Notes: generated from the letters alone by a model not told the origin. A stretch of 64,000 nucleotides of DNA from Rhodosorus marinus CCMP1338 (GCA_029953675.1 JAMWBK010000004.1:2976001-3040000), one strand, 5' to 3'. Shown: positions 1 to 64,000, numbered from the stretch's first letter. A program made the numbers and translations.

Positions 1-818
1 GGTTCAAACCAAATATTTTGAGGAAATGGGTACAATGTCAGAAGTGGATTATAGAGAGCTGGCAAAGCCGCGCAATACTGCAGAATTGAATTGATTTGAT
101 GACGGTTTTGGCAGGGAGCCGCAATCCCAGTGAGGCCATATATTGCAAGAGCTGTGAGCTCTTAGTCCTGTCTGGTTCAGGTATTCTGTAGCGGGGGGGT
201 AGGATTGAATGTATCACCCGAGTCGTCTCGCACCTGTAGAGATGCCACTATCAAATCCAATCTTATCGATGTAAGTCCCACCCCCCGTGCTCAAACGGCC
301 TATATTCGTCGGGGCCCTGTTGAATTTAGCCCCTCCGATGAGTTCCATTTCAACTCAGAAGAGCACAGACTTAGCTCGTTCTGTCCAGAAGTCCTCAGCT
401 GCTTCTATTGTAGATGCTGCTCCGAGCTCCCGTACCAGAATCACAGCGCTTCTGATGCAATGACGTCATCAACGATGCCCATCAGAACTTCTAAGCCGCC
501 TTTGCCTGCTACACCCCGGTGCTTTGGTACCGCACAGTAGGTCACGCCCTTTGGATCATTCGGCAAGATTGATCTTGTGGAGGCTACGTAAAATCGTAGA
601 GGTTTTTTGCTTGAGTTCAAAGCTCAAAAGGTTCCGCTCTTGTTCGGTGAATGGCCATCCAATATCATCCCAATCTTCTCGTCAGTGGACACTTCCTTAT
701 CATCGCTCGGAGGAAGATTTGTCGAGTCAGAAAAGCTTGATCGTCTCCGAATTCCAGACCTTCTCAGTCGTCCAGTTAACTATCTCCAATCCTGCTAAGG
801 CGTCCGAAACCAGTCGTC

Positions 819-1737
819 ATGGCGGAGAACGGAGAAGAAAGGCCCGTGGTGCCACCAGATTTGACTAGACTTGAAGCGGGTCGGCACGTAAACGAATACT
901 CCGCTGGTCATTTTCAACTTCAACTCGAATTCCGAACTCAGCGGATGCAAAAACCAGCGTCGAGAACACTGTCAATCCCCAAAGAGCTACGGAGGATACT
1001 TTTCAGCCGTGGCGCTTATTTTTCTCTTCAGTATTCTACACACCACTACATACTTTCAAAGACCCAAGTGAAAATTTGCCGTCCTTTTGCCCTTCAAAAT
1101 AGAAAAGCTTTTGCGCTTGCATTTCGTTTTCGCGTGCTAGTCGGTGAACAAGAACTTTGCGCCGAACTAGAATTTCTTTGGCTTGGAGAGCACCGCAACA
1201 CATAGTGGGAGCATAAATCGCATGGAGCAGCTGGAACATGTAGCCCAATCAGAGCGTAGGAAGCAGAAATTTAGCGCTACCTGCCCAGTGCCTATCTCGA
1301 GTGTCCATATTTACGACCTCCATCTCTCCAGCTTCCGAACGAATCATACTCATCTATCCACTGTGAGAGATTACGCTCTCGCAAACCAGAATGTTCCTAC
1401 CCGCACCAAGCTCCAAAGCCGTAGCGGTGGCGGAAGTGTTGTACAGTTCAAGGAAGGTTTTGTCCTGCTGAAACCAAACAAAGACCCCTAAAATAGTTTA
1501 CATCCTGAACATCATCATCCTCAATCGGTTGAAGCCGACCGCTCTCCCCCGCCACCAGAAGTCTCTGACCAGGATGATGAGGACCTGTGTCCCAATCGGG
1601 TTGGGACAAGCGCTTCGGAGAACGTTCCCTACAAAAAAAGCTACTTGTTGGCGAAGGGCAAAAGCAGCGTGGCCATGGGAGTGGAGGAGATGGTATCATC
1701 TTCGCGAGTGACAAAGGGTATCAGCTTTGCGGGCTAG
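819..1737 (+). CDS. Hypothetical protein, probably 4 exons
   Basis: ATG at 819 (MAENGEERPVVPP). Protein-like segments in ORF 1183-1491 and a final frame (DRSPPPPEVSDQDDED...KGISFAG*) can be joined through GT-AG introns. No recognisable domain, and the splice model is tentative. Confidence 0.35.
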
Positions 1738-2081
1738 AAGAAGTCGTGCAAGGAGCTTTTGTGTTGGTGAAGGACGAGGTCGCTCATCAACTTTGTGAGG
1801 GACAAGAGGGTATTTTATTGGCCGTGGTTCGATGTGATTGTTTTGACGATGGACAAGCGGCAAAGACTTGCGTGAGGAGGACGACGGCATCTTGGTCAGG
1901 GATAGTTTGTTCTTCCTTGATAAGGGAGAAAAGTGGGAAACGTGACGTAAGCTTTGAAGCTGCTCAGCACGTGTGTGGATGTATTTTGATGAATCGTATG
2001 ACGCAGTCCAATGGGGTTTTTTGTTTTTGAGGAGCACTGGACCACGTTTGGTAGTTTTTGAGCGTTCTGTATTGACCGATT

Positions 2082-3505
2082 ATGGCAGGACGTCGGGCTC
2101 TTCAGGTGAAGATCAGTGAACTGGTTAGGACTGGTGATATTGAGGGTGTCGCTGGCGTTGTAAAGCACTGTAGGAGCGATGGCATGCCAGAGGAGGAGAT
2201 CGACCAGCTTGCGACTGAGGTTTCAGCGGAGGCCTTCCTACGGTCGACTAGAGGTCCAATGCTGATGTCGTATCTCCAACGACATAGTGGATCGCCGAAG
2301 AGTCAAAGTTATGTATTCAAGGAATCGATCAAGTTTCTTCGTCGAAGTCGGAGGTTTGAAGCTATAGATACTGTTGCGGAGATAATGAAACTGAAGGATG
2401 TTCCAAAGGACCAGGAAGCGTTTCACCTTCTGATTAAAAACGAATTGGAGAATGAAAGACACGAGACGGCCATTTCCCTTTACGAGGAGATGTCAAAGAG
2501 GTAGGCCAACAGATGAATATTGCCGGTATGTCTCACTCGGTGTTTTGGACGCTTTTTTGGACTAAGCGATTCGTACGACTCATATGCTTGAAATGAGCAG
2601 GAAGTTCACACCAACGGAAATGACGGTGAAATGTCTTCTAAACACAATGCGTCACGGAAACCCTCGACTTCTTGAGCGCCAATATTTAACTCTTCTTAGG
2701 CGGGGAAAGATTACCCCAAGCGACGAGCTGGTCGAGCTGTTTCTTGCTAGAATCTGTCGGCATACGAATGGAGATTTTTTTAATATTATCAGAGAGCACT
2801 ACTTCGCGCGACAGACAACAACGGAGAAAATGGACAGCATATTCTTGGACGTCTTTTCGAGGAGAGGATCTTATCCAATTGTAAGGTTGAAACTCGAGAC
2901 GGAAAGAGTGATTCCAAGAAGCCTACCAAAGGCGAACCGCGGTCTGATAAACGCGGTGGTGTTTTGGGTTCACGCTTCTCCTTGGTTAGGTACTTCTCGG
3001 TCTTCACACAACTGTCCAAAAAAATGGTCGTCAGCCGCGTCCCGAGTTCTTCACCCATCTAATCCAATCCTTCGTAGGCTGCTACAAAATGGACAAGCTT
3101 GAAAGCTTCATTGGCCGGTTCCCAATAAGCTATGACGAGGATTTCTTCAATGCTCTTGCCAACGCCTTTGCCATGGTGCAGGATCGGCACTTTAGACTCC
3201 CGGAGATCCCGCAGAATAGATGTAAACCTGAAATTCTGGATAGGTAAGCTTCTTAGCTTCCCCCTTTGTGCTTGCACAAAGGAACACCGTTCTGTATTTA
3301 TCCTCGTCTGTCTCTGATCTCGATACTTTACCTTTCGCTTTCAAACGCTCTGCTTTTCAGAATTCTTCGGAAGGTGTATAAAGAAGAGGCTAGAAAGCAC
3401 ATGCAGAAGTGCATAAATAGTGTGACACAGATGTACGAACGGCAAGGCAAGTTCAAGGAAAAGGAGGAACTTTTGAAAGCGATGTCGGCTAAACAAAGCC
3501 CTTGA
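2082..3505 (+). CDS. Pentatricopeptide-repeat (PPR)-like helical-repeat protein, multi-exon
   Basis: ORFs 2082-2504, 2584-3102 and the end of 3266-3505 join via introns. Segments such as AFHLLIKNELENERHETAISLYEEMSKR and PTEMTVKCLLNTMR resemble PPR motifs. Confidence 0.55.
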
Positions 3506-4114
3506 TAGAGTCTTGGTCGCTGCAACGATCAGTTGTCGAGTTAAACTTGTTACTATTATTATTCTGAATGTTCAGAAAGCCGCGTCGTTGTTTTTTGTTC
3601 CCGTCTCAGTTCCTTTCTTTCACAGAAAAGGAAATTTTCGATTCGGTTAGACATCGATGTGCCATGGCATGGTAGCATTGTGATTCTTCACGACATCGAG
3701 GTGCATGGAGATCTCTGCTCAAGAAAGTTCATGAGCGGCTTTCGACAAGATCATACAGGTTGCTTATTCTGTTTGATCGCGAACACTCTGTGAACGAAAG
3801 CAAGGGGGGGGGGGCCAGCTCGGAGGTCCGCCAAGTTCAGTTTCTGGATCTCTGCGAACGTGTCCACTTGACCTACTGGAGAGGAGTCATTGCGCATGAT
3901 GATAACAGAACCGCAGTCCAAGCTGAATATCCGAGCGGCGAGTTTCAGCTTATGCTAGGATTCCCGCTGGGCTATTTTCGTATGTACTACCTGGCAATTG
4001 AGTTGTCTACTAGCCTTTCAAGCTCAGGCTGCTATGCACCGGATACGACTTAGGTCCCAGTTCCGTCTTCGGTACCGCAATTTCCGTTCGGTCCGCCTGT
4101 AAAAGGCGAATTCA

Positions 4115-5022
4115 TTACGGACCACCTCCGCCAAAGTCTCTCTGGCATATGCGAATGACTTGTGGCGCGTGGGGATCTACTAATGCTGAGGTTTCTGCTC
4201 CCATAAGTCGAATGGCACTATTGAAAAAAACGTGTGGAGATTCAAACTGGGATGAGGGCCAAAACTGCACAGTATTTTCATCGCTTGATTGCTGCTCACG
4301 TTTGCACGTCTTGTTCGCTGGCCTCGATCTCCGCGGGTAAATAGCCCTCAACAAGTTGGAAGAGGTTCGTCGCATCCGCATTCCAGAAAACTCGTCGGTC
4401 CATTATCGCTGAAGCGTTGCCATCACCGAAAATATTGCCAGCATCTGGAAGACCAGCGCTTCCATCCTGTAATCCTACGATGGCGTTCATGGCCATCTCC
4501 AAATTCGTTCTGTCCGTCTGCTATGTGCCAATCAGGCAAACCCAACTGAGCTCGGCGAATTTTGGGGATTTAAGCGACATGTTCAAGTTCCTGTTCGAAA
4601 CAACGTACCTGAATCGTGAACTCAAGCTCAATAGCCTCTGCTGGGTGCGTCAAGAACACGGCCTGCACATCATTGGAAACCAAATAAATCAAACCAAGAC
4701 GTGGTTAAAATCGTTGCATTGGAAATCAAGCCGAGTTCAATCAAGCAACCATGCGCAAATATACCTGCCCTCGTAGGAACGTCGCCCCTAGAAATGGATC
4801 TCGAACTCGCAAGCTCTGCGGAACTACCCCGCTAATTGGAATGCTTATTCCGAGATGCTGTGGAGGAACCACGGGAACCCAGATGAAGAGCAATCGTTCC
4901 TCAGTAATGAGGCACCATCCGTGGCCGTGAAGATCATATCTTCTACCGTAAACATATACGAGAGGACGATTATCCTTGAGTTTCAGGGCCCCGGATACAT
5001 CCTCACTCAACAAGATGTGCAA
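4115..5022 (-). CDS. Possible PH/GRAM-domain protein, WBP2-like; 5' end unresolved
   Basis: GWCLITEERLLFIW...VRDPFLGATFLRGQ resembles the WBP2/GRAM core (GTVYLTPYRVIF...QPVFGANYIKG). The downstream SALVDPHAPQVIRI resembles the family C-terminal AYVDPNDP motif. Exon joins are uncertain. Confidence 0.35.
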
Positions 5023-5587
5023 AACACTGGCTACTTACGTCCCGAGGCCGCTGTTTCCCGCGTCCTGGATCTGGAAAGCTTTCACCTTAAAAAAAACCTC
5101 TTCTACGCGTAAAACGCTGTTTTCTTCGATCAGCTGATGATGAAATTGTCTATTCCCGAAATGGACGTCACAAAACAAAAACCACAACGGTACACTCAAC
5201 ACTTACAAGTCCTAGCGAGAAACGCTGGAGACAATGGAAAATACTACTTACTGCCAGGACAAAAGCAACGGATTAGATTCCATCGTTTTCACCTATTTCG
5301 TTTATCCAGAAACCTCCAACATTCTGAGCACCCACTTCCTCCGTCAGTCCACTCCACCACCGCTATTAACAGGAACCCAAGAACACCTCCTACTCTGTTC
5401 TTAAAAACCCTCGGACTCCAACAGATTCCAAAGATTTTACTGTCCTTTGCTGCTTAACAATCATTGCACTCACTTTCAATAGTTGAAGAGCCATAATGTC
5501 CACACATCCTCCCGCTATCCCCACCACCTCATACTAGGCTTAGTATTAAGTCACCATATTAACGAGACATCTCAAAACGATATCTCA

Positions 5588-5623
5588 ACGGAAACGGAAA
5601 CGGAAACGGAAATGGAAATGGGA
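5588..5623. repeat. Hexamer microsatellite (ACGGAA)4(ATGGAA)(ATGGGA)
   Basis: Read directly from the sequence. Confidence 0.9.
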
Positions 5624-6571
5624 AAGAGAGTCCGGTTTTCCCCTCTTTTTACTTAATGAAAGCTTCGTTTTCAAGTCTTTACGGAATCAGTTTGACATGG
5701 GCTTTGAATGGTTTGACGAGTTGATCCTTTAGGATGGCATGATCTTTGCATGTTTCTGAAAGTAAAGCTCGAGGTGGCGGCTGGTGTTTTGGTATGTGGT
5801 ATTTTCTTGGAAGAGTACGACATGAAAGGAGTCGAAAAAAAGGTTGTGGAGAACAGCTAGGCTGGGATTTTTTTTTGCGGCGAAAGGAGGTGCATAAGAG
5901 TGTATAGGCAGAACAGGGACTTGCCGTTTAACCCCGGGGGGGGGGGTGGGGGCTTGGCCCATGCTATATCAAAATCCCTAAAACATGAAATAGAAAAACC
6001 ATGGAGAGAAAAACCGACTCGAATTATCTCTGCCCTGTCTGGATACGGACCGCATTCTGTTATCATAAGGTGTCCTCACTTGCACAAACATTAAGACAGG
6101 CGACCATATGGGACAGGGACAGGCTGTCGTTCCGTTTTCGGGACAGATTGTCCTAATGTTTCCTCGGGAAATAGGAATACTTGCGTGTGGTTGAGATATG
6201 TTGTTTGGCGAAGCTGTTACACTGCTCAGCCGTTGTCTAGTGGATCTATCGCGCGAACGAATCTGTTCTAACAAGGATATCCGTAGTTGAAGTATGTACG
6301 GGCCCGTACACCCCCCTCTTTGGCAGGTCTTAACAGTTGTGGGGTCGCGTTGAGCCTTACTGTTCGTACAGTTCATGTTTCCCTTTACCGTCCAGCCTGG
6401 GTTTATGCATTCCCACTAGAGCTTCACAAGCATAGCGTGGACATTGTGCCCAAGTCCAACGAGTCCCATCTTCCCTGGAAGAGAGTTCTTCCGGCCATCG
6501 ACCGCAGCGGAAATGTTGGGCTGGAGGAGTTGCCGTTGTCTTACGCGGTGGAGAAGCCGGCAGTACCCCCA

Positions 6572-7789
6572 ATGTCTGGCTGGGATACATTCCGGCGGTT
6601 TTTTGGTCGCGCGAGTTTGGTCTTGTTCTGTGCGATTGCGATGCGTCAACTGTTGTTCGCGTCTTGGTTCGGATCCATTGGCTCAGTGGGTGGGAGGAAA
6701 GCTAGTATTGTACCTCTCAAGGTTGGGATGGAGGTCAGGTCGGTGCCGATACTGTCGGATAATTATTCGTACTTGCTTATTGACAGGCAGAAGAATGTCG
6801 CGGCTGTCGTTGATCCCGCAGACCCAAAGAAAATATTAGCTGCAGTTGAGGAAGAAGGTGTTAAGTTGACTACCATCCTCACGACCCATCACCACTGGGA
6901 TCACGCCGGTGGAAATGCCGAGATGAGGAAAGCCATGCCGGACCTTCGGGTATACGCTCCAAAGGACGATCGTAAGCTCGGATGATGAATTATTCTTGCC
7001 GTCAATAATTCTTGCGGTCAATATTTTGTCTGCTGTCCTCGAAGACTGATTTTGTTTCGCGTCAACATCAATGTAGATATCGCATCTGCGACCGATGAGG
7101 TAGAAGAGGGAGATCAGGTTTCCGTCGTTGGTTCTGCTCACACCTTGAGCGTGTTGGGCACGCCTTGCCATACTCGTGGCCATGTTTGTTACCATTCGAC
7201 CACGGCAGAGGCTGTGTTTACTGGAGACACGCTGTTCGTGGGAGGGTGCGGTCGATTCTTTGAGGTAGGACACCCGCAACAAGCATCGTCCTGTCTAGCG
7301 CCAGCTGGGTTAAAACCGGTTTGGATTTCCTGCGAGCCCTTTGATCGCGGTGAGCTCAACAATTTCGATGCGGCATTGGGTTGAACAGGGTACTGCAAGT
7401 CAAATGCTGAAGGCCTTGGACAAGCTCGGTTCATTGCCACCACAGACGAAAATATTTTGCGGGCACGAGTACACAGTAGCAAACCTCAAGTTCGCACTGA
7501 GCGTAGAGCCTGAGAATCAGGAGCTCCAGGCGAAAATGAACTGGGCTACCGCCCAGCGCAAGGAAGTATGTTCCATGCGAATCTTCAATCTTCAGGCGCT
7601 CGCTTCTGACTTTGCGGCAAAACAATAACTTTTGAACAGGGCCTGCCAACGATTCCATCTACAATACACGATGAGCTGCAGTACAACCCGTTCATGCGAA
7701 CATCATCTAAGACACTAACAAATCTCTACGGAAGTTCTGACCCAGTGGGAGTGATGAAGCAGCTCCGCGAGGCGAAGAATTCATTCTAA
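6572..7789 (+). CDS. GLO2: Hydroxyacylglutathione hydrolase (glyoxalase II), metallo-beta-lactamase fold
   Basis: Motifs DNYSYLLID, THHHWDHAGGN, TPCHTRGH, FTGDTLFVGGCGRFFE, CGHEYTVANLKFA and C-terminal LREAKNSF*. First intron about 6972-7076. The start could lie further upstream because the frame is open from 6287. Confidence 0.92.
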
Positions 7790-7919
7790 GAGCAACTGCT
7801 CTACGCTTGCTACAGATAGCTGCGTTCAGATACTCGGGTTCGGCATGCACGATGATATTTCAATTTCTGTTTTAATGTATCTTGACCAAATATAAAAATT
7901 CAAGTGTTTAGCTAACTGA

Positions 7920-8234
<315 letters not shown>

Positions 8235-8350
8235 TCAATATTCTGATACAAAAACCAAAACACAATTTTTAAAACAATCCCTAAGCTTCCTTCAAACCTA
8301 ATCTCTCCCTTTCATCCCTCCCCCAAAACTTCCCTCAACCCATGTACATC

Positions 8351-8386
8351 TACATATATATACATATATATATATATATATGTATA
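8351..8386. repeat. Interrupted (TA)n microsatellite upstream of H4
   Basis: tacatatatatacatatatatatatatatatgtata. Confidence 0.9.
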
Positions 8387-9491
8387 CCCATTTGAACAGC
8401 CTCATCCACCTCCCCCAAAAACAAAATCCACCACATTCCATTAAGAGTCTAAAACCTTCACCCACCAAAAAACCAACTAATTTCTTCATAATTTCAAATA
8501 TCCTGTTCTATCAATGACTTTAAGAGTCACCCATCCGGCCATATCTGTTCTTTCCCATTGGATAATTCGACCTGACAGAGGCGACTTTTCAACTCAATCT
8601 GAAATATAATTGGATAATCTGGCCGTAGAGGGGGTATCGTTGGGACCCATTAACTGGAATTTTGGTATGAAAAATTAAATAATTTAGATCATACAGTCAT
8701 TATTTTATAATGATTGATTGTGTCCGCACGGGGAATATGTTTATTGGATATAAAATGGATAGTTTGTTGTAGTTTGAATTGGAGATATTTGTGACAGTTC
8801 TTGTCAATGAGGAAGCTGAAGAAAAGCTGTTCTGTCCAAAAGTAATGGAATTAATGTTTTGTTGTTCATGTTTGAAAATTGATGTCGTTTTGAAGGATTT
8901 TGGTCTTTCCTTCTCCTGATGGCTTCTAGGTAGGTAGGCGATCGGGACAGCTTGGGCTGTGGCCGCGTGATGGTTAGACCCGCTGGGTTTGAAATTGACC
9001 GGCACTGTGTTCATCGTAATATATGCTTTTTAAACGCGTGATTGGCCTAGTAGGCTTAAGAGAAACCGTTCCTGTTCTCTATGTTTTGGAGACTTGCGCT
9101 TGATCTGATTGAACTTCTTCTTCAACGTCTCGGCCTTGGCGTCTAGTCTTGCTTGTTGATGCTTTTTAGATTACCCTTGGATCTCGTAAGGTGATCGTTC
9201 CGGCCAGATTTCGTAGGTGCAGCATCAGCCTCTTGTTCATTGATCTCGCCCAGTTTACAGCCATGACTGTAACATTTCCTTCCATCGGACCATGCAGGAA
9301 CAGACCCCAAGGCTCAGGACGTCCGCCCGAGAGTCAGTCACCAGTATTCCCATGGCAAGAACAGCTGCGGGAACCCGCTGACCACGTCCGATTATCCCAT
9401 GACGATTGCAAGGGAAAATATCATATCTGAGCCTCCGGCATAGCGTGAGGAATATCAGCAACAACAACGGGTGAAAACGGTCGCCTTGAAG

Positions 9492-10919
9492 CTACGAGGG
9501 TCCGTCCTCGCTACGATCTTTGAATTCTTCCATGTAACGCTCTCGGATAGTAATGTCCCTAGTTCAGTACGAAGCACAATACGAAACCACTTGTGAGCAC
9601 GCCTGGAGGTTTGTCAACATGCAAGAGCGGCCTCACCGCGTTTCTTGTCCTCAACGCTTACCAGTCCGGGTTGGTAGCATGCACAGACGAGTGCGCGTAG
9701 AGGAACTTCTGAATATCCATATGTCCAAACGTATATCCGTTTGATTTGTCAATCTCATTTGCAACCCTCACGAGCGTGTCCTTATCCTTTCAATGCGGAA
9801 GAGAAGGTGTTCAGAGCTTAGTGCTCTAGGGGAGTTGACGTACAAGTGAAGAGCTTCCAAACCTCAATATTGAGCGGAAGGAAGTGAAGAAAATTGTAGC
9901 TTTCCAGAACATCCGCGATAGCCACGTTAAGTTTCGCAAAGCGTTGTGCTCTGGGTTGGGCCTTCAGCCTATCGAGGATGTAACCAAGGTCTGCCACTTC
10001 TGTAAATGTCTCCAGGGGAAAGTCTGGTGTGAAAAAGTAGACGGGTTGATGGTGAACTTAGATCGATCAGCCTCCAAACTCGACTGGAGAACCTCGCCTA
10101 CCTAGAGGACCGTCCTTTTCCACAATATCGATCTTCGAGAAGATGTTCACGTGTGGTAGCTCCAACTGCAGCATCGTTGTCAAACTAAGCATGAGCGCAG
10201 AAATGTACTTTCCAGGATCGCTGCAATAATGAGAATCCACTAGGTTGACTGCGGTAAGCTGCATGAGATTCAAAAAAGGAATTCTCTAGTCTTGAGATGA
10301 CTGTACTTGGCTGTGGCCTGGAATGAGACAATGCACCAGATCCTACCCTGTAGTCATGCTTCACCAGCGTTTGTACAATAGACCTCACGATTGTGGTGTG
10401 GGTGAAAAGCTCAACTTGGCCGGGGAAATCGAAGATCAGATATTGCCCTTGAAGCGACGACAAGATACGTGTACGACATCAAACCCGGTTAGCGGAGTTG
10501 AATTTTGTCACAAAGGTCCTTGGCCACAGCAATAGTGACATTAATAACATCCTACCTTTCAACGCGCGAGTCTTCTGGATTAACCATTCAGTGTTTGCCT
10601 CAAGCACTTCCATGCAGTACATAAGGCTCCCGTTTGGTCCCAAACCATGTTCCTCTGCCGCTACGCTGCTTTTCACCAATTCCTTTATGTCAACTGCAAC
10701 GTCATACGGTATATTCTCATTCGCCGGGTCCAAATTTACAACCGCGCACTGCCTATATCACGTACAGGAAGATTCAGTAAGCAGCACCATAACTGGAGAA
10801 GCGGAGATGTAGAACCTTGAAATGGCCCACCTTCCCACAGCCTTGTAAAACTGTTGCATTCCTGTACAATAAGTAGACTTTCCAGACCCAGGAGGACCAA
10901 CCACAACCTGGCCGAACAT
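9492..10919 (-). CDS. GPN2: GPN-loop GTPase 2, multi-exon
   Basis: [18 protein letters not shown] (P-loop), GLGPNG (GPN loop), [33 protein letters not shown]; last exon [12 protein letters not shown]...GPS*. Confidence 0.93.
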
Positions 10920-11737
10920 AACCATGATGAGCGTAGTCCAGTTCTTGCCTAGTTTCCAAAATTGCCACTCAACTACATCATCCAAACGCATCTCCTCTAT
11001 TCATCCAGCTCCACATTCCTTCTTTGGCCCCCAACCTTTTTCAATCGTGACTGCCAAAAGGGTATGAGAAACTCACTCCCACAGCCCGTTAGAAGTCGTT
11101 TGGCAGAACTCGAGCCATGCAGTTGTCGGTCAAAACGTGACTTGTAGAAGCTGAATCGAATAGGATACAGCTCTCTTGGAAAAAAAAAAAAAGCAGACAC
11201 AGCTGAAATCTGACTTGTTCGTTTGTTGGATGGGCTTCCTCCCGATTGCGGATCCATACCGGATTGTGGGATCTATACTGGAGATCTGATGCTCCCTCGA
11301 GATAGGGGGAAAAATGGTTTTATCGTGGTGCAGCAGCCTCTGAATTGTCATCGTGAAATTCTGTGGCATGGCATACTATGTAGAAATTGGTTATCGGTGA
11401 GGCTTTCTTTCCAGCGAAGGCCAGTTATTCCACGGTCGCTGTGTGCTGGGAAAGCTAGCCGTCGGGGTTCTAGGGGTGGGAGGAATATAGAAGCCGATAC
11501 AACGAGAAAGGAACAGGGTTTGCTACCCAGTCCGGCTTTGCTCCTCCTTGACATTCGTACACGCAGTTTATTTTCCGGAATTCTCCTCAAGCGCTTTGCA
11601 TAAGCATGAAAGCACATCTTATCCTTACATAGCAACCATTCTCAACAATCTTATACAGCAGGGCGGTTCTTCTTCTCTGGCCAAAAGAAAGAAACTTTCT
11701 AGCTTATCATACACCAGCCAGAACACAAAAAAAGACG

Positions 11738-12959
11738 TTAAACGTTCTTCACAGGAGGGCTTTCCTTTTGAGGGTCGGTTCCTCTGGAGAGCGGGCTTAT
11801 AGACGACGAGCTTTTTCGAGCGCCCTGCTCCACTCCGTTCATATCAGTCTCTTCCTCTGTTTTCGTAAGGCTCTCGTTTTCTGTCGAAACGGGAGTTTCT
11901 GAGGCTATTTTTTCATTGTACTTGACCCAGGCGAAGAGAATTGAGCCACTCAGCGCCAAGAATAGCCCGCAAATATTCGTAACTGTAACTTCATAACCCC
12001 ACGTGAAAATGCCGAGAATAGTTTGAAGCACGTTCTTTGTCTGACCGGTTATGGCGGTGGTCAACGCCGAAGTTGCCGCTGTGCAAAGGTTTGTTGTATA
12101 GTTAACCATGAAAGCCGATAAGGCTGACAGACTGAGCGCAACTATGAACCCTGTTGAATGCAGAGATTTGTCCGAGACCACTCTCTCCACTGCAACCCTA
12201 AGCTCCCCCGACAGCAATCCAAGCACGAAGCAAATTGGAAGGGCGAATAAGGACACGTAGTAGAACAGCGAGAGGGCTTTCAAGCCAGTAACCTGAAGGG
12301 GATGGAAAAAATAAGTCAACAAAGCTCATTCATATGCGAAACGATACCAGACAGCCTAGGGGCGATCTCTGCAAAGATGTGTGCGTTTGACAGGCGGAGC
12401 GTACCTGCTGGGCTTTCTTGATGTAGACGAGATTCCCGCCCGTAATCAGGTTGTTCAGGAAAACAAGGGCATATCCAGACGGGTCAAATGTCACATCTCC
12501 CAGAGCAGCAACGAAGGACCCAAATACCATGAAGATCACGGTGGCCATCACCCTGGTCGATTCCACTTTTCCGAGAACGAAGTACTCCAAAATCATAACA
12601 TTTATCGCGGACAGCCGTCTGAATGCGGAGAACATCGGTATGTTCACCAGCTTTAAGGCATAGAGACCAACAGAAACGTTGAGGATGAGCAATGTCGCAG
12701 GGATGAACAAGAAGGTGAGCTCTTTGAACGGCCTTTTGTGAATCTCGATGAGGTCTAAATATTCCAGGAGATTCACAAGCGCTACGGCCACTATCAACTG
12801 CAGCAGCAGAAGAGCAAGCGGATAGCCAAAGCCAAAGGCTGATAGGCAAGCCTTATTCACAAACACACCCAACAGCGAAGAAAACCCATAAGAACACACA
12901 ACCAGCGGCACGTAAAAGTTTCCCAACGCCAACCCCCGAAACTTTTCTAACGCTTTCAT
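11738..12959 (-). CDS. Nucleotide-sugar transporter, SLC35D/TPT-fold family, 2 exons
   Basis: About 10 hydrophobic helices; motifs VFVNKACLS, NIPMFSAFRR, SALTTAITGQTKNVLQT. One intron between KKAQQ and VTGLK. Confidence 0.88.
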
Positions 12960-14811
12960 CCCTTCCACGAGACGGACCAGGAAAAACACTTCCTTCTGCT
13001 CCCCGCAAAAAAAGAAAAATAATAAGCTGGAGGAAGTTCAACCTCTCCAGTACTCACTCCTTCACAGCCCCCAACCGATCAAACCATCCTATACTAAACC
13101 TCGGTTCGTCCACCCCCACACCCACCTCAAACTATTGCTCACAACAGATACAATCTCAATACAAGAACATATACAAACTCAATCGCTTTCATCCTCTCAA
13201 CTTTCGACCTCCCTGTTCCAATCCAAAAAAAACAAAAAACCAAAGAAAAAGCTCACCAAATTACAACGCACTTCATTCAACCTCTCTGGAACACACCTTC
13301 ATATATCAATCTGTCTCTCTCTATCTCTCTGTCTACCACTCTAAATCCCTGACGGCCTCTTTAAAAGAGCTCAAAAGCTGATCCCCTGCGGAAAAAACTG
13401 GTAAATTCACACAAAATCCTCACCAAAAGTTACCCCCCTCTTGCGGTGCTGTTTTGTGACTCTATTGGAATCAAGAAAAAAGCGAATTGTGGATACTCAC
13501 TCAAAACACGAGCAGCACAAATCGATCATTGATCATCAGAAAACAGCCAGCGCTCGCGAATATAAGTGACAAAAAAAAGAACATTTTTGAATCAGATCTA
13601 GACAATACGCGCTATTTTTTTATCATCTATATACCGTTTATTCTATATAAATTTATTTATAATGGATCTTATTGTGTTCATTTGTTAACACTTCGTATAT
13701 TTGGTGCTATCCCGATAACTTTGTATATGAAAAGTCGATATTTTAGTGTTTCTTTTCTGAAGCGCAGGTCTTGATCTATGTAGAATGCGAATTAGTTTAG
13801 AGATAGTTTTTACCCGAATGGAAGGTCTCTTCTGAAGTGGTCACGCACTCACTGTACCTCATAGTTTGATTGTCAAAAACAATTTCTCTGATTTCTTTAA
13901 ATATTTAATACTCCCAAAGGTGGCTGGAAAAAACAATATAAAAATGCCAAAAAATTTAAATATTAAGCTTCCCATCTGCCATTTTCCTTTGAAATTTTGT
14001 TTTCCTAGAATACAATGAGGGTTTCCGAGCATTTCAAAAATTGTATTTTATTTCTAAAATAGTAATAGTCTCTGTCTGTTTCGTGAGCTTTTGATATGTG
14101 AATTGGAAATTTTTATTTTTATACTAAACAAAGTGAAATGATTGATATTTAATTTTATTGCTGTAGGACAAGTTGATCATGCGTTTCCACCAATGGATTT
14201 GCTTAAAAGTAAATATTTTGATCCTTTGTGTTAATCTCTGGCAGCCGAATTGAATCAGTTGGCTGGCAACCCAACTGTTCGAGAATATGATAAATATAAA
14301 CGATAGGTGTTGTTTGGATCTGTATGGCGAGAGTGTTCCCATTTCGTTCGATATAATTGGGTAGCTTGGCCTTCTCAAGTGCGCTTGCGTATGGGGTGGA
14401 CTTTCCTGACCAGAGTCCACCCACCTTGCTATAAGTCCGTGGGAGCGGAAATGGTATTCGGCGCCTGACCGCGATATGTGATGTCTTTCTCCTCTCACTC
14501 TCATCTTCCGCTGATGAAGGTCTATAACAGCGTTTGGAACCGTCCAGCACTCCCTCAACAATGCAATTCCCGCACACTAGACTTCTTCGGGGAGCTAGAT
14601 AATTGTGAAGGAACTGGTTTGGGACTAGGAACCGCAGAGGCACCTCGTTGCGGGAGTCTGAACGGACGGAACTGATGCCTTATCCTAGAAAATGATTTTT
14701 GCATACACCAACAAGCCAGTAGGCAAGTAGAACAATCGCTGCATCACATAAGCCAGATGTCTGAATGCTGAAGCCCTTATGCTTGAAGCACTCCCGGGAA
14801 AGTAACTCGCG

Positions 14812-15081
14812 TGCATGGACGCGTTAGCCTTCACGTTGCCGCTCGTTCTGATCATGCCACAGTCAATAGCCATTTCCGGGGATGAGGCCTCCTGAGCCTT
14901 CTCTCGCTTCTCAGGCAGGGCTTCTTTGCCTACACGTCAGAAGCGAACTCGTCACTCCAGACGTGCTATCCCTGACGAATGCATCCCGTGGCACAAGATG
15001 CCGGAGCTTCCGAGGGCCATTTGCGCCTGGCATATTAAAACCATAGCCAGTAGGACCTCGCGGACGGTTAAAAAAATATAA
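14812..15081 (+). mobile_element. Possible degenerate Mutator-like (MULE) transposase remnant
   Basis: One frame interrupted by TGA at 14893 reads CMDA..LPLVLI..DEAS*...MPELPRAICAWHIK, resembling the MULE D..PL..E and fP-x6-CxWHI motifs. No terminal inverted repeats found. Confidence 0.3.
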
Positions 15082-15911
15082 TGTGTAGCCGGGAGCATTC
15101 CTGAAAATATGTTCCCGTATAAGACTAGCTAGCCAGTAGACGTAAAATGCGGCACCAAGTTTCCATTTCGTTCAAGAGCGCAGGAAAGCCTCGCCATTCG
15201 AGAACTGGGTCGAACCACATTAAACGAGGCACAGGTAGTACAGTGCAATCGAGGAGACTACGACACTGCGTGATGCTAGGACTTTCTTCATCGAGGAGAT
15301 AGGAGCCATCTCACGTCCGCGAAGAGCACAGTACGTCAGCTCAGAGATCCGCATTTTGAACCACGTGTGGAGGACTCTTCAGTGTCCTCCTCGCACGCGG
15401 ATTAACGACACATAGACGTTTGGTTGCGCTGCTTCAGTCTCTTACATTTGTTGACGTCAACTGGATCCGGGTGAAGGCTGCTCGACGTCGTGCCTCCGAA
15501 ACGAGTCTGAGTTTGATCACAACCTACTACTCAAACAACGGGTATGATGATGCAAATAGTTTCGCTACTCTGCACATTTGGAGCCGGGTTATCGTGAACA
15601 CCTACTGTGCTGGGCGCAGCGCCCTGGACTAGGTAAGCTCTAGTTTGTTTTCAGCCATCGAATCATCCGCGAATCATCACGTCGCCAATTGAGGAGATGT
15701 CACCGCTCATCATCTACCATCGCGAGAAGCTTCAGTATCTAAGCCGTCAACTCTCTGAGAGCAGAGTTTTCGGGGAGGACCTTTTCTTGGAGCGGGCGGG
15801 ACCTGGAAGACTCGTGGGAGTGGGAAATGACAGCTGGAATGGATTGGAGAAGATTAGGATAGAGGCCTTTGTGAAGCAAGTTTGCGTTTGAATTAGAGAA
15901 ACATTGTGAAT

Positions 15912-17790
15912 ATGTGGCCCTTGCTGATAACAGCAGCATGGATGACGTTGATAATTGCCATTGGAAGCTATGTATACTTGTACGTTGCACGCCGTGACCC
16001 TGACGAGGTTGTTGATTTAAACAAGGAGAGAGAGAAGGAAATGAGGAGAGTACAATTCTCTTCGAACAAAAAGGATGATTCCACAGTAAAAACGAAGCCG
16101 GTGGTGAAAAAGTCTTCGAGGACGGCTACAAAGGGATCGAAGTCGGGCGCTAGTCATTTCTCACATCCTCTGTTGATACGTACAATTGGAGGTCACCATG
16201 ACTTTATCAATGACTTTGGCGTGAGCCACGAGGTAAGAGTGGCCTCCAGTTTTGTTCTGAGCCTCCTGATTTCACATGGCGATCTTAAATTTAAAACTGT
16301 AAAACTGCGGTTGGATCCTCAATAGATGGAGAAGGTAACGACGATGTCTGTGGATCGCACTATTAGAATCTGGGATTCAGCGTTGAGAACCGATTCCAAG
16401 TACTCCATGAAGAAGGTTGAATCAGCTCATGAAAAGGTACTTCTTTCACATATGCAGCCGTAAATCTCATGGAATATGAGAGTTGTGACGCTCACAGCCT
16501 CCGAATCAATTGCCTCGGTACTTGCATTTCAGGACGTGAGGTATCCAGATCAAGCTCTTCGCGGCTGTATCAATGGAAAGGTGACCTCCGCGGTGTTCTT
16601 CCTGGAACTGGCGACTGCGCTGAAGGGTTACACCATCCAAGGCTTGGCCATGCAAGAATCATTTCAGGTGCCTTTCAAGTCAAAAGGCAACCTGATGTTC
16701 CTGGACGTTCTCGGCAACGGAGTCGGTTTCGTAACTTTCACAGATACGTTGGAGCTGAATGTGTGGAACATGCACGGAGATATTCTCTCGACGCTCAACA
16801 CTCATCAGGTGAACGCCAGGCCTCATCGTCCAAAACTGAATTTCCCTTAAGATGCTTGTAGACGAGTTTGGCTCCAATTTTGCTCTGAATGAGAGGACGA
16901 CTGACGACTCGTCGCACTGACGCTATCGAAAATATCGACATCCCCAGGGCAAAATCAACGATGTACGTTTAAGCAAGGACGGCCGATTCGTTGCAACGGC
17001 TGGATTCACCTCAGAGGTTCAGATCTATGAGGTGGAACTGATGAAAGGCACGACGAGCTTTTCAGCCTGCAGAAAGGTGAGATCTAACGGTGATTGGTTT
17101 TGATGCCGAATTCCTCCGACTCACTGGATTGTCAAAACAACAGAGCTGATAGTTTAAGCATGATCGTCTCCTGAAAGGTCATGGATTTGAAGGGCCATAA
17201 AGCAGCTGTATACTCTGTGGACTTTTCTGCAGACGGAAAGATGGCAGCAACCGTGAGTCGAGATGGTTTCCTAATGCTTTGGAATATTAACGTTCGGTAC
17301 CGTGAACAAGAATCGTGTAAACTAGTATTGTCTATTAAGCCGGAGGGACCAGCACGGCTTGATCGAGTAAGGCTCTCGCCGGACAGCAAAGTGAGTTCTG
17401 CTTTACAAGATACTGCGCTGAAGTCCACATGCGCTGATACATGTTGAAATCTTCTCCGCCTGTCTCGACAACTAGCTCGCTGCAATATCCGAAGGTAGCT
17501 CAGTTTGGTTTTATAGTACAGCTGATGGTCATCTCGTGGAGAAGATTGAGAACTCCACGCCTACTAAATCTCCTTCTAGTGGTGGCTATGGGTGAGGGAG
17601 CAAAGCATGGACTTGGTTCTAACAGATACGATGCCAAGCTTCGAGAGGACCTTTGCTGAATTTCATGTGCCTGTATCTCGTCCGTAGGCGGATCTTGAAG
17701 ATGGAATTCTTAGGTGGAAAAGATAATGCTTTGGTAACCCTTTGTGAAGTGGATAAGTTTGTAAGAGTTTGGCGCACACCCGCTGTATAG
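15912..17790 (+). CDS. TBL2: Transducin beta-like protein 2 (ER-anchored WD40 protein), multi-exon
   Basis: N-terminal TM helix, then HFSHPLLIRTIGGH, VWNMHGDILSTLNTHQ, DGRFVATAGFTSEVQIYEV, DLKGHKAAVYSVDFS...VSRDG; ends DKFVRVWRTPAV*. Confidence 0.85.
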
Positions 17791-18280
17791 GAACTTTTAT
17801 CGGAAGGCTGTGGTGGGCTGCCTGGAGAGTGTTTGTAGACGTAGATTTTGGTTTGGAAAGAACAATGGTTAGGTCCGCGCCGCGTGCTCTTGTGTTTTTT
17901 TGGGGGAGTGTTGCGAATTATTTGAATGGCATTTTTGTCGAGCGCCGACCACAACAACATCCTCTGAGACTGTTTGGGAGCCAATTGATTCTTGAGTCAC
18001 TTAGCGACCAACGAACAAACTCTCCTCCAAGGGACTCCTTGTTTCCAAAGTTAACTTGTTAAAAAAACGCTGACTTTAATTCAGAGGAATAGTTCGGAGG
18101 CCGTCGTTCTTTCACAAAGGCTAAGCCTTCTGATCTGGGCTCCAGTTTCTTTCACGAACAGGAGCTGCAGCCTGAAGGGCTCTAAAGTTAAATGCTAGAC
18201 AGTGTGGAAAGCTCAACACGCACATCTGCCGATCCGTGATTCTTCGTTACCAGGTATCCGATCCGTCGGAGCATGGGGCT

Positions 18281-18568
18281 CTACTTGTGGTCCACCTTAC
18301 CGTATTGCTTTTCGAACTTAGTTACGGCTGAGGTCTCAACTGCCTCTCCTTTCTTGACCCCCTTCCACAGGTTCAGGTTTGTGACATCAGCTTTCACGAC
18401 CACCTGTTTCAAACCCCTGCCCAGCGGGGAATCCTCCGCAGTAATTGTGTTCAGATGCCACGGGAGCTGAGTTTGGATACTGGATCCGTCCGGGAAAATC
18501 ATCCGACTAAGACAATGCGTAGGTCTTACCGACCTCTTTATCCGAACAAACTTCTTTATCTTCCCCAT
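18281..18568 (-). CDS. Probable mitochondrial ribosomal protein bL31m (L31 family)
   Basis: 95-aa basic ORF with IFPDGSSI, DVTNLNLW and C-terminal AVTKFEKQYG, which match the bL31 pattern. Confidence 0.6.
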   Translation of the reverse strand: MGKIKKFVRIKRSVRPTHCLSRMIFPDGSSIQTQLPWHLNTITAEDSPLGRGLKQVVVKADVTNLNLWKGVKKGEAVETSAVTKFEKQYGKVDHK

Positions 18569-19092
18569 AGCCCTTGCTCCCTATCGAAGAAGGAAAGCAG
18601 CGGTTAGAGACTCGAGAGCAGTTCAAACCGCTCGAAATCTTAGGAGCATTAATCAACTCGGACGTAGTATAGGCTATCACTACCACACAAGCGTAACCAC
18701 TAGTGTAGTTCTTAAATCGTACCGCGAGTTCATGGCTCCTGAGCAGCGTTCCATTGGCTCGGCACCGATCGCTTTTCAACTCGTCGACCTCATATTGATG
18801 TTCGCGAAGAAATCCCGTCAGAACTAGGGCCCGAGAAATGCCGGGTTTAGCTAGCTTCGGGAGAAGGGGTTCTTGGTATTTGCCCGATTTGATCTTAAAC
18901 CAAAAGTAGGCTGCGGTAGAGAGTAACTTCTAGGACCAGTTTGAGAATGACCCTCCTGTTGAACGCTTCTCCCGAGCTGATGCCGCCCATGTGCCAAAGC
19001 GATCGATTGACTCGAGTGCGTCCTGAAAGGAATGGGATCATGCGTCGACCGTATCGCTTGCCCACGGGAAGATGTTATTCTAGACTGCAGGC

Positions 19093-19862
19093 TCAGTCGC
19101 ATTTTCTGGGAGCCTGCCTTTCCCGCTTGGTTGTGCGGCTTGGCGTTACTTGGCCCGGGTGCATGGCCTGAGGTCTCTCGGTACCCCGCCAACTGGCTCG
19201 CTTGAGAGTTGCTGTAGAAGATGGATTTCGAAATGGACTGAACAAACTGCGTGAACTAGAGGTCTGGTTGCGAGAGGCGAACCTTCGACTAGGATTTCCG
19301 TGGATTTCCTTTTTTAGAAGCTGGTTCTCTGCCGCGAGGGCCTGAATTTGTCTCTTCATGCTTGCGTATTCGCTATGCAGGCGATTTAGTTCTACGCTCA
19401 TTTGCTTGTTTGCGATCATCGCTTGTTGTAGCTCTTCAACAACCCGAGAGTGGTCCTGGATCTTTTTCTTGACTGCTTTTCGGAAAATATTGTAGTGTAT
19501 CTGATGGAACTGGGCATACAGAAATACGAGTTTTGAGCGGTACTAGACTGAGTCACGCGTCTCGCTCATGGCATTGACATGGAGGATACTTTGACCATCT
19601 CAGCTGTTTTGCGTATCTCCTCTACAGGATCTCCGAAAACGAATGTCCTGACATGATCGTTGTAGCTAAGACCACGCCCGGTCAGTGAGCCAGAATCTGC
19701 CTCGCTCCCGCAGACCTCGCAAACACCAACGGAGCCCGGTTGTATCTTTGAACATCGCGAACAAAAGAAGTGCCCACAGCTCGTGAAAAGCGCGTCCCCG
19801 TCAACAATTTCAGAAGCGCATACGTTGCAATGAAAATTCAATCTAAGCGGACTAGTCATCAT
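19093..19862 (-). CDS. Zip3/RNF212-like RING finger plus coiled-coil E3 ligase
   Basis: Exon 1 (19590-19862): FHCNVC...TSCGHFFCSRC...CEVCG...TFVFGDPVEE. Intron 19510-19589. Exon 2 encodes a coiled coil and a Ser/Arg/Pro-rich tail. Confidence 0.7.
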
Positions 19863-20768
19863 GAAAGAGGCATATCCCCAAAAGTCAACACAACACACCC
19901 ACGCAGCTCAAAGATAGCGGCTAGTACAAATCTACAGCGCGAAAACCTCTACCACAACATCACGAGTACGAAAGCACGACAACACCATATCCAACGACAA
20001 CTAAGTGCGAAATCAGTCCAAGCAAAGAAAACAAGTTCGCTAGCTCAGGGCGCATCTACAACAAAGAAGCATCCTCTCCTCCGACCAAGCCATCGCTTCC
20101 ACGCCATCCCTATACTCCCCAAAAGCCTCAGGATACAGACTCTAATCTCAACAACGCCGGACTTGTAAAAGGCAGAGAAATTTTCTTAGTTCATTCAAGC
20201 AGTTTGTAGATGCTAGAAGAGTGACGAATGTTCCTTGGACTTTGCCCCGAATTCAATGCTCATGTTCCGAAATACTTAGCCAGCCCAATGTTACTGGACG
20301 TCTTGGCCCTAGAGCGGAAGCGGCCATTTTGCTTACGACTTTGGCCCATACTACCTTGGCATCTGATGGACCAGAATTGGGTGTTGACTGGTAGATTTGG
20401 CACTTATCACTTGTGGAGAGTGTTGGGCGGGGGAGGGGGAAGGGAGGGGGAGAAGGGGGAAGGAGCTAGAGCCATTCTACTTCCCACTATGTTGGTGTGA
20501 AAACTGAAGGCTGAGGCCAGCTTGACGACTGAAGCTCTAGGGTGGGTTCGAATAGCCCTTCTGCCCTAGAGCTAGAATACTGAGAAAAGGACGTCGACAG
20601 GAGCTCATAAGATGTTGTATGGGAGATCGGACGAGCTGAAGTTGACTGGCGTCTGTTGAGAAAGATGATCGAGGGAGAACAAAAACGAGAGCTCAATGAG
20701 CATTCAAGCGAGATGAGCCTGGTGGAGATTGTCCAATGGTCTTTCATGGACAGGTGTTTATTTAGCTG

Positions 20769-21882
20769 TTACTCTGCCTTTTCCCTTCGCCCGTTTGTAG
20801 ACTCGCTTGCACTGTGTGTGGAAGCTGCCATTCTTGATCTATCGCCTTCCACTAAGCCCTTATATCTCCTCAGAACGTACTGATGAGGGACAAATACTGT
20901 TGCAACCGACAGGATAAACCCTAAACTCGTCTCCGCCCTGTTGAGTTTTGTGTTCAAAAGAGAGATCGTTAGCTTGTTCACGAAGCCATTCAGAGGTCTA
21001 TCTTGAGCGCGAGTTAGAGATCACCTGGTGTGGAAGTAAGCGCTGCTTATATATATGTTCAGACACGCTAGGATGACCATGATCTTTGTAAGAAAGTTGA
21101 CTGTAAAGTACGTGATAGTTTTCGGGCTTTCCAGCTTGATGGCGTTAACCTCAAACATTGGTATTGCAATGTACTGAACCATCATCAGCACCAAGTGATC
21201 TCCTATGTTAAAGCTGGCGAGATGAGAAAAAAAGTGTGGTAAGGAAGCAACCCCGTGCGGAGGAGAAGAAGGAATAGGGAAACCGCTGCTTACTTATCCT
21301 TGCACCGATTCTTTGGTCTATAAGGGGAGTACCAGCATTCTTCTGTAGGTGGCCCTTGGACAATCTTCTCGATCCAATTCACCACTAGATAGAGAACCAG
21401 GATTCGGAAGATGATAGTTATGGCGTAAAGAATGAACCTGAGAAGCATGCGTTTTCCGAAATCCGTGTCTCGCCGAAGCCTGTCTTGGCTCAAGACGGCT
21501 GCGATCAGAAGAGGAATCAGCGGGAAGGCAGCCGCAAATGGAGATACCATTATCTATAGGACATGATGAGATGCCAAAACAATGCTTAGCGCGAAAAGCT
21601 TGAAGTTGTTGTTTCCTGTTTCCCATGGGACGAGCCGCTTACTTCCTCAATCCATCTGAACTTGTTCACAATCAGACACATCTCATTGAGCTCCTTGACA
21701 GAAGAGACAGCCGAGTCACAGCAGACAACCTCAGATCCAAACGCGGAAATATCAATAAACCCCTTCTGACACGAACTAGTGCTCATCGCAGTTACGAACT
21801 TATGACCTCGATTCACTAGCAGAGCAAACGACACAGTCATGCTCGACGCTAGCACACCAAAAGCCATTGGTGTGGATTCCAT
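20769..21882 (-). CDS. Multi-pass membrane protein with FIT/PAP2 (lipid phosphatase superfamily)-like motifs, 4 exons
   Basis: Spliced model gives CWYSPYRPKNRCKDNFNIGDHLVLMMVQY and SSAYFHTRAETSLG, resembling the FIT/Scs3 DxSGH and YFHxxEK motifs. Confidence 0.5.
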
Positions 21883-22775
21883 TGTTCAAAACCTCTCCAA
21901 GACCCAAACCCAGCTCATACGAAATATATGCCTACTTGTCCGTACTGCACTCTTCCCACCCCACTAAAACAACCGGTCAAGTTCCTTAGGCCGTCGACTT
22001 GGACAAAGACGAGCTCTAAAATTCATGGGGTGATCGAGAGCTAGGTGTGACTGGCCGTAGGAAAACTACGTACGAACATCCCTTTTATTATGCTCATGTT
22101 GAAGGGAGGAACAAAACTTTCGAAGTTGAAGCAGTTGGAAAAACTGTACAAAGGTTGATAATTCACAAGTTGCACACCAGGCTTTGGGTGTGGTTGTCAC
22201 GGCAGTGACCATCGCTGTGGAAAAAGTTGAGATCGCACAGGTACAAGCTGGCCTGGCACCTATCTATCTCCATAATTCTAACAATTGATTATATATCTAA
22301 TTCTGAAGTTCTGTTCCCTCAGTTGCCTTTTTTCTCATCTTTGTTAGGTCTCTTTTGCCTCTTTTTTTGGTTTCTTTTGGGCTCTTCATTTCTTTTTTTG
22401 GTGCTTTTTCCTTCGAGCTTTCTTTGTCTCTTTTTCGCTCCATTTTTTTTGTTCATGGCTTTTGCTCTTCGCTTTCTTTTAAGGTATATATGAGGGACAG
22501 ACTTATCGATTTGGTTAGATATTTGCATTCTGCGCTCTAAGCGTGGTTCTTCTTCAGTCTAACATATTTGCATCCGTGGTAACCCCAGGCTATCCTGGTG
22601 CAAGGAAGAGGAAAGAATTTGTGTTCTAGTTAGCTTCCAGGAAAGACAAGGGACGGTTACGTCCACAGCTTTCCCAGGTTTCCTCATTCGAGCTGCTCAC
22701 TGTTACGAATTCACTTGGAAAATGTTGACACACAGCAAATCGTGCGGGATATGCGGAAAAGGCCACACCGCTCCA

Positions 22776-25700
22776 CTATTCCTCTTCATAATCAACTTGA
22801 ATCTCTTCGCTCTCGTTCACCCCTGCTGCAGCGTACTGCTGAAGGTTTCCGTCCTCGGCGTCTTTCTCTGCAGCGTCCTCAGGTAAATCTCCTTCCGACT
22901 CCTTCCCGCCAGGCCTGACATGCGAATGATATCTGTGTTAGGGATCGAGCTGTTGCAAACTACCTGAAGGAAATCCTAGAGAACCTTACAGCTGGGGCAG
23001 CGAATAGATAGATATTCCGCGAAAACGACCTACCATGTCAACGAAACATCTGTACCAAGTTGAGCGGGTCCCTGCTTCATTGCAGCCTCGGCTGCAGCAC
23101 GAGATTGAAACTTTATCATGAACGCGCCGTCCCCGGCGGGCTCTATGGTCTCCACGTTCTGAAATCCCCCCCTGATTCTCGTTCTCGAAGCTCCTGAATC
23201 CTCCCCGACGCCCTGGATCTTCACGACAGAAGTGCGATGTGGAGGGCTGAGGTTAGATATATCTACTCACTACTGAAACACTGGAACATGCGAACGTACC
23301 AGCAGTTCGCGAGGTCTAAGGTCCAAGGACATGTTACCAGGTGCAAAAGGTGCAGCATGAAAACCACGCCCTCTCCCACGCCCTCGGAAACCTCCTCTGT
23401 AGGGATAGGATGAACCCCTACCTCGAAACTTACCCCGCCCCCCTCTGTGAGTAGAGGTGCCTAACACATTACAAAGCCGGACTTAGTGACGAGTTTCCTC
23501 CCCTTCGCAACTTGTGTGCAATCGGTGTGTTCCACCGTCCCTGGTGCTTGGAGAACCCCAAGCAACTCACTTGTAACAGAAGGATCTATGCCAAGGTCCT
23601 CAGCTTCCCTCTTCAGAGCTGTCAATTTTGCTTCCAACGCATCCAGATTCGAACCTTGCGCTCGCTGCGGCTTGGGTTTACTGTTTTGAGTTTCCAAGCT
23701 TGCAGCAATCTGCTTCAGCTCCTCGACCACCTTCTTTTTCTCCTCCGGCGTCATAGTCTCCTTGCCGTTCTGTTCGAAACGATACAAACGAGTTCTTAGA
23801 GAAAGTCCCGTATTACAAACTGACGGACAGAGCAGAGCCGCTTACCTCAAGCAACTGAATCTTTTTCATTTGCTCAATAACAAGCCTCTTCTTGTTGTCG
23901 GAGTCCACCTTCTCCTTCTCCACCTTCCGCTTTTTCTGTTCCTCCCGCACAGCAAGCAACTCCTTTCTCTTCCTTGCGTTCACTTCCTCGGGGCTTTCCT
24001 TCGGGGCTTCATTCGCTTCCGGATTCGCTTCGTTCTGCTGCGCTCCATCCCCTCCCGTATCGCCAGCCACTGCCTCGCCACCCTCGTGCTCCATGTGGTA
24101 ATCCGCTCGCTTTGGTCCCCTGTAGAGCAAAAGATCAGAACCTCGTTTAATCAGGGCATCGAGATTGCAGCTACTAACTAGATTACATTGTATCATCTCT
24201 CACCCATAAACGAAAGCATCGCCTCGACCCCTTCCTCTTCTGCCTCTTCCGCGGCCTCGCATCCCACCGTCGAATGGCCTTTGGGAATCAGCGCCTTGGT
24301 TCTGCGGCATACCTTCGGCAGGGTTTTGAGCATTGTAGTCACCATCACGCGCCCAATGCAATCGGACATGCCTGTTACCCATCACTGCTTCAACACTGTC
24401 CATGGCTTTCTGCGCCTCTTCGTGCGTTGAAAATTCAATAAAGGCCCTGCGGGAACGATGCGGGATACGTCGTTAGTCCTAATTGACGTGCGCATCATCA
24501 CCATACGCACAAAACGTTACACTTGTCTTGCCAAGCAAATGTCGTACCTTTCTGGATTTGCGGGAGGTCGGAGCTGGATGTTGGAGACGTTCCCAAACTT
24601 TGAAAAATATTCGGCAATGGCAGGAAGTTTCAGGCTCTCCGGGGGAAGATTCCTCACAAGGAGTGTTGTTCCTTTCTGCATGTTGGCGGGACGCACGGAA
24701 TCGTTGGCACTACCTTGCATAGCTCCACGTGGGATTTGCCCTCTGCCCCTGCGTGCAGGTTGAAAATGCTTTAGACTCTGGATATCCTACATCACAACGT
24801 GCAGTGAACGTCGCTGTGGGTTTCACCTTCCTCGAGGGACAAAAGGTTCCCTCGTCTGGCCTCGCCTGCGGCTGGGGTCTGCTATCATATCCTTCCTCTC
24901 TGAGTCCTTTGTTGGAGATGCGAGCGGAAAGGCGAGGGCGGGAATGAGCATGGAAATCTTGACTCAACTCACTCACCTTAATTAAACTAGTCCTGTGACA
25001 AAGGGGTTAGGGGGTACTTCAATACTTCGCCTACCTGAACCCCGGGCAGAAATCCGGCTCCAGTTCCGAACGGAACACCTAGAAACGGGTTTGGTGGAGG
25101 TATGCCAGCGTTTGGATTGCCCTGCTGAGCTGCAGCCATGGCCATCATTTCCATCAAGGCTGGGGGGAATCCGCCAAGAGCCATAGGGGGAAACGGCGGT
25201 TGACCAGGAGGAACTACTTCGTTCTTTCCTCGGTCGCCGTCGTTTCGCTGTCTCTTTCTATCTCCTTCTCGGTTTTCACGCTGATCTCGACCGTCTCTCC
25301 CTCTTGATTTGTCCAACTCCGTACGAGCATCGCGCGTTTGTCGGCTTTCCCGGTTTTCTCGATTGTTTCCGCCTCTAGATTCGCTCTCACGCCGAGAACT
25401 TTTCCCTCGACTGTCCAAGCAGAAAGACGGATTACAAAAATTGGAATGTGAGATAGAGGAAACCCAAGAGAAACAACGCGTCTGTGGTTTTTATGCACAA
25501 CGGTTTGCATACCGGTCCTCGTCGGAAGTCTTCGGAGCGTCCTGTAGGTCAACTCCAAACCTCTCAGATCTTCTTCTGCGCTTTTCTTCTTCTTCTTCTC
25601 GCCGATTGCGACCGGCGGTCTCATCCACGAGATCAGGTTCCGGAGTCACTTCATTAGTATCCTCATCAGGGCTAGGCGATGGTTCCGCCTCTATTCCCGT

Positions 25701-26152
25701 TTCAGGCCCTGTCCTGAGAGGGTTTTTAACAAGTTCTTTAAACAGCGAGTCTACGAACGTGGTAGTATCGTCTCCGAGAAAATCCGCCAAGTCATCAACG
25801 CATTTTCCTGCAAAACGTGTGGGATATAACGTTTCAGTATAGAAGCAACGGGGGCAAGTGTATCCCGCAAGGTATGGGGCGTCAAACATTAAAGTTGAAT
25901 CACGGCCTCTCAATCTGATATCAACGAAAGGACTAACACTACACATTTACAAACCCTGTCGATTTTAAAAGGTATACCTTTGATAGTAGCGTTAGTTTCG
26001 AACCCTGGATCATCCAGCGCGTAGGTCTCCAGAAGCGCGATGATATACTTCGCCAACGCATCGGCTTCACCTTCAAAGGATCCTTTCAAGAGCTCCTGGC
26101 TCATCCATTCCATAAGCTTAGGATTCTGGACAACAATCTCCTCCTCCGCCAT
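22776..26152 (-). CDS. RBM26: RNA-binding protein RBM26/RBM27 family (PWI + 2 RRM + RGG), multi-exon
   Basis: PWI (EADALAKYIIALL...DFLGDDTTTFVDSLF); RRM1 (TLLVRNLP...YFSKFGNV...AFIEFSTHEEAQKAMDSVEAVMGNRHVRLHW); RRM2 (FMIKFQSRAAAEAAM); acidic C-terminus. Confidence 0.88.
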
Positions 26153-26859
26153 GGTAGCTTCCTTTCTCGCTACCAGCCCAACACCCTCACGATCCCAATA
26201 CCCTCCCTAACAACACAAGACAGCATTCCCCGTCTCCTCAATCAAAAACACCCAACAGCCCCCGACGCTTTAGCTACCAACAACAGTCTACAGTCTCTAC
26301 CATAAGACTTCAACCTCTCAAAACAAAAGCTCGGCTACCCTCTGCCTCCCACCTATCTTCTCACTACTAACTCCATCTCACTCCAAGAGCAGCAAACACT
26401 TGCTTTTTCGATTCGTACCCGAAAGCCTCTTGGAACATTCGCCAAAACGTATGGCCCGTGCTAAATCTTGGCGCATGTTCCCGTGGAAACTGGCCCTTCA
26501 AAATATATATTTATTCAATATCACCCCTTACCCTGTGCTTTAAAAAAAACCCCGCGGAAAATGGAGACTGTGGACATGTTCTTAATTAAAGATATTGGAA
26601 TATTGCTTCAATATTTGAAGGACTAAAGTATTGCGCAGTCTCAGAAATAGATACTTGGCGTTCTAAATATATCTCTGGATCGGTACCGCGTAGAACAAGG
26701 ACCATTTGGTCCGTGCACGGATGAAGTTGCTTTATGCTCTTCGGGGAAGCGCTGTCAACGGCATCGGAGGTCGGAGGACATGGGAAGGGACGATGAGCGA
26801 CTTGAAGGTTAAAGCTGCTTGTTGATGTACGACAATGACCAGTAAATAGGTCCTTAAAG

Positions 26860-27881
26860 ATGTCATCAAGACGAGCAACGCCGTTTTTGTATGTTAATTT
26901 AGGATGTGAGTACTTATTTCTTTTGGACAGTCGGCTGCGATCGATGCCGGATGTTCCAGCCAAGAAGGCAGATGAAGGTATGTTCGTACATTCTTTGTTC
27001 TCAAGCGTATTATATCTCTCATGTATTGTGCTGAATGTGTATGCGTCGTCTCGGAAGTCATTGTGGATTGCGCGATTGCCCTGTTCGAGGAGAACGTGTT
27101 GGAGAAAATCTTTACTGAACAGTCCCTTTTTGAGTCTGATGAGATCCAGCGGATCTTCTCGCTTGTTGGAAGGTCACCCTCATTACGGATTGATGAAACG
27201 AACATGGCAAAAGTACACCATCTTCCCCTCCAGAGCTGAGCAAGACGCTCGAGGCCCATGGTTGTTCTGACCAAACCTGTTTCGTTGTTGCTCTTGGTTT
27301 ACAGATTTTTCAAATTATCTGTATGGTTACGAAAGCAAATATACTTTATTTAAGGAAACCTCTCGACATGTTCAAGTTCTTTGACAAGCACATGTCCGAA
27401 CTGAGTGCCGTGCTTGAGAAAACGAGCCTCGGAGAGGAAGTACAAGATACTCTCGTGGACATGAGGAAACGATTTCGGCGAGTAAGGAAGTCGCAGGCAT
27501 TCTCGAGCGAACCTTGATATCTCTCTGCTTTATACGTGCCGTATAAGACCTGACGGACATTGTTCTTCCGGAATTTAACCGATCTTCGTCCTGACTGTCT
27601 AGTGGTACTTGGACATCACTCCCGGGGCGTTCCAGCGTATCCGGATGACGATCCTTACCCGTATGTACTTGATGCATTCACCAGTAAGCGTTTTATTGGA
27701 CAGCAAGATCCAGCATGAATCAGGTTGCTTGCATGCCCCAACATCCGGAGAATCAATCGAGCTCCTGGGCGAAGCGAAAGTGTATAGTAGAGATAACAAG
27801 ACCATTTTGACGGGGTATTCCGTCTCTGTTGCCGGAAGAAACATCGTTGATAAGGAGTTTCCAGTTGGCACTAATTTGTAA
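26860..27881 (+). CDS. OSCP1: OSCP1 (organic solute carrier partner 1) family protein, multi-exon
   Basis: N-terminus MSSRRATPFLYVNLGCEYLFLLDSRLR matches the OSCP1 pattern MSVRTLPLLFLNLGGEMLYILDQRLR. Downstream exons keep the family layout; ends PVGTNL*. Confidence 0.85.
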
Positions 27882-28621
27882 GTGAGCGAGACCGAGTCCT
27901 CATGGGCTAGGTGCGGATACGCATGGGTCGCTTAGTTCAGCATTGGGTTTTGTGATCAAATCGAAAGGTTTTTGAGTGACAGTGAAAAGGCTTCTACAGT
28001 AGTTCCTGTTCTTCGGAGAATTGCGAACTCTTTGCAGTCGAAAGTGTCGCGGCGGAGCGCTCCATATGAAGAAGGAGCACGGAAAGATCGTTCTACAAAA
28101 CTTCGGTCTGATCCCGTCCGTGCGGAAGGCGGGCGCACCAGGCTGGAGGCAGACTCACGGACTAGGGGTACAGGGGAACAGGAAGAGCATGAAGATCCAG
28201 AGCTGCAGGAGTTGCTGGAAAGCTTCGGAACATAGTAGCCGTCGACTTGATTGAAGCACACCTGGAAATTTCCCCAGCTTTTGGAGTTGAAGCGAATCTT
28301 GAACCATGCGTGCGGAGTGAGCCGGGCTCCCGCGAAGGAACAAACGAGGGCGTATTGCGATTCGCTCGTGGCTGGGTCAACCTACCGCTCTTCAACTCTG
28401 TTCACAGACCAGCTCTTCCACTGGACGAAGTACGGATGAGTTAGAATAGAAGGATATCCAGATCTGAACTCCGAAGGCGGCCGTTCAGTTGAACTAGTCC
28501 CTGGTTCTCCGACCGGAATTTCTTTAACGCTGCGCGGAATGAGCTTTACTGCGCAAGCTGCGAGTGAGGTTCATAAAGATTCTACAATAAACATCAAGTT
28601 TGTACTTTTATAACCGAAAAC

Positions 28622-29073
28622 CTACTCCTCTGCCACTGGCTCAGCCTTCTCGGTCACGACGTAATAAGGAGGAAGCCTACATGGACATCATCGATTGTCA
28701 ATATTCAGTGCCATGCCTATGACAATCACAACGAAAAATTGGGAAAACGAAAACAAACTTACGAAGGGTCGGCAAGGGGATTAACAGCGTATTCGGGCTT
28801 CTTCCTATTGATATCGTAGTTCGAGCGCTTCTTCGGGCGATACCTATCGTGCTTTTTCGCTCCTTTCTTCTGAACGTGATGAGCCATCTGAATAACTCCC
28901 TAACTCGCAGGAAAAAAGAGAGCACAAAACCACGCAAAACGCGTTTAAAAATCACTACCAAAATCTCTCCGCCATCATCGGGAACACAAATCTCGATCAA
29001 ACCCCACCTTTCTATTGCATACAGTCGCATTCCCTGAAGAGAACCGAATCCCGGTAGACGACACGAAAGCCAT
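28622..29073 (-). CDS. PSRP6: Plastid-targeted protein resembling plastid-specific 50S ribosomal protein 6 (PSRP6/cL38), 3 exons, 85 aa
   Basis: Exons 29008-29073, 28763-28899 and 28622-28676 with canonical GT-AG introns. Product has an MAFV transit peptide and QKKGAKKHDRYRPKKRSNYDINRKKPEY. Confidence 0.7.
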
Positions 29074-30598
29074 TATTCCTTTTTCTCAACAATACAAGTT
29101 GCAACTCTAGCTCAATCTTCCCAACAAAAATTCTGCCACATCCAAGCAATCCCTTCACCAAACCCGAAACCCTGGCCATCCTCAACACAAGCCAAAAAAA
29201 AAAAAACCACCAAAATGCCCCTGAACCGTCGCGATGAAATTTTTTCTTTACCATCTACCCCTGTTGCGAATTCTTAAAGATTCTTATCCTCCGTTTTATC
29301 GTACCCCTAGACCTACAATGCTATTTCATTTTATCATAATTTAAAATTAAAAGAGGGTGTTTACTTGAGAAGTCAGATTCCATCTCTTCTGATCTAGCTC
29401 AATTAATAGAATCTGGAAAGGGGTATAACGAATTTTGTTCGTCGCCGATGACTCGAAAATGACGTTAAATTAAGGCTTGCTCGAGATTTTGGTTTTTGGA
29501 AAATTTAGGGGAGTCAATCTCACGAGCCGGGAATATTGAATTTTGGAGTTTTTTGCTTTCCTTTTTTAGTACGTGTTGTTTGTTGGAAAAGTTTCCGTTT
29601 GAGATTGGTTTTGTGTGGGAGTGTGGGCTGGTGTAGTCGTTGAGCTCTCTCAACGAGAGATTCCATCATAGCGATGGAGCATTTCCGCTTTTCTGCTTTT
29701 TTTTTTGTTTCTTGCCTGGATACAGATCAAGAAGGGCGAGAGTCAGGTTTTCACTTGATATCCGGAAGGCGCTTGCGGGTTTGGATCGCAGATCGCCACC
29801 CCGGAGTGTAGCCTTGAGAGAGAAATTTCGCATGCAATGACAGAATTGATCATGTCCCGTTCTACTATGCTGAGGTTCCGCTTCTGCACAGGTGTTTCAT
29901 TTTGTGCCTGTGAAACTGTGGGAAGAGTCGGATGCGCGGGTATCACAATGAGAAGCTCCCCGTGCAAAAGGAAGTGGGCCCTGGTCGATTTTTCGAGCCT
30001 GGCAATCTGTGGGATCCGTTTCGCTTTTGAGATAGGCTTGCTTTACATCCGAATGCGTACTAGAGCTCTTAGCTCTTGGTCACCTTCACGGTTACCACAG
30101 GTTGCATGATAGTCAAAAGCACCGGCAGTGGCGGAACACCCGACCTTATAATAGTTCGTCGACGAAAGGGAGCAGCGGATCAGGGCTGGCCTCTCAATCA
30201 TGAATTGGAATTGCACGTTAGTACCCGGTTTCCGAGCTCTTGAGTTGTTTTGCTTCTGCAGACATAATGCGAATATCCAAAAATGCGTTGGAGGCATCTT
30301 CCTGCAAGATTGCTTCCGATATTGTTGCTCGTTCACGAAAAGATAGGACTGATGACTTTCTCTGTCGGATTACTCCCACAAACGTCTTTGCGCACCACCA
30401 GCTATCTATTGTTCCCAGCACCTCAGCGCACGGTCTACGATTGAGCCTTGCGATTGCCGGCGCTACCAGTATGCTTGGCAAGCTGAGACCTGGCGAAGAG
30501 CGTCTATCGACTAATACTTAGTCCCTCATAGTAGATCGACTGAGAAGCAAGGGAGTATGCCGCTGGGGTGTTAAAGTTCATTCCTGGTAGCGCTAAAT

Positions 30599-32334
30599 AT
30601 GTTGTACTTCGTTAATGGTTCAGGTGTGCTTCCACACCGGGCGCTATGTCGGCAGAGAAAATGCCAGCTACGAATGAGCGCAATTGAGACTATTGAGAAG
30701 GGTGGGATCACCTCAGCAACCGGTTTCAGCGCGGCAGGTATTACCGCGGGACTAAAACCCTCTGGAGCAAAGGATCTTGCAGTGTTGTGTTCTGATAGAG
30801 TAAGTACAACCCGATCATCCTGTATCCCAGAGTTGATCGATGCCGCATGTCTGAGCAATGTCTGGAATAACTTGGATGCCTTCACATTCTTCAGCTTGCG
30901 ACAGCCGCGGGGACTTTCACGAAGAACGTTGTCTGTGCACCACCGGTTACAGTATGCAAGGGCAAACTTGAAGCTTCTGAAGGCATTGCAAGAGCGATCG
31001 TCGTCAACTCCGGTCAGGCCAATGCTGCAACGGGTGTCGAAGGAACCCAGAATGCTTTAAGAACTGCGGACGTAGGTGCTTCCAACCTCTGTTATCATTT
31101 GGTCAGTGCCCTGATCCTAAGGATTCCTTCTGGTCCGATTGCGAACAGGAAGCAGCGAGGATCCTGGGGGAGGAGGCAAAGCATGTGCTTGTAGCTTCCA
31201 CGGGAGTTATTGGACGTCAGATTAACATGGAGAAGATGGTTGCTGGAATTTCGGAGGCATGCAAGTAAGCTCAAGAGCCGAGGAAATCTAGTGACCAGGT
31301 CTGTGGACTCATTCTGGTCATTTGACGTGGGTGCACAACAGGCAAATGAGTCCTGATGGCGGTGATGATGCTGCGAAGGCCATTATGACAACCGATCTTA
31401 TAGACAAGCAGATTGCCTACAAGGTGAAACTGAGCTCGGGCACAGTAATTGTTGGCGGTATGTCAAAAGGTTCAGGAATGATCCATCCAAACATGGCGAC
31501 TATGCTGGGATTCGTTACGTCAGACGCTGCTGTGGAATCTGGAACCTGGTCAAAGATCGTTAAGGAAGCCTCGCAGAAATCGTTTAACCAGATCACGGTG
31601 GATGGAGATACATCCACGAACGACTGCCTCATCGCGCTCACAAACGGTGCTTCTGAAGTGGTAGCAGACACTCAGGAGGATCTAAATCTACTCACGGAAA
31701 CGGTGACAAAATGCTGCCAGCATTTGGCAAAGGCCATCGCCCGGGACGGAGAAGGAGCCACTGTCCTTCTTGAGATTAAGGTGCGTCATTTCAGTTCAGG
31801 CATGTTCGCTCCTCGTCCGGAGTTAACCGTGATTTTAACAGATAATCTTACCCGGCGATCACACCTACTACAGGTCTCAGGAGCGGCCTCGGACGAAGAC
31901 GCATGCTTGGTTGCTAGAACGGTGGCTGGAAGTAGCCTTGTGAAGAGCGCGGTATTCGGTCGGGATCCGAATTGGGGCAGGATCGCTGCTGCAGCTGGCA
32001 GAGCAGGCGTAGACTTTGACGAAAGCGAATTGGATATATTTCTGGGGCCCCATCAGATGATGCAATCTGGTCAGCCTGTTGAGTATGACACCGAGGCTGC
32101 AAGGTATGTACATGTCAGTCAGGCGCGTAATTGCGCAGAGAAGGAGTCTCAAAACCTTCATGTCCAATTTCCCGCAGCAAATACATGGTTGATGCATCCA
32201 AAGGAGAGTACATGTCAGGTGAAGATTCAGTGATAATTACAGTCAGTATTGGAGGCGGCTCTGGGTCAGGAACTGCATGGGGCTGTGATCTCTCCTACGA
32301 TTACGTCAAGATTAATGCTGAGTACACGACTTAA
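30599..32334 (+). CDS. argJ: Plastid arginine biosynthesis bifunctional protein ArgJ (ornithine acetyltransferase), multi-exon
   Basis: MLYFV transit peptide; [35 protein letters not shown] (autocleavage Thr), [44 protein letters not shown]. Confidence 0.95.
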
Positions 32335-33741
32335 AGAAGACCGATCCACTAAAGATAAAATCTGCCGCAAACTTTTTGCTCCTCTTCGTGAAGATCGCTC
32401 AGGGCCTAACAGCTGGTACTGGACAATAGAACGTGCTTTCAATCCCCCAAAGGAGAAGACCGCGATGTCCTAAAACAATTTCGTCGGTCCGCATGAGTCT
32501 CCAGGTTCATATCCGAAAACTCAAACATCTCTGTTTCAAGCCCAGATCAACAAAACGTTTAGAATAAGCGCAAAAAATCATAATTTATCTCCACATCAAA
32601 ACACTACACCGTTCTCCATTGGTCAACTCTTAGTGGCGGTTACTCTTCTTCTAATAAAAACTTAGCACGTGTTGTACCATCCAATGAATAAATTGGAAAT
32701 ATATGATAATCTAACAAAATAGTTTATCTCAAACTGAACCCGTTTGTTCACCAACGAAAATCAAAGAAAGCCGGGTCCTTGTGATTTCGTCTTGTTTTAT
32801 ATTTCTATAATATTTCGAAAGTATTTGGAAAATGAGATTTCGTCCTCACCAGCGGTGAGAAGTATTCACTATTCATGCTAAGGTATTTGTTTTGCGTGCT
32901 CTCCTCGCGCAACGTTTCATTTGTTTCAGGGTTATCCTGGAGTGGAAACTGACTGGATCTGTGCTGATGGTAGATGATTATCTTTTCTTCCTTTTCGTTT
33001 GGTTGGGTTGCTGCAGTTGGCTGCCGAGCTTCAAGAGCGAGCTTGAGCATTTTAACAACTCTATCTTACTTGTGAGCGTAGCTGGGGAAAATAAAGCACA
33101 GAGTTCAGGAGCACAGAGCGTGTTCTCGCCAGGAAGAGGCTAGGGCATCATCTCGAGCTTGAAGAAACTAGAGATGATCAGAAAAAGCAATGGCAGAGGA
33201 ATAGTAATGTACGAATTATACTTGACGTATTGTCGTCGGCCTCTCTAGAGCACAAACAAAGTAGTTCATCATCCTCTCTCCCCCCTTTCACAGTGCGCTA
33301 AGCACGATCACCAGTCTGATCCTGTTCACGCAGGAGGTATACGATTCCCCTGCAGCATTGGCCTTCGTGTACTCGCTTGCTTGGTCACTAAACAAATCAA
33401 CAAAGCAATTCGATAAAATAAAAGAAATCCCTTCCCCCCCCCCCCCAACAAAAGTCAAGTAAATTAGTGCAAAAACAAAGTTATGAAACTGTGAATAACC
33501 CCAGTATTCTTCCAGATCTGAAGATATCACCATTTTTTATATTTATTTAGATCCTTATTCTTCCAAAATGATTCTTCGAAACATCGACGAGGAATTCTGA
33601 GCAGGAACCAAAGACAATTTAGAGAACAAGGGAAGTTCAATTTCTTAGATTTAGCACTCCAAAAAAAAGCACAATCGTGTGTGGAATTTCATTTAGGAGA
33701 AAGATGTCTTTTTTGGCGTTCGGAGGGGTTGACTTTTTGGT

Positions 33742-33769
33742 GGGGGGGGAGGGGGGGAGAGGGGCAGGG
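33742..33769 (+). promoter_or_regulatory. G-quadruplex-forming motif G8-A-G7-AGA-G4-CA-G3 in the TPS 5' region
   Basis: Four G-runs with 1-3 nt loops, about 70 nt upstream of the ATG. Function is inferred. Confidence 0.4.
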
Positions 33770-33836
33770 AGATTTGGACTGAGGAATCTTAGGCGGAGAT
33801 GAAAATTTCGCACGCATAGCAATAAAGGAATTCTGT

Positions 33837-36800
33837 ATGTCAGAGCTCATCATGGATCTTTCTGACTATGGAATTGATGAGCAGCTTTCCGAGGCGTCGG
33901 GAAGCTTGATTGTTGTAATGTATCGACTGCCGATTATTGCAAAGAGAATTGAGGGCTCGAAGGGTGAGGAAGAAAGATTCTGGGAGGATATTAAAGAGTT
34001 TCGTAAGTTTCTATAAAGTTTGCGCTAACAGTTAGGCCATTCTGTTTGCTGTCACGGTTTTTTCTTCCGTCGCCCAACATGGTCCGGTCGCTGGAGCATA
34101 GAGTGGGATTTCACGTTCGACAATGACGCACTGTATATGACTTTCGAGGGTTTGAATGAAAGTCTTCAGGAGAAAGGAAAGAAAGTGACCTGGGTCGGAG
34201 TGCTAAACCTCGATGAGGAAATAGCCGAAGACGAGCAACGGCTTATTAGTAAACAGCTTTGGGAGAGGTATGAGATCGTTGAGCTCAATAACACATGCTA
34301 AAGGGTCAGTTTCCTAAAAATTTCCCTTTGATTCCGTTCGGCTCAGTTTTCGATGTGCTCCGGTGTGGATCCCGAGAAGAACCATTGACCTGTTTTACAA
34401 AGGGTTTTGTAAAGGTAAATGCGAATCAGCTCCAGGCCTCCAGACCCCCCCGTTTGTTTTTGCTGTTGTTGTTCGAAGAAAACGCCCTTCTCAATCTTGC
34501 TTTTTCTCCTCCTTGAAGGTGTATTGTGGCCCGTGTTTCACATGGTTAATTATATTCCGGAGGGCGGGGAGTCGACTTACGACGAGGCGTTATGGCACGT
34601 CTACATGATCGTAAATCGCAAATTTAAGGAAGCAGTAGGTTGAGGAACTCCTCTGTTCTCATCATTAAGTCTTTGAGAAGCGTTTCTGATGGATAGGTTT
34701 CCTCGAATATAGATTGTTGGGAGATTCCACGAAGGTGTTGATTCTATTTGGATACACGACTACCATTTGATGCTGTTGCCGTCTATGCTGAGGAGGGATT
34801 TGGACCGCTGCCGTATTGGGTTCTTCTTGCACACCCCTTGGCCATCTTCTGAGGTAAGCGGCTCAGTGAGCGGGGCGGGAGGCCGCTAGCATGCTTGTTC
34901 GGGGTAGTTAAGCTTCGAATTGGTGCTCACGTCTGCTCTCCTGTTTCACCTACAGATGTATCGAAACCTGCCTTGGCGGGTTCAACTGTTGGAGGGAATG
35001 TTGGGTAGTTCAATTCTTGGCTTCCATTTGTTCGATTATGCTCGTCATTTCCTCAGCGCCTGTGTGAGGCTGCTGGATTTGGAGCAGAAGCTAACCCGTG
35101 GGGCTCTCACAGTGGAGCACCATGGGCGAATCAGTGCGTCCCTCAAGAGTTGAAATCGGGCGACTCGCCCAGTTGCTAACGTGTATTCCTCTTCCCCGGT
35201 TCTGTTTGATTGGAGAACAGTCACTTTGCGGGTTAGTCACATTGGAATACACCCAGAGCGTTTCCAGAGAAATCGTGAGAATGAGGAGGTGAACAAGCTT
35301 TGCAAGGCTATGGCGCAGCAGTACCAAGTCATGGATAAATGTGTATTCGGAGCTATCGATGACTTGGACATAATTAAGGGTATTACGTTGAAGTTGCTTG
35401 CGTTTGAAGAATTTCTCAGAGCCTACCCAGGGCTCCGCTCCAAAGTCAAATTAGTTCAGGTAAGGCACTCCGCGACGAGCTTTTTTTGTGGCCTCTGTGA
35501 ACACAATCCGGACCTGCTCGGTGACTTTCAAGTTGCAAATCTTCTGAGTCGTATGCCTAACTCTCTCACAGTTCGTCGTTCCGAGACCGAGCGCCGTCAA
35601 GAAAGGGATCCGCGAAGAAATAGAGAGCCATGTGAACCGGATTAATGAAAAATATAGCACCCCGGAAAATAAACCTGTAGAATATCGCGCCGGCGCCGTC
35701 TCATTTAACGAACGAATCGCTTTGTATAGGTTTGTTTGGATCCAAAGCCGTACAGTGGTACTAGATCCCTTTTCCCAAACTGAAAACCTGACCTTCTGTT
35801 CTTTCGCCTGCTGTTTGTGCTGCAAAAGACTCACTGATGTTTTAACTCTGACACCCATACGTGATGGGTTGAACCTGGTTCCCTACGAGTACATTTTATC
35901 CTCCGGAAAGACGCAACCCGGAAGAATGATATTAAGTGAATGCACAGGATGCTCGAGGGCATTATCCTTGGCCGTTCGTGTTAACCCCTTCGATAAGCGG
36001 ACTGTTGCTGATGTCATGAAAATTTTCGTCACGGCTTGCGAGGCAGACAAGAAGTCGGAGGCCCAAACAGACGATAAGTTGAGACAGAAGGCAAATATTA
36101 GCTATGTAACAGAGCACTCAACGAGGGACTGGGCGGAGAGTTTCCTGCGAGACGTTGAAAAGGTTTACGAGCCTTCAAGGCCCGTTCCCAAGATTGTGAG
36201 AAGGACGAACATTGTCAAGTGCCGGGTAACCCCCTTCAGCAAAATTCCAGTCTACTGAACTTTAAAATCAATTGCGTTCCCTGCTTGAATTTCTAGGGTC
36301 TGGGCCGAATGATACAGCCCCTGTTCGAGTTCGAAGGATTTGATCATTTGGAAATCGACACAATATTTTCGGCGTACAAGGAGAGCCAGCGTCGTCTTTT
36401 CCTGATGGACTACGACGGTACCTTGGAGGCGACAGGTAGCAACGAACAGGTCAAAGCATGGAGTAGTCCACCATCCGAGAGAGTGCTTATGTATGTACTG
36501 CTGGACTTAGTTATCTCTCGTTGGGTTTGAGAACTGAACAGATTGCTGCGCGTTTTACAGGACTCTCTCCAAGCTCTCATCTAATCCGAAGGATGTCGTT
36601 TGCATCCTCAGCGGTCGGTCAAGGTCAACGATGGAGGAGAAGTTTTCCTCTCTGAAAGAAGTTGGCCTAGCAGCCGAGCACGGGTTCTACTATAGACTAC
36701 CTGGAAGTACGGAATGGCATTTGCAAATGGTAAGGCGGATCGTAATATTTTAACGTTCGCTTGACAATTTTAGTGTATGTGTTGACGTCAGCTGTTGTTC

Positions 36801-37658
36801 CTTCAGGCCTCTGCGGATAATTCCTGGAAGGAGCCTGCGCGCGAGATCATGGGGGCTTACACTGAGCGAACGGATGGTTCGTTTCTAGAGGAAAAGGAAA
36901 GCGCCCTCGTCTGGCATTATAAGAAAGCCGATCCAGGTGGGTGTCGGTTCCGAATCGTGTACCTTGCTTGAACTTTGCAACGATGTGCATTCTGAGTGTT
37001 TCGCGTTCTCCGTGCAGAGTTTGGAAGATCGCAGGCCAAGGAAATGCATGAGAATCTTGATAGCGTTTTGAACGTTTTTGATGTAGAAGTTTTATCTGGA
37101 TACGGCTGGCTGCAGGTCAGACTCCAAGGCGTCAGCAAGAAGAACATGGTTAAGGTATGTCCGACATATTCGACGCTATTCAGCCCGCAGACTTCCAACT
37201 GTCTCGATCTGCGTGGATACCGCTGACGTTTGGGACATAATCTGCCCGCCGCTTTCGTATAGAAATTCATCAGCGAGCAGTACAAGGACACCGAACAGCC
37301 GGATTTCATTTTCTGCGCTGGTGACGATGTGACTGATGAGGATATGTTCAGCGTTGTCTCCTCTTACAAGCACGCCCGAATCTTTACATGCGTCGTAGGA
37401 ATGAAGCCATCGGCTGCTCGATACTATCTGCGAAATAACGAGGAGGTAAGATCCGAGAGTGGCTCTCAGTCCAGGCAGCTGGACGATAGGTCATCTAAAC
37501 GAGAAATCGTCTTAATATTTCTTTGACAACAGGTACTAAATTTACTAGCAAAAATCCAGGGGAGCAACAGAACTGGATTTACGGACACAGCAAGTCGCTC
37601 CGGCTTTCGAACAATGCTTTCCGATATCGGTAGAACAGGTCTAACCAGCCGACCTTGA
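33837..37658 (+). CDS. TPS: Class II trehalose-6-phosphate synthase/phosphatase-like protein (GT20 + HAD domains), many exons
   Basis: WIHDYHLMLLP, IGWFLHTPWPSSE, IDDLDIIKG, RDGLNLVPYEY, ILSECTGC; HAD motifs FLMDYDGTL and CAGDDVTDEDMF. Alternative start at 33852. Confidence 0.93.
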
Positions 37659-37824
37659 GGCAAATAAAAAATCGTGGTGGTTTTTTTTTAGTTGGCCAAG
37701 TTCTAAACGTTGTCCATGGCTCTTGCGGGTAGCGCCAGCTTCTTAGACGGATTGGGCAGTTCTTTCTTTGGAAAACGGAAGCCTAGGCAATACCATTTCG
37801 CCTTGGCTTATCATGAGCCTGCAA

Positions 37825-38715
37825 TCAATCCTCGCGCTTTGGAGTGCCAGGAATTAAGAGATTCGTTGTTCTCTTGTACCGCTGAAATTCTTCACGAACG
37901 CCATACTTTTCTTCATCCTTCTGTTCAGCGAGAGGTATTCCGGAGACTTTAAGGAGTAGGGCCGTGGTCATTGCAGGAGAGCCGATGGCGAGGAGTGCGG
38001 GCGCAGAGATCCCGCATGAGGCGACGGCTGAGCCAAACGCTGACCACCAGAAGACAATCTCACCGAAATAGTTTGGATGTCGCGAATACTTCCAGAGTCC
38101 AGTTGTGATAAAGTTGCCCTTATTCTTTGGGTCTTCTTTAAACTTGGATTTTTGTGTATCTGCCAAGGCCTCTATGACAAACCCAGCGGCTTGGCCGGAT
38201 ATGAAAACCCAAAACAGCGGACCTGCAGTCGCTGCCGCTGTAGAGTTGATAATTGTAACCGGGAGAGATACGATGAAGCCCCAACTGGCCATAATGGTCC
38301 ACAAGCCGCCAAGGCTCTTAAGCTTGGCGGCGGTCATCTTTTCTCCCTCTTCCGGAATGTAACCATCAAATCTGGTGTCCTTGCCGAGTTTGAGCACCCT
38401 TTTGACCAGAAAACTCGTGAGCCGAATACAGTACAACCCGGTGAGCCCAGTGGCTACCAATCCGGCTGTAGTACCGGGCCCGGCTGCATACGTTGCAACG
38501 GCAGATAGCACAAAGGGCCCAGACGAAAGCAAATCAGCAACTTTATGCGTCCTTGTCGCCGCAGTAATCGTGAACCCGAGCGCATTACTCGCGGCAAAAA
38601 CTCCAGCCGACACCGCCAGGCCAGAAGCCATCGTCGAAAACATTGGCTTACCAAGACCCCTCCGTAATCCACCTACTAATAAACGACCACCTACAAACCC
38701 AGCCTTTCCTCTCAT
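37825..38715 (-). CDS. DUF1295 / steroid 5-alpha-reductase-like membrane protein, intronless, probable transit peptide
   Basis: GKDTRFD, EALADTQK, FITTGLWKYSRHPNYFGE, SGIPLAE; N-terminus MRGKAGFVGG. Confidence 0.85.
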   Translation of the reverse strand: MRGKAGFVGGRLLVGGLRRGLGKPMFSTMASGLAVSAGVFAASNALGFTITAATRTHKVADLLSSGPFVLSAVATYAAGPGTTAGLVATGLTGLYCIRLTSFLVKRVLKLGKDTRFDGYIPEEGEKMTAAKLKSLGGLWTIMASWGFIVSLPVTIINSTAAATAGPLFWVFISGQAAGFVIEALADTQKSKFKEDPKNKGNFITTGLWKYSRHPNYFGEIVFWWSAFGSAVASCGISAPALLAIGSPAMTTALLLKVSGIPLAEQKDEEKYGVREEFQRYKRTTNLLIPGTPKRED

Positions 38716-39785
38716 TCTTCTCGCACCCACCTCCCCAAGCCTCCGGTTGTGGAACAGATTTACTATGCACCCACCCACTTGACCCACAAAGCTCGGGTGT
38801 TCACAGTCAAAAACTCGATTTCTGTCATTCTCAGCCGATTGTTCTTTCTAGTCTCAACAGTCCTCAGTCCTTCTTTCTCCAGTCATGCCTATCTCATATC
38901 TGCAATCACAAAGTCATTCTCATCCACAAGAAGCCGTTCCAATAGCCGTATTTCTTGTTTGAGGGTATCATCAAAATGAGCACATTGCGACTGAACAGCA
39001 TCCGTTCCTTAGTGAGCGACGATTGTGTCTTTGGTAAAAGCAGAATGGACGAGAAGTTGCCTTTTCTTTGTCCTGGAAGCTGTGTGCTGTTGGGTATGCT
39101 CGGTGATTTCTGTGTACTCTAGGTAGGGTTTGTAATCTGAAGAGCTAGCTGCCGATTGTGCTGTTGCACACAATGACCATAAAAGCACGTTGAGGTTGGC
39201 TTGTTGACACGACTTGACGCTGCTATCGGCTCGGAAGATGTAGGTAGATTGGTGTTTACGAGACCTGAGAGAAGGGCATCGCTGTGGGTTTTTGGAGAGC
39301 GCGTGTAGCGTCATTGTCGTCTAGTGCGTTCGTGGATACCATCTGTGGTTGAGCGTTGAAGGCCACATCGTTGGCTGTTGTAGGATTGTAGGGAAGACGG
39401 CACACGAGGAGATTCGCGATGGATACCCTGGTGAAAGCAAAATGTCCATGCGGGTTATGCATACTAATCGGCTGCGAGTGATGTCTAGGAGCTCTAGGAG
39501 CGTGCGAGATGCGGATACGCTTCTGTACAAGAGTCGTGGCGGTTTTCGCGTGGTATCTCTGTCCCGATCCGAGGTTGAGAGTCCCTTTCATTTGTTTACG
39601 TTTTCGTTCGGTTAGTGCAGTTTCAATCCTACGCAAAACAAGGAGATCGCGCTGATTGAATAACAACTTTTTCTTCTGAGTTTAACACAATGAGGCCACT
39701 TTCACAAGTCCCTATACAGCAACACAAGTCTTGTGAAGGGCATATGAGTCATTCCATGAGAACCATTTTTGTCACAGGCTGATTT

Positions 39786-40430
39786 CTACTCGGCGACTTT
39801 TCTTCTCCTTGTGGTAGTTACACTCTGCTTCTGAATTTCACCCGTCATTGCATCCATAGCCACATCTTTCTTCACCGGTTCAGTTTTTCCCGTTTCCGAT
39901 AGCACCTGCTTCTTCCTTCTGTCCGGCGGCAGCATCATGATGAAGATCGTTGTGAGGATAGCTGACAAACAGATGACCGTCTGTTCACAGGGAAGAGATC
40001 ACTCTTTGCTAAGTTCAAACTGCACCGACGAAGAAGGTAGCTTGGAATTCCCTCTTCCGTGGCGTGGCTTACCGGAACTGGTTTGGCGACTGAGAAATCG
40101 ATGAGCTTATCCACGTACGGTCCCAATCCAGCCTTTTCTATCCATCTCTGTACAACCTCCAAGACTTGCCGAGCAAACGAAATTATCGCAACGAACCTCT
40201 GGTGAGCAGTGCTTCGTCTTGTCAGCTGCTTCTGCAGTCTCTCGCTTATTCCAGCCGCATCCCCGCCATCCTTTCCAGAAACCCAAACGCCAACAAAAAC
40301 AAAGCAATCAGCAAAGCTCAACGGAATCTACTTCACCTAATATTCTGATCCATCCACTTACCTCCTGGCTAAATACCACCGATACAACCAACACAAACAC
40401 GCACACAACGGGTACCACCAACCTACCCAT
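39786..40430 (-). CDS. Hypothetical type I membrane protein (signal peptide, one TM, basic tail), 3 exons
   Basis: MGRLVVPVVCVFVLVVSVVFSQE, two GTAAG introns, TM segment TVICLSAILTTIFIMML, tail ending RRRKVAE*. Confidence 0.55.
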
Positions 40431-41214
40431 CGCTCAACTTCAAAACAAATACTAAAAGATTGTTCTCAAGCCAAAACAAAAACGGAATCAATCCACTGAA
40501 TCTATTCAAAAGCTACTCTCCAAGTCTTCCTATGAGACATTCAAACACCAACCCCCCTCTTGCTCACATCAAAAACGTTCTTAAGACACATACGTCGCGC
40601 TAACCTCCTTCGGCCATCTACCCACCCCAAAGCCTTCAACTGTACTTTCACCCCCGACTGCCGAAACCTTTCTTCATAACCACAAAAATTTACAATATCT
40701 ATACCCCCCCTATTCCACTATCCTTTTCTGTTTTTCAGTAATCCAACCCAGGGGGGATCATTGATTTAAGTTTGATTTTATTTTCTTTTGTATTCTATAC
40801 ATTCATTTGTTTATTCGGATTTGCAAAGGGTGTGCGAGTTTTCTAGGCTCAATTTGTGAAGGAGTTCTAGGGGTGAGGTCTTACTGTTCTTTTTGGTGGG
40901 GGTAAAAAGAAGGCGGATTTTTGAAGGGGATGATGGGCTGGGCAGGGATGGATGGGGTTGGACAGGGTGAGCAAGGTTTGACAGGTGGTGTTGATGAGTG
41001 GAGAGGTTGGGTAGCTTGGCTTGATAAAGTCAGTCTGTAGAGAGCTAGGAAGAGTGGCTGCTGGGTTGGTCTCAGGTGGGAATGGTGATCGTTTAGAGTG
41101 CTGCTTTCCATTGGAATGCGAAAGGGTTTTATGGATGGTCCATCTCTGAAGAGAGCTTTAGTATGAATTTAAAAAAGATCCTGAACATGCTGATATCACG
41201 GGCTGCGCGTCGCG

Positions 41215-41554
41215 CTACTCTTCGTAGTCGTCCTGGTGGATACAGCAAGCGAAAATCTCGTCAGCATGGTCGGACTGGCTGGTAATGAAAACTAACTGGT
41301 TGGATGAATTCACTTACATTTACTGGCTCATCTTCGTCATATATATTATCCTCCCATTCATCTTCGTCTCCTTCGAAATAATGAGCCACTTCCTCGTAAG
41401 GGATCTCGTCTCCGAGCTCCATACCATCACCAACGTTCATCTTAAGCATATCCTTAGCCTTCTTATGGATCTCCTCCTCGGTCAGTGCTAACGTGTCTCT
41501 GGAGATCAAGATACAGCCTACCGCCAAGACCAAAAAAATCACTCCACCCTTCAT
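41215..41554 (-). CDS. Small secreted acidic protein, 2 exons
   Basis: Signal-like MKGGVIFLVLAVGCILISRDTLA, a D/E-rich body, a GTAAGT intron, last exon DDYEE*. Confidence 0.5.
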
Positions 41555-42813
41555 CTCGTGACTGAGCAGAAAACAACCGATCTTCTTACACTCAAAACAA
41601 TCAAACAGTTGCAACCTCTCAGACTCCGGCTCAAACCATCTGCAGTTGTCTACAACGCCTTCTTCTTCCTCTCCTACAAAGCCAAGAACAAAAATAAAAC
41701 TCTGCCCTCTTATAGTCACTATATCCACACGCGCTCTGAACAGACTCCACGATAGCCCCCGAAAGCATTGCTGCACTAACAACCCTTCGCAGCAGCAGAT
41801 TGGACAAACAGGTTTTCCTCTCAAGACACACCCTTTCAAAAAACAACGTGAAAACATCTAAAATCAGGTAAACAGGTCTTCAATAGGACAAGCTGTCTTA
41901 TAGAATTTTGGCGAAAAAGAAAAGCACCAGCAATCTTGTCTCCAATTTTTTGGATTGTATCAATCACTATTCTTCATCCGTTGTCCAATTATATCTCGGT
42001 GTACTGTTTTGATTGAATAAGTACATTTAATTTTGATATAATTGATTTTCACAGTCATTATGGCGATATTTTTTGATTGATTCAGTCTGATTTACTTACA
42101 TCTGCCAGGAATCGGTTTTCCCAGTGGCGTGGTTGGGCACGGCGTGTTCGGGGTTAACTTTCCTGTGCCTACTTTGGTGCTGACTGATTTTGAGGGCAAA
42201 GAATGAGGCGAAATCATGATGGGCCCGCGATGCTGATGAATATGTTACCCCCTTCCGTTTGGGAGCGCTTTATGGGCCGGGAAACTGCCTGCGGAGCCAG
42301 TGTTAACAGTAAATCTGACGGAGGCACAAGGCATCGTTTTCACTACTAGCTACGCTTTCGCCACCCCCGATGAGATGTTCAGTCGTAGGCTGTGAGCTTC
42401 AAATATTCAAAGATCCGTGGCGTTCGATTGGTATAGCCAGGGGCACGGGTCCCGTCCACTGTGATCAGTATTGAGTTTAGGTTAGCGTAGCCTTCTTCCT
42501 CTCAGGGTTGTGGTCTCTGAAGAAACGACCAAAAAATCCCAGACTAATGCAACCCCAGGAATGGCGATGGCGTTGTACAAAAGCACCATTCCTCTGTGCA
42601 GACTCTTCACTCACATCGTCCGTGGTTCGATGTTCTACTACAACGAAAGAGACGCTCCAATGGCCGCTGAACTCGCGGACCGCCGCGCGCATTGACGCTC
42701 TTGATTGGCATCGGTTAGAAGCTGCAAGTCTCTCATTGTTTATTATGTGCAAGCTGTATCAGGACATTCGTTGGAAGTCGCATTTCAAACCTCCAAAATA
42801 TTACAACCCAACT

Positions 42814-43367
42814 TCACGCGAATCGATACTGCTCAACATCGAACTTGCTCCGCTTGTACTCTGCCAGTTTGCTCTCAAGGTTTCTAACGGAGGACGTGGC
42901 AAAATTCTCAAGAGTTCCTGGTGCATTGCCTTGTAGGGTGTAAAAGTGGAACGCCGGTATTGACTCAACTCCAAGGTTCTTTGCCAGGGGCTTGTTTTCA
43001 TGTATGTTCATCTCATAAAATTCCTTGTCCGGGTGCTGCTCAGCTAGAGCCTAGCCAAAATCAAAGACACGAACAAACACCCACAGGTTAGATGCTTCCC
43101 CGAGTTACCTCAGAATTCACCAAGTCAGGCTGATCGTTGCTAAGCCCTTACCTGAAGGTGGTGGGTCATGCTATCGCAAGCCTTGCAGTTAGGCGCCACG
43201 AACATCATCACCGAGAAATTATCTTTTCTCGTCACCTTCAAGTAATCCTCCACACTCTTCACTTTCTTTAAATCTCTTTCCTTTGCATTCATCACAACTC
43301 TCGGCCGTTTACTCGCAATCTCACCCTTCACAAAGCCAGCACCACTCACAAACCCAACTCCATCCAT
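42814..43367 (-). CDS. Plastid-targeted atypical thioredoxin-like protein (CKAC active site), 2 exons
   Basis: Transit-like MDGVGFVSGAGFV; MMFVAPNCKAC; FYEMNI...LAKNLGVESIPAFHFY (cis-Pro loop of the Trx fold). Confidence 0.8.
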
Positions 43368-44020
43368 ACTCAGACACACAAACACTGGTTTGTCCGCCCT
43401 CTAACAGAGGTCACAGAAACTCACAAAAACAAAAACCAAAGAAAAAAGAAAACCTGACCACAGTCAACAATCCCTTACTCACTCTCCTCACCAGTCTTCA
43501 GAGACCAAGCCTCCAGGCGCGATCTTCTTCAATGTCTTCTCTTACATACAGCATTCTCAGCTCATCTTCAATAGCACCTCCATCCACACCTTGTACACCC
43601 CCCGCGGCATTCCTATAGCTAAAAACAACTCAAATTCATTCCTCGGAACCCCAAAGATCCATCCTCGTAAGAATAACAAAAAATGCTTGTTCCCTTTTCT
43701 AAAAATAAAGAAAAAAAGTATTGACATAATACAAAATAATACCATTAAACAAATCATTCTATATCCATTCATTGGCTGTACGAGATTATATGTTTAGATT
43801 ATTGGTTAATATTTTATCCGATTTTCGTGGATAAACCAATGGAGTTCAAGAATTGGATTTTTCTCATTAGTCGTTGGATATTTATTCTTAAGAGGATTCC
43901 ATATTGATCTAAAATGTTGATTTAGAGCAATCCGATTTATCGCGCTTATCTTGAGGGAGGAGGGGGGGGGGGTAATTATTCATCTAACAAAAACTTTAAG
44001 AAGGATGGAAATTTTGGGGT

Positions 44021-44765
44021 TGGTGGGTTTCTGGATTGCTCTAGAGCGGAGGGTTTCTGAGTAGAAAATAGTGAATAAGGAGGAAATATTTTGGTGGGAT
44101 GCGTTAGATTTTGTTGTGGTTCGATTGGTGCTTTTTTGCTTGCTATTGAACTTAGCTGACAGTAACGGACTAGGAGTCTCAGAGTGGCAGGTATCTTTGG
44201 GTGGGAATTTATGGAGAAGCGTTGGGTCCGCTAGGGTTGTCGTCTTCATCAGGTGAATAGTAGCTGGGTGGGATTCTAGCGTTGAGATTTGCTCAGAGTT
44301 CGGAACTTTGTGTCCATCGCGCAATGGATCTTGAATGATTTGCCAAGTCGCATGTCCACGGGATTGTGTTTCGCTGACCCCTGGGTGAATTTTGCGGATG
44401 CGAGTGCTTCAAGTTCGGAATACGCATTTTTTGCGGGGAATATCAAAAGCCGGCTCTAGGCGCCGGCCGAACTACTATTCACCTGATGAAGATGACAACA
44501 TTAACCTACCAAGCGCTTCGAGGTAAGCGCGTACACAAAGGTATCTGCCCTGCCTTTTGACACACTCTAGTTCGTTTCGAGTAGTTGGCGACGGTGGTCC
44601 GTTGCTGTCAGCCGAGTAGTGCTTTTTTGCTTGCTCTTGTGAGCAAGCAAAAAAGCACTAATCGAACCACAACAAAATCTAGCGCAACCAACCAAAACAT
44701 TTCCTCCTTATTTACTATTTTCTAAGAGGAAACGCTCCGCTCAAGAGTAATCCAGAAACGCACGA
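44021..44765 (+). repeat. Long imperfect inverted repeat (arms ~44021-44263 and ~44472-44765, 208-nt spacer); candidate hairpin RNA
   Basis: Hand alignment: 44021-44144 vs 44642-44765 is gapless over 124 bp (109 WC, 5 G-U). 44151-44172 vs 44595-44616 gives 18 WC and 3 G-U. 44236-44263 vs 44472-44499 gives 27 WC and 1 G-U. Confidence 0.92.
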
Positions 44766-45907
44766 CTCTTATTCGTTCTGAAGACTTGCTTCAGAAATGT
44801 ATTTAATGCGTAATCTTTTTGCTGCTATTCCGGTACTCGAGCTCATGTTGCTGGCCTTCGCCTGGGCAACATTATGCACCTTGTGAGGGATCATGTCTTT
44901 GAGACCCTTGGAACCGGCTGAACGAAAAGGATGCTCCGAAGTGCACTGGGCTCCATTACCAGAGGATCCGGAGAATCCGGAGGATTCTGGGCGTACCTGC
45001 TTTGATGCTCACTATCATCTATGTGACGAACGACGGGTGTCGGTTGTAGACGCGAATGGAAAGTGTCGTTCTAACGGTTGCATCTCGATCCGCGGTTTCT
45101 TCCGCCGAGAGAGATAATTGTTCACTTCATTCCCTAGAAAACGAGCAAAGGCTCCTTCACAGTTCTGCGTGTGGATTCTCGTTCGCTCCGCATTGCTCCA
45201 ACCCCTAGCAGGCCCAGACCCTGAAAGCCTCCCGGACGACTGTGGAAACGCACTGTGGGGATATTTACCTTCGCCCGGAAATGAAAGACCTTCTTGGCTT
45301 GAATTCGCTGGTAGGATATCCCCGTTCTGTACGCACGAAGAGCGCCGTATGGCCAGCCTTCCGAGGAATGGCCATGTCCTCCAGGCCTCCTACGTAGGCA
45401 CTAGATTCCTACAATCCCCATCGGTTTCAGACCACGCGTAACCCGTCGAGGCGGTCGCGAGAGTCTACGAGTCCACGGATCAGTACACCCATGAGCTTTC
45501 CAAGCCAATAAGAGTACGCGAATGCCTCAAATTTTACTAAACGCAAATAACATCATATACCACAACATTTGAAAGGCCAAGTCAGAACTAAATAGCGCTA
45601 AGAAATCCCACACTAATAAAATCAAATTCCCGCCCGACTCGAGCGCGCACCCGAGGAAGAGGTACTAAAGGCGTCATCTATTTTCAAAGCTGACTTAGTA
45701 GTTCGTCAAAGCTCTTGCGGAAACGATAGTCGTGCCAAATTTGCCATCACCAGAGATCCCAGATATACTCACTGGGAGTACTCTTTAGGAACGAATGAGC
45801 TGCCAATACTTTTGCTCACTAGTAATAATCTCTCGCCTCGGGCCGACCAGTCGCTTGCTTAACGCTTCTTCCGAGAGAACAGGTAGTATTACAGAGGTGT
45901 CACTTCC

Positions 45908-48009
45908 TCAAGCCTGCAAAAAGTTGCATATTTGCCAATCAGTAAGGTGGAAATTCGGATAAAACAATTCTAGCGCATGAACTGAGAGACGCTCACGTGG
46001 TTAAGAACAGCTTGATGGTCCTTTGCAAAGAGCTGCTGCTGTGCCTTGGGTTTCTCTGTCTCAGGAGTAAGCGACTCGAGCTTACCCGATCTCACAACAA
46101 CGGACGAGGGAGACGAGGAATTGTTCCTCATGCTCACGCTTGAAGTCGGGGATGAACATTTCAGCTTCTGAATAGTTGCCTCGAGCTGTTCACCTTCTTC
46201 TTCGAGTTCCGAGATCTCATCTCGAAGAGCTTTGATAAGAACGCCCTTCTGGTTGCAGTCCGCCTCGAGAGAGCCGATAACCTTGTTCCGATCGCTAAGA
46301 GACTTTACCTCAGCAGAAAGGGTTGCGTTTAACTCCTTCAGCTTGGTATGATCGAGCTTCAAGCTCTTCAAATCATTAGCGGCTTTATCCGCAGCTGCAC
46401 TGGCCTCTTCGTATTTCTGGGCCACTGCGTCGAGATCCTTCTTGTTTCTCTGGTACCGGTGTTTGTAGTTTCTCTCGCTCAGCTTCAAGGTCTTGGACTG
46501 ACTGGTGGCTATCAACCGGTCCTCCTGTGCAATCTTCAATTCTAGCTTGAGCACCTCTATCTCAGCCTCGAGCTCTTCCTGCTTGAACTCGTTTTCCTTC
46601 ACAGCCGCAAAACGATAAAGCGCAAACGAGCGTTTAGCAACTAAAACAGAAGCCAGTCCGCACGTTGGGGACGATTTCTCGCAACTTGCGTTACCTCGTC
46701 AAGGAATACATCTAGTTGCCGTAGGTTCTTTCGCCCGTTCGAGAGCATGTCTATTCTCTGAAGCATGTGTCTGCGCTCTTCCTTAAAGATGACTTCTTCT
46801 TCTTCTGCCCTCTCGACAACTTCAGAGTACTTCATTTGCAATGCAGAATGTTCTTGCTGCAAACCTACGATTTGCTTGTCCAGGCCGCTCGACTTTACTA
46901 GGAGCGCATCCCTCTCCGAGATAACATCGGCCATCTCTATGTCTTTCATCTCGGTCCTTGTTGTGGTGCTCTCAAGTTCTCTCTGCGCGTTTGCTAGAGA
47001 AACCTTGACGGTACTGAGCTCGGCCAACGTCGCGATTTCCCTGTCCAGCAGCAGCTGCTTTTCGTTGGAATAAATATGATTCTCCGCTTGCATCATCTGC
47101 AACTCTGCTTTTGTCTTCCTCAGGTCTTCAACGATAGCTGCCTGTGCGCCCAATCCCTGAGACTTCTGTAGCTTGTTCAAGGACTGCTCCAGATTCCTCA
47201 GTCTCGCCTCCGTTTCGTTCATGGTGAAAATAAGCCTTGTATTCTCCTTAAGCGTTCTGTTCCTATCTGCTTCGACGGCCTTGAGCTTCGACTGCGTAGC
47301 TCTGAGCTCATCCGCCAGGTCCAGTACTTTCCTTTCCTTGTCCTCGTTTAACCCGTATTTGACATCTGTACTGTCCCTGTCAATAGAGTTTGTGCTCGGA
47401 TATCTGGTACGTACGGCGCCAGCAGATTGGCTTTGAACAATCCTAGACCCTCTGGAACCTTGTGACGTTCTCGGAGCTGATCACGGAAAACTCTTACAGT
47501 TAGCATCGACCACGGAGAACCACTCTCAAGACCTAAGGCAGCTGGCGGAGGGCTTGGTGCTTACCTGGCGGTGCGTCGTCGACGACCGTAGACGAGAAAT
47601 AGTTCTTTAAGACGTTGATTTCTTTCCCAAATTGTTCCACCCTACTCTCCAGCTCATGAACTCTAGCGTCCTCGCCAGGGTCATTCACTGAGTCACGACT
47701 GGCTAGGTGGATATCCCGCTCGGACTTGGAGAGCGGTGGCTTCGATAACTTGGAAACTGGAGGGCTTGTTGATGAAGCCCTCCTGTCGGGCTCCTCAGGC
47801 TTTGCATTCTGGTCGCGACGCCCAAACAAAAACCTAGTTGAATTGAACCTTCCCAATCCAAGCTGGCGTGAAACGAAACTTAAACATTCAGAACATGAAC
47901 CAATCCGAACAAATGACGAAATCCAAAACCGTTCTCTGAAGGTCGCCCTTACCTTGAAAGACTTTCTGCTCTCTCGATTACCCCTCGACGAGTCACTTGC
48001 AACATCCAT
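45908..48009 (-). CDS. Long coiled-coil protein, multi-exon, unknown function
   Basis: ORFs 47533-48039, 46641-47222 and 45970-46602 are E/K/L-rich heptad sequence linked by introns. Start MDVASDSS at 48009. Confidence 0.7.
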
Positions 48010-48649
48010 CTCTGCACCCCCGCTATCAGAGTCCCTCACAGTTCTGCATTGTTCCGATTTTCAAGTAAACCAGACGCAAACCCCCAATATACAATTAGCC
48101 GCAACAGTGATGAAAACCAAAGGAAAATGAAAAGTGGTTAGTCCGACTTCCCTCTTCCCGAAACTTGTCTCTGCAAAAACACTTATATGTATATCAACCT
48201 CACACAGACTACTTGAAGCAATGAATAACCAAAAAGCTGAGTTCCAATCTACACGAGCTACTCTCATCTACCCAAAAAGGGCTTGAAAACAAACATCAGA
48301 CCGCTCTATTCCCCATACTTTGCAAAGCCTTCAAGAAAATAAAAAGAAATCCATGCATCGCAAAAACCATAACCCCTCCCCCTCCAAAAGTATACCCCCC
48401 ATTTTCCCCTACCAACGAAACCACTCTAAAATTAAGGTTATTCAAGAAACTCCATCACTGTTGGTTTCTCGTTGGTAAGTCCCGATTTCACAGCATAAAA
48501 ATTAAATCTTTCAATATGAAACCCCGCTTCAGACAATATCCAAAAAAGAAAGTTCTGATCATAATGTCTCAAAAAAAGGGGGGGGGGATAATCTAGGATT
48601 AAGAAAGTACAAAAAGATTACAAACGAGTTTCGACGTGCCCTCTTAAAA

Positions 48650-49337
48650 TTAATGACAAAACATAACTAGCGCAATGTTCAGAGTTCTTTGTAGGGGTAT
48701 TCGTACAAACGGACTACTAAAAAAATTACAAACAGGGGGGTTGTCTTGCATTGAGTCAATTCCGCAACACCAAGATGATGGCCGTGGAAATGGCACCAAC
48801 AGGCAACCATTCCGTTTCGGGATAGGAGGGAAAGGGGCACCCGCTCGCATCGTGAACGGAAAGTAGAAGCAGATGCTCCAAATAACGTGCAGGTATGCAA
48901 GATAGAGACGAGCGAGTTTGGGCGTGGCGTGGGTACTTACGGGAAAAGGCTTCTAAAGGCTTCAGCATGAGCGTCTGGCTTCTGCTTGGGCCCCTCTTGA
49001 CCGGCATTTTGCTTCGCAACTTCGGAAGCATTTAAACTTACATGGAGAGAAGACTCACGTGTACTCCGTCTGCTGTTAGAATATCGTGAGCTACTCTTCG
49101 TAAGTCTCTCTGCATTTAGACTTTCACGGGTCTTGTCCTTATTCAGCTCAGCTTTGCTATCCTTTTCACCGGGGAAACGGCCAAGGAAAGTGGACGAGCG
49201 TCCTGGTAGAGAATCAAAAAGCACCTTCGATCAGCAAAAACTTCCCGATCGGCGGATCACTTGAGTATGGAAGACATACTTGAGCCAAAGAAAGACTTCG
49301 ACTTCCTGTTCGATGCGGCGTCTACTTCAGCTGCCAT
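48650..49337 (-). CDS. Hypothetical Ser/Arg/Lys-rich protein, about 3 exons
   Basis: MAAEVDAASNRKSKSFFGS, intron, then ORF 48937-49224. The 3' exon is uncertain. Confidence 0.35.
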
Positions 49338-52134
49338 TTCTTATCTAGCACATCATTCTCACGCACGCAGCGCCTCTCAATCGTCCCAGTTCCACCCGTA
49401 CAACTACCGACAACCCAGTCCCTAAAATTGTCTCAGGGGAAGCCTCAAACTCTGTTCTTCTGCAAACTGGACCTTCTACTCAAAAAGCCAACACCCGGGC
49501 TCCTGGTCGTCTCGTACCAACTTCACTACCAACAGCAGAAAACGAGGCTACCAAAACCACAACCAATTCCCGCATCATCCACCTCCCGCCACCCCCACAT
49601 CACCCACCTACACCGCTCTCAACCATATTATCAACTACCCTAGACCTTGACATCCGCTCCTCGTCCCCTGGCAATATAATCAGGAAAAACAGAAGTCAAA
49701 AAGGGCCAAAGAGGCAGGCCAATTTCTAACGGGCTATAAGAAAAAGGCAGAAAAATTTATATGCAAAATCTATTTTTTATTTGATTATATGGGATATTCC
49801 CAGTATCTCTCCGACTCAAAATCATGAACGTCTAAAAACTTTAAGACAATTTGATGCCTAATTGGGTCGAAATTATTATCCAAAAACATGAACTCATCAT
49901 GACGAGACCGAAAGAGACGAAACGGTCATTAATTCCATACTCCATACCTGGGGTTACTAGTTAACTAATATTCTGGTTTTGATTTGATTTAATGGTGCCC
50001 CCCCCCCCTTCACTAGCCCCGTCTCCGAAGCCGAGAACAATATCATGTCGTCATTTTAATTTTACAATTCGTTTTTTGCTGTCAATTTCCACAATCAAAA
50101 TTTGAATTTTGATTAGTACGGGGTAGTTTTGATTTCTTTCGTGTTAAGAAAGCTGGTGCCCCTTTCAAGTCCCATTCAAAACCTCGGAGAAAAACTTGTC
50201 AGCTCTAAAAAAAAGGGGGAGCAAATTTAGACAGATAGACTTAACTAATAATATTGACTGAAAACAATCTTTTTTAGTGTTTTGAATGAGGTCCCATTGT
50301 ATATGTAGGATGTAGGATGTACTAATTACTATAGTACGATTTTTTCAAGCTTGTCTATAGTTTTATTTCGGTTTTGTGGTCACCCACAAAATTTCAGCCC
50401 GGGGAGGGGGGTCGTTTGAATTTGTCCCTATTATTTGGCGTGGAAGGACATGGCGTGGTAGCTTGTCTCGGAGGCCCGTGGGCAACGCGTGCAAACCCCA
50501 CCCGCGTATTCTGGTGGGAAGATTAATAGTAAGTTGACTTGTACGTTTTGGAGTCGCTGGGCTTCCCGTTCGAGCCGATCAAAAAGGCAGCCATAGTAAA
50601 GCTTCGAAAACTTTGTGTTTTGACTTATGCTGAACGAAATTGTTTACGTCTTAGGCTTTGGCGTGGTGTACAATTGGCATGGGGAGGTCAGGTTCTGATC
50701 GCCTCTATACGGGAAGCTCATCCTATGCACTCCAGAGTTTCATTGAAGGGGGAGTGTCAAGAAGTAGTAGCTGTGTATCTACATACCAAGCCTTGTCACC
50801 CGAAAACAACCAACTTGCCTATTTTGTCTGTTTATGAAGTGTACCTTTCTGTGCTGGGATGTTTCTATACTTTCTCAAAGTCATCGTTTCTGATCCGCAT
50901 GAGCCCGCATCCCCGAAGGAAAGGAGAGTGGACTGCACGTTTGGTTCCAATCCTGTGTAAGTTTCCGTCCGTCTTAGCTTCACCTGTGGCCCTTGATCAA
51001 TGCCATTTTCAAAACAAAACTTTTCTTCCCGTTCAATCTATCAAAATATGACTTGTGAAGTTATTTGCTCCTCCAAATCTGAGCTCAAATTTTAGCGACT
51101 AAATGACGATTTGTAACGGACATATCGGAGGTCGGGTCTGTCCGGCGAAGCAGCATAGATTCCCACTGCTCACCTAGGTCCAAATGGCTAAAAGCGCGGT
51201 AGGCTTTTCTTAGCTTTCAAGGCCTTTCATTCCAAACTTTGTTTACTTAAGGGCCCGCAGTTTTTGTGGGCTTGATGAGCGATAACCTCATCCAAGGGAG
51301 CCGGCAGCTGACTTTGGCCTTTATGGGCTTCCTGTTACCGAAAAAGACTGTTTAAGCATGCTGAGGATGGCTTCATCATCATCGACTTCCCACTGCTGAA
51401 AGTGTATGTAGAGTTTCAAAACGTTTCTTCTCGTTCACCAACTCTGCTGCGAACAAGCCATCCGGCCTGTACGCGCGATCATCAGCAACCAACTGCCAAG
51501 TTGATATTTGTATTGCAAAGCCAGCCTTTTTGAACTTGGAAGAGAGGCCAATAGCTGAGCCATGGATTAGCTCAGAACTGGGTTCGCATGCCGGGAACTG
51601 ATGCCATGTTGGGAGCGATGTGGTTGGCAAACAGCTACAGCCGAAAGGGGTAACTCCTGCCCAGACTACCAGAAAACATAACGCGGATATCCTCAAACCC
51701 TTTCTCGAACTTGGACCAGTACTCCGAGGTTTCGAAGAATGACATTCTTCCCCTTTTTCCAGTAACTAGTCTACACAATCCATGCGCACTTGAGCACATG
51801 GATGCTCTTCTGGTGTGGCATTCGGGACGGCAAGTTCTCGTACGAAATTCCAATACTAGTTGGCTCTTTCGTTGCTTCCATTTAGCTTCAGCTGCAGTAG
51901 GCTCCCAACTGTACGCCCCTCCGCCCTTCTCCAACTAAGAGGCACTGAAAAGGCTATCCAATGGATTCGCGACGTTAAAAGAGTTGGCGAATGGATTTTA
52001 GCTAATCCGCCTGCTCTGAGTAGCTTTCATGTGCTGAACACTGGTCTTTGCCTGCAGAATGGTGGAGGGAGTAGATCATTGATCGACGAATCTGAAAACA
52101 CTGGCGGCACCCATTGGGTTGTTCTATTCACAAA

Positions 52135-53208
52135 ATGCGTTGGACATGGTCTGCACCGTTGGGTTTGGGATTGGCCTACCTCGGAACATCGATATGTGCG
52201 ATGCTCAAGCCGGAGCTGGTGGCAGGGTTCGTATCGAAAGGGGAGCTGAGTGAGAACGAGCTATACCTTGGATTATGGAGGTTGCTGGGAGTCGAGTTAT
52301 TGGGCGTAGCGCTCGTGACCTCGAAACAGATTCTCCATCCACATCGTGGGGTGTTCTTGGGAATGAGCGGTTTGTGCTTCCTTCTTGGCACTCTAAGCTT
52401 AGTTGCACTAACACAAGGTTCAAGCGGTTGGAATCCTGACTTTGCCGCGAGCTCAGCATTTGTTCACTGGACGCTTTTCATTGCGTTCATGGTCTCCATC
52501 GTCTACTTACCGATGGCCAGGTCGTTGGATAACTCTCCAAAGTTTCTGATTCTGTACGAGAGCTAGTCCTTCAGATCGCTCCAGTTTCCACCTGTTCAAA
52601 TCTTTTGCAATTTCGCTAACTGCAGTCTTTCGCGACGATCAGGGTGATGACTGCGTTGCTTCTCTGCGTAGGAATGAATTACTTTTTATTGTGGCAAGGG
52701 ACGATTGGCAGGTTTGTACTGAAAGACGTACTAAAACAGGCGACCTCCGCGGACCTTTTGACTATGGGCTATGCGGTGAGCGTTCGCAACGATTCCTTCT
52801 GCATGCCCGGACAGCATCGGACCTCTGAGCGCATCTCACCAATCCATGCTTTTAAACTTTCAGATCGTAGTCTGGGGTATCGTGAAAGTCGCTTTCGGCG
52901 TAGTAACAATGACAATGGCGGCGAACGCTTCAAAATATGACCTCATGATGCTCGGTGCTTATGCCTGGTTGATGGTTACAGCAACCGGACTGCTTTGCTT
53001 GAATCTTGGAAAGGGCGTGTTTGACGAAAACGAAGCTTACGCGGCAATGGCGCTGTACGGTTCTCTGGCAGTTGCTTACGTCTTCTTGGGTCTCACCTAT
53101 GACGTTCCATCCAGAACTACAAAGACTGAATCGACAAAAGTCATGGAAAGCACTGCAAAAAAGGAGAAGGGCACGTCGAGCGCACCCGAATCCAAGAAGA
53201 CCAAGTGA
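52135..53208 (+). CDS. Hypothetical ~8-TM membrane protein with C-terminal KKxx ER-retrieval motif, 3 exons
   Basis: Hydrophobic ORFs 52114-52566, 52644-52940 and 52846-53208 join via GT-AG introns; ends SKKTK*. Confidence 0.6.
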
Positions 53209-54153
53209 AGTCAGCGCGAACGGCCGAGCTCGCAATGAAAGCAGCAGTCTCCGAGCTGGGGAAAACATCCGTTATGAATTTTGCTGTGCCGGCAAACGCG
53301 ATTTTACTATTCCCAATCGTACGCGATGTTCGCAAGTTAAGCGCCAGCTTTTCCGACCGCGGAGATTGATTGTGCAAAACAGTCTAGCTTGGAGGCGCCG
53401 GAGGCTACGAGTTAGGTTTTAGCTTAGTGATCAGCGTGAGCTATTGAATGATTGCCAGCTGTAAACTTTTACCGCGTTTTGCTTGTCCGTAGTCTACAAG
53501 CAACGAAATTTGTATTCTTGTTGGACACGTCTGTAGCCCTACGATGAATTCAGTTCCAGCGGGGGCTATTGAGGCTGTAGCTCAGCCCATTGATTAGAGC
53601 AGTAAGCAGATGTCGAGCTCCTGTCCGCATCCAAAGAGTACGCGTTTGGTCATCAAGTCCGCCAATACGACGTGCTTAACAGGCCTGTCGGTCGAGTTTC
53701 TTATCTCGCCGGCTTTGTTCTACCCACCATCATCGCTGCGCCTTTCAGAGACTGTTTCAATGGCACACACCTCCCATCTAGTTAAATTCGGTTTTCCTAT
53801 TTCAGTTATCCTCGCCTCTAGAATAGTAAGACACCAAAAAACTTGAATGAATTGTACAATAATTAGGGAAGAATGTATTTCCCATTGGTCAAGAAAAAGG
53901 TGTCACAGTTCCATAAATTGGATTTGTGCCCTAAAATCGCGCTCGTTGCGGAGAGTCCTGCACCATTGGCTGCGCTTGGCCGAGGGGCCAATGTTACGTT
54001 CTGGTTGTTTGCAAGAGAAGTGAAGCTGTTTAGAGGGATGTGTAAAAAGCAGGTGTGCTTGGGAAGGTCGAGATATGTTAGCCTGGAGTTACGTTGAAGA
54101 ATTGCATCGTAAGGAAAGGCTGCAAAGGTCCTTTTTTTGGTAGAAGAAGAACT

Positions 54154-55365
54154 ATGCTTGCGAGATCGACGACAATGAGAGGCATTTGGAGGGGACTGGC
54201 TTCGAAGCCGGCAGCAGCGGAGAAGTCGAAGCTTCCCGCTGCATTGAAAGCAGATGGCCTGAAGAGTGTTGCTGGGGAGGATCCAATGAATATGACTGGA
54301 GAGCAGCTAGAGAAACTGGATTTTGAAGCAGCAAGGAGAAGGCTCAAAGAGGAGGGGGAGTTTAAGCCTAATTTCTTGCAGCGGGCTCTGGGTCTGGACA
54401 AGCTTGTGGGTTGGATGCTTCACGGGCCTGATAAAAGGAGAGATTTTTTTATGCGGGTAAGCTTTTTAACTTTTGTTTGGATCTTGACGCGCTAAGAGTA
54501 AATGCGTGTGAGCTCACTGGTATTCCAATCAAACTGCTCAGATGTTAGGTGCAGGTTCAATGTATACGAAGCGCAGGGTCACGGAAATGAGAATATGGGA
54601 TAGAGTACAAGAGATTAGTTATTCCGATAGGTTTTACAATTCGCTCAGAGTGCCTAGGGATGTGAGAGTCAGATTTCTCTCATGGTTTGAAGTCTCTGGG
54701 CTTCATATCTGGCTGACCGTGAGGAGAGCAGAGGTCGGTGACAAACAAGAGCTGAAGAGTGCACATAACCTTATGGAAAGGCTTTGGACAGAGGTAGAAG
54801 TTAGATTGTATGAAGAAGAGGGTAGGATTCCCTAGAATACGCTCCCAGAAGACTAGATTTTCTTCTCTTGTCGTGCTAGGCAACAACTTAATTCTTCTTC
54901 ACGGTGTTCTATATGCGCAGGGTTGCCGTATTCGCAAATGGTGAAGGTTACCAGGGACCTTCAGAAGCTTTGGTATGCTCGAAGCAAGCTATTGGACAAA
55001 GCTGTTCAGGATCGAGACTTCGATGAGATTGAAAAAATTTTGCTCAGAAACGTGAATTTCATTGAGAAGGATCTACAGAGGGCGAAGCGACTGAGGATGT
55101 ATCTTATATCGGAACTAGATCGGTTGCAGCAGGTTCGAATACTCTTAAGCTACAATGACGTTAATTAGCCAATCCGTCATGCGCATCTGCTAACCTCACT
55201 AATTCTGTATACCCTGACCTTGCTTCCAATGCACAGATCACCATTGAGGACGGCATTGAAGGGAAGATCTTTGAAGGAAACGAGTTTGCCCTGAGAACTC
55301 GCCCTTCAGGGACTACCCTGGTGGAGGACTACGTTGAGAAGCGCGAACCGAAAAATTTGACTTAG
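54154..55365 (+). CDS. UQCC1: Ubiquinol-cytochrome c reductase complex assembly factor (UQCC1/Cbp3 family), mitochondrial, 4 exons
   Basis: Mitochondrial-type presequence MLARSTTMRGIWRGLAS; SWFEVSGLHIWLTVRR, LWTEVEVRL and LLRNV match the Cbp3 motifs. Confidence 0.75.
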
Positions 55366-55698
55366 TGCCTTTTGGAACACTTGTATTCTCATGCTGATAT
55401 TTGTCTGCTCTTCTTCAGCTAATTTTCGAGTCGCTTTTGTGCGCTTTCGTCTGATTTGATCGAGGTGATCTGGTAGCCCGCCTCATGCAAAAGGTAGCTC
55501 GTACAGGTCCCAAAACATGTATTTTTGTTTTCAACCCGAAAATCAAGGGAATTCAATTCCTTAAGCAACAGAGATTGTGTTGAATCACGCGGCGTACTTG
55601 CTTCTGGCATGTTTTAAGTGCTGGCGTTTTCCACCAGAGGCCAAGGTTTGAAGTCTTGTTGGCTGGGTCTTTCTTCTCTGGTGGATGTTCGGCGGGCT

Positions 55699-56270
55699 CT
55701 ACTCCTTTTTGGTCTTCCTTCGGGATTCAAGCCGCTTCATCATGTCATCGCCAATGTCTGCTTCAATATCGATGCTGGCTGCAGCCTTGGACTTGGCTTC
55801 TTCCTAGATGCGTTGGAGAATTGGAGAAGCTAAGCTCCGGTGCGCAGAGAAATTGAACCATCTTCAACGGTCAAAGTGGATTGATCGGCACGATTGCTCA
55901 CCGCAGCTGGAGACTTTCTCTTCACCTCTTTCTTCTGGAAAACGCCCCCAGTGACTGTCTGGAAAAGGCCCTTCTTCTCTCCATCCGAACCTTGGTCACC
56001 TGCATCCTTTTTCGCGAACGCAGCTTGGGGTAAGAACGACGTAGCAATCCCAGCAGTAACCCCGCTAGCCACTCGAAGGAACTCTGCTCGCGAGACCTTC
56101 AGATAACCCTAAGAACCGAAAACAGCTCAGCTTAATCAGGGACCATCGAAAACAGAAACACCCAACGGGGGATGCCAACGCACCTCCTCATCAGCTTTCA
56201 CCGCGCAGGCACAGTGCCTCGTCCTGCTGGTGACTGAAACTCCGCTGGTCACAAACCCAATTCTGGCCAT
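55699..56270 (-). CDS. Hypothetical thylakoid-lumen protein (transit peptide plus lumenal signal), 3 exons
   Basis: MARIGFVTSG transit peptide; SRAEFL, a hydrophobic stretch and an AFA cleavage site; charged mature part ending RRKTKKE*. Confidence 0.6.
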
Positions 56271-58963
56271 TGTTGTACTTCAGGACAAAGCAATCCCTGT
56301 CAGTCAGAAACACTCTCGAACAATTCAGATTCTGGACGCAACGAAAAAACTCTGACCTACCGCTGACAATGAAACAACTATCTCACACAGCAAACAACCT
56401 TCAAACTAGTCCTTCACAGTCTCTAAATGCCTTCAGCCCTTTCCGTCGCAGACAACCGTATCAGAACGCTGACTCTTTTTGGGCACACCAGCAGCACGCG
56501 CTCTGCTCCACCAGTTGCACCAGCACTGCGAAACCAACTACTTCCGCAACACAGGTTTGATCCAAAACGAGGATTTTGATCCATCGCTCTCGAGATTTGG
56601 TTGAAAACTAGAACTTTTCAACCACCTTTTGCGTTCTCACCGTAGCACATCGAATCTTAGGATGCCCACAGTCAGATGATTGGACATATTTCTAACCAAT
56701 ATAAAATGTTTCTATCAATGCAGAACGAATATATTTATTTAAAGTATATTTATTGATATAAATCGTTGATATATATATGATTGGCTTATTTCTTCTCGCA
56801 TATCTAGATTATGATGTCAACTTTGATAAAATAAAGAAAAAACCTCCTCCGGACTCTAAAAACTTCGAAGAAACAAACCGCCAGAATTTGTTTACTTAGA
56901 GATTTCTTAATTCCAATATTTTTAGGGGAAGTCGTCGTTAACATATGGCACCGAGACCACCGCGTCTCGGTGGAATCTTTTTTTGTAGAAACCCCGTCAA
57001 GAAACACAAACCGTCTTGTCTTCTAGGCGGTAGGTAATCACTTTTTCCGGAATTCTGTAATTTTCGTCGCCAGAGGGGTTCAACTCATCGTTAAAAATAT
57101 GTTCTGCGAAGACATATTGTAACCTGCCCCATGCGGCTTCATTCGTATTTTTCATATTTAGTAATTTTATCTCATGGACGCGGGCGTGAGATGTCCCTTA
57201 CCAAGGGGTTAGGAGGAGCCGTGAAACATAGGGGGAGGATGGCAAAGTGTAATTAGTTCCTTTTGGAATTTTGGGGTGGAGATATTTTACCGGTGAGGGA
57301 AAACTTAAAATAAAAATAAAAAGGCGAAGTGTGGATATTTTTTTTTTCACTCGGAGTTTTTTCCACAATCAAATAGTCGCGCGAAACCTAGAAAACCCTA
57401 TTTTTTTGGAAAAGCCTTCGTAGGGGCTAGAACAGATCATCCATTGAAAAGATAAGGCCATAGAAGTGCCTAAATATTTTAAGATTCAAATAAAATTTGA
57501 CATCCAAGACAAAGCCCACCCCTTTGGAAAATTGTTTCATTTTAGTTCAGTCAATTACGTCTTAATAGTTTTTTTGGAACTGATTAGGGCATGGTTGTGC
57601 AATACGCCAATTAAAAACGCTAAACGATAATGTAAACGAATTAATTATGTACACGTGTCTGAATAGTACATATACTCATTGGATTGCTTTCAGCTGACGA
57701 GCCCAGGTGACCTCCGTTGCTCCTGAGATTCGTTTTTGAGCTGTGCAAATTGTCTCAGCGTTTGAAACTTCCTGTCTGTTCATCGAAGGCGAAGTTTCCC
57801 AATTCCTCCCCCGATTCCTTTAGCGGCGTTTAGGACCTTCGCAAGAATCTGCTGAGGGGTACTGAAAAGCCTCCGTGGATAAGCACGATGAGGTCTGGCT
57901 TCCACAGGACTCTTTGACTTGCTGGGATAGCAGATTCATGGGTGCGTCAGATGGAGTTCGCCGAATAAGTTTTGTAGGACTCGATCATTTTGGAAAGCGG
58001 GAAAAAGAACGGTTCGCAATCCATGACAGAGCCTGATTCCTCTAGCTCTCCAAGTGTTGACGTGTGTCCAGTGCCGGCCGATAGAAACTGGGGGTGGAAG
58101 GGGGTCAAGCACGCGTTGAAGAAAAGGCCTTAATCAGAGTACTACACTACAATCGTGCAGGAAAAGTTCGCTCCCACGGCTTGCTGGTAGCGGTTGTGGA
58201 CGCTACATCGGCAGCCGTGGCCTCAGTGAAAAGTTTCCGTATTGCTTCTGGGTCCACAAGGTTCTACATCACTAATGCTCAAGCAGTGACCAACATGTTC
58301 TTGTCAACAGAATACCCATTCGTATCAATCAGCAGAACCCAAACTAGTTGCTCTGACCCAAGCGTGCGACTCATAGCCGCTCTTCGTTACACGATATAAG
58401 TTTGGATTAATTTCCACGCGCCGTGTCAAGCAACGAGGAACCTTCATCAACTCAAGAGCAAGTCCTCCATAGGATTCACAAGCCCGTGAGCAAACCCCCT
58501 TCAAGATCTGCGCTGAAGCGTGGTTTCGTTGGAAGTACACCGTGCAGTGTAAAGGCCGTCTCGACTACGACGTCTATCACGACCACGAGACCACGGCCGT
58601 TGTTTTCGGCTCACACCCACGCAGGGCTGGCGTACCAAGGCCTGATCACCGCACTTGTTTTTTGCGTATATCCTTCTCGGAGTAGCCGAGGCTCTCTCAA
58701 GAGCCCCTGCGCCAGTCTCTTATGGAATGTCAGTCAAGATCCCATGCCCATTGGCAGGAGTCCCTCTGCGGATGGTAAGAAGGGCACATGCAGGCGTTCC
58801 CTTCGTCGCTGGAAAACGATAACGTGACCAGGGAAAGGGGAGTGACGTAGTGTGAGGTTTGTGTAGTGCGATAGAAGCTGCCGATGATTGTTGTGAACTG
58901 GCCTTCTTGAGACGAGACGTGTAGATCATGGGTTTTCAATTGAGGGATATATGACATTCATCG

Positions 58964-59426
58964 ATGAGATTTCCGGGGTTGAAAGCGGCTCGACAGAGAC
59001 GTGAAGCCAATCCGTTTTGTATGAAATGCGGTACAGTGATAAGTGGTGTTGATGAGAGATGTTCTGTATGTGGGAGTGAACTTGGGCAGCGGAGTGCGGC
59101 AATGGATACTACACGAGTGGAGCTCGAAGCTTCGGATACGATGAAGGAGCTCCTGCATGATGTGGATGATTCTGAAGGGGACAATCAAGCTGCCGTTATT
59201 CAAGAGGAATGCCCACAATGTAAAGCCGTTGGCTTATCGTTTAGAACCGCTCAGCTGCGTTCCGCGGATGAGGGTCAGACAATTTTTTATACTTGCCTCT
59301 CCTGCAAGTAAGTCGAACACAGTCTAGCAATACCCAAAACAGATTTGTGCTCTGCGATGAGAGCAAATTTGACTGTTATGTGCTGCTCTTGATGCCTCCA
59401 GGTATAAATTTACAGTTAACTCTTGA
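58964..59426 (+). CDS. RPA12: RNA polymerase I subunit RPA12 (A12.2), 2 exons
   Basis: N-terminal FCMKCG...CSVC zinc ribbon; C-terminal ECPQC...AQLRSADEGQTIFYTCLSC, intron, then KYKFTVNS*. Confidence 0.9.
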
Positions 59427-59559
59427 ACCTTCCAAAGGTACTTTGGTCAAGTGCTCAAGTCACGGGTGATTGGCGTACCAGACATTGGATTGGTTTTGTT
59501 CGCGGTTGCGCTGAAAAGTTGTTACTCAACCCCTCATGACCTTGTTGCACAATCAAGCT

Positions 59560-59911
59560 TCGTGGCCTCACTTTGTCGCTTTGGCTTGAACGAAATCGAA
59601 TTTTCCCTTGCGCAGGGGATCGTACCTGGAGATTCAACGGCACTGTGCACCTAGACAAGGCAAAGGTCAAACAGCAGACGTGAAGTGACGCGACGTGCTT
59701 GTTGGCAATGTTTCTTCCAGATGACTTCGCCCTTTTACATGATCTACTCGTGGCCTCGCTTTTTCACTTTGGCCTGAACGATATTGAATTTTCCCTTGAA
59801 GCAGAGGATCATAACTGGAGATTCAACGGCACTGTGCACCTAAAAAGGGTCAACCACCGTGCTTGTTGGCAATGTTTCTTCCAGAAGACTCCGCCCTTTT
59901 ACATGATCTAC
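59560..59911. repeat. Imperfect tandem duplication (188 bp + 164 bp)
   Basis: Units 59560-59747 and 59748-59911 share two exact 28-nt blocks (ctggagattcaacggcactgtgcaccta; cgtgcttgttggcaatgtttcttccaga) and an exact 19-nt end block. Confidence 0.95.
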
Positions 59912-59989
59912 TGGCCAAGCCACGCCAAGGCCAGCACACTACCCGAAAACTTTCAAGGGACAGAATATAACTTATTTGAAAAGAGCTAA

Positions 59990-62900
59990 CTAAAGCAGCC
60001 AATCCGCTGCCGTTTCATAATCCCACATGTGGTCCTGCACATGATTGAGCCTGGACTCCAGAATCTCGCATTTAGTGACCTCGCGGCCGACGAATTCGGA
60101 GGAGGCCCTTTGAGCCCTCTCAAGATCAGCGATGATAATGTCCTGTCGTCGGAGAGTATCACAAACTGAGCGCACTCGAGTGTTCAAGGGCACTGTGTTG
60201 TCAGGGCTTGATTTGTCTAAATGCACGCGGAATTCTCTTATGTATTCCAAAAGCAGATTGACAGAGACGGACAATCCCTCGGCATTGCTCTCTGCTTGAC
60301 CTGTTTGGTTCGCTTCAACGTCGTGCTGCGTGCGTAGCAAAAGACAATAGAGCGGTGACGGCTTTAGATAGGTGTTCGGTTTGAGGAACTCTCGCGCAAT
60401 GTGAGGGGCGCTTACCGGGACTGATCGAATCTCATTAATCACTCGCAAACCCATCAGTGAATCGTTCTTCTCACGAACTGCTTTTGGACTGGAACGTCGC
60501 AGTTTCTGTCTTGGATTCATGTTTGCTGTCCCTGAATCGTTCTCGTTTTGCTCCATACCGCCAAGGGAGCCCATGAGGCGCTCAGAGAACGCAACCCTTC
60601 TTCGCTCGAGCCGGTCGACCTGGGTTTTCCCGGTTTCGCGAGCATCGAGTTCTGTACCCTTGGGCACGTGGAATTCCTTTTCCAGCACGTCCAGCACAGC
60701 TTCCCTTGCCTCCGCACAAGCAAAATTCGTCTTCTCCCTCAGCGCCACAGCGTTGGTCATTCTTGCTTCCATCTCAGACAACGAGTCCGCCTTGACACGA
60801 GCATTCGCTGCTTCCATCGTCAACTGTTTTCGTAGTAGTGAATTTTCTTCCTTCATGGACGCGAGTTCCGAAAGCGTCTTCTCACGTTGTCTGCGAAGCT
60901 CCTCCGCCTTCTTTGAAGAAGCCTTGGACGAGGACCGCAGTCCCGCAATCTCGGAGATAGTGCCTGAAAGCTCCTTTTGTTTCTGTGCCGCACTAATAGC
61001 TAGTTCCGAAATCTGTTCCTTCATCTCAGAGTTCTCTGAACGAAGGGTAGAACTCTCCTCCTTCAGTTTCTCGCATAGAGTGAAAGCCTCCTGTAATTCC
61101 GCTTCGAGCTTCCTCTGCTCATTTCTCGCAGCAATATCAGCCTGCACTAGGGCGGCGGAGCTCTCAACCTGAAGTTGAGAGACTTCTACCTCTCTTGCCT
61201 TTGCATTTACATCAGCCTGCTCCTGTGCAGCGGAGATTGCCGAGCTTAGCTTTGATATCTCCTCCTCGTATCTGCTCTTCTCCGCCGCGGCAGCTTGACC
61301 GGTTTCCTCCAGTATCCGGGCGTTCACCGCCTGGAGGTTTGAGACCTTCTTCACGGCATCTTCTTTCTCGGTGACGATCTGTTGCCGATCTGCTTCAAAC
61401 GAGATACTCGCAAGTTTTGAAGCCTCTGCCGCCTGCTCTCTTACAGACTTGACCTCTGATTCAAGCAGTACGATCTTCATCTGTGCCTCCTCGTGTTGAT
61501 CCCTAACACTTCGAAGGTCCTCATCGTGCTGTTCCACAACTCTTCGAAGGTCCTCCTCGTGCCTAGCCTTCTCCACCTTTACGACGTCGGCAGTCTGCTC
61601 TAAAAGCTCAGTATTCTCGGTTTTAAGGTTAGAAATTTCCTCCACTGCCTCAAAGTACTGAGCGACATGCTTCTGGATCTCTTCCTCGTGTCGTTCTTTT
61701 TCTATCCTAATAGACTCAGCGGTTTCCTTCAGCACTTTAGCATTTTCAGCTCGGAGCGTAGAAATTTCTGCCCATGTCGCTTTTCCCTCGGTCGCGACCT
61801 TCTCCAGTTCAGCTTCATACTGGATCTTCGCCTGCTTGACAGCTTCAATTGCCTGTTCTGATAGAAGCGAGTTCTCCGTTCTAAGCTTCGAAATCTCCTT
61901 CTTCGCCTCCTCGTTCTGATCAGATACTTCGGTCGCTTCTCGAGATGACCGATCCAGGGCCTCCTTCAGTATTGCTATATCAATCACATGCTTCGCCAGC
62001 TCCTCTTCTCTGTGGATCTTTTCAGCTTCTACTGCTCGATAATTCTCTTCAAGCTCAGCGTGGTCACGCTTCATCTGCTCCTCCACATGCTTAGTCTTCG
62101 ACTGTTCTTCAACGAGGGCGTTTTCAAGCCGGGATCTAGTCTTTTCCAAGTTTAACCTGTCATTGTGAGTTGCCGAGAGCTCCTTCTCCAGTCTGACAAT
62201 GTCTTTCTTCATGAAAATTTTCTCAGCCTCTGTGTCCTTGGCCGAACTGACGAGCTCCTTGTTTCTGACCAGGACATCGGATAGCTGTAATCCCGTTTTA
62301 CTCTTCTCCTCCATTACGAGCAGCATTTCAGCTTCGACTCGGTTAAGCTTGCATTGAAGCTCTTCCGTCTTTACCAGCAGGGCATCAGTTTCTTGTCTGC
62401 GCAGATCCTGCTCGGCCTCGGACTCACGCTTGTAGTTGTCATTTTCAGCAATCGCATGTTGCATTTCCTCTCGATCAGTTCGAAGGAGTGTCAGCTCTTT
62501 GGCAATGGATGCATTTTCCTCCTTGACCTTTACGTTCTCGGCCTCAAGCGTGACCTTCAGATCGCTCAGTTTTCGTGCCTTATCTTGCAGCTTCTCCAAG
62601 TCACTTTGAACACTTCGTAGAGAGTTCGTAGATAGTGCTCCTGGAGCTGTAGGTACTTCGAAGTGAGGAGCTAGGTCTCTCACCAAGGCAACACGTTCCC
62701 GATCTTGCAGCTTGAGCTTTAGCTCGTTGCGTTCCTTCTCTACCTTCTCGAAGAGATCAGTGAAGTCTGCCAGCTCCTTCTTTAAACTGATCACCTCCTC
62801 TCTCATAGCGTCTGAACCGGAAGCGACATGTGCCAGACCACTTTGTTTTTGCTGTATTCTCCGAAGCAGGTTGTCCCTTTCCGTCGTCACGTGCTTCAAC

Positions 62901-63100
62901 TCATTTTGAAGCTGCTTTGTCCTTCCCTCCAGTTGGGCTGAGAACTGCTCAAATCTTCCCATACCTTTCAGAACCCCTTTCAAGGTCTCCTCTAGAGCTT
63001 CTCTCTCTTTTTGCTCAGCCTCTACTTGCTCTTCCAGGAGGTTGATCGCACCACGCAGAAGCACAGGATCTTCAACCTTCATTATGTCTTCCGATGCCAT
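59990..63100 (-). CDS. 1036-aa intronless coiled-coil protein with internal 43-aa repeats
   Basis: Single long ORF, E/K/A/L-rich, with periodic EIS.L+.EN motifs. Confidence 0.85.
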   Translation of the reverse strand: MASEDIMKVEDPVLLRGAINLLEEQVEAEQKEREALEETLKGVLKGMGRFEQFSAQLEGRTKQLQNELKHVTTERDNLLRRIQQKQSGLAHVASGSDAMREEVISLKKELADFTDLFEKVEKERNELKLKLQDRERVALVRDLAPHFEVPTAPGALSTNSLRSVQSDLEKLQDKARKLSDLKVTLEAENVKVKEENASIAKELTLLRTDREEMQHAIAENDNYKRESEAEQDLRRQETDALLVKTEELQCKLNRVEAEMLLVMEEKSKTGLQLSDVLVRNKELVSSAKDTEAEKIFMKKDIVRLEKELSATHNDRLNLEKTRSRLENALVEEQSKTKHVEEQMKRDHAELEENYRAVEAEKIHREEELAKHVIDIAILKEALDRSSREATEVSDQNEEAKKEISKLRTENSLLSEQAIEAVKQAKIQYEAELEKVATEGKATWAEISTLRAENAKVLKETAESIRIEKERHEEEIQKHVAQYFEAVEEISNLKTENTELLEQTADVVKVEKARHEEDLRRVVEQHDEDLRSVRDQHEEAQMKIVLLESEVKSVREQAAEASKLASISFEADRQQIVTEKEDAVKKVSNLQAVNARILEETGQAAAAEKSRYEEEISKLSSAISAAQEQADVNAKAREVEVSQLQVESSAALVQADIAARNEQRKLEAELQEAFTLCEKLKEESSTLRSENSEMKEQISELAISAAQKQKELSGTISEIAGLRSSSKASSKKAEELRRQREKTLSELASMKEENSLLRKQLTMEAANARVKADSLSEMEARMTNAVALREKTNFACAEAREAVLDVLEKEFHVPKGTELDARETGKTQVDRLERRRVAFSERLMGSLGGMEQNENDSGTANMNPRQKLRRSSPKAVREKNDSLMGLRVINEIRSVPVSAPHIAREFLKPNTYLKPSPLYCLLLRTQHDVEANQTGQAESNAEGLSVSVNLLLEYIREFRVHLDKSSPDNTVPLNTRVRSVCDTLRRQDIIIADLERAQRASSEFVGREVTKCEILESRLNHVQDHMWDYETAADWLL

Positions 63101-64000
63101 TGCACTTTTAACCTATCCGAATAACGCGAATTCACGAATCCTTCTCCAACATAGAGTCCAGATAAATCCTCGTCACTCCTCCATCAACGGCTGATTTTCT
63201 AGTATTATTTTCCTCAGGGTATCCGGTACCAGTCCATAAACCCTCTGTAGCCGTTAGTCCTGTTGGCACTTTTCCTAACATATACCGCACCTCAACCTTA
63301 TTCAGGCCTTGCTCCTCCTGCTCTTCCACCCCTCATCTCAAAATCTTCAGGACCAGTGAATCCTGAGCCAGACTGTTGCTATCAGGTTCCCGCCTCTCTT
63401 TCACCCCCGTTGAATCGATCCATTCGTTGTCAAAAAAAAGACTTATAAGGGGGAGAAGACGCATCGCTGTGAAGGTTTACAAACGCGGACAAAATATTCT
63501 TAAAACAATTATCGTCACACATATTCAAAATTGGTTCATCTCTTGCGAAGCTCGACTTAGCTTCCCCCCCCCCCCGCCACTCCTACGGGAGCAGATGTTA
63601 TCTCGGTGCGGTATGCAGTAAAACTTCAACCCCTCTCAGAGTTTTTCGAATTATTCAGATACGGAAAGATGGACTGCGCCTGAGCTGGGGGGTTGGGTGA
63701 GGTATCCGTTTCATTTTCTAGATTAAGTATTATCATCTAAATTAGGTACCATAGATATCATTTTAAAACAAATTTCATAATTTGCTTTCTAATATCTATA
63801 TCAGCATTTAGCCGATTTCGGGCTTTCTTGGCCTTTTAAGAACTCAGAGCTTCCCCGCTACCTTTTTTTTGGTAGATATCATCTATTTAATAAGATTTCA
63901 ACGGTTACCTTTCGATCCCATTTGGTTCATGGTTTTTTATTGTAAAAAAGGTTTGGAAACGTTAAAGTCCGTTACGGAGTCTATCAGTTCTATTGACTAG

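What the first reader, a model, noticed from the sequence alone, without database searches (positions are those of the whole stretch)
44021..44765. ~745-bp fold-back locus with a + strand G-U pairing bias: candidate long hairpin RNA (miRNA/siRNA precursor)
Seen in sequence: two ~240-290-nt arms flank a 208-nt spacer. The outer stem is 124 bp and gapless (109 WC, 5 G-U, 10 mismatches). A 22-bp middle stem follows. A 78-position gapless inner register (44186-44263 with 44472-44549) ends in a near-perfect 28-bp duplex (27 WC + 1 G-U), long enough for a 21-24-nt guide/star pair. Across the four well-aligned blocks, transition mismatches are 11 G-U against 2 A-C on the + strand (about 1:1 expected if neutral; two-sided binomial ~0.02 by hand). 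The locus has no credible ORF, no obvious TSD and no second copy in the window. It starts just after an AT/CCAAT-rich segment and a G-tract (~43955-43972), head-to-head with the thioredoxin gene, like other apparent promoters here. Established: long imperfect fold-backs are the form of algal/plant MIRNA precursors and Drosophila hpRNAs. Inference: a transcribed, Dicer-processed hairpin RNA in a probable red alga, a group where endogenous small-RNA genes are poorly defined. A GTAAGC...TAG segment (44523-44570, 48 nt) in the right arm could be an intron that remodels the stem.
Basis: partly seen in the sequence, partly recalled or inferred. Interest (0 to 1): 0.75.

Follow-up and report, generated by a model that had tools for sequence, protein, structure and literature searches.

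The report
Inverted duplication beside thioredoxin promoter
A real 745-base fold-back in a gene-free gap of the red alga Rhodosorus marinus copies, in reverse, the stretch flanking a thioredoxin promoter; it could be read into a long hairpin RNA, but nothing here shows that it is made or cut into small RNAs.

Summary
The fold-back is real. It is the only long inverted repeat in the 64-kb window. It has no second copy there, no target-site duplication, no coding signal and no Rfam or Pfam match.

The window is Rhodosorus marinus CCMP1338 nuclear contig JAMWBK010000004.1, bases 2,976,001-3,040,000. The locus lies in a 2.54-kb stretch with no called gene, between two minus-strand genes (thioredoxin and a coiled-coil protein).

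New here: the left arm lies where other promoters in the window carry a G+T-rich, leader-like flank on the strand opposite the gene. It follows an AT-rich trough, a CCAAT cluster and a G11 tract. The right arm is its inverted copy. A later, perfect 20-bp palindrome inside the right arm shows that DNA-level template switching recurs here.

The plus-strand G-U excess is confirmed (19:5). The local G+T pressure can largely explain it, so it is weak evidence for selection on RNA pairing. The proposed intron is not supported.

Transcription, small RNAs, genome-wide copy number and Dicer/Argonaute could not be tested. A plus-strand hairpin RNA that feeds siRNA production is the leading reading (about 0.4). 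A silent DNA quasi-palindrome is nearly as likely.

The parts
43590..43962 (.). AT-rich trough (GC 0.35 or less) with a cluster of four CCAAT boxes (starting at 43771, 43801, 43836 and 43852). Presumed core of the thioredoxin promoter, possibly bidirectional.
   Evidence: Comparable troughs lie 250-600 nt upstream of the ATG of most annotated genes in the window. Four of the six CCAAT clusters in the window lie in such troughs.
43953..43972 (+). G-tract GAGGGAGGAGGGGGGGGGGG (G11 at 43962-43972) at the far edge of the trough, on the strand pointing away from thioredoxin.
   Evidence: G-tracts sit the same way at trough edges for TPS (33742-33757, +) and for the 1036-aa gene (63564-63575, G on -). 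A C13 tract (33434) marks the opposite edge of the TPS trough.
44021..44144 (+). Left outer arm. G+T 0.72. Pairs with 44642-44765. Contains the leader-associated motif TTTTGGTGG at 44089-44097.
   Evidence: The motif occurs 5 times in the window against 0.73 expected.
44150..44172 (+). Left middle block. Pairs with 44595-44617 (19 WC, 3 G-U, 1 A-C).
44186..44263 (+). Left inner register. Positions 44186-44235 are only 62% paired. Positions 44236-44263 form the 28-bp near-perfect duplex with 44472-44499.
44264..44471 (.). Loop or spacer of 208 nt (172 nt if the weak 18-position extension is counted as stem). G+T 0.59 on +. Folds locally. Holds a 20-nt inverted match (44323-44342) to the thioredoxin promoter (43750-43769).
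44472..44549 (+). Right inner register, partner of 44186-44263.
44550..44594 (+). Extra segment specific to the right arm: 45 nt, against 13 nt at the matching place in the left arm. It makes an asymmetric internal loop.
44595..44617 (+). Right middle block, partner of 44150-44172.
44617..44660 (+). Secondary perfect palindrome: 20-bp stem 44617-44636 / 44641-44660 with loop TTGT. The inserted half carries variants specific to the right arm. It is therefore a later local template-switch duplication. It competes with the inner end of the long outer stem.
   Evidence: (I3, D1). The only Rfam sub-threshold matches are generic miRNA-hairpin hits to this hairpin, at 37 bits or less against gathering scores of 52-245 bits.
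44642..44765 (+). Right outer arm, the inverted copy of 44021-44144. G+T 0.31. Its copy of the TTTTGGTGG motif is mutated to TTTTGGTTGG.

Best explanation
The locus is a lineage-specific inverted duplication. It was made by DNA-level fold-back or template-switch events. What was duplicated is the G+T-rich, leader-like flank on the far side of the thioredoxin promoter in Rhodosorus marinus. The left arm is the native flank and the right arm is its inverted copy. If that flank is transcribed outward on the + strand, the RNA would run through both arms. It would fold into a branched, imperfect hairpin of about 270 bp with helices of 45, 28 and 26 bp. Such a hairpin is a natural Dicer substrate. 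The locus would then be a hairpin-siRNA source (hpRNA or proto-MIRNA type) rather than a mature miRNA gene.

Shown: the structure, its uniqueness in the window, its non-coding nature, its promoter-flank position and composition, and the nested secondary palindrome.
Inferred: + strand transcription, dicing and any regulatory target.
For: Structure.

Position: the locus lies in a 2.54-kb stretch with no called gene. Neighbouring intergenic gaps are 0.8-1.3 kb.

Non-coding: no homologue for the longest ORF; no Pfam hit in any of six frames; no codon-usage signal.

Promoter layout: in 10 of 10 annotated genes the 100 nt upstream of the ATG are G+T-rich on the sense strand (mean 0.64). An AT-rich trough follows. 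Beyond about -400 the opposite strand becomes G+T-rich. The left arm (G+T 0.72 and 0.64) occupies exactly that opposite-strand flank of the thioredoxin promoter, directly after a G11 tract. G-tracts sit the same way at the TPS promoter and at the promoter of the 1036-aa gene.

Motif: TTTTGGTGG occurs 5 times against 0.73 expected, always on the G+T-rich strand of leader-like segments. Two copies lie 100-140 nt upstream of real start codons. One lies in the left arm. The right-arm copy is mutated.

Strand bias: transition mismatches favour G-U on the + strand, 19:5. The spacer is also G+T-rich on + (0.59). Both fit + being the sense strand.

Mosaic divergence: outer stem 88.5% paired, 28-bp core 96%, the 50 nt between them 62% (Fisher P = 0.0002 and 0.0008, chosen after the fact). 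This fits retention of long helices, but patchy gene conversion would do the same.

RNAi plausibility: Argonaute is reported in Porphyridiophyceae, Bangiophyceae and Florideophyceae (PMC8304369).
Against: There is no expression or small-RNA evidence of any kind.

Dicer and Argonaute were not shown in R. marinus. The search was uninformative, and no paper links Rhodosorus with Argonaute.

The G-U bias is compatible with local G+T pressure alone (P = 0.10-0.23 for nulls of 0.65-0.70).

Nine of the 14 outer-stem differences break pairing, so there is no clear purifying selection on the stem.

The most recent mutation, the perfect 20-bp palindrome, competes with the main stem.

Both flanking genes are on the - strand. 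Read-through from the coiled-coil gene would therefore produce the - strand hairpin instead.

The G+T-rich opposite-strand flanks have no annotated transcripts. Their transcription is an inference from composition.

No complementary target was found in the 64-kb window.
Confidence: 0.4

Rival explanations
1. Silent DNA quasi-palindrome. An inverted duplication arose by replication template switching or fold-back repair in intergenic DNA. It is drifting neutrally and has no RNA product of consequence. The G-U bias and the mosaic divergence come from local compositional pressure, unequal constraint on the two arms, indels and patchy gene conversion between arms.
For: A second, perfect 20-bp palindrome nested in the right arm carries right-arm-specific variants. 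Template switching therefore recurs at this spot.

Transitions and transversions among mismatches are about equal (24 and 27). Most outer-stem differences break pairing.

The G-U excess is explained by nulls of 0.65-0.72.

The right arm carries the large extra segments (29 nt in place of 10 nt at the palindrome, and 45 nt against 13 nt further in) and has lost the leader motif. That is expected of an unconstrained copy.

There is no Rfam family and no homologue elsewhere.
Against: In a compact 31-Mb genome with intergenic gaps of about 1 kb, it would be unusual for a segment directly flanking a promoter to go untranscribed.

Long inverted repeats are unstable, yet this one has persisted to about 11% arm divergence while keeping helices of 45, 28 and 26 bp.

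Against a strand-symmetric null the G-U bias is significant (P = 0.007).
Confidence: 0.33
2. A non-autonomous fold-back or MITE-like transposable element, or a relic of one, inserted upstream of the thioredoxin gene.
For: The size (745 bp) and long terminal inverted repeats fit. There is no coding capacity. The published RepeatMasker table for this genome lists 4% unclassified repeats (6,757 elements), among which such a family could hide.
Against: There is no TSD of 4 bp or more for any choice of ends, and no matching 2-3 bp flanks at the repeat ends.

There is no second copy or fragment in 64 kb.

Classified DNA transposons make up only 0.03% of the genome, with no Harbinger or Tc1 elements.

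GC content equals the background.

The left arm has the composition and motif of native promoter flanks seen at promoters that lack any repeat.
Confidence: 0.12
3. A cis-acting element rather than a small-RNA source. One option is a hairpin in - strand read-through RNA from the upstream coiled-coil gene, or a cruciform-prone DNA segment, that acts as a terminator or insulator between the two tandem - strand genes. Another is a structured leader that modulates the promoter's output.
For: Both neighbours are on the - strand, and the locus lies between the 3' end of one and the promoter of the next. The - strand RNA also folds very stably, at -333 kcal/mol with z = -21.7.
Against: None of the other tandem gene pairs in the window has such a repeat, so it is not a general device. 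The mismatch bias favours the + strand. The locus lies 1.1 kb beyond the stop codon of the coiled-coil gene.
Confidence: 0.08
4. Assembly artefact (a nanopore fold-back chimera), or a nuclear insert of mitochondrial minicircle DNA (NUMT).
For: The assembly is built from long nanopore reads, and the source paper reports abundant NUMTs in this species (PMC10250338).
Against: The arms are 11% diverged, with indels and a 172-208-nt spacer. The locus lies inside a 3.19-Mb contig, about 170 kb from its end. Chimera palindromes are near-perfect. GC content and sequence style match local nuclear promoter flanks, whereas the paper describes the minicircles as GC-elevated. The minicircle sequences could not be fetched, so the NUMT idea was not tested directly.
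Confidence: 0.03

Closest known systems
Hairpin-RNA (hpRNA) / inverted-repeat siRNA loci: Drosophila hpRNAs, Arabidopsis IR71/IR2039, and the long-hairpin small-RNA precursors of Chlamydomonas
   Same: A single genomic inverted repeat with a stem of several hundred bp, an imperfect duplex and a loop of about 200 nt. It is non-coding and lies in intergenic DNA. It would yield many different siRNA duplexes rather than one.
   Different: No transcript and no small RNAs are shown. No target gene is known. The host lineage (Stylonematophyceae) has no described small-RNA pathway. The duplicated sequence looks like a promoter-flank leader, not a fragment of a protein-coding target.
Young plant MIRNA genes born by inverted duplication (the MIR161/MIR163 model; proto-MIRNAs)
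   Same: Origin by inverted duplication, followed by decay of most of the stem while some near-perfect segments remain. Here the remaining helices are 45, 28 and 26 bp long.
   Different: Plant proto-MIRNAs copy part of their future target gene. Here no source gene or target was found. At 745 nt the fold-back exceeds accepted MIRNA limits. Precise processing is unknown.
Quasi-palindrome template-switch mutations and spontaneous inverted duplications (DNA-level)
   Same: Nested inverted repeats. The inner, perfect 20-bp palindrome copies the adjacent right-arm sequence, including its private variants. That is the signature of intra-strand template switching.
   Different: Classical quasi-palindrome events span tens of bases. 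The main repeat here has arms of 240-290 nt with a spacer of about 200 nt, so it needs a larger inverted-duplication event.
MITEs / Foldback transposons
   Same: Small, non-coding, with long terminal inverted repeats.
   Different: No TSD, no other copy in 64 kb, not AT-rich, and the genome is almost free of classified DNA transposons.

Membership tests
MIRNA gene (plant/algal criteria, Axtell and Meyers type) | A single compact fold-back (about 300 nt or less in plants) that gives one dominant miRNA/miRNA* duplex | tested here: not met
   The fold-back is 745 nt with about 208 long-range pairs and three separate long helices of 45, 28 and 26 bp.
MIRNA gene (plant/algal criteria, Axtell and Meyers type) | A candidate duplex with at most 5 mismatched positions and at most 3 in asymmetric bulges | tested here: met
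   44236-44263 / 44472-44499 has 27 WC + 1 G-U and no bulge. This is a structural test only.
MIRNA gene (plant/algal criteria, Axtell and Meyers type) | Precise excision shown by small-RNA reads with 2-nt 3' overhangs, in replicate libraries | not testable with these tools
   No read data were accessible. No small-RNA data set for R. marinus was found.
hpRNA / inverted-repeat siRNA locus | A long intramolecular inverted repeat able to form at least about 100 bp of dsRNA | tested here: met
   The + strand folds at -402 kcal/mol with z = -27.6.
hpRNA / inverted-repeat siRNA locus | Both arms transcribed on one RNA molecule | not testable with these tools
   Only indirect support exists: promoter-flank position, G-tract, leader-like composition and motif. 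RNA-seq run SRR19576337 exists but could not be mapped here.
hpRNA / inverted-repeat siRNA locus | Dicer and Argonaute encoded by the host | tested here: inconclusive
   A search with Asparagopsis AGO3 returned Florideophyceae and plant Argonautes only. It returned no Rhodosorus protein, but also none from Porphyridium or Porphyra, which are reported to have Argonaute. The word prefilter therefore makes the result uninformative.
hpRNA / inverted-repeat siRNA locus | 20-25-nt siRNAs from the stem and a complementary target | tested here: inconclusive
   Small RNAs are not testable here. No complementary site beyond chance was found in the 64-kb window. The rest of the genome was not searchable.
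MITE / Foldback transposon | Target-site duplication flanking the terminal inverted repeats | tested here: not met
   One search found no TSD of 4 bp or more for any choice of ends. The flanks at the repeat ends are TTG and GAC.
MITE / Foldback transposon | Multiple dispersed copies in the genome | tested here: inconclusive
   There are none in the 64-kb window. The whole genome was not searchable. One metagenome match was a chance 21-mer.
NUMT (mitochondrial minicircle insert) | Sequence identity to a mitochondrial minicircle | not tested
   The minicircle records OK643888-OK643898 are not in any accessible collection. The composition argues against it.
Any Rfam RNA family | A score at or above the family's gathering threshold | tested here: not met
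   There are no matches at gathering thresholds in the whole window. The only matches are sub-threshold generic miRNA-hairpin hits to the 20-bp palindrome.

The most novel reading that the evidence does not exclude
A genuine Dicer-processed hairpin small-RNA gene in a stylonematophycean red alga. It would have been born not from a target gene but from inverted duplication of the outward leader of a bidirectional promoter. Its siRNAs would match the promoter-flank transcript itself. They could feed back on the thioredoxin promoter's divergent output, or on similar G+T-rich leaders elsewhere.
Probability: 0.1. Interest if true: 0.65.

Novelty: new member of a known kind. Interest (0 to 1): 0.35.

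Why it matters
Stringently supported small-RNA genes are lacking for red algae. Published red-algal miRNA lists rest on low-stringency criteria (PMC5381526, PMC12026948). Nothing is known for Stylonematophyceae.

This is a clean, single-locus candidate in a chromosome-level assembly, and matching RNA-seq already exists. That makes it a cheap test of whether this lineage has hairpin-derived siRNAs. It is also a test of how such loci arise.

Separately, the promoter layout seen here may help annotate transcription starts in this genome. The layout is a G+T-rich leader, an AT-rich trough, and a G+T-rich flank on the opposite strand with G-tracts at the trough edges.

If the locus proves silent, it is simply a well-preserved example of nested template-switch duplication.

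Tried and rejected
1. Homologues of the longest ORF over the left arm (114 aa): none.
2. Synteny through thioredoxin homologues: only transcriptome-derived proteins from other Rhodosorus strains (85-90% identity), so no DNA to compare.
3. Metagenome scan with the 21-mer core of the 28-bp duplex: one hit whose flanks do not match, so a chance hit.
4. Rfam at gathering thresholds and at permissive thresholds: nothing real.
5. tRNA scan: none.
6. Six-frame Pfam scan of 43368-45907 for transposase or pseudogene remnants: nothing.
7. The stop-poor + frame 44880-45441 as an unannotated gene: no codon-usage signal, and only one weak, repetitive hit among 1.84 billion representative proteins.
8. The proposed intron 44523-44570: deleting it does not improve the fold.
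9. Rebuilding spliced proteins of neighbouring genes to fetch more gene calls: too many equally valid splice models (182 for the coiled-coil gene), so abandoned. One single-exon guess was not on record.
10. Argonaute in R. marinus through Asparagopsis AGO3: uninformative.
11. Literature search for Rhodosorus together with Argonaute or Dicer: no paper.
12. Extended inverted homology between the thioredoxin promoter and the loop: only one 20-nt match.
13. Tandem repeats near the locus: only trivial ones.

Full report
**Where the window comes from.** The 1036-aa ORF of the window is encoded on NCBI assembly GCA_029953675.1, contig JAMWBK010000004.1 (3.19 Mb). [quoted passage not shown] Two fetched loci match the window exactly, which fixes window position = record position minus 2,976,000. 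The fold-back is therefore JAMWBK010000004.1:3,020,021-3,020,765, about 170 kb from the contig end.

**The observation.**
- The repeat finder reports arms 44023-44144 / 44642-44763 (122 nt, 89%) and 44186-44279 / 44456-44549 (94 nt, 71%).
- A gapped alignment of the left arm with the reverse complement of the right arm gives 263 aligned positions: 212 Watson-Crick, 19 G-U, 5 A-C and 27 transversion mismatches.
- The 28-bp duplex 44236-44263 / 44472-44499 has 27 WC + 1 G-U.
- The + strand RNA folds at -402 kcal/mol (z = -27.6) and the - strand at -333 (z = -21.7).
- The + strand MFE holds 208 long-range pairs. Its longest uninterrupted helices are 45 bp (44100-44144 / 44642-44686), 28 bp and 26 bp.
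- It is the only inverted repeat of at least 30 nt within 3 kb in the 64-kb window, and there is no other copy of any part of it there.
- An assembly artefact is unlikely. The arms differ by 11% and by indels, a spacer of 172-208 nt separates them, and the locus is internal to a 3.2-Mb contig.

**Gene context.** Gene calls on record for this contig place a 150-aa thioredoxin on the - strand at 42814-43367. I rebuilt its two exons, and the product equals P0001. A 580-aa coiled-coil protein lies on the - strand at 45908-48009. Nothing is called between 43368 and 45907. That is a 2.54-kb gap, where neighbouring intergenic gaps are 0.8-1.3 kb. Both neighbours are on the - strand, so the locus lies downstream of one gene and upstream of the next. 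The whole gap looks non-coding:
- The 114-aa ORF over the left arm has no homologue among 5.8 billion proteins.
- Six-frame translations have no Pfam match.
- Codon-usage scores of all ORFs in the gap (-0.14 to +0.12) are at or below the low end of real exons. Most exons score 0.09 to 0.40, and two score about zero.
- The stop-poor + frame 44880-45441 has only one weak, repetitive match among 1.84 billion representative proteins.
- Rfam and tRNA scans are empty. The only sub-threshold Rfam matches are generic miRNA-hairpin hits to a short local hairpin.

**Promoter layout and the nature of the left arm.** This is the main new result.
- For all 10 annotated genes whose starts I could place, the 100 nt upstream of the ATG are G+T-rich on the sense strand (0.54-0.75, mean 0.64).
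- Further upstream lies an AT-rich trough (GC 0.35 or less), 250-600 nt from the ATG.
- Beyond about -400 the skew reverses, so the opposite strand is G+T-rich (mean sense-strand G+T 0.40-0.45).
- Long G or C homopolymer tracts sit at the trough edges on the outward-pointing strand. Examples are G8+G7 at 33742 on the TPS side, C13 at 33434 on the other side of the same trough, and C12 at 63564 for the 1036-aa gene.
- The thioredoxin promoter follows this plan. Its - strand leader is G+T-rich (43265-43694). Its trough is 43590-43962, with four CCAAT boxes within 86 bp. A G11 tract follows at 43962-43972. A + strand G+T-rich segment then runs from 43994 to 44315. That last segment is the left arm (G+T 0.72 outer, 0.64 inner).
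- Comparable opposite-strand flanks with no inverted repeat exist at 40749-41118, 39012-39400 and 29464-29725.
- The motif TTTTGGTGG occurs 5 times in the window against 0.73 expected, and 0 of 100 shuffles reach 5. It is always on the G+T-rich strand of such segments. Two copies lie 100-140 nt upstream of real start codons, one lies in another opposite-strand flank, and one lies in the left arm at 44089. The right-arm copy is mutated.

I conclude that the left arm is native promoter-flank sequence of a type that looks like a transcribed leader, and that the right arm is its inverted copy. That the flank is transcribed is an inference from composition, not a demonstration.

**Origin.** Where the left arm has the 10-nt linker ATTGAACTTA, the right arm has 29 nt. 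Together with the adjacent arm sequence these form a perfect 20-bp palindrome (44617-44636 / 44641-44660, loop TTGT). The inserted half carries right-arm-specific variants (TAG and CTC where the left arm has TGG and CTA). It was therefore copied from the right arm itself after the arms had diverged. This is the signature of intra-strand template switching at a quasi-palindrome. It shows that DNA-level fold-back events recur here, and the large repeat most likely arose the same way. There is no TSD of 4 bp or more for any end choice. Classified DNA transposons make up only 0.03% of this genome (RepeatMasker table of PMC10250338). A transposon origin is therefore unlikely, although genome-wide copy number could not be checked.

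**The G-U bias.**
- I confirm it: 19 G-U against 5 A-C over the whole alignment (P = 0.0066 two-sided), and 10:2 in the well-aligned blocks (P = 0.039).
- It does not require selection on RNA pairing. Every Watson-Crick pair holds one keto base (G or T) and one amino base (A or C). An amino-to-keto transition on the + strand makes a G-U pair, and the reverse makes A-C.
- A local pressure toward G+T on the + strand, of the size seen at these flanks (0.60-0.72), predicts 58-70% G-U. Against nulls of 0.575, 0.65 and 0.70, the one-sided P for 19 or more of 24 is 0.023, 0.10 and 0.23.
- The same outcome follows if the left arm is constrained and only the right arm drifts.
- The spacer is also G+T-rich (0.59). 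Nine of the 14 differences in the outer stem abolish pairing.
- The bias is best read as a hint that the + strand is the sense strand across the locus, not as proof of a selected hairpin.

**Mosaic divergence.** Pairing is 88.5% in the outer 122 positions, 96% in the 28-bp core, 62% in the 50 positions between the middle block and the core, and 56% in the last 18. The differences are significant (Fisher P = 0.0002 and 0.0008), but the blocks were chosen after seeing the data. Selection for long helices, patchy gene conversion between arms, or local replacement by indels would each produce this pattern.

**The intron idea.** Deleting 44523-44570 lowers stability from -401.8 to -372.9 kcal/mol. 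That is no better than deleting other 48-nt windows of the right arm, the best of which gives -385.4. The two confidently placed introns nearby are 85 and 100 nt long. I found no support for a 48-nt intron.

**RNAi capacity.**
- No paper in the library mentions Rhodosorus together with Argonaute or Dicer.
- Argonaute is reported in Porphyridiophyceae, Bangiophyceae and Florideophyceae and is absent from Cyanidiales (PMC8304369). Chondrus and Asparagopsis encode Dicer-like and Argonaute proteins (PMC12026948).
- A search with Asparagopsis AGO3 found Florideophyceae and plant Argonautes but nothing from Rhodosorus, and also nothing from Porphyridium or Porphyra. The result is therefore uninformative.
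- Stringent surveys do not yet accept any red-algal miRNA (PMC5381526).

**Verdict.**
- The fold-back is real, unique in the window and non-coding. Its origin by inverted duplication of a promoter flank is well supported (about 0.9).
- Whether it is transcribed on the + strand and diced is not shown. I put the chance that it is a hairpin small-RNA source at about 0.4.
- The rival readings are a silent DNA quasi-palindrome (0.33), a transposon relic (0.12), another cis-acting role (0.08), and an artefact or NUMT (0.03).
- If it is active, it belongs with hpRNA / inverted-repeat siRNA loci rather than MIRNA genes, because it fails the size and single-duplex criteria.
- The decisive data are cheap to obtain. 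RNA-seq already exists for this strain (SRR19576337). A small-RNA library, a BLASTN of the arms against the assembly, and a domain search of the proteome for Piwi/PAZ and RNase III would complete the test.

Noticed in passing
window-wide; examples 29058-29725, 33369-33824, 40235-41118, 43265-44315, 63100-63917: A recurrent promoter layout. The 100-300 nt upstream of each ATG are G+T-rich on the sense strand (10 of 10 genes). An AT-rich trough lies 250-600 nt upstream. A G+T-rich flank lies on the opposite strand beyond it. G or C homopolymer tracts of 10-13 nt sit at trough edges on the outward strand. The motif TTTTGGTGG is enriched (5 against 0.73 expected) on the G+T-rich strand.
   Followed up: partly
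window 59560-59912: A unit of about 188 bp is duplicated in tandem (three co-linear repeat families, 82-96% identity). It lies across the 3' end of the TFIIS-zinc-ribbon gene (58964-59654, +) and just before the stop codon of the 1036-aa coiled-coil gene (59990, - strand).
   Followed up: no
window 43750-43769 and 44323-44342: A 20-nt inverted match (18 of 20; 0 of 500 shuffles score as high) between the CCAAT-box region of the thioredoxin promoter and the loop of the fold-back. The shared core is CAAATCATTC-N3-ATCCATT. It may be a shared protein-binding site or a trace of an older rearrangement.
   Followed up: partly
window 44880-45441, + strand: A frame of 183 codons with a single stop, downstream of the fold-back. 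It has no codon-usage signal, no Pfam match and only one weak, repetitive database hit. It is probably non-coding, but it could be the body of a non-coding transcript or a decayed gene.
   Followed up: yes
thioredoxin gene, window 42814-43367 (-): Transcriptome proteins labelled Rhodosorus marinus from other strains (MMETSP) are only 85-90% identical to the CCMP1338 thioredoxin. Strains under this species name are therefore deeply diverged.
   Followed up: no
window 3804, 5936, 33434, 43962, 48578, 49998, 63564: Seven G or C homopolymer runs of 10-13 nt in 64 kb. In a nanopore-based assembly their exact lengths may be unreliable.
   Followed up: no
L003 6984-7004 (metagenome contig Ga0265295_1007134): An exact 21-nt match to the core of the 28-bp duplex, with unrelated flanks. 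It is a chance match, not a relative.
   Followed up: yes
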